Source of the DNA: Actinomycetota bacterium
Lineage (GTDB): Bacteria; Actinomycetota; Thermoleophilia; Solirubrobacterales; Solirubrobacteraceae
Direction: 5' to 3'
DNA: 64,000 nucleotides
Assembly (NCBI GenBank): GCA_005885515.1
Contig: VAWK01000022.1
Location: 27,562-91,561, forward strand
Shown: piece by piece, positions 1 through 64,000 of the stretch
How the letters are laid out: every line of letters starts with the position of its first letter
How positions within the stretch are numbered: position 1 is the first letter of the stretch
Notes under the pieces: generated by a model
Told to the model about the DNA's origin: nothing
Database searches by the model: none
The model's input: the letters and a program-made list of their open reading frames with translations, nothing else
Translations under genes and position numbers: made by a program

Positions 1-831
1 GCGTTCGGCGACAGCCCGGTGTCGCTGCTGCCGCCCGCGCAGGCCCTGCTCGCGGGCCGCGGGCGGTTCGGGCGCTTTGAGCGCACGGGGGCACAGGCCG
101 ACCAGCTGATCTATGAGTTGATCGATGAGCGCCGTCGCGACGGCGACGGCGCTGATGACGTGCTCGCGCTGTTGCTGCAGGCGCGCCACGGCGACGGCTC
201 GCCGATGAGCGCGGAGGAGCTGCGCGACGAGCTGATGACGGCGCTCGTGGCGGGACACGAGACCACCGCCTCGCAGCTGGCCTGGGCGGCCGATCGCCTC
301 GCCCGCGAGCCTGCGGTTCAGGGCCGGCTGCACGACGAGCTCGACGCTGGTGAGGATGAGGCGTATCTGACCGCAACCATCCAGGAGATCCTGCGTCACC
401 GGCCGGTGCTGCCCAACGCCGAGCCGCGGCTGGTCAAGCGCCCGATCGAGATCGGCGGAATCGAATATGAGCCCGGCGTGGTGCTGTTCGCGAGCGCCTA
501 CCTGATTCATCACGACCCTGCCATCTATTCAGAGCCCTACGCGTTCCGTCCCGAGCGCTTCCTCGAGCAGCCGCCGGGCACCTACACCTGGATCCCATTC
601 GGGGGCGGTCGCAGGCGCTGCCTGGGCGCGAGCTTCGCGCTGCTGGAGATGAAGCTGGTGCTGACCGCGCTGCTCGAGCGATGCACGCTGCGGTCCGCCG
701 GCGTCCCCGCCGTGACGACGCGCCGGCGCGGAATCACGATCAGACCGCCGCGCGACAGCATGGTCGTGCTGACGCGGCGAGCGCCGACCCGGGCGCGCGC
801 GGCCACAGGGGCGCGCGAGGCCGCGGCATAG
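1..831 (+). CDS. Cytochrome P450, C-terminal part (5' end lies outside the window)
   Basis: The frame is open from base 1. It carries a K-helix ExxR (EILRHRP) and the heme-thiolate loop FGGGRRRCLGASFA. Confidence 0.9.
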   Translation, partial: AFGDSPVSLLPPAQALLAGRGRFGRFERTGAQADQLIYELIDERRRDGDGADDVLALLLQARHGDGSPMSAEELRDELMTALVAGHETTASQLAWAADRLAREPAVQGRLHDELDAGEDEAYLTATIQEILRHRPVLPNAEPRLVKRPIEIGGIEYEPGVVLFASAYLIHHDPAIYSEPYAFRPERFLEQPPGTYTWIPFGGGRRRCLGASFALLEMKLVLTALLERCTLRSAGVPAVTTRRRGITIRPPRDSMVVLTRRAPTRARAATGAREAAA

Positions 832-880
832 CGCCGGCTACTCCGCGCGAAGCAACCGGCTTTGCGGCTGAAGCGGGCTC

Positions 881-910
881 GGCGCCGGCGGTGAAGAACC
901 GACCGGCGCC
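881..910. terminator. GC hairpin between the convergent P450 and rsfS genes
   Basis: GGCGCCGG (881-888) pairs with CCGGCGCC (903-910) around a 14-nt loop. There is no U tract. Confidence 0.3.
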
Positions 911-1011
911 CCCGTCAACCGAGCGACGCTGCGCGCGGCCCGGCTAGCCCGCTGAGTCAAGTCGTAGTGGCCAGATGGTACACCGCGCGCGCCGCGTGGG
1001 AAAGCGCTCGT

Positions 1012-1365
1012 TCAGGCGCCCTCCCCCGCCAGGCGCGCCGGGGCCTCGCCCCACAGGTCCTCCAGGCGATAGTAGGCGCGCATCTCGGGCGTGAAGATGT
1101 GGACCACCACGTCGAGGTAGTCCATCAGTATCCAGGCTGCTCTGCTCGCGCCCTCCACGCGGCGCGGCAGCGTGTTGTGATTGCGCTTGAGCCCCTCCAG
1201 GATGCCGTCGTGGATGGCTTTCGTTTGGCGGCTGGTGTTGCCCGAGCAGATCAGGAAGTAGTCGGTGTAGTCCAGCACGCCGCGGAGGTCGAGCTCCACC
1301 ACGTCTGCGGCCTTCTTGTCGGCGGCATAGCGCGCGATCTCACCGACGAGCGTCTCCGGGCGCAT
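1012..1365 (-). CDS. rsfS: Ribosome silencing factor RsfS (Iojap family)
   Basis: Contains DVVELDLRGVLDYTDYFLICSGNTSRQTKAI and VVVHIFTPEMRAYYRLEDLWG. The ATG at 1365 overlaps the nadD stop (ATGA). Confidence 0.85.
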   Translation of the reverse strand: MRPETLVGEIARYAADKKAADVVELDLRGVLDYTDYFLICSGNTSRQTKAIHDGILEGLKRNHNTLPRRVEGASRAAWILMDYLDVVVHIFTPEMRAYYRLEDLWGEAPARLAGEGA

Positions 1366-2060
1366 CAGCTGGCGCCGCCTGGCGGCGCCCGGTAGAGCCC
1401 CTGCTCGCGGACGTAGCCGGCCACGTCGGGTCCTACCCAATCCTCGATCGGCCGGCCATCGGCCGCGCGGCGGCGCACGGCCGAGGAGGACACGTCGATC
1501 ACCGGCAGGTCCAGGAACCTGACCCGCTCTGCTCGGGCGTGACCGTCGCGGCCCGCCTCAGCGCCAGCGTGCGCCTGCGTCGCGCCAGTCAACTCGGGAC
1601 CCACGGACCGCAGGCTGGCCAGCACCTCCTCACGGGTAGTGCCTGCTCGGGCCGCCACCGCCAGGTCCGCAAGCTGCAGCAGCCGCGCCGGTTCGCGCCA
1701 CGCCGGCAGCGTGCTCGCAGTGTCCGCTCCCACGATAAACGTCAGCTCAGCTTCCGGATGGCTGGCATGTATCGCCGTCAGGGTATCGACCGTATACGAA
1801 TCGCCGCCGCGCTCGATCTCCAGCGCGCACACCGACACGCCGGGCGTGCCGCGCACGAGCAGCCCGCACATGCTCAGGCGGTGCTCGGGCCCCGGATCGG
1901 GTGCCGCCGGCTTGAAGGGAGAGGCGTGCGCGGGCATCAGCACGACTCGCTCCAGGGCGAGCTCATCGAGCGCGTGGCGTGCGAGCGCCAGGTGACCCAG
2001 GTGTGGCGGGTTGAACGTTCCGCCCAGGATCCCTACCGATGCAGGATGCTGCGGCCCCAC
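1365..2060 (-). CDS. nadD: Nicotinate-nucleotide adenylyltransferase
   Basis: Carries the GGTFNPPHLGH nucleotidyltransferase motif. A GTG at 2060 lies just downstream of the proA stop; the longer ORF to 2189 overlaps proA. Confidence 0.85.
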   Translation of the reverse strand: MGPQHPASVGILGGTFNPPHLGHLALARHALDELALERVVLMPAHASPFKPAAPDPGPEHRLSMCGLLVRGTPGVSVCALEIERGGDSYTVDTLTAIHASHPEAELTFIVGADTASTLPAWREPARLLQLADLAVAARAGTTREEVLASLRSVGPELTGATQAHAGAEAGRDGHARAERVRFLDLPVIDVSSSAVRRRAADGRPIEDWVGPDVAGYVREQGLYRAPPGGAS

Positions 2061-2067
2061 CCGGCGC

Positions 2068-3378
2068 TCAGGCGCGCACCTGCCCGTCGCCTTCGACGAC
2101 GTACTTGAACGTGCACAGCTCGCGCAAGCCGATCGGCCCGCGCGCGTGCAGCTTCTGCGTCGAGTTGCCGATCTCGGCGCCCATTCCAAACTCGCCGCCG
2201 TCGGTGAACCTGGTGGACGCGTTCACGTACACGCACGCCGCATCCACGCCGCGCTGGAAGGCCCGCGCTGCGGACACGTCTTTGGTCACGATCGCCTCGG
2301 AGTGACCGCTGCCATAACGCGTGATGTGCTCGATCGCCTCCTGCAGCGAGTCCACCACGCGCACCGCGAGCGTCAGCGACAGGTACTCGGTCTCCCAGTC
2401 CTCCTCCTGCGCCTCCTGCACCACCGCGCGTACCGCGTCCGCTCCCGCGCCGCTCGCGGCCTGCTCCGCCTCCGCTGCCGCAAGCGCGAGCGTGCGATCG
2501 TCGCCGCGCAACAGCACGCCCGCGGCGCCCAGCGAGCGCACCAGCCGCGGTATCAGCTCGGCCGCGCACGCGGCGTGGACCAGCAGCGTCTCGGCCGCAT
2601 TGCACACGCCGGGGCGCTGGGTCTTGGCGTTGATCACGATCGCCTCGGCCTGGTCCAGATCCGCGGAGGCATCCACGTACACGTGACAGTTGCCCGAGGC
2701 CGCGTAGATGACGGGCACGGTGGCCACCGCCTGCAGCGCCTCCTTGAGCCGCTCACCGCCGCGCGGGATGATCAGGTCGATCGTCCGATCCTGCGTGGCC
2801 AGCTCGGCCAGCTCGTCGTGGCCGCCGCCCGCGAGCAGGTTGACGCTGCCCTGCGGCAGCCCCGCCGCGACCGCGGCCTCGGCGGCGATCTGGGCCAGGG
2901 CGGCGTTGGAGTGGCTCGCCGAGGAGGAGCCGCGCAGCACGATCGCGTTGCCCGACTTCAGGCACAGCGACGCCGCATCGATCGTGACGTTCGGACGCGC
3001 CTCGTACACGACCGCCACCACGCCCAGCGGGACGCGCACCTTGCGCACATCCAGGCCGTTGGGCAGGCGCTCGCCGGAGATGACCTCGCCGACCGGATCG
3101 GCCAGCGCCGCGATTTCGCGCACCGCCCGCGCGATGCCCGCCACGCGAGCGTCGTCCAGTCGCAGGCGGTCCAGCAGCGCGTCGCCGATGTCGGCCTCGA
3201 CGCCCGCCTGCATGTCGCGCGCGTTGGCCGCCAGGATCTCCTCCAGGCGGGCCTCGAGCGCGGCCGCGATCGACTCGAGCGCGCGGTCCTTGACCACCGT
3301 GTCGATCTGCGCGAGCGCTGCCGCCGCGCGCTTGGCCGAGCGGCAGACGTCGGCGACCGGCGAGATCACAGTTGCCAT
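2068..3378 (-). CDS. proA: Gamma-glutamyl phosphate reductase
   Basis: A 436-aa aldehyde-dehydrogenase-fold ORF with the typical ProA C-terminus (VNASTRFTDGGEFGMGAEIG), adjacent to proB. Confidence 0.9.
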   Translation of the reverse strand: MATVISPVADVCRSAKRAAAALAQIDTVVKDRALESIAAALEARLEEILAANARDMQAGVEADIGDALLDRLRLDDARVAGIARAVREIAALADPVGEVISGERLPNGLDVRKVRVPLGVVAVVYEARPNVTIDAASLCLKSGNAIVLRGSSSASHSNAALAQIAAEAAVAAGLPQGSVNLLAGGGHDELAELATQDRTIDLIIPRGGERLKEALQAVATVPVIYAASGNCHVYVDASADLDQAEAIVINAKTQRPGVCNAAETLLVHAACAAELIPRLVRSLGAAGVLLRGDDRTLALAAAEAEQAASGAGADAVRAVVQEAQEEDWETEYLSLTLAVRVVDSLQEAIEHITRYGSGHSEAIVTKDVSAARAFQRGVDAACVYVNASTRFTDGGEFGMGAEIGNSTQKLHARGPIGLRELCTFKYVVEGDGQVRA

Positions 3379-3398
3379 CGGCCTACAGGGTACGACGC

Positions 3399-4511
3399 TC
3401 AGTCCAGCACGAGATAGTCACGGTGCACCGCCTCCTCGCTGGCGCGGGGCAGGACCTCGCGCACGGCCGCCGACTTCATGCCGATCACCTGCCGCAGCTC
3501 AGCGGCGGAGTAGTTGCAGATGCCCTTGCCCAGCGGCCGCGCCGGTCCACCGTCGAGCGCCTGGCGCTCGGCGATGTCGACTGCATCGCCGGCGTCGAAG
3601 TCGCCGAGCACCTCGACCACGCCCACCGGCAGCAGGCTGGCACTGCCTTCGCGCACGGCCTTGACCGCTCCCGCATCGATCAACAGCGTTCCGCGCGAGG
3701 GCTTGGCGTACTTGAGCCACAGCTTGAACGAGCTGTAGCGCGCCTCGCGGCGGCTGAAGCGGGTGCCTTCGAGCTCGCCCGCGAGCACCGCCTCGAGCGC
3801 GCCCTCGCGCAGCCCGTTGCAGATCACGGTGGCGATCCCCGCCGCCGTGGCCATGTCCGCCGCCACCACCTTCGAGCGCATTCCCCCCGAGCCCAGGGGC
3901 GAGGTCGTGTGCCCGATCTCGAGCCCCTCGAGCGCCGAGAAGTCCCCGACCTCGCTGACGATGCGCGCGTCGGGATAGCGCCGCGGGTCGGCCGTGTAGA
4001 GACCGTCGGTATCGGTCAGCAGGATCAATTCCTCGGCGCCCACCAGCACCGCCACCTGCGCCGCCAGGAAGTCGTTGTCCCCGAACGAGATCTCGTCGGT
4101 CGCGGTCGTGTCGTTCTCGTTGATGACCGGCAGCACGCGCCACTCCAGCAGCTTGGTGAGCGTCTGGCGCGCGTTCAGGTAGTGGGTGCGGGCGCTCATG
4201 TCAAAGAACGTGAGCAGCACCTGGGCGCTGGTCAGGCCCTGCGCGCGCAGCAACTCGTCATAGATCCAGTACAGCTTGCCCTGCCCCACCGCGCTCGCGG
4301 CCTGCAGCTCGCCGATCGAGGTCGGCCGCTGCCCCAGCTCCATGACGCGCATGCCGCGCGCGATCGCGCCGCTCGAAACGAGAATCACCTCGCCGCCTTC
4401 GCGGTGCAGTCGCGCGAGCGCAGCGCACACGCGCGCGAGCACCTGCATGCGCGGCTCGCCGTCGCCATCGGCGACCACGCTCGAGCCGAGCTTCACCACC
4501 ACACGTCGCAT
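3399..4511 (-). CDS. proB: Glutamate 5-kinase with C-terminal PUA domain
   Basis: Starts MRRVVVKLGSSVV, contains INENDTTATDEISFGDND, and has a PUA-like tail. Start ATG at 4511. Confidence 0.9.
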   Translation of the reverse strand: MRRVVVKLGSSVVADGDGEPRMQVLARVCAALARLHREGGEVILVSSGAIARGMRVMELGQRPTSIGELQAASAVGQGKLYWIYDELLRAQGLTSAQVLLTFFDMSARTHYLNARQTLTKLLEWRVLPVINENDTTATDEISFGDNDFLAAQVAVLVGAEELILLTDTDGLYTADPRRYPDARIVSEVGDFSALEGLEIGHTTSPLGSGGMRSKVVAADMATAAGIATVICNGLREGALEAVLAGELEGTRFSRREARYSSFKLWLKYAKPSRGTLLIDAGAVKAVREGSASLLPVGVVEVLGDFDAGDAVDIAERQALDGGPARPLGKGICNYSAAELRQVIGMKSAAVREVLPRASEEAVHRDYLVLD

Positions 4512-4584
4512 GCAAGTGAGCTTATTTGCCCCCGCTGGCCCGGCCAAGCGGGAGCGCCGCTGGGGGGCGAGCGCGGCAGTGAGG

Positions 4585-5988
4585 CTACGCCGCCGCGCCC
4601 GGATCGAGCTCGACGCTCACGCCCGCGATCTGCAGCTCGTCTCCGGAGCGGAACCCCTCCGCCTGCAACGCGCGCAGCACACCGATCCGCCGCAGCCTCT
4701 CGGCCACGTAGGCCATCGCGTCCTCGTTCTCGATGTCATACCGGCCGACCAGCCGCTCGATCCCGGAGCCGTTGACCGCAAAGCTGCGCGGGCCCAACCG
4801 CTGCACGCTGAAGCCCGCCTGCGCGGCCGGGCGAAGCACCACGTGCTCGGCCAGCTCCTCCTCGGCCGCGCCGCCCGCGCCCGATCCCCCCACTCGCGCC
4901 GCGCCGGCAGCGCCCGTTGCCAGCGGACCGACCAGGCTGTCGCGTGCGTCTGCCCCGCCTGCGGCTCGCGCCGGGACCCTACGCTGCAGCTCGCCCGCCA
5001 GCTGTTCGATCCCCGCTCCGGTGGCGCTCGAAGTCGCGATCACCGGCACGTCCCCGCCGAGCCGCTGCTGCCACTCGGCGACCGCCGCGCAGGCACGCTC
5101 GGCGGTCACGAGATCGGCCTTGGACAGGGCCAGCACGCGCGGCAGTCGCGCGAGCCGCTCGTCGTGTGCCGCCAGCTCGCGCTCGATCGTTGCGTGGTTC
5201 GCGCGCGGGTCGCTGCCCTCGCCGGCCGACAGCTCGGGCGCCAGGTCGAGCACGTGCACCAGCAGGCTCGTGCGCTCGACGTGGGCGAGGAAGTCGTCTC
5301 CCAGCCCGGCGCCCTGGCTGGCGCCCTCGATCAGGCCGGGGATGTCAGCGACGACCAGCTGGCGCTCGTCGCCTTCGAGCACACCGAGCACCGGCGAGAG
5401 CGTCGTGAACGGATACTCGGCCACCTTGGGCACCGCACGCGTGAGACGAGCGAGCAGCGAGGACTTGCCCGCGTTAGGCATACCCACCAGACCCACGTCA
5501 GCAAGCAGCTTCAGTCGCAGCTCGAGCCAGCCCTCCTCGCCGGTCAGCCCGCGCTCTGCGAAGCGCGGCGCCTGGCGGGTGGCGGTGGCGAAGCGCTTGT
5601 TGCCCTTTCCCCCTGCGCCGCCCCGCGCAACCGTCGCCCGCTGACCGTGGGCGAGTAGCTCCCAGCGCCGGCCGGAGCGCTCGCCGGCCTCCTCACGCGA
5701 GTCGATCTCGGTGCCCGGCGGCACCGCGATCTCCAGGTCGGCGCCATTGGCGCCGTGGCGCAGCGCGCCGGCGCCGTTGCCGCCCCTGCCGGCGGCGTAG
5801 TGGCTGCGGCGGGCGACCGCCTGAAGGTCGCGCAGCGCCTCGTCGCACACGACGATCACCGCTCCTCCGCGGCCTCCGTCGCCGCCGTCGGGGCCGCCGC
5901 GCGGCACATGCGCTTCGCGGCGAAAGCTCGTGCCCCCATCGCCGCCGGCGCCCGCCCTGACATGAATTCTCGCGCGATCCTGGAGCAT
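4585..5988 (-). CDS. obg: GTPase Obg/CgtA with C-terminal OCT extension
   Basis: Gly-rich Obg fold (GGDGGTSFRRE, GGPDGGDGGRGG), G1 motif GMPNAGKSS and G3 motif DIPGLIEGA. Start ATG at 5988 chosen from homolog-like MLQDRARIHV. Confidence 0.9.
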   Translation of the reverse strand: MLQDRARIHVRAGAGGDGGTSFRREAHVPRGGPDGGDGGRGGAVIVVCDEALRDLQAVARRSHYAAGRGGNGAGALRHGANGADLEIAVPPGTEIDSREEAGERSGRRWELLAHGQRATVARGGAGGKGNKRFATATRQAPRFAERGLTGEEGWLELRLKLLADVGLVGMPNAGKSSLLARLTRAVPKVAEYPFTTLSPVLGVLEGDERQLVVADIPGLIEGASQGAGLGDDFLAHVERTSLLVHVLDLAPELSAGEGSDPRANHATIERELAAHDERLARLPRVLALSKADLVTAERACAAVAEWQQRLGGDVPVIATSSATGAGIEQLAGELQRRVPARAAGGADARDSLVGPLATGAAGAARVGGSGAGGAAEEELAEHVVLRPAAQAGFSVQRLGPRSFAVNGSGIERLVGRYDIENEDAMAYVAERLRRIGVLRALQAEGFRSGDELQIAGVSVELDPGAAA

Positions 5989-6092
5989 CAGCCACATCCT
6001 GACAGCCGCCCAGCGGCGCCCCGCGGGGCCCGGCGCGCGCGGCTGGGGTATGGATACCGGCCCATCCATTCACGGCAAAGGAGCAGCCTGAA

Positions 6093-6800
6093 ATGAGCGA
6101 CCACACCAACGAGCCGGCAAACCGCGTGCTGCTGATCACGGGAGCCTCGTCAGGCATCGGCGCCGCCACCGCCCGCACGGCTTCCGCGGCGGGCTGGCGG
6201 GTGGTGCTCGCCGCGCGCTCCGGCGAGCGGCTGCGCGCGCTCGCCGGGCAGCTCGGCGGCGAGGGTCGCGCGCTGCCCGTCCAATGCGACGTGACCGACT
6301 GGGACGCGCAGCAGCGCATGGTCGAGGCCGCGCTGTCAGCGTTCGGGCAGCTCGACGCCGCGTTCGCCAACGCCGGCTTCGGCGGGGCGCGTGGCTTCCT
6401 CGCCGACACGCCCGAGCACTGGCGCGAGATGGTGTTGACGAACATCTACGGCGTAGCGCTGACGCTGCGCGCGACCATTCCCGCGCTGCGCAAGTCGCGC
6501 GGCCATGTGCTGCTCACCTCGAGCGTCGCCGGCCGACGCGTGCTGCCCGGTTCGTTGTATTCGTGCACCAAGCATGCGGTCACCGCGATGGGCGAGGCCG
6601 CGCGCCAGGATCTTCACGGCACGGGCATCCGCGTGACCGTGATCGAGCCCGGGATGACCGACACGCCGTTCTTCGAGCGCCGCCCCACCGATGCACTGCG
6701 CGACGACGACATCGCGCGAGCGGTGCTGTACGCGATCTCCCAGCCGGCACACGTAGACGTCAACGAGGTCCTCATACGCCCGACCGCGCAGCAGGGATAG
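6093..6800 (+). CDS. Short-chain dehydrogenase/reductase (SDR)
   Basis: Cofactor motif ITGASSGIG and catalytic YSCTKHA (YxxxK). It lies on the opposite strand between obg and rpmA. Confidence 0.85.
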   Translation: MSDHTNEPANRVLLITGASSGIGAATARTASAAGWRVVLAARSGERLRALAGQLGGEGRALPVQCDVTDWDAQQRMVEAALSAFGQLDAAFANAGFGGARGFLADTPEHWREMVLTNIYGVALTLRATIPALRKSRGHVLLTSSVAGRRVLPGSLYSCTKHAVTAMGEAARQDLHGTGIRVTVIEPGMTDTPFFERRPTDALRDDDIARAVLYAISQPAHVDVNEVLIRPTAQQG

Positions 6801-6824
6801 GCCCGGCCGCAGCGCCGTCGGAGC

Positions 6825-7088
6825 TCAGCCGCCGCGCTCGTCGGTCACCACGCTGACCGTGCGCCCGGCGCGCCCGGTCGTGAAGCGCACCGTGCCGGCC
6901 GCGCGCGCGTACAGCGTGTCGTCCTTGCCGATCCCCACGCCGGCTCCGGGCTTGAAGCGCGTGCCGCGCTGGCGCACGATGATCTCGCCGCCGCTCACCG
7001 ACTGCCCGGCGAACGTCTTCACACCGAGGCGCTGTGCGTTCGAGTCGCGCCCGTTGCGGCTTGAGCCCAGTCCCTTCTTATGAGCCAT
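6825..7088 (-). CDS. rpmA: 50S ribosomal protein L27
   Basis: N-terminus [24 protein letters not shown]. Confidence 0.95.
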
Positions 7089-7743
7089 CTGAGTCCTTCT
7101 TCGGTTTGGGCGCGCGGGCAGGTTTTTTGCGCGCCGGCGAAGCGCCGGCGGCGCCTTTGCCCGTGCCGGCTCGTTTGGCCGCAGGTTTGCCGGCGCCTGC
7201 GTCGCCCTTGGCCGCGCGGGGCGGTTTGGCGGCTGGTTTGCCGCGGCGCTCCGCGCCCTTGGCCGCGCGGGCCGGTTTGGCGGCTGGGTTGCCCGCCTGC
7301 CTCTGCTTGGCTTTGGTTCCGGCCCGGGCGGGCGCGCGCGCGGTGGCCTTGGCGACGGCGTCCTTGGCGGGCGCGGCGCCCGCCTCCGCGGCGCCGGTCG
7401 CGGCGGCGTCCTCGCGCGCGCGCGCCGGTTTGCGCTTTTGCGCCGCGATCTCGGTCACCTCGATCCGCGTCAGCTCCTGGCGGTGGCCGGTGCGGCGTTT
7501 GTAGCCGCGCTTGGGCTTGAACTTGAACACGCGCAGCTTCTCGCCGCGCACGTGCTCGATCACCTTCGCGGTCACCTTGACCTGCTGCAGGCCAGCCTTG
7601 TCCAGGACCGCCTCGTCGGAGCGGTACAGAAGCGTCTCCAGCGACACCTCCGCGCCCGCGTTGGCGGCGAGGCGCTCGATCAGCAGCCGCTGGCCGCGCT
7701 CGACGCGGTACTGCTTGCCGCCTGTCCTCACGATCGCGTACAT
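7078..7743 (-). CDS. rplU: 50S ribosomal protein L21 with a roughly 118-aa Ala/Lys/Pro-rich C-terminal extension
   Basis: [18 protein letters not shown] core followed by a repetitive AAKPxRAAKG tail. ATG at 7743. Confidence 0.85.
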
Positions 7744-7827
7744 GTCCCGTTGGTCTCCGTCGCTCGCCGTGCCGTGGGTCTCCGTCGCTCGCACGCAGCA
7801 CGTGTACGGACGCCACGCCGCCGCCCG

Positions 7828-9972
7828 CTACTCGGCCGCCTTTGCCTTGGCAGTCGAACGGCGCCGCCCGCCTCTGCGGCCGCGACGCCGAGGCTTCGAT
7901 TGTAAGCCATCCGAGCGGCTCTCGCCCTCCCGCTCGCGCTCCTCCTCGGCGACGGCGGGCTCCTGGTCGGGCTCCGAGTCCACGGTCGTCGGCGACTCGC
8001 TCAGGCCGGCTTCGCGGCGCGCCTGGGCGTCCTCGCTGTCGGCCGGGGCGCGGCGCGCGCGGGAGCGCGCCCGGACGCGCTTGGCCGCCCTGCCATCGCC
8101 GCCGCCGGCCGGGGCGAGCTCGACTGGGCGCGCAGGCGGGCCATCCGGCGCCGGCAGCTCGGCGCCCGACTCGTCCAGCAGGCGCCCGCTGGCCGCCGTG
8201 CGCCCGACCTGCTCGATGCGCACCATGCGCTTCTCGCCCACGTGCGCCGCGGCCCCCGCGATGGAGATGATGTAGCCGTCGATTTTCGCCACCGCGTAAT
8301 CCACGTCGTACATGTGCGGCTCGACGATCTCGACCAGCACCTCGTCGCCGGGGCGGAACGGCAGCGCGCGCTCCTCGACCTCCTCGCGGGTGCCCTCGAA
8401 GGTGACCGCGAAGTGGTCGAGCGCCAGCCCCTCCGAGCCCTCGAACAGGAACGACTTGCCGGTGTCCTCCTCGAGCGCGTGCAGCACGCGCGAGCCCTGA
8501 CCGGTGAACTCGGCCGTGACGCGAGGGTTGATCTGCACCAGGAACGCCTCCGTGTCGGAGTGCTCGGAGGCGATGTCGCGCAGGCGGCGCTCGAACTCGA
8601 TCGCGATCGTCTCCTCCGAGCGGATCACGCCCTCGCCGTCGCAGGTGGGACACGGACGGGTCATGATCTCGCGCACGCCCTCGGTGACGTTCTGGCGCGT
8701 CATCTCCACCAGCCCGAGCTTGGAGATCTCGGCGGTGAACGTCTTCGTGCGGTCCTCGTCGAGCGTCTCCCGCAGCGTCTTCATGACCGCGTCGCGGTTG
8801 CGTGCGCGGGCCATGTCGATGAAGTCGATCACGATGATCCCGCCGATGTCGCGCAGGCGCAGCTGATTGACCACCTCGGCCGCCGCCTCCAGGTTGGTCT
8901 TGGTGATCGTTTCCTCGAGCCCTGCCCCGCGCCCGCGCCCGATGAAGCTGCCCGAGTTGACGTCGATGACCGTGAGCGCCTCGGCGTAGTCGATGATCAG
9001 GTAGCCGCCGCTCGGCAAATCCACGCGCCGCGACAGCACCCCCTCGAGCGCCTTGTCCACGCCGTAGGCCTCGAACAGCGGCTCGTCCTGTTGCCACAGC
9101 TCCACGCGCTCCACCAGCTCCGGAGCGGTGCGCGTGAAGAACGACACCAGGCGGTGGTGCTGCTTCTCGTCATCGACGATCGCGCGCTCGAAGTGCGCCG
9201 AGAAGATGTCGCGCACCACGCGCACCGACAGGTCGGCCTCCTGGAAGACCAGCCCCGGGGCGGTCGTCTCGGCCACCCGCTTGATCAGCACCTCGTGCAG
9301 CTTGTGCAGGTACTTGAGCTCGCGTTCGAAGTCCTCCCGCATCGCGCCGTGCGCGGCCGTGCGCACGATCACGCCGCCGTCGTCGAGCTTCAGGTTCGCG
9401 GTCTGCCGGCGCAGCCTTTCGCGCTCGCGGTCCTCCAGGCGGCGCGACACGCCCACCCCCTCGCCGGTCGGCGCGTACACCATGTAGCGCCCCGCGATCG
9501 TCAACTCCATCGACAGGCGCGCGCCCTTGGTCTTCAGCGGATCCTTCACCACCTGCACTACCACTTCCTGGCCTGGACCAAGCAGGTCGGAGATCCTGCG
9601 CCCGCCGCTCGAGCCGCGCCCGCGCTTGGGGGCCTCCACGCCCGGCAGCACGATCTCATCGACGTGCAGGAAACCGTTCTTCTCCAGGCCGATGTCAACG
9701 AACGCCGCCTCCAGGCCGGGCAGCACGTTGTCGACCTTGCCCTTGTAAATGTTGCCGACGATCGAGCGCCCGCCGCGGCGCTCTATGTAGAGCTCAGCGA
9801 TCCGGTAGCCGCTCCCGGGGGCGCCGCGCTTGCCCGCGGCAGCCTTCTGCGGCGCGGCCGCCGCGGCGCGGTCGCCCGCGGAGGGACGCGGAGAGGGGCC
9901 TGTTCCGTTCGCCTCTAGGAGCGCCACGCGCGTCTCCGCGCGATCGACGCTGACGAGTACTTGCTTTTTCAA
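7828..9972 (-). CDS. rne: Ribonuclease E/G family endoribonuclease
   Basis: S1 domain (IVGNIYKGKVDNVLPGLEAAFVDIG), catalytic core (IDVNSG, GGIIVIDFIDM), CPxCxGxG Zn-link and a basic/acidic tail. Confidence 0.85.
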   Translation of the reverse strand: MKKQVLVSVDRAETRVALLEANGTGPSPRPSAGDRAAAAAPQKAAAGKRGAPGSGYRIAELYIERRGGRSIVGNIYKGKVDNVLPGLEAAFVDIGLEKNGFLHVDEIVLPGVEAPKRGRGSSGGRRISDLLGPGQEVVVQVVKDPLKTKGARLSMELTIAGRYMVYAPTGEGVGVSRRLEDRERERLRRQTANLKLDDGGVIVRTAAHGAMREDFERELKYLHKLHEVLIKRVAETTAPGLVFQEADLSVRVVRDIFSAHFERAIVDDEKQHHRLVSFFTRTAPELVERVELWQQDEPLFEAYGVDKALEGVLSRRVDLPSGGYLIIDYAEALTVIDVNSGSFIGRGRGAGLEETITKTNLEAAAEVVNQLRLRDIGGIIVIDFIDMARARNRDAVMKTLRETLDEDRTKTFTAEISKLGLVEMTRQNVTEGVREIMTRPCPTCDGEGVIRSEETIAIEFERRLRDIASEHSDTEAFLVQINPRVTAEFTGQGSRVLHALEEDTGKSFLFEGSEGLALDHFAVTFEGTREEVEERALPFRPGDEVLVEIVEPHMYDVDYAVAKIDGYIISIAGAAAHVGEKRMVRIEQVGRTAASGRLLDESGAELPAPDGPPARPVELAPAGGGDGRAAKRVRARSRARRAPADSEDAQARREAGLSESPTTVDSEPDQEPAVAEEEREREGESRSDGLQSKPRRRGRRGGRRRSTAKAKAAE

Positions 9973-10218
9973 TGTGGTCCAGTCTTTCTGTGTGGGAGGG
10001 GGCCAGGCCGCATGCGAGGGAACCCGTGCTTGCGTAGGGCCCGCTGGGGTCGCTCCCCATGGGCCGGCGGGTGCCCGCAGGCCTCACGCGGAGGCGCCGG
10101 GCGGCTGGCATGTCCAAGGTCTTGCCGCCGTCCCCCGCGCCGACCTCACGACCCGCGGGCGGCATGCCGCTCCAGGCGGGTTCGGACGATGGGGCGAGGT
10201 GGAAGGCGCTCATGTTCT

Positions 10219-11442
10219 CTAGTAGCGCAGTACGCGGCCCTTCATTGCTTGTGAGGCGCGCGCCTGGACATAGATCGATTGCAGCAGGCCAATCGCCAGC
10301 ATGGTCGTGATGACCGACGAGCCGCCATAGCTCATGAGCGGAAGCGTCACGCCGGTGATCGGCATGATCCCGATGGTCATTCCCACGTTGACGAATACCT
10401 GGAACATGAGCATAGCCGCTGCGCCCGCCGCCACCAGCGAGCCGAACAGATCCTTGGCGTAGACGATCATGCGCAGCGCTCGCGATATCAGCAGCGCATA
10501 CAGCGCCAGCACCAGCGCGGCGCCGACGAAGCCGTACTGCTCGCCGACCGCCGCGAAGATGAAGTCGGTGTGGCTCTCGGGCACGAAACCGTTGGGGATC
10601 TGGCTGGAGTTGCCCCCGCGCCCGGTCTTCTGCCCGGAGCCGATCGCGATCTTCGCCTCCTGCTGCTGGTAGCCCTGCTTCTGCGGGTCCGAGGAGGGGT
10701 GCAAGAACGCCGTCAGCCGTTCTTCCTGGTAGGGCTTGATCACGTGCACGCCGGCCACCGGCGCGGCCAGCAGGACGAACGTCAGCGCCAGCACGATCAG
10801 CGCCACCAGCGCCGTGAGCTGACGCCAGGAGGTGCCCGCGATGTACAGCACGGCAAACGCGATCACCATGTACACGAGGCCCGAGCCGAGGTCCGGCTGG
10901 GCGATCACGAGCATCGCCGGCACGAGCGCCCCGAGCATCACGTGCACGGTGCGCTCGCGCGCGCGCAGCCGCCGCCCGCGATCGACCACGTAGGCCGCCA
11001 GCGCCAGCGCCAGCAGCACCTTGCCGAGCTCGGAAGCCTGGAACGAGAAGAACGGCAGGCTGATCGACCGCTGGGCGCCGTTGGCCGAGTGGCCGAGCGC
11101 GAACACCGCCAGGATGCCGAGGATCAGCAACGCGTAGATGCCGTACTTGAGATGGCGCAGGCGCCCGTAGTTCACGCGCGAGAGCACGATCATGCAGGCC
11201 GCGCCCACGCCCAGATACAGCGCCTGCCGGTCGACGTAGTAGTGCGGCTGGCGCGGGATCAGATGGCGCGTGGCAGCGTTGAGCGTCACCAGCGAGCAGA
11301 TCGCGAGGCCGATCACCGCGATCGTGAGCAGCGGATCCAGCGGCAGGCGCAGCAGCAGCGGCCCGGCGCGCTCCTCGAGGCGTTCCGGGGGGTGGATCGC
11401 GGCCGACGGGCCGATCGGTCTGCTGACGGTTGAGGGGCTCAT
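10219..11442 (-). CDS. rodA: SEDS-family peptidoglycan polymerase RodA
   Basis: A 407-aa polytopic ORF with SEDS motifs (FQASELGK, PESHTDFIFA, GVTLPLMSYGGSS), adjacent to mrdA and mreBCD. Confidence 0.85.
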   Translation of the reverse strand: MSPSTVSRPIGPSAAIHPPERLEERAGPLLLRLPLDPLLTIAVIGLAICSLVTLNAATRHLIPRQPHYYVDRQALYLGVGAACMIVLSRVNYGRLRHLKYGIYALLILGILAVFALGHSANGAQRSISLPFFSFQASELGKVLLALALAAYVVDRGRRLRARERTVHVMLGALVPAMLVIAQPDLGSGLVYMVIAFAVLYIAGTSWRQLTALVALIVLALTFVLLAAPVAGVHVIKPYQEERLTAFLHPSSDPQKQGYQQQEAKIAIGSGQKTGRGGNSSQIPNGFVPESHTDFIFAAVGEQYGFVGAALVLALYALLISRALRMIVYAKDLFGSLVAAGAAAMLMFQVFVNVGMTIGIMPITGVTLPLMSYGGSSVITTMLAIGLLQSIYVQARASQAMKGRVLRY

Positions 11443-11478
11443 GCGCTCGTGGAGGGGGTCACGTTCTCGGGGCGGCGC

Positions 11479-13341
11479 TCAAAACGTCTTCGAGGTGCCT
11501 GAGATGAACCGCTTGGGCTTGCCGAACCACTGCGAGGCGATCAGGCGCGCGATCGGCGCGGCCGTTTCGGCGCCGAAGCCGCCCTGCTCGACCGTCACCG
11601 CGATCACGATCGGCCGGCTGGGGTCGGCCACGTAGCACATGTACCAGGACTGGTCTTCCTTGCCAACGTGTTCGGCCGTGCCGGTCTTCCCATACACCGG
11701 ATGCTGTTCCTGGTTCCAGCCGGCCCACACGTCGGCCGAGGTGCCGCCCGCCTGGCTGGCGGCCTCGTGGATGCCTTCCATCACCAGGCTGACGTCGGAG
11801 TCGTTCAGGTGCACGTGGCGCAGCGGCGAGAAGCTGAGCGCCTGCACGAGCCGGCCCTGCGAGTCGTCGACCTCCCTGCCCAGGTGTGGGCGCACGACCG
11901 TGCCTTCGCCGCCGTTGCGGAAGGCGTCGGCCAGCGTCGAGTAGGCGACCGCCATCTGCAGCGGCGAGGTCAGCAGATCGCCCTGGCCGACGGCCAGGTG
12001 CATGTTGTCGCCCACGCTCCACGGCCGCCCATCGGAGATGCCGCAGCTGCTCCTGTGCCGCCGGCGCTCGCACGCGAGCTCTTCGGAGGCCACCTTGGCG
12101 CGCCAGGCGGGCGTGGGCACCAAGCCCGTGATCTCGCTGGGCAGGTCGATCCCCGTCTGCTCGCCGACGCCGAGCTGCTTTGCCTTCTGCTGGATCACCG
12201 TCCCGTGGCTGTTGGCCAGCTCGCCCGTTTCGAAGAAGTAGGTGTCCGAGGACACCTTCAGCGCTTCCACCAGCGCCACCGGCCCGTAGTCGGCCTTGCC
12301 CGCGTTGCAGAACGCCTGCGTGGAGACGTAGATGCACTGCCCGCCGCCCAGGCCCATCGAGGGGTCGATCACGCCGGCTTCCAGCGCGCCCATGGCCGTG
12401 ATCGGCTTGAACGTCGAGCCGGTCGGATAGGTGCCGTTGACGGCCCTGTCGGTGAGCGGCGCGGGCGATTCTTCGCTCGATCCCGCCACGTGGGCTTTGC
12501 CCTCGAGCGCCGCGTATTCGCTTTCGGTCAGCGGTTTGGCGAACTTGTTCGGGTCAAAGCTCGGCGAGGACCCGATCGCCAGCACTTCGCCGTTGCGCGG
12601 GTCCAGCGCCACGAACGCGCCGGCCACGGCCGGTTTGCCGCCCCCGCGAGCGTGTTCCATGCCTTCCAGCAGCGCCTTTTCGCCCTCCCGCTCGAGCGCG
12701 AAGTCGAGCGTCACCTTGAGGCTGTGGCCGGCGAGCGGCTGCGTGGAGGGCAGGCTGCTCGGGACCGGGTAGCCGGCCGCGTTGACCTCCACCCGCTGCG
12801 CCCCGGGAGTGCCGCGCAGGTAGCGGTCGTAGTAGTACTCGATCCCTTCCTGGCCCACCACCGTCCCCTGCTTGACGCCACGGAACGCGCGCAGCTTGAG
12901 CTCCGGCTTGGAGACCTGACCCACATAGCCGAGCACCTGCGCGGCCATCGGACCGTTGGGATAGTCGCGGATGGACACCGGCTGCTGGGTGACGCCCGGA
13001 AATTCGCCCTGGCGCTCGGCGAGCACGGTCAGCACGCCCTGGCCGGCGTCGGTCTTGATCGCCACCGGGGCATACGGCAGGGCGGTGCGTCCCTTGACCA
13101 CCAGCGCCTCGATTCGCTGCGGGCTCATTCCCAGCAGGGCGCCCAGATGCCTGTACAGCGCGAGCCGCGGCGCCCCCGGCGGCGGCAGCGCCGAGGGCAC
13201 GATCTGCACCGAGTTGGTCGTGCGGCTCGCGACGATCGGCTGCCCTTCGCGGTCGAGGATCTGGCCCCGCGGCGCCGCGATCGGCAAATCCCGCGCGCGG
13301 TTCGCGTTGGCCTTCTGCACGTACTGTTCGCCGGACAGCAC
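11479..13341 (-). CDS. mrdA: Penicillin-binding protein 2 (elongation transpeptidase), main body; the N-terminal anchor is in another frame
   Basis: Dimerisation domain (RGQILDREG) and transpeptidase motifs STFKP (SxxK) and KTGTA. The track ORF starts at a GTG directly after the expected TM helix. Confidence 0.85.
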   Translation of the reverse strand: MLSGEQYVQKANANRARDLPIAAPRGQILDREGQPIVASRTTNSVQIVPSALPPPGAPRLALYRHLGALLGMSPQRIEALVVKGRTALPYAPVAIKTDAGQGVLTVLAERQGEFPGVTQQPVSIRDYPNGPMAAQVLGYVGQVSKPELKLRAFRGVKQGTVVGQEGIEYYYDRYLRGTPGAQRVEVNAAGYPVPSSLPSTQPLAGHSLKVTLDFALEREGEKALLEGMEHARGGGKPAVAGAFVALDPRNGEVLAIGSSPSFDPNKFAKPLTESEYAALEGKAHVAGSSEESPAPLTDRAVNGTYPTGSTFKPITAMGALEAGVIDPSMGLGGGQCIYVSTQAFCNAGKADYGPVALVEALKVSSDTYFFETGELANSHGTVIQQKAKQLGVGEQTGIDLPSEITGLVPTPAWRAKVASEELACERRRHRSSCGISDGRPWSVGDNMHLAVGQGDLLTSPLQMAVAYSTLADAFRNGGEGTVVRPHLGREVDDSQGRLVQALSFSPLRHVHLNDSDVSLVMEGIHEAASQAGGTSADVWAGWNQEQHPVYGKTGTAEHVGKEDQSWYMCYVADPSRPIVIAVTVEQGGFGAETAAPIARLIASQWFGKPKRFISGTSKTF

Positions 13342-13350
13342 CTGCAGGTA

Positions 13351-13450
13351 CCACCATCGCCAGCCCGCCCAGCACCGCCACCCGCAGCGCCAGCTGCGGC
13401 GAGACGGGCACGCGCGGCTCGCTCGGGTGGACCGGCTCGAGCGTGGTCAT
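13351..13450 (-). other. mrdA: Displaced 5' segment of mrdA (cytoplasmic tail plus TM anchor) in a different frame
   Basis: ATG at 13450 gives MTTLEPVHPSEPRVPVSPQLALRVAVLGGLAMVV. This abuts YLQVLSGEQY of the main ORF after a 1-nt shift. Confidence 0.5.
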
Positions 13451-13562
13451 GCCCGTGCCTCCGCGCGTCGCGCGCGGCCGCCGCGGCCGGCGCCAGCGCG
13501 CGCGCCGAAGCAGAAGCCGGCGTGCGCGCACACGCCGCGCTGGGGTCTGGCGCGGATCGCCG

Positions 13563-14186
13563 TCATGCGCGCGTCAGAGGGCTCAGGCCGCCCGTCGTGT
13601 AGGCGCGGCGGCGGCGGCGGCGCGGATCCTCCGGCAGGCCGCCTTCGAGGCTGCGCCGCACCACCGCCCACGTCGGCAGCGCGGCCACCGCGCCTGCGAT
13701 CACCCCCAGCACGATCTGGCGCAGCAGCTCCAGGCTGACCGGCGCCTCCACGCCGAGCAGGAACTCGACCAGCGAGTAGCCCACCATCGAGGCACCGGTA
13801 GCGGCCGCGCCCACCAGCAGCGGTATGAGCGCCGCCTGGGGATCGCGCAGCTCGCGTAGGCGCCCCGACCAGTACCCGATCAGCGTGAAGATCAGCGACG
13901 TCACGCCCAGCGTCTGCACCAGCGCGAGGTCGACCAACAGGCCCACGGCAAAGCCCGTGATCGCGCCCAGCATCGAGCCGCACAGCAGGCCCACGAAAGC
14001 GACCAGCAGCGGCGACAGGTCGACGGTCACGCCCAGCACCGACAGCTCCGAGACCACGCCCGTCTGGAAGAACACGACGATCACCGCCAGCAGCGCGATG
14101 CGCGCGACGATCCCCGGCGAGAAGCTCGGACCAAACAGCCCGTGCGCCTTGGCGCGGCTGGCGGCTGTGTGCTCCCACGCGCTCAT
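13563..14186 (-). CDS. mreD: Rod shape-determining protein MreD
   Basis: A 207-aa polytopic membrane ORF. Its start overlaps the mreC stop, and its position between mreC and mrdA fits MreD. Confidence 0.75.
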   Translation of the reverse strand: MSAWEHTAASRAKAHGLFGPSFSPGIVARIALLAVIVVFFQTGVVSELSVLGVTVDLSPLLVAFVGLLCGSMLGAITGFAVGLLVDLALVQTLGVTSLIFTLIGYWSGRLRELRDPQAALIPLLVGAAATGASMVGYSLVEFLLGVEAPVSLELLRQIVLGVIAGAVAALPTWAVVRRSLEGGLPEDPRRRRRRAYTTGGLSPLTRA

Positions 14187-15139
14187 TTGCCCGTCGTGGC
14201 GGAGGCGAGCGCGCCCGTGCCGGCGGTCCCCGGCGCAGCGGTCTGGCCCGCCGGCAGGTTCGCGGCCAGCCCGCTGACCTTCGCCGGCGTGCTGCCCCGA
14301 ACCGAGGTCAGGACCTGGACCACGTCGAGGTTGTGCAGGTCGGCCAGCGGATGCACGTTGACCGAGCGGTAGGCGCTTTCTTCGTTCACCGAGGTCACCT
14401 GCCCGATCGGGATCCCGGGCGGGTACAGCGAGTCGTCGGGGCTCGACACCGTGCCCGAGGTGACCACGTAGTCGCCGCGGTTGGCCTGCGTGTTCGCGGG
14501 CAGGTACTGCAGCAGCAGGTCGTTGGGTGCGCCCACCTTGGGCTGCACGATGCCGGTCGCCGGCGTCGAGCCGAGCCGGGCCGAGACGCCCATCGTGGAG
14601 TCGGTTATGAGGCTCACCTGGGCGCCGTCGGAGGCCACCTGCGTGACCTTTCCGACCAGGCCTTCGCCGTTGATCACGGGGTCGTTGATGTGCACGCCGG
14701 CAGCTTCGCCTTTGTCGATCGTGACCGTCGAATACCAGATGTTGGGCGACTTGGCCACGACCGTCGCGGTGACCGGGTGGTAGTCGCTCACGCTGAGGCG
14801 ATTGTCCAGGCGGTACAGCGCCAGCAGTTCGCGGTAGGCGCTCCGTTCGGTCTGCTCGGCGATCACTTCGCGGCGCAGTTTGTCGACCTGCCTGACGAGC
14901 TGCTTGCGCTCGCTTTTGGCGTCCACCGTGTCGCCGATCCAGCCGAACGCGTCGCGCACGGGCTTCAGCGCCTTGTTGGCGCCGTCCTGGATCGGCGAGA
15001 GCACCGTCAGGAAGGCGCGCTGCACCGAGTGCAGCTGGCCACCCGCGGCCTCGCCGAAGTATGCGGTCAGGAGTATGAGGGAGAGCACAACGAGCAGCAG
15101 GAGTACCGCCCGCCGGCGCCGGACCGTCTTGTCATACAC
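14183..15139 (-). CDS. mreC: Rod shape-determining protein MreC
   Basis: N-terminal TM, coiled coil and beta-barrel region (INDPVINGEGLVGKV, VVTSG). Confidence 0.85.
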   Translation of the reverse strand: MYDKTVRRRRAVLLLLVVLSLILLTAYFGEAAGGQLHSVQRAFLTVLSPIQDGANKALKPVRDAFGWIGDTVDAKSERKQLVRQVDKLRREVIAEQTERSAYRELLALYRLDNRLSVSDYHPVTATVVAKSPNIWYSTVTIDKGEAAGVHINDPVINGEGLVGKVTQVASDGAQVSLITDSTMGVSARLGSTPATGIVQPKVGAPNDLLLQYLPANTQANRGDYVVTSGTVSSPDDSLYPPGIPIGQVTSVNEESAYRSVNVHPLADLHNLDVVQVLTSVRGSTPAKVSGLAANLPAGQTAAPGTAGTGALASATTGK

Positions 15140-15205
15140 GAATGGAGACCTTCCGAAGCGTTCAACGGCAAAGAGTACCCTCGGCCCGGCGGACCCGTCA
15201 CAGGC

Positions 15206-16444
<1,239 letters not shown>

Positions 16445-17056
16445 TCAACGGGCGCCGGAAGGCGCCCTCATCATCTGTCCTGGCAGCTCCGGGTAGATGT
16501 CCAGCAGGGTCGCCAGCGGCAGGCCGACGACGTTCTCATACTCGCCCCGCACGCCCCGCACGAGCGCCGCCCCGGCCCCCTGGATCGCGTAGCCGCCCGC
16601 GCGTCCGCGCCACTCGGACGTGGCCAGGTACCAGTCCAGCAGGCCGTCGTCCAGCGCGCGGAACGTGACCGCGGTGCGCGCCACCGCGCTGCGCTCCTCG
16701 CCCGCCACCAGCACCACCACCCCGCTCAGCACCTCGTGGGTGGCGCCGCTCAGCGCCTGAAGCGTCGCCCGCGCGGCGCGCTCGTGCGCGGGCTTGCCGT
16801 AGATCACCCCGTGCAGGCACACGATCGTGTCGCACCCGATCACCGCCTCCGCGGCGCCCGCCCTGCTGGCCGCCCGCGCCTTGCGCAGGGCGTTCTGCGC
16901 CGCCAGCCGCGCCGGGTCGCCCCGCGTCAGCTCGCCCACGCGCGCCGGGCGCACGCTGAATGGCACCCCCAGGCGCTCCAGGATCGCACACCGCTGCGGC
17001 GACGCCGACGCCAGCACCAGCTGGGGGGGCTCGGGCGGCGCGCGCCTAGCGGCCAA
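16445..17056 (-). CDS. maf: Maf-like nucleoside triphosphate pyrophosphatase
   Basis: Motifs [15 protein letters not shown] and GGYAIQG. Confidence 0.85.
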
Positions 17057-17456
17057 GCTCGGGGAAGAACAGCGCCGACTCGCGCGCCGCGGACTCTGGC
17101 GAGTCGGAGCCGTGGACCATGTTCTGACCGACCTGGAGCGCGAAATCGCCGCGGATGGAGCCGCTCCCGGCCTGCAGCGGATCGGTCGCGCCGATCACCT
17201 GGCGCGCCGCGCTGACCGCGTGCTCGCCCTCGAGCACCAGCGCCACGATCGGACCCGAGGTGATGAACTGCACGAGCTCGCCGAAGAACGGCCGCTCGGC
17301 GTGCTCGGCGTAGTGGCGCTCGGCCAGCTCCTGCTCCACGGTCATGTGGCGCAGCGCGACGATCTTCAGCCCCTTGCGCTCGAAGCGCGCGATTATCTCC
17401 CCGGTGAGCCCGCGCGCGAACGCGTCCGGCTTGACGAGGATCAGCGTTCGCTCCAT
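17046..17456 (-). CDS. ndk: Nucleoside diphosphate kinase
   Basis: Starts [13 protein letters not shown] and has active-site NMVHGSDS. Confidence 0.95.
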
Positions 17457-17477
17457 GCGCCCCGGAGCCGGATCGCC

Positions 17478-18194
17478 TCAGGACCCCGGCGCCGGCGGGC
17501 GCCCGGAGCGGCCGGCGCGCCCCGCGCGCGGATTGCGCGCTGCCTCCGAAGCGGCCACGGGAGCGCGCTTGACATCCTCATCGGGGCCGCGGCTCGCCCG
17601 CGGCGCGCTCCCGGCGGCGCCGCCGCCGATCTCGGTGAGCTCGCGCTCGCCCGCCCCCGCGGTCCCCCCGGCGGGGCGGATCTCGGCCCGCGCGCCCTCG
17701 CCCGGGGGCACCGCGCGCCGGCGCGTGGCGCGCCGCGCGCCGGCGGCCGCGGGAACCTCGGTCTCGCAGTACGGGCAGATCGCCCACGCGCGATCGAGCG
17801 GTCGCGAGCAGCTGACGCAGCGCTCCTTTAGCTTGCGCAGGCAGCTCGGACAGCGCACGAAATCGGGCTCGATGCGGTAGTCGCAGTGCGGACAGGTGCG
17901 CTCCTGCGCCTCCTGCACGCGCGCCTCCGCCGCCTGCGTCTCGAGCTCGCGCTCGCGCACGTCCTCCAGGTACTCGGGCGGGCGCAGCACCATGTACACG
18001 ATCGTGCCCACGAACGGGAACAGCGACGCCGCCGTGGCGCAGCCGATCAGCATCGGATCCTCGATCCTGCGGCGCGCGTCGGCGTAGGTCCAGTAGATCA
18101 GCGCCAGGTACAGGACCACCACGAACAGGATCAGCAGGTCGATGACCAGGTTCAGGCCACTGCTTTCGATCCCGAAATACGCCGGAGGCGGCAT
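17478..18194 (-). CDS. Membrane protein with PLD-nuclease-N-like two-TM domain plus double zinc ribbon
   Basis: Two TM helices (LILFVVVLYLALIYWTYADARRR ... FPFVGTIVYMVLRP), then CPHCxnCPSC and CVSCxnCPYC pairs and a low-complexity tail. Confidence 0.6.
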   Translation of the reverse strand: MPPPAYFGIESSGLNLVIDLLILFVVVLYLALIYWTYADARRRIEDPMLIGCATAASLFPFVGTIVYMVLRPPEYLEDVRERELETQAAEARVQEAQERTCPHCDYRIEPDFVRCPSCLRKLKERCVSCSRPLDRAWAICPYCETEVPAAAGARRATRRRAVPPGEGARAEIRPAGGTAGAGERELTEIGGGAAGSAPRASRGPDEDVKRAPVAASEAARNPRAGRAGRSGRPPAPGS

Positions 18195-18207
18195 GGGCGG
18201 GCCGAGT

Positions 18208-18324
18208 TTAGAGAAACAACCGACCGAAACCGTAACCGGCGGCGAAGAACACGAGGATCACCATCGCCACGATCAGCGCCACGGCGCCGATCATCGCCAG
18301 TACGGGCGGGCCGCCGTCGTTCAT
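18208..18324 (-). CDS. 38-aa single-TM peptide, translationally coupled to folC
   Basis: Not in the ORF track. ATG at 18324 overlaps the folC TGA (ATGA). It encodes MNDGGPPVLAMIGAVALIVAMVILVFFAAGYGFGRLFL, with mostly G/C third positions. Confidence 0.4.
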   Translation of the reverse strand: MNDGGPPVLAMIGAVALIVAMVILVFFAAGYGFGRLFL

Positions 18325-19712
18325 CTCGCGTCGCCCCCGCGGCGCTCGCGCGCGGCCGCAGCTTCACCGAGCAGGTCGAGCCGGCGCAGCAGCTCGCCCG
18401 CCAGGTACACCGAGCCAGTGGCGAGCACCGCGCCGCCGTGCGCGCGCGCCCACCGCTGCGCCTCCTGCAGCGCCCGCAGGGGCTCCGTCTCGCACGCCGT
18501 GTGCGCGAAGGCCAGCTGGCGCGCGCGCGACTGCAGCGCCGCGGGCGACAGCGCACGCGCGCTTGGCGGCGCGGTGAACCACGCGCGCTCGCTCACGCCC
18601 AGCAGCAGCTCGAGCATCGAGGCCGCGTCCTTGTCCTCCAGCACGCCCATCACCAGCGCCAGCGGCCGCGCGCCGACGATGCCCGGAAGCGAGGACACCA
18701 GCGCGCGCACCGCGTGCGGGTTGTGCGCGCCGTCGAGCACCGTCGGGGGATCCTCGCTCACCAGCTGCAGCCGCCCCGGCACGAGCGTGGCCGCCGCCGC
18801 CTGGTCCACCAACCGCTCGCGCAGCTCGATGCCCGCGCCGTTCAGGTACACCTTCGCGGCCAGGCGCCCGAGCGCCAAGTTCTGGCGCTGGAAGTCCCCC
18901 GCCGCGCGCAGCCGCGGCAGCGCCGGCGATGACCGGTCGGCCTGCAGCGTGCTGGCACCGCGCTCGCCCACGACCCGGGCAGCGACCGCCTGTGCCGCCG
19001 GGTCGAGATCCGCTCCCAGGACGAGCGTCATGCCCTGCCTCAGCACCGCCAGCTTCTCCTCGGCGATGTCGCGGACGGTGGGGCCGAGCCAGCGGGTGTG
19101 CTCGAGCGCCACGTTGGTCAGCACCGTCACCCGCGACGGCAGCACGCTGGTCGCGTCATAGCGCCCGCCCAGCCCCGCCTCGATCACCGCGACCTGGACC
19201 TCGCGCCGCGCCATCTCCCAGAAGGCGGCCGCGGTGAGCAGTTCGAACTGGGTCACGTGGTCGTCCGCCGACAGCGTGCGGTTGACGCGTTCCGACGCCC
19301 ACGCTGCCCGTGCGATCGCGGCGGCGAAGGCCTCGCCGCCAACCTCGCGCTCGCTCACCTGGACCCGCTCGCGATAGCTGACCAGGTGCGGCGAGGTGTA
19401 GGTGCCGGTACGCAACCCATGTCGCTCGAGGATCGCCGCGGTCAGCCGAGCGGTCGACGTCTTGCCGTTCGTGCCGACGATGTGCAGCGAGTCAAAGCGC
19501 TGCTCGGGAGAGCCCAGCGCGGTCATCATCCGGCGCATCTTCTCCAGGCCGAAGCGCATGCCGAACAGCTCCAGCGAGCGCAGGTGCGCTTCGGCCTGAG
19601 CCTCGCTCCAGCGCGGCAGCCCGGGCGCGGCCGCCCCCGGCCGGGCTGCGCCCGCGCCGCGCCGCGAGCGGGCGGCGACCGGGTTCCTGCCACCTCGCTT
19701 GGAAGGGCCCAT
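18321..19712 (-). CDS. folC: Folylpolyglutamate synthase / dihydrofolate synthase
   Basis: Mur-ligase P-loop HIVGTNGKTST and typical FolC length. Confidence 0.9.
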   Translation of the reverse strand: MGPSKRGGRNPVAARSRRGAGAARPGAAAPGLPRWSEAQAEAHLRSLELFGMRFGLEKMRRMMTALGSPEQRFDSLHIVGTNGKTSTARLTAAILERHGLRTGTYTSPHLVSYRERVQVSEREVGGEAFAAAIARAAWASERVNRTLSADDHVTQFELLTAAAFWEMARREVQVAVIEAGLGGRYDATSVLPSRVTVLTNVALEHTRWLGPTVRDIAEEKLAVLRQGMTLVLGADLDPAAQAVAARVVGERGASTLQADRSSPALPRLRAAGDFQRQNLALGRLAAKVYLNGAGIELRERLVDQAAAATLVPGRLQLVSEDPPTVLDGAHNPHAVRALVSSLPGIVGARPLALVMGVLEDKDAASMLELLLGVSERAWFTAPPSARALSPAALQSRARQLAFAHTACETEPLRALQEAQRWARAHGGAVLATGSVYLAGELLRRLDLLGEAAAARERRGGDAR

Positions 19713-19732
19713 CGAACGCGCGCGCAGGCAGC

Positions 19733-20089
19733 CTACGCGTCGGGGTGCTTGCGCAGGTAGTCGAGGAACAGCGGCCGCAGCGCCTCCGCCAGCTGGCCGT
19801 CGCCGCTGCGCAGCACATCGAGGATCACGCCTTTGGCGTGCTGGACGTCATACGCGGCCTCGCCCTGATCGCCGCTGGCCGCCTCCGCGGCGGGGATCAT
19901 TTGCAGCAGCGACCAGAAGAACCTCACGTCCAGGTGCCGCTCCGCGCGGCGCACCGCGCGGTCGTGCAGCTCCCGCGTGGACAGCTGCTCGAGCGCATCG
20001 GCGCTGCCCTCGCGCCCGCCGGCGGCGTGCGCGTTCTCGGCCGGCACCTGCCCGCGCTCGCTCGCTGTTCGGTCGCGTTCGTCGGCCAT
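19733..20089 (-). CDS. Hypothetical protein (118 aa)
   Basis: The ORF has coding-like G/C third positions, but no family was recognised. Confidence 0.5.
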   Translation of the reverse strand: MADERDRTASERGQVPAENAHAAGGREGSADALEQLSTRELHDRAVRRAERHLDVRFFWSLLQMIPAAEAASGDQGEAAYDVQHAKGVILDVLRSGDGQLAEALRPLFLDYLRKHPDA

Positions 20090-20137
20090 CTCGACGCTCA
20101 GCGGCAGCCCGTCACGTCCCCACGCCGGCGGTCTCGA

Positions 20138-20368
20138 TCAACGCCGTTTGCGGCGACGCGCGCTGCCGCGCAGCAGCGGCACCAGCTCGCGCCCGGCGCC
20201 CTTCAGGTCCAGCTTGCGAACCAGCTTGCGCAGCTCGTTGCGGTCCTTGGCGCTGAGGCTTCCGGGCCGGCCGCGCGATTCGCGCACCAGCCGCGCCAGC
20301 CTGGCGCGCTCCTTGGCCGACAGCGCGGTCCAGCGTGCGCCCACGACCATCCCGGCGCGCGCGAGCAT
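20138..20368 (-). CDS. Hypothetical small basic protein (about 76 aa)
   Basis: An internal ATG at 20368 avoids overlap with clpX. The sequence is Arg/Lys-rich (SAKERARLARLVRESRG ... RKLVRKLDLKG). Support is weak. Confidence 0.3.
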   Translation of the reverse strand: MLARAGMVVGARWTALSAKERARLARLVRESRGRPGSLSAKDRNELRKLVRKLDLKGAGRELVPLLRGSARRRKRR

Positions 20369-20436
20369 CGCCCACGGCAACGCCTTCAGGCGCGACGCAG
20401 AGCGGATGGAGGAGCGCACAGGCGCGATGGTAGCGG

Positions 20437-21717
<1,281 letters not shown>

Positions 21718-21760
21718 ATCCCGTCCTCGCCCTGTCCGCTCGCCGCGCCCCAGCTCCGTC

Positions 21761-22345
21761 CTAGTGCTCGGAGATCACGCGGTCGATGATGCCGTATTCC
21801 TTGGCCTCCTCGGAGCTCATGAAGTAGTCGCGGTCGGTGTCCTTGCGCACCGCGTCCAGCTCGCGGTGCGTGTGCTTGGCGATGATCTCATCCAGGCGGC
21901 GGCGCACGTCGATGATCTCTTTGGCGTGGATCTCGATGTCCGTCGCCTGGCCTTCGAAGCTCGATGACACCTGATGGATGAGGATCTTGGCGTTGGGCAG
22001 CGCCATGCGCTTGCCCTCCGCGCCGCCGGCCAACAGCAGCGCGCCCATCGACATCGCGATGCCCACGCAGATTGTCTGCACGTCGGGCTTGACGAACTGG
22101 ATCGTGTCGTAGATCGCCAGCCCCGCGTACACCGAGCCGCCCGGCGAGTTGATGTACACCGAGATGTCCTTCTCGGGATCCTCCGACTCCAGGTGCAGCA
22201 GCTGGGCCACGATCAGGTTGGCGATCTGGTCGTCGACGGGGGTGCCCAGGAAGATGATCCGCTCGTTCAGCAGGCGGCTGTATATGTCGAACGCTCGCTC
22301 GCCGCGCGAGGTCTGCTCTACGACCATCGGAACAAGTGGGCTCAT
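21761..22345 (-). CDS. clpP: ATP-dependent Clp protease proteolytic subunit
   Basis: [26 protein letters not shown] and active-site [14 protein letters not shown]. An alternative GTG start lies at 22387. Confidence 0.95.
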
Positions 22346-22391
22346 AGTCCTGGCATTGGTTTCGCTTCGCCGCGCCGATTCCTCCACAAGG

Positions 22392-23834
22392 CTAGCTCGC
22401 CGGGGTGTGATCGGCGGGGGTCCAGAGCCGGTCCGGCGCCGCCGCGGCCGCCGGCTCCTCGGGCCGCTCCTGCCCGGGGGTCCACAGCCGCTCCCTGGCC
22501 TGCGCCTGGCCCACCGATATCGGCTGGGCCCGCGCCGCGATCAGCTCGACGGCCTTGCGCGCCGCCTGCTCCTCGCGCAGGTCCTCCAAGCGGCCGGCCG
22601 AGCGCAGCTGCTCGAGCAGCGCCGCGGGCTCGATGCCCTCGTGTTCGGCGGTTGGCGCCACCGCGCCCAGCAGCTCCTCGTCGGAGATCGTTACCCCCTC
22701 CGCCGCCACGATCGCCGTGAGCACCGCCTCCCGGCGCAACGCCTGCTCGGCCTCGGGCTCCAGGTCGGCCAGCGTCTGGGGCTCGCTGCGCCCCGAGATC
22801 TGCGCATAGCCCTCGGGCGAGATGCCGCGGCGCGACAACGCGCGCAGCATTCGCTCCCACATCTCGCGCGCCCTGGCCTTGACCAGCTCGGGCGTCACGC
22901 CGACCCGGGCCCGGGCCACCACCGCATCGAGCGCGGCCTGGCGGAACTCGCCCTCGACGCGCGCCCGCTCGAGCTCCAGCAGGCGCGCGCGGACCTCCTC
23001 GCGCAGCTCCTGCATGCCGTCGAAGCCGGCGTCGATCGCGAAGTCCTCGTCGACCGCCGGAAGCTGCTTGGCCTTGACCTCCTTGACGGTCACCTCGAGC
23101 GTCGCCTCGCGCCCGGCCAGCTCAACGTTGTCGTAGCCCGGCGGAAACGAGACCTCCACCGTGCGCGTCTCGCCAGCCTCGGCCCCGAGCAGGCCCTGCT
23201 CGAAGCCCTCGATCAGGTTGCCACCGCCGAGCTCCACCAGCTGGTCGCGGCCGTCGCCGCCAGGCAGGCGCTTCCCCCTGCCTCGGCTGCTGCCGCGAGA
23301 GCCGCCGGGCGCGAGCCAGCCGCGGTAGTCCACCACCAGGAAGTCGCCCTCGGCTGCCGGGCGCGCCGCCGTCTCCAGGCGCGCCAGCCGCTCACGTATC
23401 AGCTCGATCTCCCGCTCGATCAGCTCGTCCTCCACGACCGGCTCGCGGCGCGGCACCTCCAGCTCGTCGAAGCTGCCCAGCTCGGCTTTCGGCACGACGC
23501 CGATCTCGATCGAGAACTCGAGCCCCTCGCCGTCGGGCGGCAGCGCGCCGAGGTCCAGCTGCGGGTCGCCGACCGGGACGATGCCCGCGCTGTCGATCGC
23601 TGCCGAATACCAGCTCGACAGCGCGTCGCGGATCGCCTGCTCCAGCACCGCCTCGCGTCCGATCCGCTGGATCACCAGCGGCGCCGGCACCTTTCCGCGC
23701 CGGAAGCCCGGCAGCTTCAGCTCGCGTCCGAGCTGCCGCGCCTTGCGCTCGATGCTCCCCTCGAGCTCGCCCGGCGCCACCTCCACCTGCACCCGCACGC
23801 GCGAGTCCGCGAGCTCCGTGACGGTGGTCTTCAC
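22392..23834 (-). CDS. tig: Trigger factor
   Basis: [20 protein letters not shown]-terminus, GFRRGKVP ribosome-binding motif and FKBP-like middle domain. GTG at 23834 is preceded by GAGGAG. Confidence 0.9.
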
Positions 23835-24073
23835 GCGCTGCTCCTCGAGGCGCCGGACACGTCCGCCACGATACCGTGCCGCCGCATGAGCGCCGGCAGC
23901 CGCCAGCGGCCGGGCAGGCGGCTCGAGACCTGGCTCTGGACGGGGCCGCTCGGGCACCTGCTGGGCGGTGCCGCCGATCTCGCAGCGGCGCTCTGCGGCT
24001 ACGGCTTCAGGCGCGCACGACGCGCTCTCCGCCGGGGCCGCCGGCGCCTGCGGGCGGGCCGCGCGCGGCGCGT

Positions 24074-24162
24074 CAGCCGACCCGGGCGCTGAGCTTCAGC
24101 CTCAGCCGACCCGGCGCCGCGCTTCAGCCTCAGGTGACCCGGACGCTGAGGTTCAGCTTCAG
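24074..24162. repeat. About 3 contiguous imperfect copies of a 27-30 bp unit (CAGCCGACCCGGnCGCTGAGCTTCAGCCT)
   Basis: Unit starts were read at 24074, 24103, 24133 and 24160. Each unit has a GCTGAG/CTCAGC-type short inverted repeat. The array lies between the USP stop and the tig upstream region. Confidence 0.7.
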
Positions 24163-24866
24163 GCGCTCAGCGGCGCGGGCGTGCGCGCGAAGGGCAGCGT
24201 CGCGCCGCGCGGCACGACCAGCACGGAGCTCCTCGCCACTTCCATCAGGTGGACCGCCGAGGAGCTCAGCCAGATCTCCCCGGGCGCGGCACCGGCGCGG
24301 GAGTCGAACACGAGCAGGTCGGTGTCCTCGCCGGCGACCGGCTCGACCGTGCCGTCGAGCGCACCCGCGAGCGCCTCGGCCGTGGCCCTTGCACCGCCGT
24401 TGCCATCGCCGACCGCGACGATCCGCCGCAGCCGCGCGCGCTCCCCCTCCCGCGCGAGGCCCGCAGGAGCGATCGCGATCGCGGTGTGGCCGCCTTCGAG
24501 CAGGCGCTGGGCCGAGTTGCCCACGGCGATGTGCCCCTTGGCGGTGTGGGAATCCGAGCAGAACACGATCACGTCGGCGCCCTCCCGCTCGGCCAGCGCG
24601 CGCAGACCCTGGGGGGTCGAGCGGTCGGTGACGACGTGGCGAGCGAGCGATTCGGCCTCGGGGGCGCCGAACAGGGCGGCGCCGCGCCGCAGCAGCTCCT
24701 GCGCCTCGTGCTGGGCGAGCGTCTCGCGGTTGCGGTCGGGCTCGTGCGTGTGGCGCACGTAGGCCAGCGACACCTCCGCGCCCGCGCCCGCGAACAGGCG
24801 GCCGAGGGCGATCGCGTCGTCCTCGTTGGCGGTTCCGTCGTAGGAAACGATGATCTTGGCTGACAT
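24159..24866 (-). CDS. Universal stress protein (tandem USP domains)
   Basis: MSAKIIVSYDGTANEDDAIALG and two USP-like halves. ATG at 24866 has AGGAG 8 nt upstream. Confidence 0.8.
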   Translation of the reverse strand: MSAKIIVSYDGTANEDDAIALGRLFAGAGAEVSLAYVRHTHEPDRNRETLAQHEAQELLRRGAALFGAPEAESLARHVVTDRSTPQGLRALAEREGADVIVFCSDSHTAKGHIAVGNSAQRLLEGGHTAIAIAPAGLAREGERARLRRIVAVGDGNGGARATAEALAGALDGTVEPVAGEDTDLLVFDSRAGAAPGEIWLSSSAVHLMEVARSSVLVVPRGATLPFARTPAPLSA

Positions 24867-24983
24867 GGCTTCGCTCCTGTGGAGGGGTTTGTGCTCCGCT
24901 GTCCGCTCCTCTTCGCCTCCATGATGGCGCGGTCCTCCCATCAGCTCCAGTGATGTTAGTGATCGATGATATAAGCTGCGCTG

Positions 24984-25910
24984 ATGCTCAGCCCGAGCCG
25001 CCTGCGGGTCCTGCGCGAGGTCGCCCACCGCGGCTCCTTCTCGGCCGCCGCGCAGGCGCTCTCGTACACGCAGTCGGCCGTCTCACAGCAGATCGCCGCA
25101 CTGGAGGCGCAGACCGACATGAAGCTGCTGGAGCGCCATCCCCGCGGCGTCAGCCTGACCGCCGCGGGCCAGACGCTCGTGCGCCACGCCGAGGGGATCC
25201 TGGCGAGCCTGGACGCGGCCGAGGCGGCCCTGTCGGCGCTCGCCGGCCTACGCGGCGGACGCCTGCGGATGGCCTCGTTTCCCACCGCCGGGGCGACGCT
25301 GATGCCGCTCGCGATCGCCACCTTCCGCGCCGCCTATCCCGAGGTGGAGCTGACGCTGGCCGAGGGCGAGCCCGAGGAGATCGTGCCGCGCCTGCGCGCC
25401 GGCGAGCTCGACCTGGCGCTGCTGTTCGACTTCGCCGGCGAGGTGAGCGCGCAGGACGGCATGACGCTGGTGCAGCTGCTGGAGGACCCGATGTACCTGG
25501 CGCTGCCGCGCAGCCACCCGCTGGCCGGCAAGCAGAGCCTGCGCCTGCAGGACCTGGGGCGCGAAGCGTGGATCCAGACATCGAGCTCCAGCCCCTGCGC
25601 GCGCCACGTGGTGCGCTGCTGCCACGCCGCCGGCTTCGAGCCCAGCGTCACGTTCGAGAGCGACGACTATCAGACGGTGCAGGGACTCGTGGCCGCCGGC
25701 GTCGGCGTCGCCCTCATCCCCGAGCTCGCCCTGTCGGGCCTACGTGAGGACACCGTGATCCGCGCGCTGGCGCCGCGCCCGCCCGTGCGTCGCGTGATCG
25801 CGGCCGTGCCCGCTGGCGCCCGGCTGGTCCCGGCCGCGCCGGCGATGCTGGGAGCGCTCGAAGAGGCGGCGCGCCACTACGAGACGCGCAGAGGGCGCCC
25901 GGCAGCCTAG
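24984..25910 (+). CDS. LysR-family transcriptional regulator
   Basis: N-terminal wHTH LRVLREVAHRGSFSAAAQALSYTQSAVSQQIAALE plus a substrate-binding domain. It is divergent from the USP gene. Confidence 0.9.
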   Translation: MLSPSRLRVLREVAHRGSFSAAAQALSYTQSAVSQQIAALEAQTDMKLLERHPRGVSLTAAGQTLVRHAEGILASLDAAEAALSALAGLRGGRLRMASFPTAGATLMPLAIATFRAAYPEVELTLAEGEPEEIVPRLRAGELDLALLFDFAGEVSAQDGMTLVQLLEDPMYLALPRSHPLAGKQSLRLQDLGREAWIQTSSSSPCARHVVRCCHAAGFEPSVTFESDDYQTVQGLVAAGVGVALIPELALSGLREDTVIRALAPRPPVRRVIAAVPAGARLVPAAPAMLGALEEAARHYETRRGRPAA

Positions 25911-25929
25911 TGGCCGGGGCGCCCTCTGC
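25888..25929. terminator. Strong GC hairpin spanning the lysR stop codon (possibly a bidirectional terminator)
   Basis: GCAGAGGGCGCC (25888-25899) is perfectly complementary to GGCGCCCTCTGC (25918-25929), with extra inner pairs. There is no U tract. Confidence 0.45.
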
Positions 25930-26200
25930 TTGCTCTCACCCGCGAGCAGCTTGAAAGAGCCGGCTCAGTTCCCGTCCGGCCCGCTGCGCCCCCTCGGCGC
26001 TGCCCGGGCTTCGCAGCCCGCGCATCCCGTTTCTTTAGCATCGTCGCCATACCCCGACGAGACTTGTCCTCCCTCGGGCGGTGTGACCCTGGCCCGAGCG
26101 GAACGCCTCCCCTGCGCGTCCGTCGGGCTAGACCCTCACCGTTGAGGATCGTTCCTGACCACTGCTCGCCGGACCTCCGCAAAGGTCCCCGAGCGCAGCG

Positions 26201-26229
26201 AGCATAACGACGCGCCGCCAATGTGTCAA
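26201..26229 (-). promoter_or_regulatory. Sigma-70-like promoter candidate firing toward lysR on the minus strand
   Basis: The minus strand reads TTGACA (26229-26224), a 17-nt spacer, then TATGCT (26206-26201). No annotated gene lies downstream on that strand. Confidence 0.3.
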
Positions 26230-26326
26230 GTCGGAGTTTATGCCGTCAAGGGAAGGTTTACAGCCCCGCCCGCAGCCCCGCCCGCGCGGCGATGTCGTCC
26301 GCGACGGGTGCGATGCTGCCTGGCCC

Positions 26327-27664
26327 GTGACGATCGCGTTGTTGATACTCGCGCTGCTCGTGGGCGCCGCGTGCGCCGCCGCGCTGGCCCGCCGCCGCCA
26401 GGCCCGGCGCGACGCCGAGCGGCTGCAGGAGCGCCAGCGGATCCGCGACGAGCTCAAGTCGATCTCCGTGGACGTGCTCGCACAGACCGGCGCCTCGCTC
26501 GCGCAGCGGCTGGAGGACCAGCGCCGCGCCGAGCAGGAGCGCGCGGCCGGCGAGATGGCCAGCCGCGCGGCGGAGATCAAGGGGCTGATGCGCCCGGTGC
26601 AGGAGAAGCTGGGCAGGATGGAGAGCGAGATCGGCCGGCTCGAGCGCGAGCGGCGGCAGGCGCAGGGTGAGCTCGCGCAGATGCTGCGCCAGCTCGGCGA
26701 CGGCGTGGGCACGCTGCGTCAGGAGACGGGCAACCTCGTGTCGGCGCTGAAGCGGCCCGCCACCCGCGGCTCGTGGGGAGAGATCCAGCTGCGCAACGTG
26801 GTCGAGATGGCCGGCATGGTGTCCCACTGCGACTTCCTGGAGCAGAGCGCGATCGCGACCGATGACGGCTCGCTGCGCCCCGACATGCTCGTACGACTGC
26901 CGGGGGGCAAGCTCGTGGTCGTCGACTCCAAGGTGCCGCTCGACGCGTACCTGTCGGCGCTCGAGGCGGCAGACGAGGACGAGCGTGAGCTGCACATCGC
27001 GCGACACGCCAAGCAGACGCGCGAGCACATCGGCAAGCTGGCGGCCAAGAGCTACAGCGGGCAGCTCGACTGCACACCCGAGTTCGTCGTCATGTTCGTG
27101 CCCTCCGACGGCATCTATCAGGCCGCGCTCGCCGCCGACCCGGCGCTGATCGAGCACGGCGTGCAGCAGCACGTGCTGCTCGCCACCCCGACCACGCTGA
27201 TCGGGCTGCTGTGGGCGGTGCACTACGGCTGGCGCCAGGAGCTGATCGCCGAGTCGGCGCGCGAGATCGCCGACGCGGCGCGCGAGCTGCACCGCCGGCT
27301 GGGCCGCTTCTCGGAGCCGCTGGCCAAGGTCGGCCGGCAGCTGGACTCGGCGGTAGGCGCCTACAACGAGGCGGTCGGCTCCTTCGACCATCGCGTCGTG
27401 CCACAGGTGCGACGCATCGAGCAGGCGGGCGCCGCCTCCGAGCGCGAGGTGCTCGCGCCGCCGGCCGTGGAGAGCAGCGCGCGTCCGCTCACCGCGCGGC
27501 TTCAGTCCGATCCGCACGCGCGGGCGGGGCAGGGTCCCGCGCTCGTGCCGGCGGCGCCGGCGCAGGCCAGCCCCGCCGATGACGAGCAGGCTCCGCCGCG
27601 GCTGGAGCTGGCTGCCAGCGAGCCGGACGCCGGCGGCGGCGAGCGGCGAGCACGAGCAAGGTGA
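26327..27664 (+). CDS. rmuC: DNA recombination protein RmuC
   Basis: N-terminal TM, coiled coil and RmuC core (LKRPATRGSWGEIQLRNVVEMAG, VMFVPSDG). A GTG at 26327 gives an MTIALLILALL start; the track ORF starts at 26240. Confidence 0.85.
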   Translation: MTIALLILALLVGAACAAALARRRQARRDAERLQERQRIRDELKSISVDVLAQTGASLAQRLEDQRRAEQERAAGEMASRAAEIKGLMRPVQEKLGRMESEIGRLERERRQAQGELAQMLRQLGDGVGTLRQETGNLVSALKRPATRGSWGEIQLRNVVEMAGMVSHCDFLEQSAIATDDGSLRPDMLVRLPGGKLVVVDSKVPLDAYLSALEAADEDERELHIARHAKQTREHIGKLAAKSYSGQLDCTPEFVVMFVPSDGIYQAALAADPALIEHGVQQHVLLATPTTLIGLLWAVHYGWRQELIAESAREIADAARELHRRLGRFSEPLAKVGRQLDSAVGAYNEAVGSFDHRVVPQVRRIEQAGAASEREVLAPPAVESSARPLTARLQSDPHARAGQGPALVPAAPAQASPADDEQAPPRLELAASEPDAGGGERRARAR

Positions 27665-28448
27665 GCGCCACCGGCACGGTGGCCGGCAGCTCGTCGACGA
27701 GGAAGAACAGCAGGTCAAAGCACACCGCCAGCAGCGCCGTGAGCGCGGCGGCGCGACGCTGCACCGCGCCTCCGGCCGCGAACGCCAGCAGGCCGCCGAG
27801 CGCCGCGGCGGCGAACAGATCGCCGTAGCCCATGACCGCGCGGCCGAAGGCCGCGCTCTGCAGACGCGGCAGGCCGGCGGCGGGGTGGGCGGCGTTCAAG
27901 GCGTTGTTCGGCTTCTGCAGCAGATCGGACACCACCAGGGCGGTGTCAGCGGCCGCCATCGCGACGATGCCCGCGGCCAGCCAGCGAGGGGGGGTCACCC
28001 ACGCCAGCAGCGTGCCCAGCGCCACGCAGCTCAGCGAGGTCAGCACCACCGCTGCGGCCTCGCCGGCCAGGCCGCCGCGGTCGGCCCACGCGAGCGCGAA
28101 CAGCGCCGCCACGGCCGCCGCCACGAGCGCTCCGCGGCGGCGCGGCGACCACCAGCTCAGGGCCAACAGCGCGAGCATGGGAACCGCCACCAGGGCCACG
28201 TACGTGAGCGCCTGCGCGCTCGCCCTCTGCGCGGCCGTGGCGACGAACACGAACACGAGCACCGACGCCGGCGGGATCGCGGCCCAGCCGCGCGCCTTCA
28301 GTCGCGCGCGCAGCGCGGCGGCGCCAGGCCACGCCGGGTGGGCAGTGCGCGGAGGGGCGGCGAGCGCGCGCGGCATCGCCACCACGGCGCCCTGCACGAG
28401 GGACAGCACGCCGATCGAGATCCAGAATGGAGCCACGGCCTTCAACAT
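27489..28448 (-). CDS. Polytopic membrane protein with presenilin/SPP-like motif order (D, GxGD, PA-x)
   Basis: ATG at 28448 (MLKAVAPFWISIG). There are about 8-9 hydrophobic segments, with IVAMAAADTALVV, then VMGYGDLFAAAALGG, then DELPATVPVAL. The upstream part of the 556-aa track ORF is antisense to the DsbA-like gene. Confidence 0.6.
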   Translation of the reverse strand: MLKAVAPFWISIGVLSLVQGAVVAMPRALAAPPRTAHPAWPGAAALRARLKARGWAAIPPASVLVFVFVATAAQRASAQALTYVALVAVPMLALLALSWWSPRRRGALVAAAVAALFALAWADRGGLAGEAAAVVLTSLSCVALGTLLAWVTPPRWLAAGIVAMAAADTALVVSDLLQKPNNALNAAHPAAGLPRLQSAAFGRAVMGYGDLFAAAALGGLLAFAAGGAVQRRAAALTALLAVCFDLLFFLVDELPATVPVALTLLVLAARRRRRPARWQPAPAAAEPARHRRGWPAPAPPARARDPAPPARADRTEAAR

Positions 28449-28454
28449 ACGCAC

Positions 28455-29189
28455 ATGAACGCCGCCCACCACCCCGCACCGCGCCCGCGGGCACGCCTGT
28501 ACCAGCTGGGCGCGCTGATCGTCACCGCCACAGCCGTCACGGCCGTGCTGGTGGCGGTCCTCACCGCCGGCAGCACCTCGCAGCTCGCGCCCGGCAAGCC
28601 GGTGCCGGGCGCGCGGCAGACGCTGGCGCTGCTCGCCGGCATCCCCCAGCACGGGATCGCGCTGGGCGACCCGCGCGCGCCGGTCACGCTGGTCGAGTTC
28701 GGCGATTTGCAGTGCCCGACCTGCGCCCAGTTCGCGACCGGCGCGCTGCCGGCGATCGTCACCCGCTACGTGCGCAGCGGCCGCGTGCTGCTCGTCTACC
28801 GCGGGCTCGATCTGATCGGCGCCGACTCGCGCCGCGCCGCGCAGATGGCGGCCGCGCTGGCCCAGCAGGACCGGCTGTGGCAGTTCGTCGAGCTCGCCTA
28901 TCGCAACCAGGGGCTCGAGAACAGCGGCTATGTCACCGACACCTACCTGCAGGCGCTCGCCGCGGCGATCCCGGGCGTGAACCTCGGGCGCGCGCTCGCC
29001 GCGCGCAGCTCCCCGGCCGCGCGCGCCCAGCTCGCCGAAGCGCGCGCGCTCGCACGCCAGGCGCACGTCTCCTCGACGCCCGCGTTTGAGCTCTCGCGCC
29101 CCGGCCAGCCGCCGCGACGCTTCTCCCCGCCGGGGATCGACGCCGCCTCGTTCAGCCACGCGCTCGACGCCGCGCTCGCGGGCGCCTGA
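28455..29189 (+). CDS. DsbA-family thiol:disulfide oxidoreductase, membrane anchored
   Basis: TM anchor LGALIVTATAVTAVLVAVL and thioredoxin-fold active site FGDLQCPTCAQF. Confidence 0.8.
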   Translation: MNAAHHPAPRPRARLYQLGALIVTATAVTAVLVAVLTAGSTSQLAPGKPVPGARQTLALLAGIPQHGIALGDPRAPVTLVEFGDLQCPTCAQFATGALPAIVTRYVRSGRVLLVYRGLDLIGADSRRAAQMAAALAQQDRLWQFVELAYRNQGLENSGYVTDTYLQALAAAIPGVNLGRALAARSSPAARAQLAEARALARQAHVSSTPAFELSRPGQPPRRFSPPGIDAASFSHALDAALAGA

Positions 29190-29218
29190 CGCCGGCCACG
29201 GGCGTACCTGACTGTACG

Positions 29219-30497
29219 ATGAGCAGCGTGAACGCGCCCGTCGCGCAGGCGCCGCCGATCCTGCATCTCTCCTCGGTCGTGGGCAGCCCGCTGCGCGATG
29301 CCGATGGCGAGCGGCTCGGCACGGCGGAGGACGTCATCGTTCGCCTCGGCGGCGCCGGCTACCCACCGATCACCGGCTTTCTAGTCAACGTTGCCGGGCG
29401 GACCTCCTATCTGGGGGTGGACCGCGTGTCGGACATCGGCGCCGGTGTTGCGCAAGGCCAAGCTCGACCTGCGCCGCTTCGAGCGCCGCCCCGACGAGGT
29501 GCTGCTGCGACGCGACGTGCTCGACCGGCAGCTGATCAACGTCGAGGGCGCCCGCCTGGTGCGGGCCAACGAGATCGAGCTGGCGCACCTCGGCGGCTCA
29601 TGGCGCGTGGTCGGCGTCGACACCGGCCCGCGCGGCGGCCTGCGCCGCCTGCTGCCCAAGCGGCTGGGCTCGCGCATCGCCACCGGCGAGTTCCTCGACT
29701 GGGCCGGCGTGGAGCCGTTCGTGGGACACGTGCCGACGGTGCGCCTGCGCGTGCCGCACCCAAAGCTGGCCAAGCTTCACCCGGCCCAGATCGCCGATCT
29801 CGTGGAGGCGGCGTCGCGGCGCGAGGGTGAGGAGATCATCCAGGCCGTCGGCGACGACGACCGCGAGCTCGAGGCGGACGTGTTCGAGGAGCTCGACGAC
29901 CACCACCAGCGCGAGTTCCTCGAGGACCGGACGGACGCCGAGATCGCCGAGATCGTGTCGCGCATGGCCCCCGACGACGCCGCCGACATCGTGGGCGAGC
30001 TCGACGAGGAGCGCCGCGAGCCGGTGCTCGCGCTGCTGCCCGTCAGCCACCGCGTCAAGGTGCGCGCGCTGCTCGGCTATGACCCGGCGGAGGCGGGCGG
30101 GCTGATGAGCCCCGATTTCCTGCTGCTCGGCCCCACGACCCCCGCCGCCGACGCGCTGCAGGCGGCGCGCCGCTCGACGATCGCGCCCGAGCTCCTTACG
30201 GTCGTCTTCGTCGCCTCGCCCGACGGCGCGCTGCAAGGCGCGGTGCCCGTCACGGCACTGCTGCGCGCCGAGCCGGCGCAGCGGCTGGAGGCACTGGTCA
30301 AGCACGAGATCCCGTGCCTGTCGCCGGATGCCTCCTTCGAGGAGGTCGCCCGGCTGATGGCCGACTACAACCTGACCGCGATCCCGGTGGCCGACGAGCA
30401 CGAGCGGATGGTCGGGGTCGTCACGGTCGATGACGTGCTCGAGGCGATGCTTCCGCGCGGCTGGCGGCGGCGCTTCGGGCTGTTGGGCGAGGACTGA
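29219..30497 (+). CDS. PRC-barrel / MgtE N-terminal domain / CBS-pair protein with no membrane domain; reading frame interrupted near 29444
   Basis: Frame 1 (from 29219) encodes a PRC-barrel-like LSSVVGSPLRDADGERLGTAEDVIV. Frame 2 (from about 29445) encodes LRKAKLDLRRFERR, the acidic MgtE-N helices (DAEIAEIVSRMAPDDAADIVGELDEERR) and two CBS motifs. Confidence 0.75.
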
Positions 30498-30536
30498 ATA
30501 GACTGCGGCGCGTGAGCGTGGCAAACGGACAGTTCG

Positions 30537-31832
30537 ATGGCGGTCCGAGTACCGTCCGCCATGCGCCGCCTCCGGTCGGTCACGTTCGGCCGGCCCCGGC
30601 TGCCTGCCCGGCTTAGCTCCCGGCGCGCACGCATCTTCGTTTTCCTCGGGCTGCTCGGGCCCGGCCTGATCGCCGCCAACGCCGGCAACGACGCAGGCGG
30701 CGTGGCCACCTACGCCTCGGCCGGCGCCAAGTACGGCTACGACCTGCTGTGGACGATCGTCCTGATCACGGTCTCGCTGGCGATCGTGCAGATGCTCGCG
30801 GCGCGGATGGGCACGGTCACCGGCAAGGGCCTGGCGGAGCTGATTCGCGAGGAGTACGGGATCCGCTGGTCGGTGCTCGCGACCAGCGCGGTGCTGGTCG
30901 CGAATCTCGGCATCTGCATCTCGGACTTCGTCGGCATCGGCGCCGCGCTCGGGCTGGCGGGCGTGCCTGCGCAGGTCACGGTGCCGATCGCGGCGCTCGG
31001 CATCTGGATGATCATCGTGCGCGGTTCCTACCGCAGCGCCGAGCGGATCTTCGTCTGGTTCACGATCCCGTTCTTCGCCTACCCGATCGCGGCGGTGCTC
31101 GCGCACCCCCGCTGGGGCGACGTCGGCAAGGCGGTCGTCGCGCCGCACCTGCACGCCAGCTCGTCGTATCTGTTGATCCTGATCGCGACGGCCGGCACGA
31201 CGATCACGCCGTACATGCAGCTGTACCTGCAGTCGGCGGTCGTCGAGCGGGGGGTGCGCGAGGAGGAGCGGGACCGCGAGGAGCGCGAGGCGATCTCCGG
31301 CGCGGTGTTCGCCAACCTGGTGGCCGCGTTCATCATCATCGCGACCGGCGCCACGCTGTTCGTGCACGGCGTGCACAGCATCTCCTCCGCCGGCGACGCG
31401 GCGCGCGCGCTGAAGCCGTTCGCCGGCCAGTACGCGGAGGCGCTGTTCGGGATCGGGCTGCTGGGCGCGAGCCTGCTGGCCGCCGCGATCCTGCCGATCG
31501 CCACCGCGTATGTCGGCTACGAGAAGGGCATCGGGCGCAGGCGCGAGGAGGCGCCGGTGTTCGTCAACCTGATCACGGGGATGATCGCGATCGGCGCCTT
31601 CGTGGCGATCATCCCGGGCGTGCCGGTGATCTCGCTGCTCGTGGGCGTGCAGGTGGTCAACGGGCTGTTGCTGCCCATCAACCTGTACTTCATCTGGAGG
31701 CTCGCGCGGTCGCCGCAGCTGATGGGCGAGCACCGTTCGCGCGGGCTGCTCGACGTCGCCACGGGCGTGACCGCCGCGGTCCTGTCGGCGCTGTCGCTCG
31801 CGCTGGTGGTGGTCACCGCGGCGGGTCTGTAG
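30537..31832 (+). CDS. NRAMP/SLC11-family transporter of the NRAMP-related (NRMT-like) type, lacking the canonical Asn/Met metal ligands
   Basis: GPGLIAANAGNDAGGVATYASAGAKYGYDLLW (DAGG in place of DPGN) and LIATAGTTITPYMQLYLQS (TTITPY in place of ATVMPH). The ORF is a 431-aa polytopic protein. Confidence 0.85.
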   Translation: MAVRVPSAMRRLRSVTFGRPRLPARLSSRRARIFVFLGLLGPGLIAANAGNDAGGVATYASAGAKYGYDLLWTIVLITVSLAIVQMLAARMGTVTGKGLAELIREEYGIRWSVLATSAVLVANLGICISDFVGIGAALGLAGVPAQVTVPIAALGIWMIIVRGSYRSAERIFVWFTIPFFAYPIAAVLAHPRWGDVGKAVVAPHLHASSSYLLILIATAGTTITPYMQLYLQSAVVERGVREEERDREEREAISGAVFANLVAAFIIIATGATLFVHGVHSISSAGDAARALKPFAGQYAEALFGIGLLGASLLAAAILPIATAYVGYEKGIGRRREEAPVFVNLITGMIAIGAFVAIIPGVPVISLLVGVQVVNGLLLPINLYFIWRLARSPQLMGEHRSRGLLDVATGVTAAVLSALSLALVVVTAAGL

Positions 31833-32859
31833 CCGATCCGACCGCCGGCTGCGCCGGCGCGGCCGGCACGCTCTCGCCAGCCACCAGCAGCGCAGCGCCG
31901 ATCGCCCCGCCTAGGTCGCCGAGCGCGGCCAGGTGCAGCTGCGGCGGGCGCGAGTCGATGAACAGGTGCGGCTGCATCGCGCGCGCGATGCGCCGGGCAT
32001 ACGGCTCGCCAAGCCTCACGCCGAGCCCGCCGCCGATGATCACGCACTCGATGTCCAGCACGTTGACGACCGAGGCGATGCCCGTCCCGAGGGCCCCGAC
32101 CGCGCGGTCGATGAGCTCCGCGGCAAGCTCGTCGTCGCGCTCGAGCGCCCGCGCCCAGATGCCGCTGGTTAGCCGCGTGCGCCGGTGCTCGCGCATGAGC
32201 TTGAAGAGGTCGGTCTTGCGGCCCTTCTCCTCGTGCAGCTTGCGCGCGCGGGCTTCCATCGCCGCGCGGCCCGCGTAGGCCTCCATGCAGCCGATTCGCC
32301 CGCAGGTGCAACGGGCGCCGTCCAGCTTTACGACGACGTGCCCGATCTCACCGGCGCCGCCGCGCCCGCGCCACACCTGGCCGTCGATGATCAGCCCGCC
32401 ACCGACGCCGGTCCCCCAGAACACTCCCAGCAGCGAGCGGTAGGGCCGTCCCGCCCCGAGCGCGAACTCGGCCGCGGTCGCCACCTGTACGTCGTTGCCC
32501 ACCCGCACCTCGCACCCGAGCGCCGCCTGCAGCGTTTCGCCCAGCGGGAACGACCCTTCCCAGCCGGGAAGGTTGCGGGCGCTGCGAACGCTGCTGCCTT
32601 CGATCGTCCCCGGCGAGCCCACCCCGACTCCGGCCAGCGCCGCGATCTCGACGCCGGCGCTGGCCGCCGCGTCGCGCAGCGCCGCCTCCATCTCGGCCGC
32701 CACATCCGCTGGCCCGCCGCTCGTGGGCGTTGCGCGGCGCGCGGAGCCGAGCACGTCGTGGTCGTCATCGACGATCGCCGCCTGGATCTTCGTGCCGCCG
32801 AGGTCGATCCCCCCGTGGATGGACATGGGGCTGATCATGGCAGACGCCTCCGGCGGCAA
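31813..32859 (-). CDS. ROK-family sugar kinase (glucokinase-like)
   Basis: ATP motif GIDLGGTKI and ROK zinc signature CTCGRIGCMEAY. Confidence 0.85.
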   Translation of the reverse strand: MPPEASAMISPMSIHGGIDLGGTKIQAAIVDDDHDVLGSARRATPTSGGPADVAAEMEAALRDAAASAGVEIAALAGVGVGSPGTIEGSSVRSARNLPGWEGSFPLGETLQAALGCEVRVGNDVQVATAAEFALGAGRPYRSLLGVFWGTGVGGGLIIDGQVWRGRGGAGEIGHVVVKLDGARCTCGRIGCMEAYAGRAAMEARARKLHEEKGRKTDLFKLMREHRRTRLTSGIWARALERDDELAAELIDRAVGALGTGIASVVNVLDIECVIIGGGLGVRLGEPYARRIARAMQPHLFIDSRPPQLHLAALGDLGGAIGAALLVAGESVPAAPAQPAVGSATDPPR

Positions 32860-32887
32860 AACCGCCCGCGCTTGCTCGTGAGAATCG

Positions 32888-35482
32888 CTAGCGGTTCGGG
32901 TGGTCGGGGATCGCCGCGGAGCTGCGCTTGACCGCGACGGTCGGTGTGCGCAGGGTTGCGATGTGCGTGACCAGCTGGTCCCACTGGGTGCTGTTCAGCT
33001 CGCCACCGACGAGCAGCGGCGGGGGCGCTGCCGCGCCCTTGCGCGACGAGTGCGCGACAGCGGCCGCCGCCGCCGGGCTCGCTTGTGCCGCAGCGGCGAT
33101 CGGCAGGAAGCCGATGTGGATGTGATCCCGGCGGTCGGAGCTGGCCAGCGTGTTGGCCTGGCCCGGGTACTGCATGAGGCTGATGATGTGGTACGGCACG
33201 AATTCGGCGCGCAGCGTCAGCAGCGTGCGGATCGCGACATCGGTCACCGTGCCCGGACCCTGATGACCTTCGATCGCGATGCCGTCGATGGCCGTGATGT
33301 CAACCGCGTTGCCCGAGAAGTGTTCGGAGCCCGTGGTCGACGCCGCGGCGGATCCGCCGGCGCAACGCAGCGCCCCGACGGTCGGCTTCAGGCCGCTGCG
33401 CGAGAGGAACGCGAGCAGCGCCAGCACGCGCCTGTCGATCGCGCCCGAGGCGACGTCGTGGCGGCCGCACGCGTCGAGCGTGATGCCCGGGTCCGAGAGC
33501 ACGTCGCGCTCGAGCTCGGCCTTCGACAGCAGGAACACGCCGCTCGCGGTCGCGCCGAGCAGGTCCGTTTCGCCGCGCGATCCCTGCGGGTGAAGCGCCG
33601 CGCCCAGCTGGGACCAGTTGTGAAGGATCGGCCGCGGATCGACCGTGCCGGTGTCCCCCGCCGGCCGGATCGCAAAGCGCAAGTGGCCATCACGCGCCGC
33701 AACGGGCGTGCGCACGTGGCCGAGCGGCGTGCCCTTGGCGACGATCGCACCCGCCCGCAGCGGCTGCTCCCGGCCGGCCGCATCCGTGCTCGCGGGCGCC
33801 GCGCCCGAGCTCTGCGCCGCCACCAGCGCGTCGGGGTTGCCGGGATGGGCGAACAGGCGCACCTTGCCCAGCGGCACGTTCGCGCTGGAGGCTGCGCGGC
33901 TGTCCGGCTGCGAGCCCCGCGCGCCAGCACCGCCCGGCGGGCGCCGCGGGGCCGTGACATGCAGCGTGATCGGCTGCTGGGAGCTCGCGGCCCCGGTGTG
34001 CTTCGGCGGTGGTTCCGAAGCGGGCGCCGCGGCCAGGCCGGCGGCGGCCAGGCCCGCGACGCGCGGCGGCTTGGGCAGGCGGTAGCGCGGGGCGATGCTG
34101 CCGAGGCCGGCGTAGGTGAACACGTCCCCGTAGACGTCGCGCAGGACCACGAACTTGCCGAGCGCACGCGAGGCGCCGACGCTTACGATGCGACCATCCT
34201 GCACCGCGACCACGGTCGCGTTGCGGATCGTGGCGAGGTCGATCAGCTGCAGCGCCGGCGCCGCGGCGTGGCCGTGTTGTGCGGCGGCCGCGGCGGCGGG
34301 CGACGGTGCCGGCGAGGCCACCGGCGCGCTCGCCGCGGCGGCTTCGCTGGGAGCGCCGGGGGCTGCGCCGGGCGCGACCGCGCTCGCGTGCGCGGTGGCG
34401 CTGGAGGGCGAGGCGAGTTGGGCGATCGAGCCCCACGCGACCTGGCCGCTGCGCACCGGCAGGCGCCCGTCGGTGAGGCCGGTCAGCGTGGAGATCACCG
34501 GGTTCGGATAGCTCGAGATGAGCTTGGCGCGCAGCAGCACCGAGCTGACGTATTCGGCCGAGTGGTTGTACGCGAGGATCGCCGCGCGCAGGTCGCTGGA
34601 CGCCCCGGCGGCGCGCAGGTAGCGGGCGGCGGCGAAGATCGCGTCGACCGGGTTGTAGGGGTCGGCATATCCGGCGTTGAGCGCATCGACCCCGTACTGG
34701 ATCCAGGTCGCGGGCATGAACTGCATCCAGCCGACCGCCCCGGCGGTCGACACCGATAGGTCGTTGCCGTAGTCGGTCTCGACTTCGTTGATCGCGGCCA
34801 GGATCTGCCACGGGACGCCGTACTGCGCCGCGGCGGCCTGGTAGATCGGGAGCAGGAACAGCGGAATGCGGTAGTAGGACAGCGCCTGGACCGAGGCCGC
34901 CGAGCCGGCCAGCTGTGCCGCGAGCACGCCTGCCTGCGCGGCCACGAGCCGGGGCGGGAGCGCCACGTTGCTGCCCTTCGGCGCGGCTGCGCCCTTGGAG
35001 GGCTTGGCGCCGGGCTTCTTTGCGCCCGTCGAGGAGCCCGGGGGAGTCGCCGAGTTGGTGCGGCTGGGCTGCTGCTTGCGCTGCACCGCCACGGCCGGGC
35101 TCTGGGGGGTGCGACGGGGCCGCGGCGCAGGCGTGATCACCAGCGGCCCGGTCGAGGTGTCCGGTTCGGAGCTGGTGGCGGTGTGCGTGGGCGTGGTCGA
35201 GGTGCCGGTCGTCTGGCCGCTCGACTGAGTGCCCGATCCTCCCGAGGCCCCCGATTCCGGGCCGCCCGATTCGGTCACGGTCAGCGGCACAGTGCCGGTG
35301 TGTTCGGAGCTGGCGTGGCCGGTGGCCGCCAGTGCCTGGTCGGACAGCGAGCCGCCGATGCTGACCGCGGTGAGGCCCCCGCCGGCGAGGGCGGAGAGCA
35401 GCATGCGCCATACGCGCGGGCGCGGGCGAGTCGGGCCTGGCAGCCTCATGCGCCGGTCATGATCATCTTGCGGTCGTCCCAT
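32888..35482 (-). CDS. Secreted multidomain peptidoglycan hydrolase: lytic transglycosylase (SLT) + degenerate LytM/M23 + M15 (VanY-like) peptidase
   Basis: Signal/TM segment, then a Ser/Thr/Pro-rich linker. SLT: INEVETDYG..GWMQFMPATW..AAARYL. LytM-like: VVLRDVYGDVFTYAGL..GHLRFAIRP. M15: SEHFSGNAVD and DHIHIGF. Confidence 0.8.
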   Translation of the reverse strand: MGRPQDDHDRRMRLPGPTRPRPRVWRMLLSALAGGGLTAVSIGGSLSDQALAATGHASSEHTGTVPLTVTESGGPESGASGGSGTQSSGQTTGTSTTPTHTATSSEPDTSTGPLVITPAPRPRRTPQSPAVAVQRKQQPSRTNSATPPGSSTGAKKPGAKPSKGAAAPKGSNVALPPRLVAAQAGVLAAQLAGSAASVQALSYYRIPLFLLPIYQAAAAQYGVPWQILAAINEVETDYGNDLSVSTAGAVGWMQFMPATWIQYGVDALNAGYADPYNPVDAIFAAARYLRAAGASSDLRAAILAYNHSAEYVSSVLLRAKLISSYPNPVISTLTGLTDGRLPVRSGQVAWGSIAQLASPSSATAHASAVAPGAAPGAPSEAAAASAPVASPAPSPAAAAAAQHGHAAAPALQLIDLATIRNATVVAVQDGRIVSVGASRALGKFVVLRDVYGDVFTYAGLGSIAPRYRLPKPPRVAGLAAAGLAAAPASEPPPKHTGAASSQQPITLHVTAPRRPPGGAGARGSQPDSRAASSANVPLGKVRLFAHPGNPDALVAAQSSGAAPASTDAAGREQPLRAGAIVAKGTPLGHVRTPVAARDGHLRFAIRPAGDTGTVDPRPILHNWSQLGAALHPQGSRGETDLLGATASGVFLLSKAELERDVLSDPGITLDACGRHDVASGAIDRRVLALLAFLSRSGLKPTVGALRCAGGSAAASTTGSEHFSGNAVDITAIDGIAIEGHQGPGTVTDVAIRTLLTLRAEFVPYHIISLMQYPGQANTLASSDRRDHIHIGFLPIAAAAQASPAAAAAVAHSSRKGAAAPPPLLVGGELNSTQWDQLVTHIATLRTPTVAVKRSSAAIPDHPNR

Positions 35483-35848
35483 GTTGTGATCGGCGCATTT
35501 GGGCCCACGGAGCGGCTACGCGCACAGCGATTCATATCGGCAGGCAACCAGAAAGCCGTAAAGCGCTCGTAATCGAACCGTCAATTGCCCGAGCACCCCG
35601 AGCGCGTCCCTGGAGCAGCTTTTGAGCGGACGCTCCCTCGCGTGCGCGAAATTCCCCCTCGCAGCCGACTCCTCCTTTCCCTGGTCGCAACGGCCGACTC
35701 CATCCGTGCGTACTCTGCAATGGCGGTTGCAGGGGCAACAATAGCCCAAATTCCGGCTCTGTGGGCAGTGAAGAGGGTGATATGCAGCCGTTCGGGGGCC
35801 GCGCAGTTGCACATAGAGCTCGGCTTCAGCCTCGCAGGCGGTGCGGCG

Positions 35849-35886
35849 GTTTGCGTGCGCGGCCGCGACGCGCCGGCCGCGCAAAC
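35849..35886. other. GC-rich hairpin 15 nt upstream of the secG start
   Basis: GTTTGCG (35849-35855) pairs with CGCAAAC (35880-35886), plus an inner CGGCCG/CGGCCG stem. Confidence 0.4.
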
Positions 35887-35901
35887 GGCTAAGCTCAGCC
35901 G

Positions 35902-36135
35902 GTGGAAACGTTCTTCTCGGTCCTGCAGGTGCTGATCTCGGTCGTGCTGGTGTTCCTCGTGCTGATGCACTCCGGCAAGGACTCGGGCCTGTCGGGCGCC
36001 TTTGGCGTGGGCAGCGGCACGGGCCCGCTGGGTGGCGGCTCGATGGTCGAGCGCAACCTCAACCGCTGGACCATCTTCTTCGCGATCCTGTTCCTGATCA
36101 ACGCGGTGATCCTGCTCAAGCGCCCCTGGGCCTAG
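35902..36135 (+). CDS. secG: Preprotein translocase subunit SecG
   Basis: A 77-aa two-TM protein with VLISVVLVFLVLMHSGKDSGLSGAFG. GTG start. Confidence 0.85.
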   Translation: METFFSVLQVLISVVLVFLVLMHSGKDSGLSGAFGVGSGTGPLGGGSMVERNLNRWTIFFAILFLINAVILLKRPWA

Positions 36136-36157
36136 GCTGCCGCAGGCGTCGATGGAC

Positions 36158-36490
36158 CTAGCGCTCCGGCGCGTCTGAGCGCGGAGCCCGTTGGCCGTTC
36201 AGCGCCGCCAGGCGGTCGAGGATCTCCAATGCCTCAGCCCGCAGGCTGGAATCGAGGCGCTCGTAGTCCTGCGGCGAGAGCTTGCCGGTTCGGTAGTCGA
36301 GCTCCGTGTCGCGAATCTCGCGGTACTTGGCCTCGCGCGCCGCTTCGAGGGCGGCGCGCGCCGGAGCCGGGGCGTCGTCTGACGCGCGCGCGCGACGCGA
36401 GCGGCGCAGCGGAGCGCCGATCACGACGATCACCGCCACGATCAGCAGCAGCGTGAGTATCGCGATCAGGACGCTCACCGCCGCTGGCAC
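36158..36490 (-). CDS. Single-TM protein resembling the N-terminal module of CcmI/CycH
   Basis: N-terminal TM followed by KYREIRDTELDYRTGKLSPQDYERLDSSLRAEALEIL, immediately downstream of ccmF. Confidence 0.5.
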   Translation of the reverse strand: MPAAVSVLIAILTLLLIVAVIVVIGAPLRRSRRARASDDAPAPARAALEAAREAKYREIRDTELDYRTGKLSPQDYERLDSSLRAEALEILDRLAALNGQRAPRSDAPER

Positions 36491-36566
36491 GGGCGGTCAC
36501 CCGCGAGCGCAGCCGGCGCGGTGCGGGATCTCCTGCGCGGCCGCGATGCGCCCTGCGACGGCGCTG

Positions 36567-38729
36567 TCAAGCTTGTGCCAGCTCGCCCGACGGCAGCGCG
36601 CGCGAGGGCACGCTCTCGGCCCGACGCAGAGCGCTGGGCACCGGCCAGATCGCGATCAGGCCTCCGCCGAAGACGGTCAGCGCGCCGATCCAGATCCACA
36701 TCACGAGCGGCGAGACGATGAGGTGAAACTGTGCCGGCGGGGGCGAGCGCAGGTAGGAGCGGGCGAGGTAGGCGATCGCGATCAGCCCCTCGTCGGGCGG
36801 CAGCGTGCGGTTGCCCGCGCTCACGATCCGCTGCAGCGAGGGGCTGGAAATGTCTGGCGCAATCGCCGTCCACACGTCGCGCGTGAGGCCGGCGCTCATG
36901 CTGATGTGGCTGACCGGCTGGCCGCCGATCAGATGTCCGACCGAGCCCTGGGCGGATTCGCCGGAGTCGTAGTAGCCCTGGCTCGGACGCAGGGTCGCCA
37001 CGTGGCGGCCCCGCTTGCTCACGTCGAGCACCGCCCCGAGGCTCAGCGTCGAGCCGGTGTGGGCCGCATCTTGGCGCGGCGTGATCGTCGCCGTGGGCCG
37101 CACGTAGCGCACCGTGTAGCCGCCGACGCGGCTGGATTGGCCGGGCGAGAGGCCGAGCTCGGAGGCGTGCTGGAAGGATGAAGAGGCGGCCACGCCGACG
37201 AACAGGACGGCCATGCCGATGTGCACGATGTAGCCGCCGTAGCGCCGCCGGTTGCGCCGCACCAGTGCCAGCAGGGCGACGGGAACGGGCTCGCCTGCGA
37301 TCGCCCGGCGGGCGCGGGTGCCGCGCACGAACTCCTGTCCGATGCACCCCAGCACGAAGGCCGCGCAGCAGAACATGGCCAGCGCGAGCGGCTTGTGCTG
37401 GACCCCGGCGACGAGCAGCGCGCCGAGCGCGAGCAGCGCGAGCAACGTGGGACCGGTGAAGTTGCGGCGCGCGTTGGCGAGCGTGGCGCGGCGCCAGGCG
37501 ATCACCGGTCCGATGCCGCTGAGCAGCACCAGCGCGAGCGCGAGCGGGACCGTGTAGCGGTCAAACCAGGGCGGGCCGACCGACGATTCGCGGCCCGAGA
37601 GCGCCTCGGAGATGAGCGGGAAGTAGGTGCCCCAGAAGATCACGAAGCAAAGGCCGACGAGCACCAGGTTGTTGGCCAGGAAGATCGACTCGCGCGACAG
37701 CAAGGACTCCAGGCGATGCTCGGAGCGCAGCATCTTCGCGCGCGAGACCACGAGGTAGATCGAGCTCGCGATGAGCACGCCGATCAGCACCACGAACGGC
37801 ACCCCCAGGGTGGCTCCGCCGAACGCGTGGATCGAGTTGAGGATGCCGCTGCGCACGAGGAATGTGCCCATCACGGCCAGCGTTCCGGTGGCGAGCACCA
37901 GCGACATGTTCCAGACCTTCAGCATGCCGCGCTTCTCCTGGATCATCAGCGAGTGCAGCAGCGCGGTGCCGGTCAGCCAGGGCATCAGCGACGCGTTCTC
38001 GACCGCGTCCCAGCCCCAGTAGCCGCCCCAGCCCAGCTCCGCATATGACCAGCGCGCGCCCAGTACGATGCCGGCCCCGAGCAGCAGCCAGGCCGCGATC
38101 GCGAAGCGTCGAATGATGCGGGTCCAGTCGGCGTCCACCCTGCGCGCGAGCAGCGCGCCGATGCCGAAGGCGAGCGGAATCGTGCACAGCGTGTAGCCGG
38201 AGTAGAGCATCGGCGGGTGGATGACCATCGTCGGGAAGCGCAGCAGCGGGTCCAGGCCGGCACCTTCAGCCGGCGCGGGATGGGTGGTGGCGAAGGGCGT
38301 CGCGTAGACGAGCATCAGCACGACGAAGAAGCCCGCCAGACCGAGCAGGACGGCGGTCGCATACGCGGCCACCTCGCGCATCCTGCGGCGCACCAAGAAC
38401 AGCGCGAGGCTCGACCACAACGACAGCAGCAAGGCCCACAGCAGCAGCGAGCCTTCCTGCGAGGACCACACCGCCGCGGCCCGGTACAGCGCCGGCGTGG
38501 TGCGGCTCGACGTGTCGGCCACGGTGTTGAACGTGAAGTCGTTGCGCAGAAAGGCGACCTCTAGTACCGCGAAGGCGACCGCCAGGATGCCGGCCAGCGC
38601 ATACATCGCACGGCGGCCCGAGTCCCGGAAATCGGCGCGCCCGCCGCGCACGCCGTACAGCGATGCGCCGATGCCGTAGGCGCATACCGCGAGCGCCAGC
38701 AGCAGACAAGCCCGTCCCAGCGGTGCCAT
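36567..38729 (-). CDS. ccmF: Cytochrome c-type biogenesis heme lyase CcmF
   Basis: Large polytopic ORF with the WWD-type motif WGGYWGWDAVEN. ATG at 38729 (MAPLGRACLLL) avoids overlap with ccmE. Confidence 0.9.
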   Translation of the reverse strand: MAPLGRACLLLALAVCAYGIGASLYGVRGGRADFRDSGRRAMYALAGILAVAFAVLEVAFLRNDFTFNTVADTSSRTTPALYRAAAVWSSQEGSLLLWALLLSLWSSLALFLVRRRMREVAAYATAVLLGLAGFFVVLMLVYATPFATTHPAPAEGAGLDPLLRFPTMVIHPPMLYSGYTLCTIPLAFGIGALLARRVDADWTRIIRRFAIAAWLLLGAGIVLGARWSYAELGWGGYWGWDAVENASLMPWLTGTALLHSLMIQEKRGMLKVWNMSLVLATGTLAVMGTFLVRSGILNSIHAFGGATLGVPFVVLIGVLIASSIYLVVSRAKMLRSEHRLESLLSRESIFLANNLVLVGLCFVIFWGTYFPLISEALSGRESSVGPPWFDRYTVPLALALVLLSGIGPVIAWRRATLANARRNFTGPTLLALLALGALLVAGVQHKPLALAMFCCAAFVLGCIGQEFVRGTRARRAIAGEPVPVALLALVRRNRRRYGGYIVHIGMAVLFVGVAASSSFQHASELGLSPGQSSRVGGYTVRYVRPTATITPRQDAAHTGSTLSLGAVLDVSKRGRHVATLRPSQGYYDSGESAQGSVGHLIGGQPVSHISMSAGLTRDVWTAIAPDISSPSLQRIVSAGNRTLPPDEGLIAIAYLARSYLRSPPPAQFHLIVSPLVMWIWIGALTVFGGGLIAIWPVPSALRRAESVPSRALPSGELAQA

Positions 38730-38773
38730 CAGCGCCCAGGTGGGAGGGGGGAACGAAGCGGCGGCATGCGCAC

Positions 38774-39190
38774 TCAGTAGTTCTGTTTCTCGCCCGCCGG
38801 AGCCGTCTTGTACTTCGACGGACACTTGGTGATCAGCGAGTCCCGTTCGCCGATGTAGCGGGCGCCGCGCTTCTGGACGGTGACGATGATCTCGCGCCCC
38901 TCCCTGAACGGATCGGGCACCGTCCCGGTGTAGGAGACCGGGACCTTGGTGCCGCCGGCGCGATCCTCGACGCTGAAGTCGAGCACGCCGGCTTGGCGGT
39001 GCACGGAGCCGGAGACGACTGTGCCGGTGAGCTGATAGCTGCGCCCGGGCTGCGCCCGGCGCACGAGCTGGCTCGGGCTGATCGCGGGACTCGCCGCGCT
39101 GAAGCTCGTGTAGATCAGCGCGCTCGCCAGCACCACCGCCGCGCTGAGCGCCACGATCAGGCGCACGACTCGCTTACGCGCGGGATTCAT
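38774..39190 (-). CDS. ccmE: Heme chaperone CcmE, Cys-type (CxxxY) variant
   Basis: N-terminal anchor and OB-fold (YQLTGTVVSGSV, FREGREIIV). The heme-attachment site reads KCPSKY where canonical CcmE has KHDENY. Confidence 0.85.
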   Translation of the reverse strand: MNPARKRVVRLIVALSAAVVLASALIYTSFSAASPAISPSQLVRRAQPGRSYQLTGTVVSGSVHRQAGVLDFSVEDRAGGTKVPVSYTGTVPDPFREGREIIVTVQKRGARYIGERDSLITKCPSKYKTAPAGEKQNY

Positions 39191-39313
39191 CTAGGGCCAG
39201 TATTTCAAACGCCCGCCGGCCCGCGGTCCCTCCGCGGACGCCCGGTGGGTGCGCGGCGATCCCCTTGCGCCGCGCCCACGCGCGAGGAGATTGCCCGGTC
39301 AAAGCGAAACCTT

Positions 39314-39360
39314 TGGGCGTGGAACGAGTCTCTCTGGGCATGGACAGAGTCTCCTGGGGA
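39314..39360. repeat. Direct repeat, about 2.3 copies of a 20-21 bp unit (TGGGCrTGGAmmGAGTCTCyC)
   Basis: Copies were read at 39314, 39335 and 39355, in the intergenic region between the ccmE start and the small zinc-ribbon ORF. Confidence 0.65.
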
Positions 39361-39393
39361 GCAATCCTGGTACGCACCCGCCTCCCCCACCCG

Positions 39394-39597
39394 ATGGCGA
39401 TGCGGCGACTGCCGCGGTCGCCTTCGCGCCGCCGCGCGGTGGCCCTGCTGCCGGCCGACCCGGCCGTGCTGCGCGTGCGCCGCGCCGGCGGGCCGGTCGA
39501 CGAGGCCTCCTACAGCTGCCAGTGCGGCTGCGTGTTCCAGGCGCCGGTCTCTACGACCGTGGCGTGCCCGCACTGCGAAGCGCAGCAGCCCTGGTAG
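39394..39597 (+). CDS. Small basic protein with C-terminal CxC...CxxC zinc-ribbon-like motif
   Basis: MAMRRLPRSPSRRR ... SYSCQCGCVFQAPVSTTVACPHCEAQQPW. The start is uncertain; the track ORF begins at 39265. Confidence 0.4.
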   Translation: MAMRRLPRSPSRRRAVALLPADPAVLRVRRAGGPVDEASYSCQCGCVFQAPVSTTVACPHCEAQQPW

Positions 39598-39642
39598 CCG
39601 CGGCCCGGCGCCTGGTCTCGGCCTGGGGCGACCCGCTGACGC

Positions 39643-40044
39643 TCAGGAAGCCAGGCCGGCCGCCTCGAGCGCTTGGCGCACCGAGGAGAAGGTCCTCACG
39701 CTCCTGGCTTTGTCATCGAGCAAGGTCCAGATCTGGGCGAAGCGCTGTTCGACCTCGATCGATGTCTGCCTCCCCTTGGCGGTCATCCGCATGGCGACGA
39801 CGACCGCGTCACCGGCGTCCCAGAAGCGCTCCGGCTGGAAGTGAATGTCCTCCATCGCCTCGGCGAACGACGCGAAATAGCGCCTGACGCCGTCGTGGCC
39901 ACGGTATGTATCGGGCTCGGGCGATAGCTCGGCCGGCACGATGGCTTCGAACTCGGGGTGCGTGAACTGGAGGATGCGCTCGATGTCACCGTCGCTGAAG
40001 GCTTGGAGGCCTTCCCTCAGGATCTCGACGTCGCGCTCGTACAC
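39643..40044 (-). CDS. SnoaL-like / NTF2-fold protein
   Basis: A 133-aa ORF with the typical SnoaL_2 layout (ILREGLQAFSDGDIERIL ... FWDAGDAVVV ... RQALEAAGL). Confidence 0.7.
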   Translation of the reverse strand: MYERDVEILREGLQAFSDGDIERILQFTHPEFEAIVPAELSPEPDTYRGHDGVRRYFASFAEAMEDIHFQPERFWDAGDAVVVAMRMTAKGRQTSIEVEQRFAQIWTLLDDKARSVRTFSSVRQALEAAGLAS

Positions 40045-40152
40045 CGGCGAGTAATTGTGCCGCTAGCGCTGAATGCGCGGCGAGATTCGCGACGACCTGA
40101 CTCGCGTGCACCGTCTCACCGGCGAGGAGCCGGCCGCGGCTTGCTGCGAGGA

Positions 40153-40500
40153 TCAGAGGCGACCCGGGCCGTGGAAGGGAATCCGCGTGTGGCAGGTGTG
40201 ATAGGTGCGCGTCCCGGAGATGATCGAGCCCGACGTCGTGATCACGGTGATCTTCACCGGAAAGGTGCCCGCCGGTAGGCCGCGCAGGTTGATCGGGGCC
40301 GAGAACTGACCCCGCTTGCTTTTGACGACCCCAACCTCGTGGCGGTTCAGGAAGACGATCGCCTCCACTGCTCGATCGCCGCGGGCGGGACCGGCTGCAA
40401 CGACACCACGGACACGGCGCTCGTCACCGCTGGCCAGTCGGTCGTTATCACCAATGCGGGCACCGCCGGCGCCAACGACTTCAAAGCGGGCGTGGTCTGG
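40153..40500 (-). pseudogene. Orphan 3' fragment of a beta-sandwich-type protein
   Basis: A coding-looking C-terminus (AIVFLNRHEVGVVKSKRGQFSAPINLRGLPAGTFPVKITVITTSG) has no credible N-terminus or signal peptide. Confidence 0.3.
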
Positions 40501-40510
40501 ACTGCGGTCA

Positions 40511-40774
40511 TCAAATAGACGAGCAGCGACCTCCCCGGCCGCAGAGATCGAGCGCTCGATGTTCCGGCTCCATACGCCAGAACTCGCACCCCTCGAAGAC
40601 CCTCTCGACGGCTTCGGTGAATGCAGCCAACCCACGCCGAGTTCCAGGCTCGATCGCCCCGGGTGGGTTGACATAGTCGATCGTGTCGTCGAGCAACTGC
40701 GGCGGCCCTGGCAGCTCGCCGCGGCGCCACGCGTCGTACACGGCGCGCACGACCTGCTCGTTTCCCTGCGCCAT
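40511..40774 (-). pseudogene. Truncated paralog of the SnoaL-like gene
   Basis: GAGGAG SD plus ATG at 40774. MAQGNEQVVRAVYDAWRRGE...FEGCEFWRMEPEHR then runs into nonsense and a stop about 45 aa short of the neighbouring paralog. Confidence 0.45.
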
Positions 40775-40899
40775 CCCCTGCTCCTCGAGTCGGCAGGCCG
40801 CTCGTCGGGACCCCCGTCCTCGCACCGCGAAGCCAGAAATACGATGACGGCAGCGCCGATGCTTGATCGCGGCTAGCGCGCCGCTGGTGCCGTCGACGT

Positions 40900-41367
40900 C
40901 TAGCTCAATCCCATCTGCTCGGCCAGCTGCTGGGCTTGCTCCGGGGTCATGCCCTCGATCTGCTTGAAGAACCCGATGTCGAAGGGGATGTCGTTCCCGT
41001 CGGGCATGTGGTTGACCAGGAACTGGTCGGTATCGCTCGAGAGCACGACGACCAGTTCGGCGCCCGGCCCGCTGCTGGGGGTATGAACACTCTCGACCGG
41101 CTCGTACGCGATTGCGCCGGCCGGCAGCTTGAGCCCCTCGTACTCCCACTCCCCCGAGATCGTGTAGGCGATCGCGTGGCACTTGTGCGTGTGCGGTGCC
41201 AACTCGCAGCCGGGACCAAAGCGGAACTTGAAGACCACCTTGCCCAACTCCTCATCGGCGTGGATGACCTTGATCCACGCTTCGCCGCTCGGCAGCCCTG
41301 GGAGGGGCAGCCACTGCCTGTCCTCGCTGGTAAAGACCCGCGTCAAGTCCTCGTGCGCTGCCTCCAT
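40900..41367 (-). CDS. Cupin-domain protein (ChrR-like cupin)
   Basis: KVVFKFRFGPGCELAPHTHKCHAIAYTISGEW ... YEPVESVHTP, the His-containing cupin motifs. Confidence 0.7.
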   Translation of the reverse strand: MEAAHEDLTRVFTSEDRQWLPLPGLPSGEAWIKVIHADEELGKVVFKFRFGPGCELAPHTHKCHAIAYTISGEWEYEGLKLPAGAIAYEPVESVHTPSSGPGAELVVVLSSDTDQFLVNHMPDGNDIPFDIGFFKQIEGMTPEQAQQLAEQMGLS

Positions 41368-41470
41368 GACAACTCCTCTCTAGCTCGCTTGCATAGATCT
41401 TTTCACGGCGGGGATCACGACACATCCCGCGTTCGCGGCGCGCCCCGCTGCGGCTCGACGGCTCAAGGTC

Positions 41471-41484
41471 GTTGAGCGCTCAAC
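41471..41484. promoter_or_regulatory. Perfect 14-bp palindrome GTTGAGCGCTCAAC in a divergent intergenic region
   Basis: Read directly. It lies 84 nt upstream of the 41568 ORF and 104 nt upstream of the cupin gene start. Confidence 0.3.
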
Positions 41485-41567
41485 TTAGGTCTCGATAAGC
41501 CGAGGCCGGGTATGCCAAATGTCTTGGCAGTCGGCACATCCAAACTCAGCCCCGAGGAGGGAGGCCA

Positions 41568-41777
41568 ATGCCCAGAGTCCTCGTGACCACGCATACCAGC
41601 GAGGTATCCGACCTGCCCGTGCTGATGGACGAGTCGGTCTTTCCAGCAAATCTGGAAGACGACCATTCAGCGGCACAGCTGATCGAGCGCATCGCGTGGG
41701 CCGTCAGCGACGCGGCCGAGGTGGAGAGCGAGCAGCTCCACGATGGCCAAAGCCGCCTCGGCGCACGCGCAAGCTAG
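41568..41777 (+). CDS. Small acidic hypothetical protein (69 aa)
   Basis: A strong SD (GAGGAGGGAGG) lies 5 nt before the ATG. No family was recognised. Confidence 0.45.
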   Translation: MPRVLVTTHTSEVSDLPVLMDESVFPANLEDDHSAAQLIERIAWAVSDAAEVESEQLHDGQSRLGARAS

Positions 41778-41779
41778 AT

Positions 41780-42310
41780 CCCGCTCGTAGGCCGAGGAGG
41801 TCGCCGCACCGCGAGCAGGCGCGCACTCGGGGTCTGGGTGCCGCGCGGCGGGATGCGGTAGCTCTTCCCGCATGCGCAGACGTGCAGGCTGTCCGGCGCC
41901 ACCAGCCCGTCCGCGTAGCGGGCGTGGTAGCTGGGGCAGCGGTCTAGTCGTCCACCAGTTGGGGACTCGCTGAGGGTGAGGCAGTGGGGCACGCGTGTAC
42001 CTCGCGGCTGTGGCGGCCCATCGCGGTGAAGACGAGGCGGGTGTGCCGAGCCGGGCACTCTCGAACAGCGGGCTGCCACCGCCCATCAGCGGGTCAAGGC
42101 ATACCTCGCGCAGCCGATGGGAGTCGGTGAGGTCAAGAACCCGTAGTCAGGCCTTCGGCGTGGTTGAGGACGCTGGACCACGAGCAGGTGCGCGGCAAAC
42201 GACATCGCCGCTTCGAGCTTCGGCTCGGCGCAGCCATGGGCGCCGCACTCGAGAACGCCGTGCGGTTCGAGCGTGTCCGCCTTACAGTCGGCGAGGGAAA
42301 CGGCTTTACA
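41780..42310 (-). pseudogene. Degraded DNA methyltransferase-like remnant
   Basis: No intact ORF. One frame reads VLDLTDSHRLREVCLDPLMGGGSPLFESARLG (FxGxG/motif I-like) directly after a stop. The neighbouring frame reads HGCAEPKLEAAMSFAAHLL. Confidence 0.3.
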
Positions 42311-42313
42311 GCG

Positions 42314-43630
42314 CTACTTGATGTGCATCCCCGAGATCGCACGCGCGATCACCAGTTGCTGGATCTCGGCGGTGCCCTCGAAGATGTCGTAGATCTTTGC
42401 GTCGCGGTGCCAGCGCTCGACGGGGAACTCGCGCGCGTAGCCGTTGCCGCCCAGAATCTGGATCGCGCGCTCGGTGACCCACACGGCCACCTCGCCGGCC
42501 TTCAGCTTGCTCATCGAGCCCTCGGCGTTCTCGAACGCGAGCCCGTTGCGGCCCATCCATGAGGCCCGCCACGCCAGCAGGCGGGCGGCATCGATCTCCG
42601 TCTTCATGCGCGCCAGCGTGAACGCGATCGCCTGGTTTTCGATGATCTTGCGTCCGAACTGCTCGCGCTCCTTGGCGTAGTCCAGCGCGTACTCGTAGGC
42701 GGCGCGGGCGATGCCCAGCGCCTGGGCCGCCACCGTGGGGCGCGACGCCTCGAACGTCTGCATGGCCGCCTGCGACTTGCTGCGCTTGCCCTCACGCACG
42801 CGCGCCAGGCGCTCGTCGAGCTTCTCCTTGCCGCCCAGCACATAGCCGGCGGGGACCCGACAGTCATCGAGGAACACGTCCGCGGTATGCGACGCGCGCA
42901 AGCCGTGCTTGGACACCTTCGTGCCCTGCGAGATCCCTTTGGCCTCGCTCATCGGCACCACAAACGCGCCGTGTCCGCGCGCGCCAAGCTCGCGGTCTAC
43001 CGAGGCGATCACCACGTGCACGTCGGCGATGCCGCCGTTGGTCGCCCAGGCCTTCTGTCCGTTCAGCACCCACTCGCCCGCACCCTCGTCGAACTTGGCG
43101 GTGGAGCGCACGCCGGACACGTCCGAGCCGGCGTTGGGCTCAGACGCGCAGAAGGCGGCTACCTTCACGTCGTCCACCGTGCCGAAACAGCGCGGGATCC
43201 ACTCGCCGATCTGCTCGCCGCTGCCCTGCCCGAAGATCGCTGCCACCGCCAGCGACGTGCCAAAGATCGACATCCCGATGCCGGCGTCGCCCCAGAACAG
43301 CTCCTCGTTGACGATCGGCAGCGTCAGGCCCGTCGGGTCGGCAAAGAACTGTGCCATGCCTTCGTAGCCGTACAGGCCGATCTTCGCCGCCTCCTGGATG
43401 ATCGGCCACGGCGTCTGCTCCTTCTCGTCCCACTCGTGCGCGGCCGGACGCACCACGTCCGCGGCAAATCCGTGCACCCAGTCGCGGATGTCCTTCTGAT
43501 CCTGGCTGAGCTGCAGCGAGAAGCTCGTGTCCTGGCCGGCCGCGCTGCGAATCGCCTCCACAGCGGCCTCGGCGGCCTCCGTGGCCCCCTCCGGGGCCGT
43601 CGCTGCCGGGGATGTTGGGGGCGCTGACAT
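42314..43630 (-). CDS. Acyl-CoA dehydrogenase
   Basis: ACAD fold with CASEPNAGSD and C-terminal RDAKIYDIFEGTAEIQQLVIARAISG. ATG at 43630 has AAGGAG upstream. Confidence 0.9.
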   Translation of the reverse strand: MSAPPTSPAATAPEGATEAAEAAVEAIRSAAGQDTSFSLQLSQDQKDIRDWVHGFAADVVRPAAHEWDEKEQTPWPIIQEAAKIGLYGYEGMAQFFADPTGLTLPIVNEELFWGDAGIGMSIFGTSLAVAAIFGQGSGEQIGEWIPRCFGTVDDVKVAAFCASEPNAGSDVSGVRSTAKFDEGAGEWVLNGQKAWATNGGIADVHVVIASVDRELGARGHGAFVVPMSEAKGISQGTKVSKHGLRASHTADVFLDDCRVPAGYVLGGKEKLDERLARVREGKRSKSQAAMQTFEASRPTVAAQALGIARAAYEYALDYAKEREQFGRKIIENQAIAFTLARMKTEIDAARLLAWRASWMGRNGLAFENAEGSMSKLKAGEVAVWVTERAIQILGGNGYAREFPVERWHRDAKIYDIFEGTAEIQQLVIARAISGMHIK

Positions 43631-43844
43631 CGCGTCTGAATCTCCTTTTCCGCCGTGTCGATCCGCCGGGCACACAACGAGCGCCGCGGCGTCCTGCCCA
43701 CAGAAGCCTAGCCCACGCGCGCGCAAAGCGGCCTCGGTGCGGCAAATGCGAGGGCAGAAGCACAACCGCGAGAGGGCACCACGCCGGCGGCTTGCTCGCA
43801 CCGGGTTTGCCGATCTTCCCTAAAAAGCCGACCTTCTTTAGTAT

Positions 43845-43867
43845 GTTAGTCTACTTGATCAACTAAC
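43845..43867. promoter_or_regulatory. AT-rich inverted repeat GTTAGT-N11-ACTAAC (inner TTGATCAA) just upstream of the sulfate transporter operon
   Basis: Read directly; it ends 15 nt before the 43883 start. The local sequence is far more AT-rich than the genome background. Confidence 0.35.
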
Positions 43868-43882
43868 TCGAGAAAGTGATCA

Positions 43883-44875
43883 ATGCATAGACGAAGCATT
43901 CCCACAGTGCTGTCGCTGTTGGCGGCAATCCCGTTCCTGGCCGCGTGCGGCTCCTCGAGCTCGTCGAGCAAGCACATCGCGCTGGTCGCCTACTCCACCC
44001 CGCAGGGAGTGTTCGAAAAGCTGATCCCCGCATTCCAGGCCACACCCGAAGGCAACGGCGTCGGCTTCAGCCAGTCCTACGGAGCCTCGGGCGCGCAAAC
44101 CAGAGCCGTGCTCGCCGGCCAGCACGCCGACGTGGTCAACCTGTCGCTGGAACCGGATGTGGAAAAGCTCGTCAAGGCCGGGCTCGTGTCTTCCGGCTGG
44201 AACAAGAACGCGACACACGGCTTCGTGACCGACTCCGTGGTCGTGATCATCGTGCGCAAGGGCAACCCCAAGCACATCACCGGCTGGTCTGATCTGGTCA
44301 AGCCAGGCGTGCAGGTGCTCACGCCGAACCCATTCACCTCGGGCGGCGCCCGCTGGAACGTGATGGCCGCATACGGGGCGCAGCTGAAGGAAGGCAAGAC
44401 CGCAGCGCAGGCCGAGGCTTATCTGACCCAGCTGTTCCACAACGTGGTCAGCCAGGACAGCTCGGCCAGAAACGCGCTGCAGACCTTCGCCGCCGGCCGG
44501 GGCGATGCCCTGCTCGACTACGAGGACGAGGCGATCGCCGACCAGAAGAAGGGTGAGGCGATCGAATATGTGATTCCCGCGGACACGATCCTGATCGAGA
44601 ATCCGATCGCAGCGGTTGGGTCCGGTGGCGGTTCGAAAGCGGCGCAGAGCTTCGTGAGCTACCTGCTGTCACCGGCGGCGCAGACGATCTGGGCATCCAA
44701 GGGTTACCGCCCGGTGATCCCGGGCCTAGCCGCCGGCCGGTTCCCCACGCCGCCGGGTCTGTTCAAGATCGACGCGCTGGGCGGCTGGAAGTCGGTCGTC
44801 AAGAAGTTCTTCGACCCCGAAGCGGGCATCGTGACCAAGATCGAGCAGTCGCTGGGGGTGTCCACTGCCAAGTAG
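43883..44875 (+). CDS. sbp: Sulfate/thiosulfate ABC transporter substrate-binding lipoprotein
   Basis: Lipobox LAACGSSS and a type 2 periplasmic binding fold, followed by cysTWA. Confidence 0.9.
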   Translation: MHRRSIPTVLSLLAAIPFLAACGSSSSSSKHIALVAYSTPQGVFEKLIPAFQATPEGNGVGFSQSYGASGAQTRAVLAGQHADVVNLSLEPDVEKLVKAGLVSSGWNKNATHGFVTDSVVVIIVRKGNPKHITGWSDLVKPGVQVLTPNPFTSGGARWNVMAAYGAQLKEGKTAAQAEAYLTQLFHNVVSQDSSARNALQTFAAGRGDALLDYEDEAIADQKKGEAIEYVIPADTILIENPIAAVGSGGGSKAAQSFVSYLLSPAAQTIWASKGYRPVIPGLAAGRFPTPPGLFKIDALGGWKSVVKKFFDPEAGIVTKIEQSLGVSTAK

Positions 44876-44906
44876 CGACGCCACCCTCTCACTGCCGCCC
44901 GCGCGC

Positions 44907-45719
44907 GTGCGCCGGCTCAGCGCCGGCGCCTGGCGCGCACGCGGAGGCAGCGCTCTCGGCAGGGGCCTGCTCGGTATCTATCTGTCGGCGCTCGTGCTGC
45001 TGCCCGTCTCAGCCGTGCTGGCGAAGTCGACTACAGGTGGAGCGAGCGCTTTCTGGCGTGAGATCTCAAATCCCGAGGCCGTCGCGGCCATCAAGCTGAC
45101 GCTCGTCGTGTCGGCGATAGTCGTGGTCACCAACGCCGTGTTCGGCACCCTGATCGCGTGGGTGCTCGTGCGCGACGAGTTCCCAGGCAAGCGGATCGTC
45201 AACGCGCTCATCGACTTGCCCTTCGCGCTTCCCACGATCGTCGCCGGGGTCGTGCTGCTGGCGCTTTATGGCAAGGGCAGCCCGATGGGCATCAACGTCG
45301 CCTTCACCCGCGCATCGATCGCGCTCGCACTGCTGTTCGTGACGCTCCCGTTCGTGGTGCGCTCGGTGCAGCCGGTGCTGCACGAGCTCGACGTCTCGAT
45401 GGAGGAGGCAGCCGCGTCGCTGGGGGCGGGACCGGCGACGATCCTGCGCAGGATCGTGCTGCCGAGCCTCACGCCGGCGATCATCTCAGGCGTAGCGCTC
45501 AGCTTCGCGCGCGCCGTGGGCGAGTTCGGCTCGTTGGTGCTGATCACCGGCAATCTCCCCTTCAAGACCGAGGTCGGCTCGGTGTACGTGTTCGGCCAGA
45601 TCGAGAGCGACAACCTGCCCGGCGCGGCGGCCGTCTCGATCGTGCTGCTGCTCGCGGCTCTGGCCGTGCTGGCCGCCCTCTCTGTGCTCTCGCGCTGGAG
45701 GTCCGGGCATGTCGTCTAG
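44907..45719 (+). CDS. cysT: Sulfate ABC transporter permease CysT
   Basis: Polytopic permease with an EAA-like loop (MEEAAASLGAGPATILRRIVLP). Confidence 0.9.
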   Translation: MRRLSAGAWRARGGSALGRGLLGIYLSALVLLPVSAVLAKSTTGGASAFWREISNPEAVAAIKLTLVVSAIVVVTNAVFGTLIAWVLVRDEFPGKRIVNALIDLPFALPTIVAGVVLLALYGKGSPMGINVAFTRASIALALLFVTLPFVVRSVQPVLHELDVSMEEAAASLGAGPATILRRIVLPSLTPAIISGVALSFARAVGEFGSLVLITGNLPFKTEVGSVYVFGQIESDNLPGAAAVSIVLLLAALAVLAALSVLSRWRSGHVV

Positions 45720-46611
45720 CGCCTCGGGCGCCGTCGCTTCAGCACGCGCGCCTCTGGTCCCGCGCAGCCGCGCACCGTCGCGCGCCGCCGACGAGCGCGC
45801 GCGCCGCGCGCGCCGCCTGGGCCTGAGGGCCATCGCGCTTGGCTATCTGGCGCTGCTGCTGGTGGCGCCGGTAGCGATGATCTTCTACAGGACCTTCGCG
45901 CACGGGCTGGCGCCGGTCTGGCACGCCGTGAGCGCGGCCAACGCACAGCACGCGTTCTGGCTCTCGCTGGAGGTCGTCGCCATCGCCGTGCCGCTGAACA
46001 CGGTCTTCGGGATCGGCATCGCGCTACTGCTCGAGCGCGGGCGCTTCAGAGGCAGGGCGCTGCTTGGAATGCTGATCGACCTCCCGTTTGCGATCTCCCC
46101 GGTCGTGGTCGGGCTGGCCCTGGTGCTCGTGTACGGCAAGACGGGCTGGTTCGGCAACTGGCTCGCGGCGAACGGAATCGCGGTGATCTTCTCGGTGCCC
46201 GGCATGGTGCTGGCGACCGCGGTCGTTTCGCTGCCGTTCGTCGCGCGCGAGACGATCCCCGTGCTGCACGAGCTCGGCACCGACTCCGAGCAGGCCGCCG
46301 CGACACTCGGCGCAAGCCGGTGGCAGACGTTCATGCGCATCACCCTGCCCGGGATCAGGTGGGGCGTCGTCTACGGCGTCGTCCTGACCACGGCCCGCGC
46401 GCTCGGAGAGTTCGGCGCAGTGAGCATCGTCTCCGGGCGAATCGAGGGCCAGACGCAGACGCTGCCCCTGTATGTACAGGATCGCTTCGAGAACTTCGAC
46501 ATCACCGGCGCCTACGCCGCGGCGGTCGTGCTCGCGCTGCTGGCGCTCGCAACGCTGCTGGCCATGAACCTGCTCACCCGACACACGCGCCCCGGAGAAG
46601 CGGTGACCTGA
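45709..46611 (+). CDS. cysW: Sulfate ABC transporter permease CysW
   Basis: Paralogous permease with [22 protein letters not shown]. It overlaps cysT by 11 nt. Confidence 0.9.
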
Positions 46612-47567
46612 TGGCGATCGAGGTCCACAACGTGAGCAAGTCCTTCGGCACATTCACCGCGCTGGACGACGTCTGCATCCGCGTGGCAGACGGAGCCCTC
46701 ACCGCGCTGCTTGGACCGAGCGGCAGCGGCAAGTCGACGCTGTTGCGGATCATCGCCGGCTTGGAGAGCCCCGACACCGGCGTGGTGACGATCGGCGGCA
46801 ACGACGTCACCGGTGTGCCCGCTCGCTCGCGCGGCGTCGGGTTCGTCTTCCAGCACTACGCGCCGTTCAAGCACATGACCGTCGCCGGCAACATCGGTTT
46901 CGGCTTGTCGGTGCGCCGCCGCCCGCGCGCCGAGATCCAGGCGCGGGTGAAGGAGCTGCTTGCGCTCGTGCGCCTCGAGGGACTGGCCGGACGCTATCCC
47001 TCCCAGCTCTCGGGCGGCCAGCTGCAGCGGATGGCGCTCGCGCGCGCGCTCGCGGTGCAGCCCGAGGTTCTGCTGCTAGACGAGCCGTTCGGCGCGCTGG
47101 ACGCGCAGGTGCGCTCAGAGCTGCGCGAATGGCTGCGCCGGCTGCACGACGAGATCCACGTGACCACCATCTTCGTCACGCACGACCAGGAGGAGGCGAT
47201 GGAGCTAGCGCGGCAGATCGTCGTCATGAACGAAGGCAGGATCGAACAGGCGGGCACCCCGCGCGAGCTGTACGAGAGCCCGCGCAACGAGTTCGTGATG
47301 ACGTTCATCGGGCCTGTGAACCGGCTCGGCGACGCGCTCATGCGCCCCCACGACATCCAGATCCTCGCCGAGGCCGGGCCGGACACGACGGAGGCCCTGG
47401 TACACCGGATCGTGCACCTCGGCTTTGAGGTGCGGGTCGAGCTGACGCTGCCCGACGGGCGCCAGATCTGGGCGCAGCAGACCCGCGAGAGCGCCCAGGA
47501 GCTCGAGCTCGCCGAGGGGCAGATACTGGCGGTCCGACTTCCCGAGCTGCGCGAATTTGCGGCCTAG
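46611..47567 (+). CDS. cysA: Sulfate ABC transporter ATP-binding protein CysA
   Basis: ATG overlaps the cysW TGA. Walker [10 protein letters not shown], signature LSGGQLQRM and Walker B LLLDEPF. Confidence 0.9.
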
Positions 47568-48022
47568 CGTGTGTGCCAGGCCTGCTCTTCGCGCGTGAGG
47601 GCCACGACCTCCCGAGGCAGCTTCCCGGCCGCGACCTGCTCGACGGTCACGTGCTCGAGCACCTTGCGTAGGTTGGCGCGCAGCGCGATCCACACCTGCT
47701 GCAGCGATTCGGCCGTGCCCGTGTATTCGACCTCCTCCGGACGCTGCCCGCGCACACCGACGAGCGGGCCCTCGACTGCGCGGATGACCTGCGCGAGGTT
47801 GATGTCGCGCGCGGGCCGAGCCAGCCAGTAGCCCCCTTCGGGCCCGCGCTGACTTCGAACCAACCCGGAGGAGCGGAGCTGCGTGAGGATGTTCTCAAGG
47901 AACGACACCGGGATTCCCTGCGCCTTTGCGACCTCGTCGACCTTGCGAGGCGCGTCCATTCGGCTGCCTGCGAGCTCGATCACGGCTCTCACCGCGTAGT
48001 CGGCCTTGGCGGTCACGTGCAT
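47564..48022 (-). CDS. Rrf2-family transcriptional regulator (CymR/IscR-like)
   Basis: [18 protein letters not shown] wHTH. It is convergent with cysA (4-nt overlap) and divergent from the ZIP gene. Confidence 0.85.
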
Positions 48023-48091
48023 GCGGCGATTCTCGCCGAAAGCCCGGTCGCACCGCGCTCGCGCCTGCAATCCCGACCGCTGTGGTAGATA

Positions 48092-48105
48092 TTAGGTGTA
48101 CCTAA
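48092..48105. promoter_or_regulatory. Inverted repeat TTAGGT-GT-ACCTAA in the rrf2 / ZIP divergent region
   Basis: Read directly. The half-site resembles the one upstream of sbp (TTAGTCTAC vs TTAGGTGTAC). Confidence 0.35.
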
Positions 48106-48141
48106 CCGCATGGCTATCCGCGTAGCGACACCTAGGCACTG

Positions 48142-49005
48142 ATGGACTTCGGCGAAACGGTCGGGCTGGGAGCGATCGCCGGCTTTGCGATCTACCTGGG
48201 GCTGCCCATGGGGCGCGTGCATTGGGCCGGAGACCGGGTGCGGGTGGGCCTGGCCATGTTCTCGGTCGGCATCCTCGCGTTCATCTTCATGGACGTGACC
48301 AAGCACGGCGAGGCCGTGCTGGAAACGGCGGTCGAGCATTTCAAGCACCACACCGGCAGCTTCGCCCACGTGCTCGGCCTGTTCGCGCTGCTCCTCGTCG
48401 GCTTCATCGTGGGCACCGCCGGAATCTCGGCGGTCGAGCGCAGGCTGCGCTCGCGCCGCAGCGAGCCCGCGCCGCTCGCCGGCGGTGAGGCCGCGGCGGT
48501 GCTCGACCGAGAGCAGCTCGCCCGCTCGCGAGAGGGTGCCGAAGACGTCCGGCGGCGCGCGCTGCAGACGGGGATGGTGATCGCCACCGCGATCGGGCTT
48601 CACAACTTCGCCGAGGGGCTCGCGATCGGGGTGTCGGCCAAGGCCGGCGCGGTCAGCCTGGCGACGGTGCTGATCATCGGCTTCGGCCTGCACAACGCGA
48701 CCGAGGGCTTCGGCATCGTGGGCCCGCTCGGCGCCGCGCGGCCGACGTGGGGCTGGCTCGGGCTCGCCGGCCTGATCGGCGGCGGCCCGACCGTGCTCGG
48801 CACGATCGTCGGCTACCAGGTCACCTCGGAGCCGCTCGAGCTGATGTTCTATGCGCTGGCGGGCGGCGCCGTGCTGTACGTGATCGGCGAGATCTGGACG
48901 GGGATGCGCCGCTACGGCCACCATACGTTTGGCCTGTACCTGATCGCCACGGGCTTTCTCGTGGGCGTGGCCACCGACCTGATCGTCTCCTACGGCGGCG
49001 GCTAG
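48142..49005 (+). CDS. ZIP-family divalent metal transporter
   Basis: Motifs GLHNFAEGLAIG and GLHNATEGFG, with 8 predicted TM segments. Confidence 0.8.
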   Translation: MDFGETVGLGAIAGFAIYLGLPMGRVHWAGDRVRVGLAMFSVGILAFIFMDVTKHGEAVLETAVEHFKHHTGSFAHVLGLFALLLVGFIVGTAGISAVERRLRSRRSEPAPLAGGEAAAVLDREQLARSREGAEDVRRRALQTGMVIATAIGLHNFAEGLAIGVSAKAGAVSLATVLIIGFGLHNATEGFGIVGPLGAARPTWGWLGLAGLIGGGPTVLGTIVGYQVTSEPLELMFYALAGGAVLYVIGEIWTGMRRYGHHTFGLYLIATGFLVGVATDLIVSYGGG

Positions 49006-49057
49006 CGCCGCTGTCCGCTACCCACTCGCGATTCCGGTAAGCGCGTCTGCGCGCGGA

Positions 49058-50089
49058 ATGGCGGCGTGCGCAGCGTTTAGGATCTGGGCGGTGTCACGCA
49101 TCGGGCGCCGCTGGAACTGGGACTTCGAGGACGAGCCGCCCCCCGCGCGCCGGCCGCCCCCGCCACAGCCCGCGCCCCCCTCACCGCCGCCGCGGCCGCC
49201 ACTGGCGACGCAGGACCACAGCGCTCAGCTCGCGCGCCGCACGCGCATTCGCCTGCGCCGCGGCACCGCGCTGCTGGCGCTGGCGCTGCTGCTGGCGCTC
49301 GCCATCGCGCTGAGTGGATCGCACCATCGCGGCTCGACGCATCACGCCAGCGCAGGCCTCGGCGCTCGCCTCCCGGCGAGCGCCGCCTCCCCCCAGCAAT
49401 CCCCCGCTGAGGAAGACCGTGCCGTCTCTGCCACGCTCGCCTACACCCCCTTCGTCAGGGAAGGCGGCGGCTCGGCGCGCGATATCGCGTTGACATTCGA
49501 CGACGGTCCCGGACCGTACACGCCGCAGGTGCTGAGCGTGCTCGAGCAGGCCCACGTGCGCGCCACCTTTTTTGCGATCGGCAAGATGGAGCGCTACTTC
49601 AGCGACTTCACCGCACGCGAGCTGCGCGACGGCCACGTCGTCGGCGACCACACCGAGACGCACCCCATGCTGGCGCGGCTGTCCGCTCACGAACAGCGCG
49701 AAGAGCTGTTTGAAGCGATCGTGCGGATCGAACTACTTGGCACGCGGCCGATCCTGTTTCGCCCGCCCTACGGCTCGTTCAACGCGGCCACGCTGCGCCA
49801 GCTGCGCGCGCTGAAGCTGCTGATGGTGCTGTGGTCGGCCGACACTGGCGACTACCAGCAGCCGGGCGTGCCGGTAATCGTGCAGCGGGCGCTCGCCGGC
49901 GCCCACCCGGGCGCGATCATCCTGATGCACGACGGCGGCGGCGACCGCTCGCAGACCGTCGCGGCCCTGCCCGCGATCATCCACGCGCTGCGCGCCCGCG
50001 GCTATCGCCTCGTCACCGTCCCGCAGCTCCTGCACGACGATCCGCCGCCCGCCGGCCAGCCGCTGCCGACGCGCCTAGCCGGCGACTGA
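49058..50089 (+). CDS. Polysaccharide deacetylase (NodB homology domain) with Pro-rich N-terminus and TM anchor
   Basis: LTFDDGPGPYT, GDHTETHP and FRPPYGS motifs. Confidence 0.8.
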   Translation: MAACAAFRIWAVSRIGRRWNWDFEDEPPPARRPPPPQPAPPSPPPRPPLATQDHSAQLARRTRIRLRRGTALLALALLLALAIALSGSHHRGSTHHASAGLGARLPASAASPQQSPAEEDRAVSATLAYTPFVREGGGSARDIALTFDDGPGPYTPQVLSVLEQAHVRATFFAIGKMERYFSDFTARELRDGHVVGDHTETHPMLARLSAHEQREELFEAIVRIELLGTRPILFRPPYGSFNAATLRQLRALKLLMVLWSADTGDYQQPGVPVIVQRALAGAHPGAIILMHDGGGDRSQTVAALPAIIHALRARGYRLVTVPQLLHDDPPPAGQPLPTRLAGD

Positions 50090-50128
50090 CGCGCTCACCA
50101 CCGGCGCGCTCGCTGTGCCGGGCGCGAC

Positions 50129-50190
50129 GCTCGTAGCCCGCTGCTCGTAGCCCGCTGCTCGCTGCTCGCTGCTCGCTGCCGCTGCTCGCG
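50129..50190. repeat. Nested microsatellite: 14-mer GCTCGTAGCCCGCT x2 followed by heptamer GCTCGCT x3 plus 2 degenerate copies
   Basis: Read directly, between the convergent deacetylase and zur genes. Confidence 0.75.
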
Positions 50191-50194
50191 AAGC

Positions 50195-50215
50195 GTGCGC
50201 GCTCAGCGCGCGCAC
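50195..50215. terminator. Hairpin overlapping the zur stop codon
   Basis: GTGCGCGC (50195-50202) pairs with GCGCGCAC (50208-50215) around a 5-nt loop. Confidence 0.35.
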
Positions 50216-50652
50216 ACACGGCAGGCGCCGTGAATGACGATCTCGTGCACCGACACCTTCAACGGAACACGATCGGATAGGCGGCTGATCGCGCGCTCCA
50301 GCCCGGCGTCGGTGAACGGCTCCAGGCGCCCGCAGCGGTCGCAGACGAGGTGGTGGTGGTGACCGGGCCCTCGCCGCACGGCCTCGTAGCGCACGATCCC
50401 CTGCCCCAGCTCCACCCGCTGCACCACGCCGATCGCCTCGAGCTCCTCCATTACGCGGTAGATGCTGGCGCGCGAGACCGCGCGCCGGCGACCGCCGAGA
50501 GCCCGCTGGATCTCCTGGGCCGACAGCGCACACGCCTGCTCATCGAGCAGCTCGAGGATCGCCCGCCGGGCGCCGCCCCGCCGGTACCCCGCCTCAGTCA
50601 GCGCCCGCGCCGCCTGCTCGGCCCAACCAGACCGTTGCGTGGTCGGGGTCAC
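50203..50652 (-). CDS. zur: Fur-family regulator (Zur-like)
   Basis: wHTH, HHHHLVCDRCGRLEPF and HGACRVC metal sites, next to a znuA-like gene. Confidence 0.8.
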   Translation of the reverse strand: MTPTTQRSGWAEQAARALTEAGYRRGGARRAILELLDEQACALSAQEIQRALGGRRRAVSRASIYRVMEELEAIGVVQRVELGQGIVRYEAVRRGPGHHHHLVCDRCGRLEPFTDAGLERAISRLSDRVPLKVSVHEIVIHGACRVCAR

Positions 50653-50670
50653 GGCTCGATTGTAGGGGCC

Positions 50671-51615
50671 TCACCGTCCCGTCGCCCTGCGCAGCGCGGC
50701 GCGCAGCGCTTCGAGCTGCGCCACCTGCCACTGCTCGAAGCTCGCCGAAGCCGGCGCCAGCGTCTCGGTCACGGTCGCGATGGGGATGTTGTGTGCGCGC
50801 GCAAGCGCATTGACCCGCTGCACGTCGGGGGTGACGTTCTGGCTGTTGTAGATCCAAACCTTGATCTGGCGCTGAGAGACCTGCGCGTCGACGAGCCGCT
50901 TGTCCTGCGCGGTCACGTCGGTGCCCTCGGCGATCGCCTTGGCGAAGCTGTATGGGGTCATGAGCCGCAAGCCGAGGTCTTCGCCGAGCGGCTGGAAGAT
51001 GCTCTCGCTGTAGCCCACCGGCGCGCCCGCGAATTCCGCGCGAATCTCGCGGCGCAGCGCCTGGTAGCGCGCCAGACCGGCGGTCAGGAAGGTGACCCGG
51101 CGCTGCGCGAAGTAGCTCGTGTCGGCCGGGTCAAGCCGCTCGTAGGCGGCGCTGATGCGGTCGACGATCTGCTGCACGTGCGCCGGCGAGTACCACTGGT
51201 GCGGATTGGCCCCAGCTCCCAGCTCGAGCGCGCGGCCGACGTTCAGCACTAGGCGCCCCGACAGCGGGCTGGCCGCGAGCAGGCGGTCGGCCCACGCGTC
51301 GTACCCGAGGCCGTTGACGATCACCAGCTGGGCGCCGGCGAGCGCGCGGGCGTCGCGCGCGTTGGGTTCGTAGGCGTGCGGATCGGTGTCGGGGTTGACG
51401 ATGATGCTGCTCACGCTCGGCCGCCCGCCGCCGAGCTGGGCGGCGATGCTGCCCCAGAAGTTCTCCGCCGCCACCACCACCAGCCCGCCGCCACCGCCGC
51501 GTGCTGCGGGCGCGCCCGGGCTCCCGCTGCGTCCGCAGCCGGACGCGACCGCCACGAGCGCCAGCGCTAGCGGCGCGCTGCGGCGGAGGAGGAGCGAACC
51601 GAACATAGGACGCAT
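50671..51615 (-). CDS. Metal (Zn/Mn) ABC transporter substrate-binding lipoprotein, ZnuA/TroA family
   Basis: Lipobox VAVASGCG, NPDTDPHAYEP and NPHQWYSP motifs. No cognate permease or ATPase gene is adjacent. Confidence 0.85.
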   Translation of the reverse strand: MRPMFGSLLLRRSAPLALALVAVASGCGRSGSPGAPAARGGGGGLVVVAAENFWGSIAAQLGGGRPSVSSIIVNPDTDPHAYEPNARDARALAGAQLVIVNGLGYDAWADRLLAASPLSGRLVLNVGRALELGAGANPHQWYSPAHVQQIVDRISAAYERLDPADTSYFAQRRVTFLTAGLARYQALRREIRAEFAGAPVGYSESIFQPLGEDLGLRLMTPYSFAKAIAEGTDVTAQDKRLVDAQVSQRQIKVWIYNSQNVTPDVQRVNALARAHNIPIATVTETLAPASASFEQWQVAQLEALRAALRRATGR

Positions 51616-51693
51616 ACGCGTTTCTTTTGGGACCGGACGGCTGAGCGCGGCGGGCACCAGCGCGCCGCTCGCCTGGGCAAGCTAGCAGAAGAC

Positions 51694-51706
51694 GAGATCG
51701 AATCTC
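51694..51706. promoter_or_regulatory. Palindrome GAGAT-CGA-ATCTC upstream of the znuA-like gene (candidate Zur operator)
   Basis: Read directly in a locally AT-richer stretch, 79 nt upstream of the 51615 start. Confidence 0.25.
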
Positions 51707-51758
51707 ATAAACATCCGTCGGGCACGTCCCTGCGTTGGGTTACGCTTGCGCGTGCATC

Positions 51759-52736
51759 ATGCGAGCGGCGGCTCCGCAGAGCGGCCCGAGGGATCGTCCC
51801 TCGCCGCGCAGTCCCGGCCGGCGCGGCCCCTTCCCCCGGCCCCACCGCGCGCGGGGCGGCGCGCTCGCCGTGCTGATCGCGGCGGCGTTCGCGGCCGTGG
51901 CGGCGGGGTGCGGCGCTTCCAAGCCCACCGGCGCCGGCCGCCCCAGCTCGCAGGCGGGGCTCAGCGCGGCGCACCCGGTGACGCGCGCCAGTGCCGGCGC
52001 CCCAAGCGGGCAGCCGGGGCACGCGCCGATCCCGATCCTCATGTACCACGTGATCGCGCCGCCGCCGGCCGGAGCGCCGTTTCCCGGCCTGTACGTCACG
52101 CCCGGCGAGTTCGCCGAACAGATGCAGGCCCTGAAGGACGCGGGCTGGCACGCCGTGACACTGGACCAGGTCGCCGGCTACTGGCAGCGAGGCGCGCCGC
52201 TTCCAGGCGGCAGGCCGATCGTACTCACGTTCGACAACGGCTATCGCTCGCAGTACACGCAGGCGCTGCCCGTCCTGCGCCGGCTGGGCTGGGTCGGGGA
52301 CGAGAACATCCAGCTGAGCGGATTGCCGCCGTCACAGGGTGGGCTCTCGCCCGAACAGGTGCGCGGGCTGATCGCCGGCGGATGGGAGCTCGACACGCAG
52401 GGCTACAGCCACGCCGACCTGGTCAGGCTGGGCGCGGGAGAGCTGCACTACCAGGTGGCGGACACGCGCAAGATGCTGCAGCAGCGCTACGGCGTGCCGG
52501 TCAACTGGTTCTGCTACCCCTCCGGCCACTACGACGCAAGCGTCATCGCCGCCGTGAAGGCCGCCGGCTTCGTGGGCTCCACAACCGTGGTTCCGGGCTG
52601 GGCCGCCCCGCACGAAGACCGCTACCGCCTGCACCGACTGCGCGTACTGGGAGGAACCTCGCCGCAGGCGCTGCTGTCCTTGATCGCTGCCTCGCGCTCG
52701 GCGCCGCCGGCGCCGAGCGAATACAGCGGCGCATGA
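51759..52736 (+). CDS. Polysaccharide deacetylase-family lipoprotein
   Basis: Lipobox AAVAAGCG, LMYHVI, LTFDNGYRSQY and FCYPSGHY. ATG at 51759 (the track TTG start is at 51735). Confidence 0.8.
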   Translation: MRAAAPQSGPRDRPSPRSPGRRGPFPRPHRARGGALAVLIAAAFAAVAAGCGASKPTGAGRPSSQAGLSAAHPVTRASAGAPSGQPGHAPIPILMYHVIAPPPAGAPFPGLYVTPGEFAEQMQALKDAGWHAVTLDQVAGYWQRGAPLPGGRPIVLTFDNGYRSQYTQALPVLRRLGWVGDENIQLSGLPPSQGGLSPEQVRGLIAGGWELDTQGYSHADLVRLGAGELHYQVADTRKMLQQRYGVPVNWFCYPSGHYDASVIAAVKAAGFVGSTTVVPGWAAPHEDRYRLHRLRVLGGTSPQALLSLIAASRSAPPAPSEYSGA

Positions 52737-52782
52737 GACGCCACGTGGCGGAACTCCTGGCCGGGCGCTCGCGCGCGTCGTA

Positions 52783-52855
52783 AGCGGCGAACGGGTCTCG
52801 AACCCGTGACCTCGAGCTTGGGAAGCTCGCGCTCTACCAACTGAGCTACCGCCGC
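52783..52855 (-). tRNA. tRNA-Gly (anticodon CCC)
   Basis: Manual cloverleaf: acceptor GCGGCGG/TCGCCGC, D arm GCTC-AGTTGGTA-GAGC, anticodon arm CGAGC-TTCCCAA-GCTCG, T arm ACGGG-TTCGAGA-CCCGT, discriminator U. CCA is not encoded. Confidence 0.93.
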
Positions 52856-52902
52856 GCGCGGCGGCCCTGATCTTACGCAATCCCTCTACCGTTACCTAAG
52901 CC

Positions 52903-53466
52903 GTGAGCCCGCCGGCCACCAAACGCCTGCTGCTGCCGATCCTCGTCTCGCTTGCCGGCGCCTGCCTGGTCGCGCTGTTGATCTACGGCGTGTCCGCGCA
53001 GTCATCCAGCCGCACGCTCGATGAGCAGGTCGCCAGCGGGCGCTACCCGGTGGCCCCGGCGAGCGGCCGCGCGTTGCCGCTGCTCGGCGGCGCGGCGCGC
53101 GCGTCGCTTGACTCATTCCACGGCCAGGTGCGGGTGCTCAACTTCTGGGCCTCGTGGTGTGAACCGTGCCGCGCCGAGGCGCCCCTGCTCGAGCGCGCGC
53201 AGCGTCGCCTGGCAGCCGAGGGGGGAACCGTTCTCGGCGTCACCTACCTCGACGCCTCGCCCGATGCGCAAGCGTTCGCCCGCCGCTTCCGCTTGACCTA
53301 TCCGGAGCTGCGCGATAGCGACGGCAGCTTCGCCCGCGCCTACGGCACCAACCAGCTGCCCGAGACGTTCGTGATCGACCGCGCCGGGCGCATCGTCGCG
53401 ATCTCCCGCGGCGAGATAGACGAAGGCTTCCTCAGCCGCGCGCTCGCCCGGGCGCGCAGCGCATGA
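52903..53466 (+). CDS. TlpA/ResA/CcmG-type thiol:disulfide oxidoreductase, membrane anchored
   Basis: N-terminal TM and FWASWCEPCRAE active site, upstream of and overlapping the ccmH-like gene. Confidence 0.8.
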   Translation: MSPPATKRLLLPILVSLAGACLVALLIYGVSAQSSSRTLDEQVASGRYPVAPASGRALPLLGGAARASLDSFHGQVRVLNFWASWCEPCRAEAPLLERAQRRLAAEGGTVLGVTYLDASPDAQAFARRFRLTYPELRDSDGSFARAYGTNQLPETFVIDRAGRIVAISRGEIDEGFLSRALARARSA

Positions 53467-53939
53467 GCCCGCGCGCGCTCGCGGCGCTCGGCGCGCTCAC
53501 CCTGCTCGCAGCCGGCGGCGCCGGCGAGGTCAGCGCGGCGGCTCCCGCCGCGCGGGCGTCGCTGCCGGCGATCGAACGGCAGGTGATGTGCGTGACCTGC
53601 AAAATCCCGCTCAACCTCGCGCAGTCTCCCCAGGCCGACCGCGAGCGGGCACTCATCGGGCGCCTGATCGCGCAGGGGCGAAGCGAAGCGCAGATCAAGC
53701 GCGCGCTGGTCGCCCAGTATGGCCGCGCGGTGCTGGCGCTGCCCAGCGCGAGCGGGTTCGGCGTGCTCGCCTACGCCGTGCCGCTGGCCGTCGTGGCCGG
53801 TCTCGCTGCGGCGCTGGTCGTGCTGCTGCCGCGCTGGCGGGCCAGGCGCTCGCGCGACGGCGATGACGCCGCGACGGCGCATCCGCTGAGCGAGGACGAC
53901 GCCGCGCGGCTCGAGGCCGACATGGCGCGCTTCAAGTGA
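53463..53939 (+). CDS. ccmH: Cytochrome c-type biogenesis protein CcmH/NrfF-like
   Basis: Signal peptide, CVTC (CxxC) followed by LNLAQSPQADRERALIGRLIAQGRSEAQIKRALVAQYGRAVLALP, and a C-terminal TM. Confidence 0.75.
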   Translation: MSPRALAALGALTLLAAGGAGEVSAAAPAARASLPAIERQVMCVTCKIPLNLAQSPQADRERALIGRLIAQGRSEAQIKRALVAQYGRAVLALPSASGFGVLAYAVPLAVVAGLAAALVVLLPRWRARRSRDGDDAATAHPLSEDDAARLEADMARFK

Positions 53940-53972
53940 CGATCGCCCGCCGCGCTGCGCGGGCGCGGACCG

Positions 53973-55601
53973 CTACATGGTCTCGGGCGCGCTCACCCCG
54001 AGCAGCTGCAAGCAGCGGCTCAGCGTGCGCTTGGTGGTGAGGCACAGGGCCAGGCGCACCGACTCCACACCGGCCGGCTCGGCGCCGAGCACGCGGCAGT
54101 CGCGGTAGAAGGCGGTGAACCCCTGCGCCAGCTCCAGCGCGTAGGTGGCGATCCTGTGCGGGGCACGCCGCTCGGCTGCCTCGGCAACCTCGCTCGGCAA
54201 CGCGAGCAGCTGCTCGATCAGCGTGCGCTCGGAGGGGTGCAGGCGCTGCCCGCGCCACTCGCCCGAGTCGCGCCGCGCGGCCTGGAGGCGCTCGGCGCCC
54301 GCCTTGGCCAGGATCGAGGCGATGCGCGCGTGCGCGTACTGCACGTAGTAGACCGGGTTCTCGCTCGATTGCTCGCGCGCCAGATCGAGGTCCAGGTCGA
54401 CGGTCGTGTCGTGCGAGCGTGCCAGCAGATACCAGCGCGCGGCGTCCACGCCGATCTCCGCCAGCAGGTCGTCCAGCGTGACGAACTCACCCGCCCGCTT
54501 GGACATCTGCGCGCGCTCGCCCGCCCTGATCAGGTGCACGAGCTGCATGATCAGCAGCTCCAGCCGGTCGGGATCGCCTCCCAGCGCGCGGTACGCGGCC
54601 TTCATCCGCGACACGTAACCGTGGTGGTCGGCGCCCCACACGTCGATCTCCCGATCGAAGCCGCGCTCGCGCCGCAGCTCGTGGTAGGCGATATCGGAGG
54701 CGAAGTAGGTGTGCTCGCCGTTCGAGCGCACCAGCACGCGGTCCTTGTCGTCGCCGAAGTCCGTCGTGCGCAGCCACAGCGCCCCCTCGCTGCGGTAGGT
54801 GCGCCCCTGCTGCTCGAGGATCGCCAGCGCGCGCGCCACCGGGCTCGGATCGCCATCGTGCAGCGCGCTCTCATACTCCCAGCGGTCGAAGCCCGCCACC
54901 GCGAAGGCCTCCAGCGAGCGCCGCATCTGGGCCACGATCAGCTCCACCGCCGCCCGTCCCACGGCGGCCGCGTCCATGCCGTCGGTGTCGATCAGCTCCG
55001 CCAGCTCGCGCACGTACTCGCCCCGGTAGCCGTCCTCGGGCAGCGGCTCGCCGCGCGCAAGCGCGCGCACCGACTCGCCCAGCTTGAGCACCTGCGAGCC
55101 CGCGTCGTTGACGTAGAACTCGCGCTCCACCTCATGTCCGTGCCAGGCGAGCACGCGCGTGAGCGCATCGCCATAGGCCGCGTTGCGTGCGTGACCCACG
55201 TGCATCGGTCCGGTCGGGTTGGCCGAGACGAATTCGACCAGGATGCGCTCGCGCCAGGCGACGCCGCCGGCGCCGAACTGCTCCCCTGCGGCCAGCGCGT
55301 GGCCGAGCGCGTCCAGCAGCCAGGAATCGGCCAGGAACAGGTTCACGAACCCTGGACCCGCGACCTCGACGCGCTCCAGCCCGGCGCCGAGCCGGCGCTG
55401 CAGCGCGCTCCCCAGCCGCCCTGCCACCTCGCGCGGCGCGGCTCGCAGGCTCGGCGCCAGCAGCAGCGCGGCGTTGGTCGAGTAGTCGCCGAAGTCCGCG
55501 CGCGGCGGCCGCTCCAGCGTGATCCGGGGCGTGCCTCCGCCCAGCTCTCCCACGGCCTCCAGCACGGCGCCGCGCAGGCTGCCTAATGGGTCGGTGCTCA
55601 A
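53973..55601 (-). CDS. argS: Arginyl-tRNA synthetase
   Basis: HIGH-type PTGPMHVGHARN and KMSK-type QMSKRAG. A TTG at 55601 is proposed; the ATG at 55682 would overlap the divergent DUF3467-like gene. Confidence 0.9.
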   Translation of the reverse strand: MSTDPLGSLRGAVLEAVGELGGGTPRITLERPPRADFGDYSTNAALLLAPSLRAAPREVAGRLGSALQRRLGAGLERVEVAGPGFVNLFLADSWLLDALGHALAAGEQFGAGGVAWRERILVEFVSANPTGPMHVGHARNAAYGDALTRVLAWHGHEVEREFYVNDAGSQVLKLGESVRALARGEPLPEDGYRGEYVRELAELIDTDGMDAAAVGRAAVELIVAQMRRSLEAFAVAGFDRWEYESALHDGDPSPVARALAILEQQGRTYRSEGALWLRTTDFGDDKDRVLVRSNGEHTYFASDIAYHELRRERGFDREIDVWGADHHGYVSRMKAAYRALGGDPDRLELLIMQLVHLIRAGERAQMSKRAGEFVTLDDLLAEIGVDAARWYLLARSHDTTVDLDLDLAREQSSENPVYYVQYAHARIASILAKAGAERLQAARRDSGEWRGQRLHPSERTLIEQLLALPSEVAEAAERRAPHRIATYALELAQGFTAFYRDCRVLGAEPAGVESVRLALCLTTKRTLSRCLQLLGVSAPETM

Positions 55602-55620
55602 CGCTTGCGATACTAGCTGC

Positions 55621-55938
55621 GTGAACGAGCAAGACTCAGGCGCCGAGCGCCACATAAACATCCATCTCTCCCCCGAGATCATGGGGGGTGTCTACGCGAA
55701 CTTCGCCAACGTCAGCCACTCCGACTACGAGTTCACGGTCACCTTCGCCCGCGTCGACCACGAGGTCGAGTCCGAGGAGGTGCCGGGCGTGGTCGTCGCG
55801 CGTGTGAATCTCTCGCCACGCTTCATGCGCGAGCTGATCGACGCGATGGAGGACAACTACTCCAAGTGGCGCACCCGCGAGGGCATCAAGAACCTGCCCG
55901 AGTACGGCGGGACGGAGGGTGGCTCAGAGGAGGAGTAG
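55621..55938 (+). CDS. DUF3467-like small acidic protein
   Basis: INIHLSPEIMGGVYANFANVSHSDYEFTVTFARVD. GTG start at 55621. Confidence 0.65.
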   Translation: MNEQDSGAERHINIHLSPEIMGGVYANFANVSHSDYEFTVTFARVDHEVESEEVPGVVVARVNLSPRFMRELIDAMEDNYSKWRTREGIKNLPEYGGTEGGSEEE

Positions 55939-55966
55939 CGCCCCGCGGCCGCTCAGAGCGACAGCA

Positions 55967-56698
55967 ATGAAGGTCGCGGTCATCTCTGACATCCACGGCA
56001 ACAAGCAGGCCTTCGAGGCCACGCTCGATGCGGTCGCCGCCAGCGACGCGGCCGAGCTGTGGTGCCTCGGCGATCTTGTGGGGTATGGCGCGGACCCGGA
56101 CGTGTGTGTGGAGCTCGCGCGCGAGCACACCGCCGTGTGCCTGGCCGGTAACCACGACCTCGCCGTCACCGGCGAGATCCCCCTGCGCGAGTTCTCTCGT
56201 GGCGCCAGCCTGGCGGCGCAATGGACCAGAGAGGTGATCGCGCCCGAAAACCTCGCCTTCCTGCAGACGCTGAGCCCGCAGGCGCAGGAGGGCATCGTCG
56301 GCCTCTACCACGCCAGCCCGCGCGACCCCGTTTGGGAGTACGTGCTCTCGACGCTGTTGGCCGAGCTGTGCCTGGACGAGCAGCGCCATCGCCTTTGCCT
56401 CGTCGGCCATTCGCACGTGGCGCTGTCGTTCACGCGCCGCGAGGGCGAGCTCGCGACCGGCGAGCCGCGGCGCGACGGCACGCGACTCGATCTCGCCGCC
56501 GGCGAATGGCTGATCAACCCGGGCAGCGTCGGCCAGCCTCGCGATGGCGATCCGCGCGCGTCGTGGCTGCTGCTCGACCTCGACGGGCTGACCGCTTCGT
56601 TCCTGCGCACCGACTACGACGTCGCCGGCGCCGCCGCGGCGATCCGCGCGGCGCGCCTGCCGGACTCGCTCGCCGAGCGCTTGGAGTACGGTCAGTGA
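55967..56698 (+). CDS. Calcineurin-like metallophosphoesterase (YfcE/MJ0936-like)
   Basis: Motifs VISDIHGN, GDLVGYG, GNHD and GHSH. Confidence 0.85.
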   Translation: MKVAVISDIHGNKQAFEATLDAVAASDAAELWCLGDLVGYGADPDVCVELAREHTAVCLAGNHDLAVTGEIPLREFSRGASLAAQWTREVIAPENLAFLQTLSPQAQEGIVGLYHASPRDPVWEYVLSTLLAELCLDEQRHRLCLVGHSHVALSFTRREGELATGEPRRDGTRLDLAAGEWLINPGSVGQPRDGDPRASWLLLDLDGLTASFLRTDYDVAGAAAAIRAARLPDSLAERLEYGQ

Positions 56699-56700
56699 GC

Positions 56701-57282
56701 ATGCGCGGCCGCAAATGGTCGATCCGGCGCGCCGGCTTCCTCGCCAGCGGCCTGCTCGGCGCAGGCGCGGCGCTGCTGGCCGCGTGCGGCGGCAGCGGCA
56801 AACTGATCCCGGTCGCCAACTCCGAACCGCTGCAGAAGGACTTCGAAGAAGTCGCGCGCGCCGCCGAAAGCGGCCACGGCAGCTGTACCGCAACCGAAGC
56901 GGCGCTGCGCAAGGCCGAGCAGGACTTCGGCGGGCTGCCCGCGAGCGTCGATCCCGGCCTGCGGCGGCGGCTGCGCGAAGGCATCGCCAAGCTGCGCGCC
57001 GACGCGCTCGAACTGTGCGTTCAGCCCGCGGTGTCGACCACGGCGACGACCGCGCCGCGCACGACCACGACCACCACCACGACGCCAACCAGCACGCAGA
57101 ACACGAGCACAGAAAACACGAGCACGCAGACCCCGCCCAACACCACCACCAACACCGGACCCGGCGGCGGCACGCCGGCCAACGAAGGCGAAGGCGAAGA
57201 AGCAGGCGCGCCCAAGCACAAGGGGAAGGCCGGCGAACCCGGCGCCGGCGGCGGCGCGGCGGGCGGAGAAGCGGGCAAATGA
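56701..57282 (+). CDS. Lipoprotein with Thr/Asn-rich and Gly/Glu-rich tail
   Basis: Lipobox LLAACGGSG, a helical domain, then the low-complexity stretch TTTTTTTTPTSTQNTSTENTSTQ. Its stop overlaps the kinase ATG. Confidence 0.6.
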   Translation: MRGRKWSIRRAGFLASGLLGAGAALLAACGGSGKLIPVANSEPLQKDFEEVARAAESGHGSCTATEAALRKAEQDFGGLPASVDPGLRRRLREGIAKLRADALELCVQPAVSTTATTAPRTTTTTTTTPTSTQNTSTENTSTQTPPNTTTNTGPGGGTPANEGEGEEAGAPKHKGKAGEPGAGGGAAGGEAGK

Positions 57283-58487
57283 GCGCCACCGAGATTGGCG
57301 GGCGATACCGGCTGGAAGGCCGGCTGGGCCACGGCGGGATGTCCACCGTGCACCGCGCCTTCGATGAGCGGCTGGAGCGCCAGGTGGCGGTCAAGCTGCT
57401 GGCGGAGCACCTCGCCGACGACCCCACCTTTGTTTCGCGATTCAAGCGCGAGGCCCAGGCGGCTGCGCGCCTGGTGCATCCCAACATCGTGCAGGTGTTC
57501 GACTCCGGCCAGGACGAGCTCACCGGCCAGTACTTCATCGTGATGGAGTACATCGAGGGTTCCTCGTGCGCCGAGATCCTGCGCGACGACGGCTGGGTGG
57601 AGGTCGAGGAGGCGATCTCGATCATCGCGCAGGCCTGCGAGGGGCTCCACTACGCCCACCGTCACGGCGTCGTGCACCGCGACGTCAAGCCCGGCAACCT
57701 CCTGCGCGCGCGCGAGGGCGAGGTCAAGCTGGCGGACTTCGGCATCGCCAAGGCGACCGAGCAGTCGAGCATCACGCAGGTCGGGTCGGTGCTGGGCACG
57801 GCGGCCTACCTGGCGCCCGAGCAGGCGCGCGGCGAGGAAGCCGGTCCCGCCGCCGACCTGTACGCGCTGGGCGTCGTCGCCTACCAGCTCATCTCCGGGC
57901 GGCTGCCATACGAGGCCACCTCGCTCACCGAGCTGGCGCTCAAGCAGCAGCAGGAGACGCCGGCGATGCTCGACACGCTCGTCGCAGCCGTGGGTCCGGA
58001 GCTCGCCGACGCGGTGGCGATCGCGCTGGCGCTCGATCCTCGCGACCGTTACGAGAGCGCCCGCGAAATGGGGCGCTCGCTCGCCGACGGCGCCAGCGGG
58101 ATCGCGCCAGACGGTCGCCGCCGGCCAGGCAGTGCCGCGCAGGAGACAGAGGCCACGAGCCTGCTGGCGCGGGATCGACCGCTCAGCGAAGCAACGCGCC
58201 AGCGCGGCGCCAGCCCGACCGTGGTCCCGCGCAGTCCCCGCCGGGGACCCCCGCGAGAGGCGGCGGTGGCCGGACCGTACCCGCCTGCTCGGGCGGCCAG
58301 GCGCGGCCGCGGACGGGGGCTGCTGCTGACAATGCTTGTCCTGCTGGTGCTCGCTGCGGGGATCGCCGCCGCGATCGTCGCCACGGCCCCCGGGCCTACC
58401 CGCGTGGTGCTGCGCAACGTCGTCTACTCCGACGTGGAGCACACCGCCAGCGCGCTCAAGCAGCTCGTTTCCGAAAACACAAAGTAG
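57279..58487 (+). CDS. Ser/Thr protein kinase with C-terminal TM and a short extracytoplasmic tail
   Basis: GHGGMSTV..VAVK, HRDVKPGNLL, DFGIA, APEQ, and TM LLLTMLVLLVLAAGIAAAIVA. Confidence 0.9.
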   Translation: MSATEIGGRYRLEGRLGHGGMSTVHRAFDERLERQVAVKLLAEHLADDPTFVSRFKREAQAAARLVHPNIVQVFDSGQDELTGQYFIVMEYIEGSSCAEILRDDGWVEVEEAISIIAQACEGLHYAHRHGVVHRDVKPGNLLRAREGEVKLADFGIAKATEQSSITQVGSVLGTAAYLAPEQARGEEAGPAADLYALGVVAYQLISGRLPYEATSLTELALKQQQETPAMLDTLVAAVGPELADAVAIALALDPRDRYESAREMGRSLADGASGIAPDGRRRPGSAAQETEATSLLARDRPLSEATRQRGASPTVVPRSPRRGPPREAAVAGPYPPARAARRGRGRGLLLTMLVLLVLAAGIAAAIVATAPGPTRVVLRNVVYSDVEHTASALKQLVSENTK

Positions 58488-58499
58488 GGCGGCCATCGC

Positions 58500-59165
58500 G
58501 TGGCAACGATGCTCGCCTCGCTAATCGATGTCAGCCGGGTCGGCTACCCGCTGCTGTTCGTGATGGTGATGGCCGAGTCCTCCGGCCTGCTCGTCCCCGG
58601 GGAGACCGCTCTGATCGCCGCGTCGGTGCTGGCCAGCCAGGGCAAGCTGAAAATCGAGCTCGTGATCGCGCTCGCCGCCTCAGCGGCGATCGTCGGCGAC
58701 AACATCGGATACGTGATCGGCCGCAAGGGTGGGCGCTGGGTGCTCGAGCGTCCGGGGCGCTTTTACCGCCAGCGGCTGGAGGTGCTGCGCGTCGGCGAGC
58801 CCTTCTTCGAGCGCCACGGGCCCAAGGCGGTGTTCTTCGGACGCTTCCTGCTCGGCCTGCGCGTGTGGGCGTCCTGGCTGGCCGGCGGCACGCGCATGCA
58901 CTGGCGCTCGTTCCTGCTGTGGAACGCGCTCGGGGGCATCACCTGGGCCACCGCCGTGGGCCTGATCGCGTACTTCCTCGGCCACTCGGCCGGCCACGCC
59001 ATACAGACCTTCGGCCTGTACGGGCTCGTCGCCGCGCTCCTCGCGATCGTCAGCGCGCTGGCCCTGCACCGCCGCCACCGGCAGCGACCCAGCGCCCGAC
59101 AGCGACGGGCCGCCCGATCGACGGCCCGCCATCCGCTCGACCCTCCGCCGACCCCCGGCGAGTGA
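58500..59165 (+). CDS. DedA-family membrane protein
   Basis: VPGETALIAASVLA, GDNIGYVIGRKGG and FFGRF motifs. Confidence 0.85.
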   Translation: MATMLASLIDVSRVGYPLLFVMVMAESSGLLVPGETALIAASVLASQGKLKIELVIALAASAAIVGDNIGYVIGRKGGRWVLERPGRFYRQRLEVLRVGEPFFERHGPKAVFFGRFLLGLRVWASWLAGGTRMHWRSFLLWNALGGITWATAVGLIAYFLGHSAGHAIQTFGLYGLVAALLAIVSALALHRRHRQRPSARQRRAARSTARHPLDPPPTPGE

Positions 59166-59183
59166 TCGCCGCGGGCGCTGGGC

Positions 59184-59684
59184 TCAAGGGGTCTCAGACT
59201 TGCTCTCGGACTCGCCCTCGATCACCGGAGCAGTGCCGCCGACGCTGATCGCCACGCGGCGGGGCTTGCGCTGCTCGCGCTTCGGCACCCGCACCTCGAG
59301 CACGCCCTTGTCGGAGCGCGCCTGGATGCTGTCGGGGTCGATGCCCTCGGGCAGCGTGAGCGATCGCGAGAAGCTCCCCGACGCCCGCTCCAGCCGGTAC
59401 AGGCCCTCCTTGCGCTCCTCGTGCTCGGACTTGCGCTCGCCCGAGATCGTGAGGACGTTGTCCTCCAGCTCCACGTGTACCTCGTCCTCGCGCACGCCGG
59501 GCAGATCAGCGCGCAGAACGTAGCGATCGTCCTCTTCGATCAGGTCCATGGCGGGGATCCAGCGGCGCAGCGCGCCACCATCTCCCGCGCCGGCGGGCGA
59601 GTCGAAGAAGGTCCCGAAGAGTCGGTTCATTTCTTGCTGGATCGACTGCAGCTCACGTGCAGGCTCCCATCTGATGATCGCCAT
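59184..59684 (-). CDS. Hsp20/alpha-crystallin small heat-shock protein
   Basis: ACD: YVLRADLPGVREDEVHVELEDNVLTISGERK ... LTLPEGIDPD. ATG at 59684 has GGAGG upstream. Confidence 0.9.
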   Translation of the reverse strand: MAIIRWEPARELQSIQQEMNRLFGTFFDSPAGAGDGGALRRWIPAMDLIEEDDRYVLRADLPGVREDEVHVELEDNVLTISGERKSEHEERKEGLYRLERASGSFSRSLTLPEGIDPDSIQARSDKGVLEVRVPKREQRKPRRVAISVGGTAPVIEGESESKSETP

Positions 59685-59726
59685 TGTGCTTACCTCCAAC
59701 CAATCGATATTGCTCTCATGCCTGCC

Positions 59727-59755
59727 ATTATAAAATCTAAGTCTGGACCTATCAA
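59727..59755 (-). promoter_or_regulatory. Near-consensus sigma-70-type promoter for hsp20
   Basis: The minus strand reads TTGATA (59755-59750), a 17-nt spacer, then TATAAT (59732-59727), about 43 nt upstream of the ATG in an AT-rich island. Confidence 0.5.
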
Positions 59756-59935
59756 GTATGTCCGCGAGAAGCGTGGCCGGCGACGCGCCATCCCGGATCC
59801 ACGCGGCGCCTCTCAGAGGTGAATTACCCGCAAAAAGCGGGCACGCACCGTCGGCGGTTCACAACCACCCGGCGCAGCTCTATGCGAGGGCTGACGGTGG
59901 TCGGTTTCGGGCGGCTCGTGGTTCGGGCGGCTTGC

Positions 59936-60439
59936 TCAGCAGCCGTTGCACGGCGCGATGCGCTCGCACATCTCAGCCATCACGCTGAGCTCTTCCTCGG
60001 AGAAGCGCGAGATGAAGTGCTCGCGCACGACCCCCACCTGCGTGCTGCGGGCTTCCTGCAGGCGTTCGCGGCCGGCATCGGTGACGCATGCATATGCCCC
60101 GCGCGCGTCGTGATCGCAAGAGCAGCGGTGAAGCAGTCCGTCGCGCTCCAGCCGGTCGACGAGCCGCGTCAGGCCGCTGCGTGACAGCTGCGCGTGCTCG
60201 GCCAGATCGCCCATGCGCATGCGCCCGCCGGCGGCCAGCGCGAGGTGGTGCAGGACCTCGTAGGAGCTCATCGGCAGGCCGTGTGCGCGCTCGAGCTCGG
60301 CGTCCAGTCGCTTCACCAGGCAGGCGTGCGTGCGCAGCAGGCCCCGCCAAGCCCGCTCAGCGAGCTCGATCCGGCCCCCCAAGGCGATCAGGGCGCTCTC
60401 CTCTCCGGCTGAATTCGTGACTGCGGTCGCGCTCGACAT
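59936..60439 (-). CDS. MarR-family transcriptional regulator
   Basis: wHTH MGDLAEHAQLSRSGLTRLVDRLERDGLL. The C-terminus is Cys-rich (HRCSCDHD ... APCNGC). Confidence 0.85.
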   Translation of the reverse strand: MSSATAVTNSAGEESALIALGGRIELAERAWRGLLRTHACLVKRLDAELERAHGLPMSSYEVLHHLALAAGGRMRMGDLAEHAQLSRSGLTRLVDRLERDGLLHRCSCDHDARGAYACVTDAGRERLQEARSTQVGVVREHFISRFSEEELSVMAEMCERIAPCNGC

Positions 60440-60532
60440 GCCGTCTGAACCTGAAGCCTTCCTACCGAACATAGCAGCGTCTGCCGCCGCCGCATGCCAG
60501 CGCGCTTTCATACCGCGTCGCTGCCGCCGGGC

Positions 60533-60895
60533 TCATTCCCGAGTCGCCTTCCACGCCCACCACATCATCAGCGGCTGCAGCGGCAGCCGCGCATACAGCG
60601 CCCAGCGTGGGATCCGCGGGAAGCGCTCGGGCGCGCGCGCCATGTACAGGTTCGCCGGGAACACCGCCGCCAGCAGCGCGATCAGGCCGACGCCGGCCGC
60701 CCGGCGCGTCGGCGCCAGCAGCGCCCCCACGCCGCCGAGCACCTCCGTCACGCCGCTCAGCGCCACGACGCGCCGGGCCTCGCCGTGCAGGCGCGGCGGC
60801 ACGATCTGCTGGTAGGCGCGCGGCATCACGAAGTGATTGACACCCGCGCCGATGAAGAAGGTGCCGAGCGCCCGCGTCGAGCGTTTCATTTGCAC
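60533..60895 (-). CDS. Small DoxX-like membrane protein
   Basis: A 120-aa ORF with 3-4 TM segments (GAGVNHFVMPRAYQQIVP ... FPANLYMA). Confidence 0.5.
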   Translation of the reverse strand: MQMKRSTRALGTFFIGAGVNHFVMPRAYQQIVPPRLHGEARRVVALSGVTEVLGGVGALLAPTRRAAGVGLIALLAAVFPANLYMARAPERFPRIPRWALYARLPLQPLMMWWAWKATRE

Positions 60896-62457
60896 AGCAG
60901 CGAGCGGCCGGTCATCTCTTGCGGCTGAGCGATCCCCAGCAGCTCGAGCACGGTGGGCGCGACGTCGGCGAGGATCCCGTGCTGCCTCAGCTGCACGCCG
61001 CTGACCGACGTGATCAGCGGCACCGGGTTGAGCGAGTGGGCCGTGTTGGGACTGCCGTCGGGCTCCAGCATGTGCTCGGCGTTACCGTGATCGGCCGTCA
61101 CCACGCACGCGCCCCGGTCGGCGTGCACCGTCGCCACGATCTCGCCGAGGCAGGTGTCGACCGTCTCGATCGCCTGAACGGCCGCCTCGATCACGCCCGT
61201 GTGGCCGACCATGTCGGGGTTGGCGAAGTTGATGATCGCGAACGCCGGGCGCTGCTCTGACCACGCCGCCACGAACGCCGTCGCGGCCTCGCGCGCGCTC
61301 ATCTGCGGCTTGTGATCGTAGGTTGGCACCTCACGCGGCGAGGGCACCAGCTCGCGGCGCTCGCCGGGCAGCGACGCCTCCTGGCCGCCATTGAAGAAGT
61401 ACGTGACGTGCGGGTACTTCTCCGTCTCGGCCACGTGCAGCTGCGGGACGCCGGCGCGCGCGAGCGTCAGCGCCAGCGTCGTGCCCGGGCGCTCGGGCGG
61501 GAACGCCACCGGATACGGCCAGTCCTCCTCGTAGCGGGTCAGCGTGGCGTAGCGCGTCACCGCGGGGGCGCCGCCGCGTCCGCGCCAGCCCGGCAGCGAC
61601 TCCGACGCCGCGTCCTCGTCGAAGCCCGGCTCGGCGAGCGCGCGCGAGAGCTGGCGCATGCGATCGGGTCGGAAGTTGAACGCGAGCACGCTGTCCGACG
61701 GACGGATTCTCGCCTCCCCGCCGACCAGCGTGGGCTCGATGAACTCGTCCGTCTCGCCGCGCGCGTAGGCCTGCTCGACCGCCTGCTCGCCGCTGTCGGC
61801 CTGGTAGGGCGCCTGGCCGTGCACCACCAGGTCATACGCGCGCTGCGTGCGATCCCAGCGCCGGTCGCGGTCCATCGCCCAGTAGCGCCCGATCACCGAG
61901 CCGACGCGCGCTCCCGCCAGGCGATCGAGCTGGGCGAGGAACCCCGCCCCCGCGCGCGGCAGCGTGTCGCGCCCGTCGGTGAACGCGTGGATCACGACGT
62001 CCTCGGCGCCGCGTGCGCGAGCCAGCTCGACCAGCGCCAGCAGGTGCCCCAGCGAGGAGTGCACGCCGCCGTCGGAGACGAGCCCCAGCAGGTGCACCCG
62101 CGGGGCGTCGCCCAGGGCCGCCCGCAGCACCTCGTTCGCGGCCAGCCCCACGCCGGGCGCCGCGCCCGCCGCGACCGCGTCGTCCACGCGCACCAGATCC
62201 TGGCGCACGACCGCGCCCGCGCCGAGGTTGAGGTGCCCGACCTCGGAGTTGCCCATCTGCCCCTCGGGCAGCCCCACCGCCCGTCCCGACGCGTCCAGCG
62301 TGGCGTGGGAATAAGTGCGCCACAGCTCATCGAACACGGGCGTGCGCGCGAGCGAGACGGCGTTGCCAGCCGACGGCTCGGCAAGCCCCCAGCCATCGAG
62401 CACGACCAGGCACGCGCACGGCACCGGCACGCGGTCGGGGCCGGAGGCGAGGCTCAT
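60886..62457 (-). CDS. gpmI: 2,3-bisphosphoglycerate-independent phosphoglycerate mutase
   Basis: VVLDGWG, GNSEVGHLNLGAG, and TADHGNAE near the C-terminus. Confidence 0.95.
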   Translation of the reverse strand: MSLASGPDRVPVPCACLVVLDGWGLAEPSAGNAVSLARTPVFDELWRTYSHATLDASGRAVGLPEGQMGNSEVGHLNLGAGAVVRQDLVRVDDAVAAGAAPGVGLAANEVLRAALGDAPRVHLLGLVSDGGVHSSLGHLLALVELARARGAEDVVIHAFTDGRDTLPRAGAGFLAQLDRLAGARVGSVIGRYWAMDRDRRWDRTQRAYDLVVHGQAPYQADSGEQAVEQAYARGETDEFIEPTLVGGEARIRPSDSVLAFNFRPDRMRQLSRALAEPGFDEDAASESLPGWRGRGGAPAVTRYATLTRYEEDWPYPVAFPPERPGTTLALTLARAGVPQLHVAETEKYPHVTYFFNGGQEASLPGERRELVPSPREVPTYDHKPQMSAREAATAFVAAWSEQRPAFAIINFANPDMVGHTGVIEAAVQAIETVDTCLGEIVATVHADRGACVVTADHGNAEHMLEPDGSPNTAHSLNPVPLITSVSGVQLRQHGILADVAPTVLELLGIAQPQEMTGRSLLCK

Positions 62458-63212
62458 CGCCGCGCGGCGGCGACGATCCGCGCGAAGGAGTCCACCTGCA
62501 GCGAGGCCCCGCCAACGAGCGCGCCGTCGATGTCCGGCAGCTCGAGCAGACCAGCGGCGTTGTCGGGATCCACCGAGCCGCCGTACAGGATCCGCACCTG
62601 CTGCGCCGCGCGCTCGTCGCGCGCCGCGAGCAGCGCGCGGATGAACGCGATCGCCTCCTGCGCCTGCTCGGGGCTAGCCACCCGCCCGGTCCCGATCGCC
62701 CACACCGGCTCGTACGCGATCACCAGCTCGCTCAGCTGCTCCGCGGCGACGCCCCCCAGGTCCTCCGCGATCTGCTGGCGCAGGCGCCGCTCGGTGTCTC
62801 CCGCATCGCGCTCCTGCTCGCTCTCGCCCACGCACAGCAGCGGCGTCAACCCCGCCCGCAGCGCGGCGGGGACCTTGAGCGCGAGCGCGTGGTCGCTCTC
62901 GCCGAACTGCGCCCGCCGCTCGGAGTGGCCCAGCACCACGCCCTGCACGCCGGCCTCGCTGAGCATCGGCGCCGAGACCTCGCCCGTGTAGGCGCCCTGG
63001 TCCTCCTGGTGCATGTTCTGCGCGTAGACCTCCACGCGCGATCCGCGCGCGCTGTCGGCCAGCGCCTTCAGGTCGGTGTACGGCGCGCAGATCGCCACCC
63101 CGACCCCCTCGAGCGCGGCCACTCGCGGCAGCAGCGCCTGGATGTACTCCTCGGCCTGCCGTTCGCTCTTGTGCATCTTCCAGTTGCCCGCGATCAGCGG
63201 GTTGCGCGCCAT
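62454..63212 (-). CDS. tpiA: Triosephosphate isomerase
   Basis: Motifs IAGNWKMHK, GHSERR and AYEPVWAIGTG. Confidence 0.95.
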   Translation of the reverse strand: MARNPLIAGNWKMHKSERQAEEYIQALLPRVAALEGVGVAICAPYTDLKALADSARGSRVEVYAQNMHQEDQGAYTGEVSAPMLSEAGVQGVVLGHSERRAQFGESDHALALKVPAALRAGLTPLLCVGESEQERDAGDTERRLRQQIAEDLGGVAAEQLSELVIAYEPVWAIGTGRVASPEQAQEAIAFIRALLAARDERAAQQVRILYGGSVDPDNAAGLLELPDIDGALVGGASLQVDSFARIVAAARR

Positions 63213-64000
63213 CAGCGGGCCACGCCGGCGCCGTCGAGCGCCTCCACGCCCGGCAGCGCGCGGCCCTCCACGAGCTCGAGCGTGGCGCCGCCGCCAGTCG
63301 AGAGGTGGTCGACGGCATGCTCGAGGCCGAAGCGCGCGAGCGCCGCGCCCGAGTCCCCACCGCCGACCACGGTCACGCCGCTGGCGCGCGCGACCGCCTC
63401 GGCCACGGTTCGCGTCCCCTGCGCGAAGGCTTCCAGCTCAAAGGCGCCCATCGGGCCGTTCCAGAACACCGAGCCGGCGCGCTCGACCTCGGCCGCGTAG
63501 CGTGCCGCGCTCGCCGGCCCGATGTCGAGGCCGATCCACCCGTCGGGCACGTCCACCCCGTCGAGCACCCGGCGCTCGGCGTCGGCGGCCATGCGGTCGC
63601 CGAGCACGAGGTCGCTGGGCAGCTCCAGTCGCGCGCTCTCCGGCGTGGCCGCGTGCGCGAGCCCGCGGCGGGCCAGCTCGACGTCGTGCTGCTCGCACAG
63701 CGAGGCTCCGACGGCGTGACCCTGGGCGGCGAGGAACGGAAAGCACATCGCCCCGCCCACGCACAGCACGTCTGCGAGCGTCAGCAGGCGATCGATCACG
63801 CCGATCTTGTCTGCGACCTTGGCGCCGCCGATGACCGCCACCAGCGGGCGCGCCGGGTGCTCGAGGATGCGCGTCAGCGTCGCTACCTCGCGTTCAAGCA
63901 GCCGGCCGGCGGCACACGGCAGCAGGTGCGCCACCCCCTCGGTGCTCGCGTGTGCGCGGTGCGAGGCGCCGAAGGCGTCATTCACGTATGCGTCGGCGAG
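63212..64000 (-). CDS. pgk: Phosphoglycerate kinase, C-terminal two-thirds (5' end outside the window)
   Basis: NDAFGASHRAHAST, FWNGPMGAFE and VVGGGDS. The frame stays open to the window edge. Confidence 0.95.
   Translation of the reverse strand, partial: LADAYVNDAFGASHRAHASTEGVAHLLPCAAGRLLEREVATLTRILEHPARPLVAVIGGAKVADKIGVIDRLLTLADVLCVGGAMCFPFLAAQGHAVGASLCEQHDVELARRGLAHAATPESARLELPSDLVLGDRMAADAERRVLDGVDVPDGWIGLDIGPASAARYAAEVERAGSVFWNGPMGAFELEAFAQGTRTVAEAVARASGVTVVGGGDSGAALARFGLEHAVDHLSTGGGATLELVEGRALPGVEALDGAGVAR

Follow-up and report, generated by a model that had tools for sequence, protein, structure and literature searches.

Most NrmT genes adjoin a gene for the cytoplasmic domain of MgtE (Shin et al., 2014; PMC4072509). 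NrmT rescues B. subtilis that is deficient in Mg2+ transport, and feedback regulation by the cytoplasmic MgtE fragment was offered in the same study as a speculation (PMC4072509). The sole published test of such a putative sensor used the pair from A. capsulatum, where co-expression of the sensor (Acp2976) left the rescue unaffected; the A. capsulatum NrmT-type gene itself fully rescued a Mn2+ transport deficiency, only partly rescued that for Mg2+, and its product acted mainly as a Mn2+ transporter (PMC4072509). The signature of the NRMT proteins is DxxG-TxxA/T (Ramanadane et al., 2022; PMC8806188). EleNRMT from Eggerthella lenta (PDB 7QIA) carries Mg2+ as well as Mn2+, without coupling to H+, and the T224A result established that T224 is needed for Mg2+ transport (PMC8806188).

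The locus described here adds an example from an uncultured member of the Solirubrobacterales to this gene pair, which has been known since 2014. We know of no demonstration that the MgtE-like protein regulates an NRMT permease in trans. The initial annotation of the locus knew of no characterised case of such an arrangement. That the arrangement is new is not borne out, as the adjacent MgtE-fragment gene had already been reported (Shin et al., 2014; PMC4072509).

Organization of the locus

The window is the whole 64,000-nucleotide stretch of DNA that was analysed. The following features are discussed (we refer to the upstream MgtE-like protein as the sensor, its putative role):

28455-29189, + strand: DsbA-like (Thioredoxin_4) gene, from gene calls and Pfam matches in syntenic contigs
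29219-29443, + strand, frame of 29219: 5' part of the sensor gene, with the start codon and the first PRC barrel (native residues 1-75)
29443/29444, + strand: loss of 8 nt (GACGGGGT) with a shift of the sensor frame, from the alignment with contigs L003/L004/L005 (= L086-88)
29445-30497, + strand, other frame: 3' part of the sensor gene, with the second PRC barrel, MgtE_N, the CBS pair, the basic tail and the stop codon
about 29775-30086, + strand: MgtE_N (Pfam, 8.2e-22)
about 30096-30452, + strand: CBS pair (Pfam, 1.2e-16)
30450-30494, + strand: basic C-terminal tail LPRGWRRRFGLLGED, within the 3' part of the sensor gene
30537-31832, + strand: NRMT-clade, SLC11-related permease, 431 aa (orthologs 436 aa; Pfam Nramp, 2.4e-83)
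30678-30713, + strand: metal-site motif of TM1, NAGNDAGGVATY (D52, G55), aligned to D55/G58 of EleNRMT and DPGN of DraNramp
31191-31235, + strand: metal-site motif of TM6, AGTTITPYMQLYLQS (T221, T224, Y226), aligned to T224/A227/W229 of EleNRMT and A/M/H of DraNramp
31512/31513, + strand: in-frame loss of 15 nt (TCGTCTCCGAGTCGC, VSESL) where TM8 reaches its cytoplasmic end, with TCG microhomology on both sides

The stop codon of the sensor gene (30497) and the permease start are separated by 39 nt, as initially annotated. Between the end of the DsbA-like gene and the start of the sensor gene lie 30 nt, in which nothing resembling a promoter or terminator was detected, and the two genes are possibly co-transcribed. 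Searches for sigma-70-like promoters and intrinsic terminators gave none at 27400-32400, a result that is uninformative at 72% GC. The whole window holds no M-box (RF00380) or other riboswitch at the Rfam gathering threshold, and no riboswitch was found at E<=1 in 27400-30600. A 711-aa antisense ORF (29598-31733, - strand) and other long ORFs overlap the genes. We take these for high-GC artefacts because the syntenic contigs have no gene call there.

The permease and its metal site

The 431-aa ORF was initially read as an SLC11-type permease, and the Pfam Nramp match (2.4e-83) agrees with this. Judged by sequence, it is a member of the NRMT clade, an outgroup of SLC11. EleNRMT (7qia) is matched with E=1.3e-100 (340 bits) and 44% identity across 400 residues, DraNramp with 6e-22 and MntH structures with at most 81 bits. 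E-values for canonical NRAMP and NRAT proteins lie between 1e-9 and 1e-22 as opposed to 1e-100 for NRMT; the NRAT structure 8ont gives only 7e-12. Against the NCBIfam MntH model the protein reaches 150.8 bits, far under the cut-off of 430. Identity to the C. acetobutylicum NrmT paralog, whose sequence was obtained by homology search, is 44% overall, and the site motif NAGNDAGG/GTTITPY is identical in the two proteins.

The HMMER alignment to DraNramp places D52 at the Asp and G55 at the Asn of DPGN. In TM6, alignment to GATVMPH equates T221 with Ala, T224 with Met and Y226 with His. The substitutions listed in the initial annotation (Asn to Gly with the Asp kept in TM1; Ala to Thr, Met to Thr and His to Tyr in TM6) are thereby confirmed, and they fall on metal-site positions. 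The permease shares the LeuT-fold SLC11 architecture and the conserved TM1 Asp with canonical NRAMP/MntH proteins (DraNramp, ScaDMT) and with NRAT1, but reads DxxG-TxxT where NRAMP has DxxN-AxxM and NRAT has DxxN-AxxT. The canonical NRAMP/MntH motifs (DPGN, A/CxxMPH) are replaced by NDAGG and TTITPY; the plant NRAT motif is not matched, with Gly for Asn and Thr for Ala at the first TM6 position. Both halves of the NRMT signature are present, DxxG in the unwound part of TM1 (N-D52-A-G-G55) and TxxA/T in TM6 (T221-T-I-T224).

Among the EleNRMT residues, D55, G58, T224 and Q379 are retained, whereas A227 is changed to Thr and W229 to Tyr. The permease thus resembles EleNRMT in the DxxG of TM1, the Thr at the first TM6 position, the Gln in TM10, an acidic residue in TM3 (Asp here, Glu in EleNRMT) and the loss of the TM6b histidines, but differs from it at the Met position (Thr, not Ala) and the His position (Tyr, not Trp). 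The histidines belong to the TM6b proton pathway: MPHVIYLHS of DraNramp corresponds to TPYMQLYLQS, i.e. one His is replaced by Tyr and the other by Gln. Their loss fits uncoupled transport. A thioether Met favours soft metals. At the corresponding position, Ala, Thr and Ser all occur among representatives at 50% identity, and Thr or Ser together with Tyr in TM6 is common. The combination of Met to Thr with His to Tyr had been noted as a departure from the two characterised NRMTs. It is not unusual: the NRMT consensus already allows Thr in place of the Met, since the published signature is DxxG-TxxA/T (PMC8806188). The claim that the characterised clostridial NRMTs both have a Met-to-Ala change is doubtful, because the M-box-controlled C. 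acetobutylicum paralog has GTTITPY.

The sensor is related to the cytosolic part of MgtE

From its domain content, the upstream protein is a homolog of the MgtE cytosolic domain that lacks the pore. The frame of 29391-30497 carries the second PRC barrel, MgtE_N and CBS. The MgtE cytosolic domain structure 2yvy is matched at 1.1e-26, and a Foldseek search with the model of the intact ortholog gave MgtE cytosolic domains as top matches (1.3e-15). The AlphaFold2 model of the sensor has a mean pLDDT of 63, which we attribute to the shallow alignment; it is adequate for Foldseek comparison at the level of domains, not for interdomain geometry. The gene stops after the CBS pair, and no MgtE transmembrane pore follows. 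The match to the MgtE channel model TIGR00400 reaches 112.9 bits, short of the cut-off of 232.75, and covers model positions 26-250 only. The initial description of a soluble PRC/MgtE_N/CBS protein without a pore holds for MgtE_N (8.2e-22) and CBS (1.2e-16), but not for a single ORF, which is broken by the 8-nt deletion.

Thermus thermophilus MgtE (2YVY/2ZY9) has the same MgtE_N and CBS-pair folds. The sensor differs from it in having no transmembrane pore and in the addition of two N-terminal PRC barrels. The PRC score is 17.3 bits for the window protein (residues 16-44) and 20.3 bits for the intact ortholog (residues 16-81), with a Pfam cut-off of 21.2; all 10 of the diverse orthologs inspected exceed this value, and in four of the 10 the match comprises two stretches. 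The AlphaFold2 model of the intact ortholog contains a beta-rich domain at 14-80 (pLDDT about 80). A natural class of sensors without the first PRC barrel would make a truncated product plausible. We rejected this, because the acidobacterial sensors, matched by tblastn only from residue ~98, keep a divergent one.

The Mg-site residues of MgtE were taken from PMC5882242. Of 43 sensors, 38-42 retain the Mg4/Mg6 ligands D91, D95 and D247, and 39 have an acidic residue at the E59 position. The Mg5 ligand D226, on the other hand, is Asn in 40 of the 43. In the window sensor D91, D95 and D247 are retained, E59 is replaced by Asp, D226 by Asn and D250 by Glu. The interdomain acidic ligands of Mg4, Mg6 and Mg7 are kept; that of Mg5 differs from MgtE. 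The acidic plug-helix sites are absent: E255, E258 and D259 correspond to Arg, and a short basic tail, which ends the sensor, takes the place of the acidic plug helix. No description of the PRC barrels and basic tail of the MgtE-like protein was found in the searchable literature.

Conservation of the pair

A census of 80 genomes covered several bacterial phyla and two MAGs labelled archaeal. The sensor lies near the permease in 56/80 of these genomes, almost always ahead of it on the shared strand and mostly no more than a few hundred nt away; the pairing is thus conserved across phyla. Its presence correlates with a permease subclade (Fisher p=3e-4), and 29 of the 31 loci with the T/S..Y motif have it. 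No sensor was detected within 4 kb at 24/80 NRMT loci, a few of which have little flanking sequence. The sensor is accordingly not obligatory.

An M-box (RF00380) precedes sensor and NRMT operons with GTTITPY in two Firmicutes, and also the C. acetobutylicum NrmT paralog with GTTITPY, which has no adjacent sensor (three Firmicute loci in all; L025, L057 and L089). This occurrence of the GTTITPY motif behind M-box riboswitches is indirect evidence of a link to Mg2+. C. acetobutylicum NrmT (Ca_c0685 / Ca_c3329) and the 'mgtE-nramp operons' described by Shin et al. (2014; PMC4072509) show the same gene order, with a homolog of the MgtE cytoplasmic domain encoded ahead of an Nramp-related permease. 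The window differs from the clostridial arrangement in the absence of the M-box and in its sensor, which is one gene (broken by the frameshift), whereas the Ca_c0685 operon is described as having it divided over two genes (PMC4072509).

Both genes carry deletions

Three metagenome contigs are 99.8% identical to the window across 21.3 kb. They have an extra GACGGGGT between 29443 and 29444 and a continuous sensor gene of 428 aa. In the window the 8-nt deletion shifts the frame, and the sensor is therefore not one ORF. Its 5' part matches the intact 428-aa orthologs identically up to A75; after residue 75 the frame shifts, and the ORF in the frame of 29219 continues as unrelated sequence to 29830. 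The 3' part regains the native sequence at V79 of the intact protein. Sensor orthologs are uninterrupted and 413-440 aa long. We considered a programmed frameshift as an explanation for the two frames and rejected it, since the gene is one continuous ORF in all orthologs retrieved, among them those with 99.8% DNA identity, barring a few MAG loci that are fragmentary.

The permease of the window lacks VSESL (15 nt) after 31512, which is present in the same three contigs. The 431-aa ORF stands as annotated, but encodes a deletion variant of a permease that has 436 aa in its orthologs. The deletion appears as a gap of five residues against EleNRMT, where the TM8 end reads ICEAF, and against CabNrmT. 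In every full-length relative examined the five columns at the TM8 end are filled, with a nearly invariant Glu among the 50%-identity representatives. With these residues absent, the permease does not have a complete 11-helix core free of internal deletions.

As both genes have deletions that the three near-identical contigs lack, and none of the more distant relatives examined is gapped at either site, the module has either lost its activity in this strain or been mis-assembled. The small deletions are probably disabling, or else assembly errors, and the system as it reads in the window, with a frameshifted sensor and a permease five residues short, may be non-functional.

Function and state of the module

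We consider it likely that the locus is a copy of a conserved module, in which an MgtE-like cytosolic protein and an NRMT permease serve Mg2+ import with sensing in trans, and that this copy is inactivated or mis-assembled. Judging from its homologs EleNRMT and clostridial NrmT, the permease would most likely be an importer of Mg2+, and of Mn2+ too, that takes up the ion largely hydrated and is not coupled to protons. The upstream protein would most likely be a cytosolic sensor of divalent cations. When Mg2+ is plentiful its N/CBS interface may close, and the closed form may restrain the permease in trans. More tentatively, and with some reserve, we speculate that the PRC-PRC-MgtE_N-CBS protein acts as a detachable gate that depends on Mg2+, in which the conserved Mg2+ sites between the N and CBS domains are the switch and the PRC barrels and basic tail dock onto the NRMT permease.

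Other readings concern both the state and the function of the module. It is possible, though somewhat doubtful, that both deletions are artefacts of MAG assembly or consensus and that the sensor of the organism is intact and functional and its permease 436 aa long. Both genes are intact in three independent contigs (99.8% identical, from two studies), and, deletions aside, the window sensor shows no more than a single amino-acid difference from these (P/A), so it has no further sign of decay; fragmented sensor matches that resemble assembly frameshifts also occur in two census MAGs (L019, L024). However, the 21.3 kb contain three indels, and both coding ones fall in the gene pair, which is 12% of the length; the chance of this is ~ 0.015 if they are random. 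The TCG microhomology that flanks the 15-nt deletion is typical of slippage deletions, and the 431-aa protein is also publicly recorded, albeit probably from the same assembly and hence not independently.

Turning to function, the permease might be mainly an importer of Mn2+ (or another transition metal), with the MgtE-like protein sensing a ligand other than Mg2+, for example Mn2+ or CBS-bound adenine nucleotides. We regard this as unlikely. EleNRMT also transports Mn2+ (PMC8806188), and the A. capsulatum NrmT-type gene with its adjacent MgtE fragment rescued Mn2+ fully and Mg2+ partly (PMC4072509); the missing M-box in the window and the Asp to Asn change at the Mg5 site of the sensor point the same way. 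Yet the exact GNDAGG/GTTITPY signature is found behind the Mg2+-sensing M-box in three Firmicute loci, the permease lacks the thioether Met with its preference for soft metals, and Thr221, equivalent to the T224 that EleNRMT requires for Mg2+ transport, is retained. It is less probable again that the MgtE-like protein plays no part in regulating the permease and is instead an independent CBS-domain protein or a metal chaperone, with only the operon in common. The unchanged Mg2+ rescue of B. subtilis upon co-expression (PMC4072509) would agree with such a role, as would the roughly 30% of NRMT loci without a sensor within 4 kb, among them the M-box-controlled C. acetobutylicum paralog. A rescue assay of the 2014 type could not have revealed a brake on the permease, which would act by protecting the cell from overload. 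An independent role is harder to reconcile with the tight same-strand adjacency of sensor and permease in several bacterial phyla and two archaeal-labelled MAGs, their joint position behind a single M-box, and a sensor presence that tracks a permease subclade (Fisher p=3e-4). The Mg ligands of the N/CBS interface are moreover kept, and a conserved basic tail has replaced the plug helix.

Implications

The locus itself matters little, being a gene pair known since 2014 in a copy that may be defective. If the detachable-gate reading is true, two unrelated folds of Mg2+ transporter would share a regulatory module in evolution, and the joint loss of both genes in this strain would reflect that they work as one unit. 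The observations at the level of the family could aid the design of the experiment on the role of the MgtE-like protein that has been lacking since 2014. Useful features in this respect are the seemingly universal double PRC barrel of the sensors, the Mg4/Mg6 ligands, which hardly vary, together with the Asn at Mg5, the basic tail that replaces the plug helix, and the occurrence of the sensor at 29/31 loci with the T/S..Y motif. Such an experiment would bear on how an uncoupled Mg2+ uniporter avoids overloading the cell.

Genomic context of the pair

The window has ∼ 72% G+C, and the names of its nearest database proteins assign it to Solirubrobacterales/Solirubrobacteraceae, as an uncultured actinobacterial MAG. 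The sensor and permease genes are embedded among chromosomal housekeeping genes, in a region with conserved synteny across related Solirubrobacterales. The neighbourhood is arranged as follows:

Before the pair: genes for ClpX, ClpP, trigger factor, Usp, LysR, RmuC, a membrane protein and a DsbA-like protein, the last ending 30 nt ahead of the sensor start
Frame of 29219: start codon and first PRC barrel of the sensor
29391-30497: ORF with the second PRC barrel, MgtE_N (8.2e-22) and CBS (1.2e-16) of the sensor
30537-31832 (+): permease, 431 aa (Pfam Nramp, 2.4e-83)
31813-32859 (-): ROK-family gene, convergent, sharing 20 nt with the 3' end of the permease gene; conserved in related contigs
After the ROK-family gene: SLT/M23 protein, SecG, CcmF, CcmE

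Other long ORFs of up to 711 aa overlap the pair, for example 29598-31733 (-, antisense) and 30749-32278 (+). They are not called in syntenic contigs and look like frames of the kind that such a high G+C content commonly leaves open. Elsewhere in the window, two long ORFs without a Pfam match at 1e-5, 14333-17215 (+, 960 aa) and 55886-57625 (-, 579 aa), could be uncharacterised genes or spurious frames due to high GC. A tRNA gene at 52783-52855 (-) is the sole gathering-level Rfam match in the window.

The permease is an NRMT

In HMMER alignments with solved structures, N-D-A-G-G in TM1 of the permease corresponds to M-D-P-G-N of DraNramp (Asp retained, Asn to Gly), and G-T-T-I-T-P-Y in TM6 to G-A-T-V-M-P-H (Ala to Thr, Met to Thr, His to Tyr), as the initial annotation had proposed. 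Of these structures EleNRMT (7qia) is the closest by a wide margin, with E = 1.3e-100 and 44% identity over 400 residues, compared with 6e-22 or worse for MntH structures and 7e-12 for NRAT1. D55, G58, T224 and Q379 of EleNRMT are retained, whereas A227 is replaced by Thr, W229 by Tyr and E133 by Asp. These comparisons show that the window permease is an NRMT. In EleNRMT, transport of Mg2+ and Mn2+ is not coupled to protons, and that of Mg2+ depends critically on T224 (PMC8806188). The combined Met to Thr and His to Tyr substitutions, previously regarded as unusual, are not: the site signature of NRMTs is DxxG-TxxA/T (Ramanadane et al., 2022; PMC8806188), so that Thr at the Met position belongs to the published consensus, and Thr and Tyr also occur together in the census described below. 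The 50%-identity representatives carry A, T or S at the Met position and W or Y, with an occasional F, at the His position.

The sensor is a pore-less MgtE-type module

The intact 428-aa ortholog of the sensor resembles structures of the MgtE cytosolic domain in sequence (1e-26) and in fold (Foldseek 1.3e-15, from an AF2 model of modest quality). TIGR00400 is matched at model positions 26-250 only, with a score far under the cut-off, and the pore is absent, in agreement with the earlier description of an MgtE cytosolic-domain homolog without a pore. All examined sensors (∼ 413-440 aa) have a pair of PRC barrels at the N-terminus; the Pfam PRC score exceeds the cut-off in 10/10 diverse sensors, with two stretches in four of them, and the first barrel is present in acidobacterial sensors also. 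The protein is thus shown to be an MgtE-type N+CBS module with additional PRC barrels; in the literature searched, no paper names PRC barrels and MgtE together. A 607-aa homolog (P0271) scores 1005 bits, versus 921 for the 428-aa self-match, at 77% identity, which suggests an internal duplication or fusion.

The Mg2+-site residues of Thermus thermophilus MgtE (PMC5882242) were compared in an alignment of 43 sensors. Residues of the Mg4 and Mg6 sites are largely kept as Asp (D91 in 38, D95 in 42 and D247 in 41 sensors), E59 (Mg7) is acidic in 39 and the D250 equivalent in 27. The Mg5 residue, D226, is replaced by Asn in 40 of the 43 NRMT-associated sensors and corresponds to N327 of ORF 29391-30497; D226N is half of the D226N/D250A double mutant used experimentally to disable the Mg5 site of MgtE. 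In place of the acidic plug-helix residues of MgtE (E255, E258, D259), the sensors have a conserved basic tail (WRRRF, SRKKRRK) and end there.

Sensor and permease genes are conserved neighbours

The arrangement had been thought uncharacterised, but has been known since Shin et al. (2014), who defined NrmT (PMC4072509). In a census of 80 genomes from GTDB species representatives, 56 had a sensor no more than 4 kb from the permease; it nearly always lay upstream in the same orientation, in most cases at a distance of a few hundred nt or less. Taxa represented include Solirubrobacterales, Acidobacteriota, Chloroflexota, Nitrospirota, Clostridia and two MAGs labelled archaeal. These data show that the two genes are conserved neighbours, as the initial annotation would predict. 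Sensor presence varies with the TM6 motif of the permease (T..Y 26/28, S..Y 3/3, A..W 23/39, T..W 4/10 loci; T/S..Y versus all other motifs, p = 3e-4, Fisher's exact test).

An M-box riboswitch (152.9 bits) lies 190 nt upstream of the gene for P0497, a Clostridium acetobutylicum NrmT paralog with NAGNDAGG and GTTITPY that is 44% identical to the window permease. Since it sits behind an M-box without an adjacent sensor, P0497 is probably Ca_c3329. Sensor+NRMT operons of C. muellerianum and one Bacillota MAG share this motif and likewise follow an M-box; the site signature of the window permease is therefore one tied to Mg2+-responsive regulation in Firmicutes, where sensor and permease genes are shown to be co-regulated by Mg2+. 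No M-box was found in the window or in 13 non-Firmicute loci scanned. The C. muellerianum locus (L025) also holds a T-box leader ∼ 1.1 kb downstream of the NRMT gene (4876-5111, +) and a group II intron fragment at its edge (1-52, -), neither with any apparent relation to the pair.

The copy in the window carries deletions

The sensor had been read as one ORF; within the window it is split over two frames. Three metagenome contigs, which come from two studies and share 99.8% identity with the window over up to 21.3 kb, all have 8 extra bases (GACGGGGT) between window positions 29443 and 29444, and the sensor there is a continuous 428-aa gene. The best 120 database homologs measure 425-465 aa except one of 607 aa, and none is truncated like the window's. 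The same comparison revealed that 15 nt (TCGTCTCCGAGTCGC, TCG-flanked) are absent from the window after 31512. This loss strips VSESL out of ATAYV-VSESL-GYEKG in the permease (431 aa versus 436 aa in orthologs); the EleNRMT counterpart of the lost segment, ICEAF, sits at the cytoplasmic end of TM8. Every full-length 50%-identity representative is ungapped at this site, and the Glu is almost invariant.

Only three indels separate the window from these contigs in the 21.3 kb compared. The third, a single G missing at 24112 and present in all three contigs, is intergenic: syntenic gene calls place it between tig (trigger factor) and usp. Both of the coding indels thus fall in the sensor-permease pair, 12% of the compared length (∼ 1.5% if random), which, with the caveat of small numbers, points to a module truly inactivated in this strain. 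The rival reading is that the deletions are artefacts of assembly. In two Solirubrobacterales-type MAGs (L019 and L024) the sensor tblastn matches come in pieces, at differing positions or frames, which suggests frameshifts in those assemblies too; broken sensors in MAGs may therefore often be assembly errors. Apart from the frameshift and the 5-codon loss, which the initial annotation had overlooked, its sequence observations hold. The window pair is a new example of a known module, and is probably either defective or wrongly assembled.

Discussion

The proposal that an MgtE-type sensor gates an NRMT-type pore in trans agrees with publications from 2014 onward and hence is not novel. In such a scheme the membrane potential would drive the import of hydrated Mg2+ (and Mn2+) through the permease; at high cytosolic Mg2+ the N/CBS interface of the sensor would close, and the closed sensor would inhibit the permease in trans, possibly docking on it via the PRC barrels and basic tail. 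Two other readings draw on Acidobacterium capsulatum. Its permease acted mainly as a Mn2+ transporter (PMC4072509), as expected if the permease is chiefly a Mn2+ importer, and the co-expressed MgtE fragment had no effect (Shin et al., 2014; PMC4072509), as expected if the sensor has nothing to do with the permease. A brake of the proposed kind would, however, be invisible in the 2014 rescue assay, because only a gain of growth at low Mg2+ was scored.
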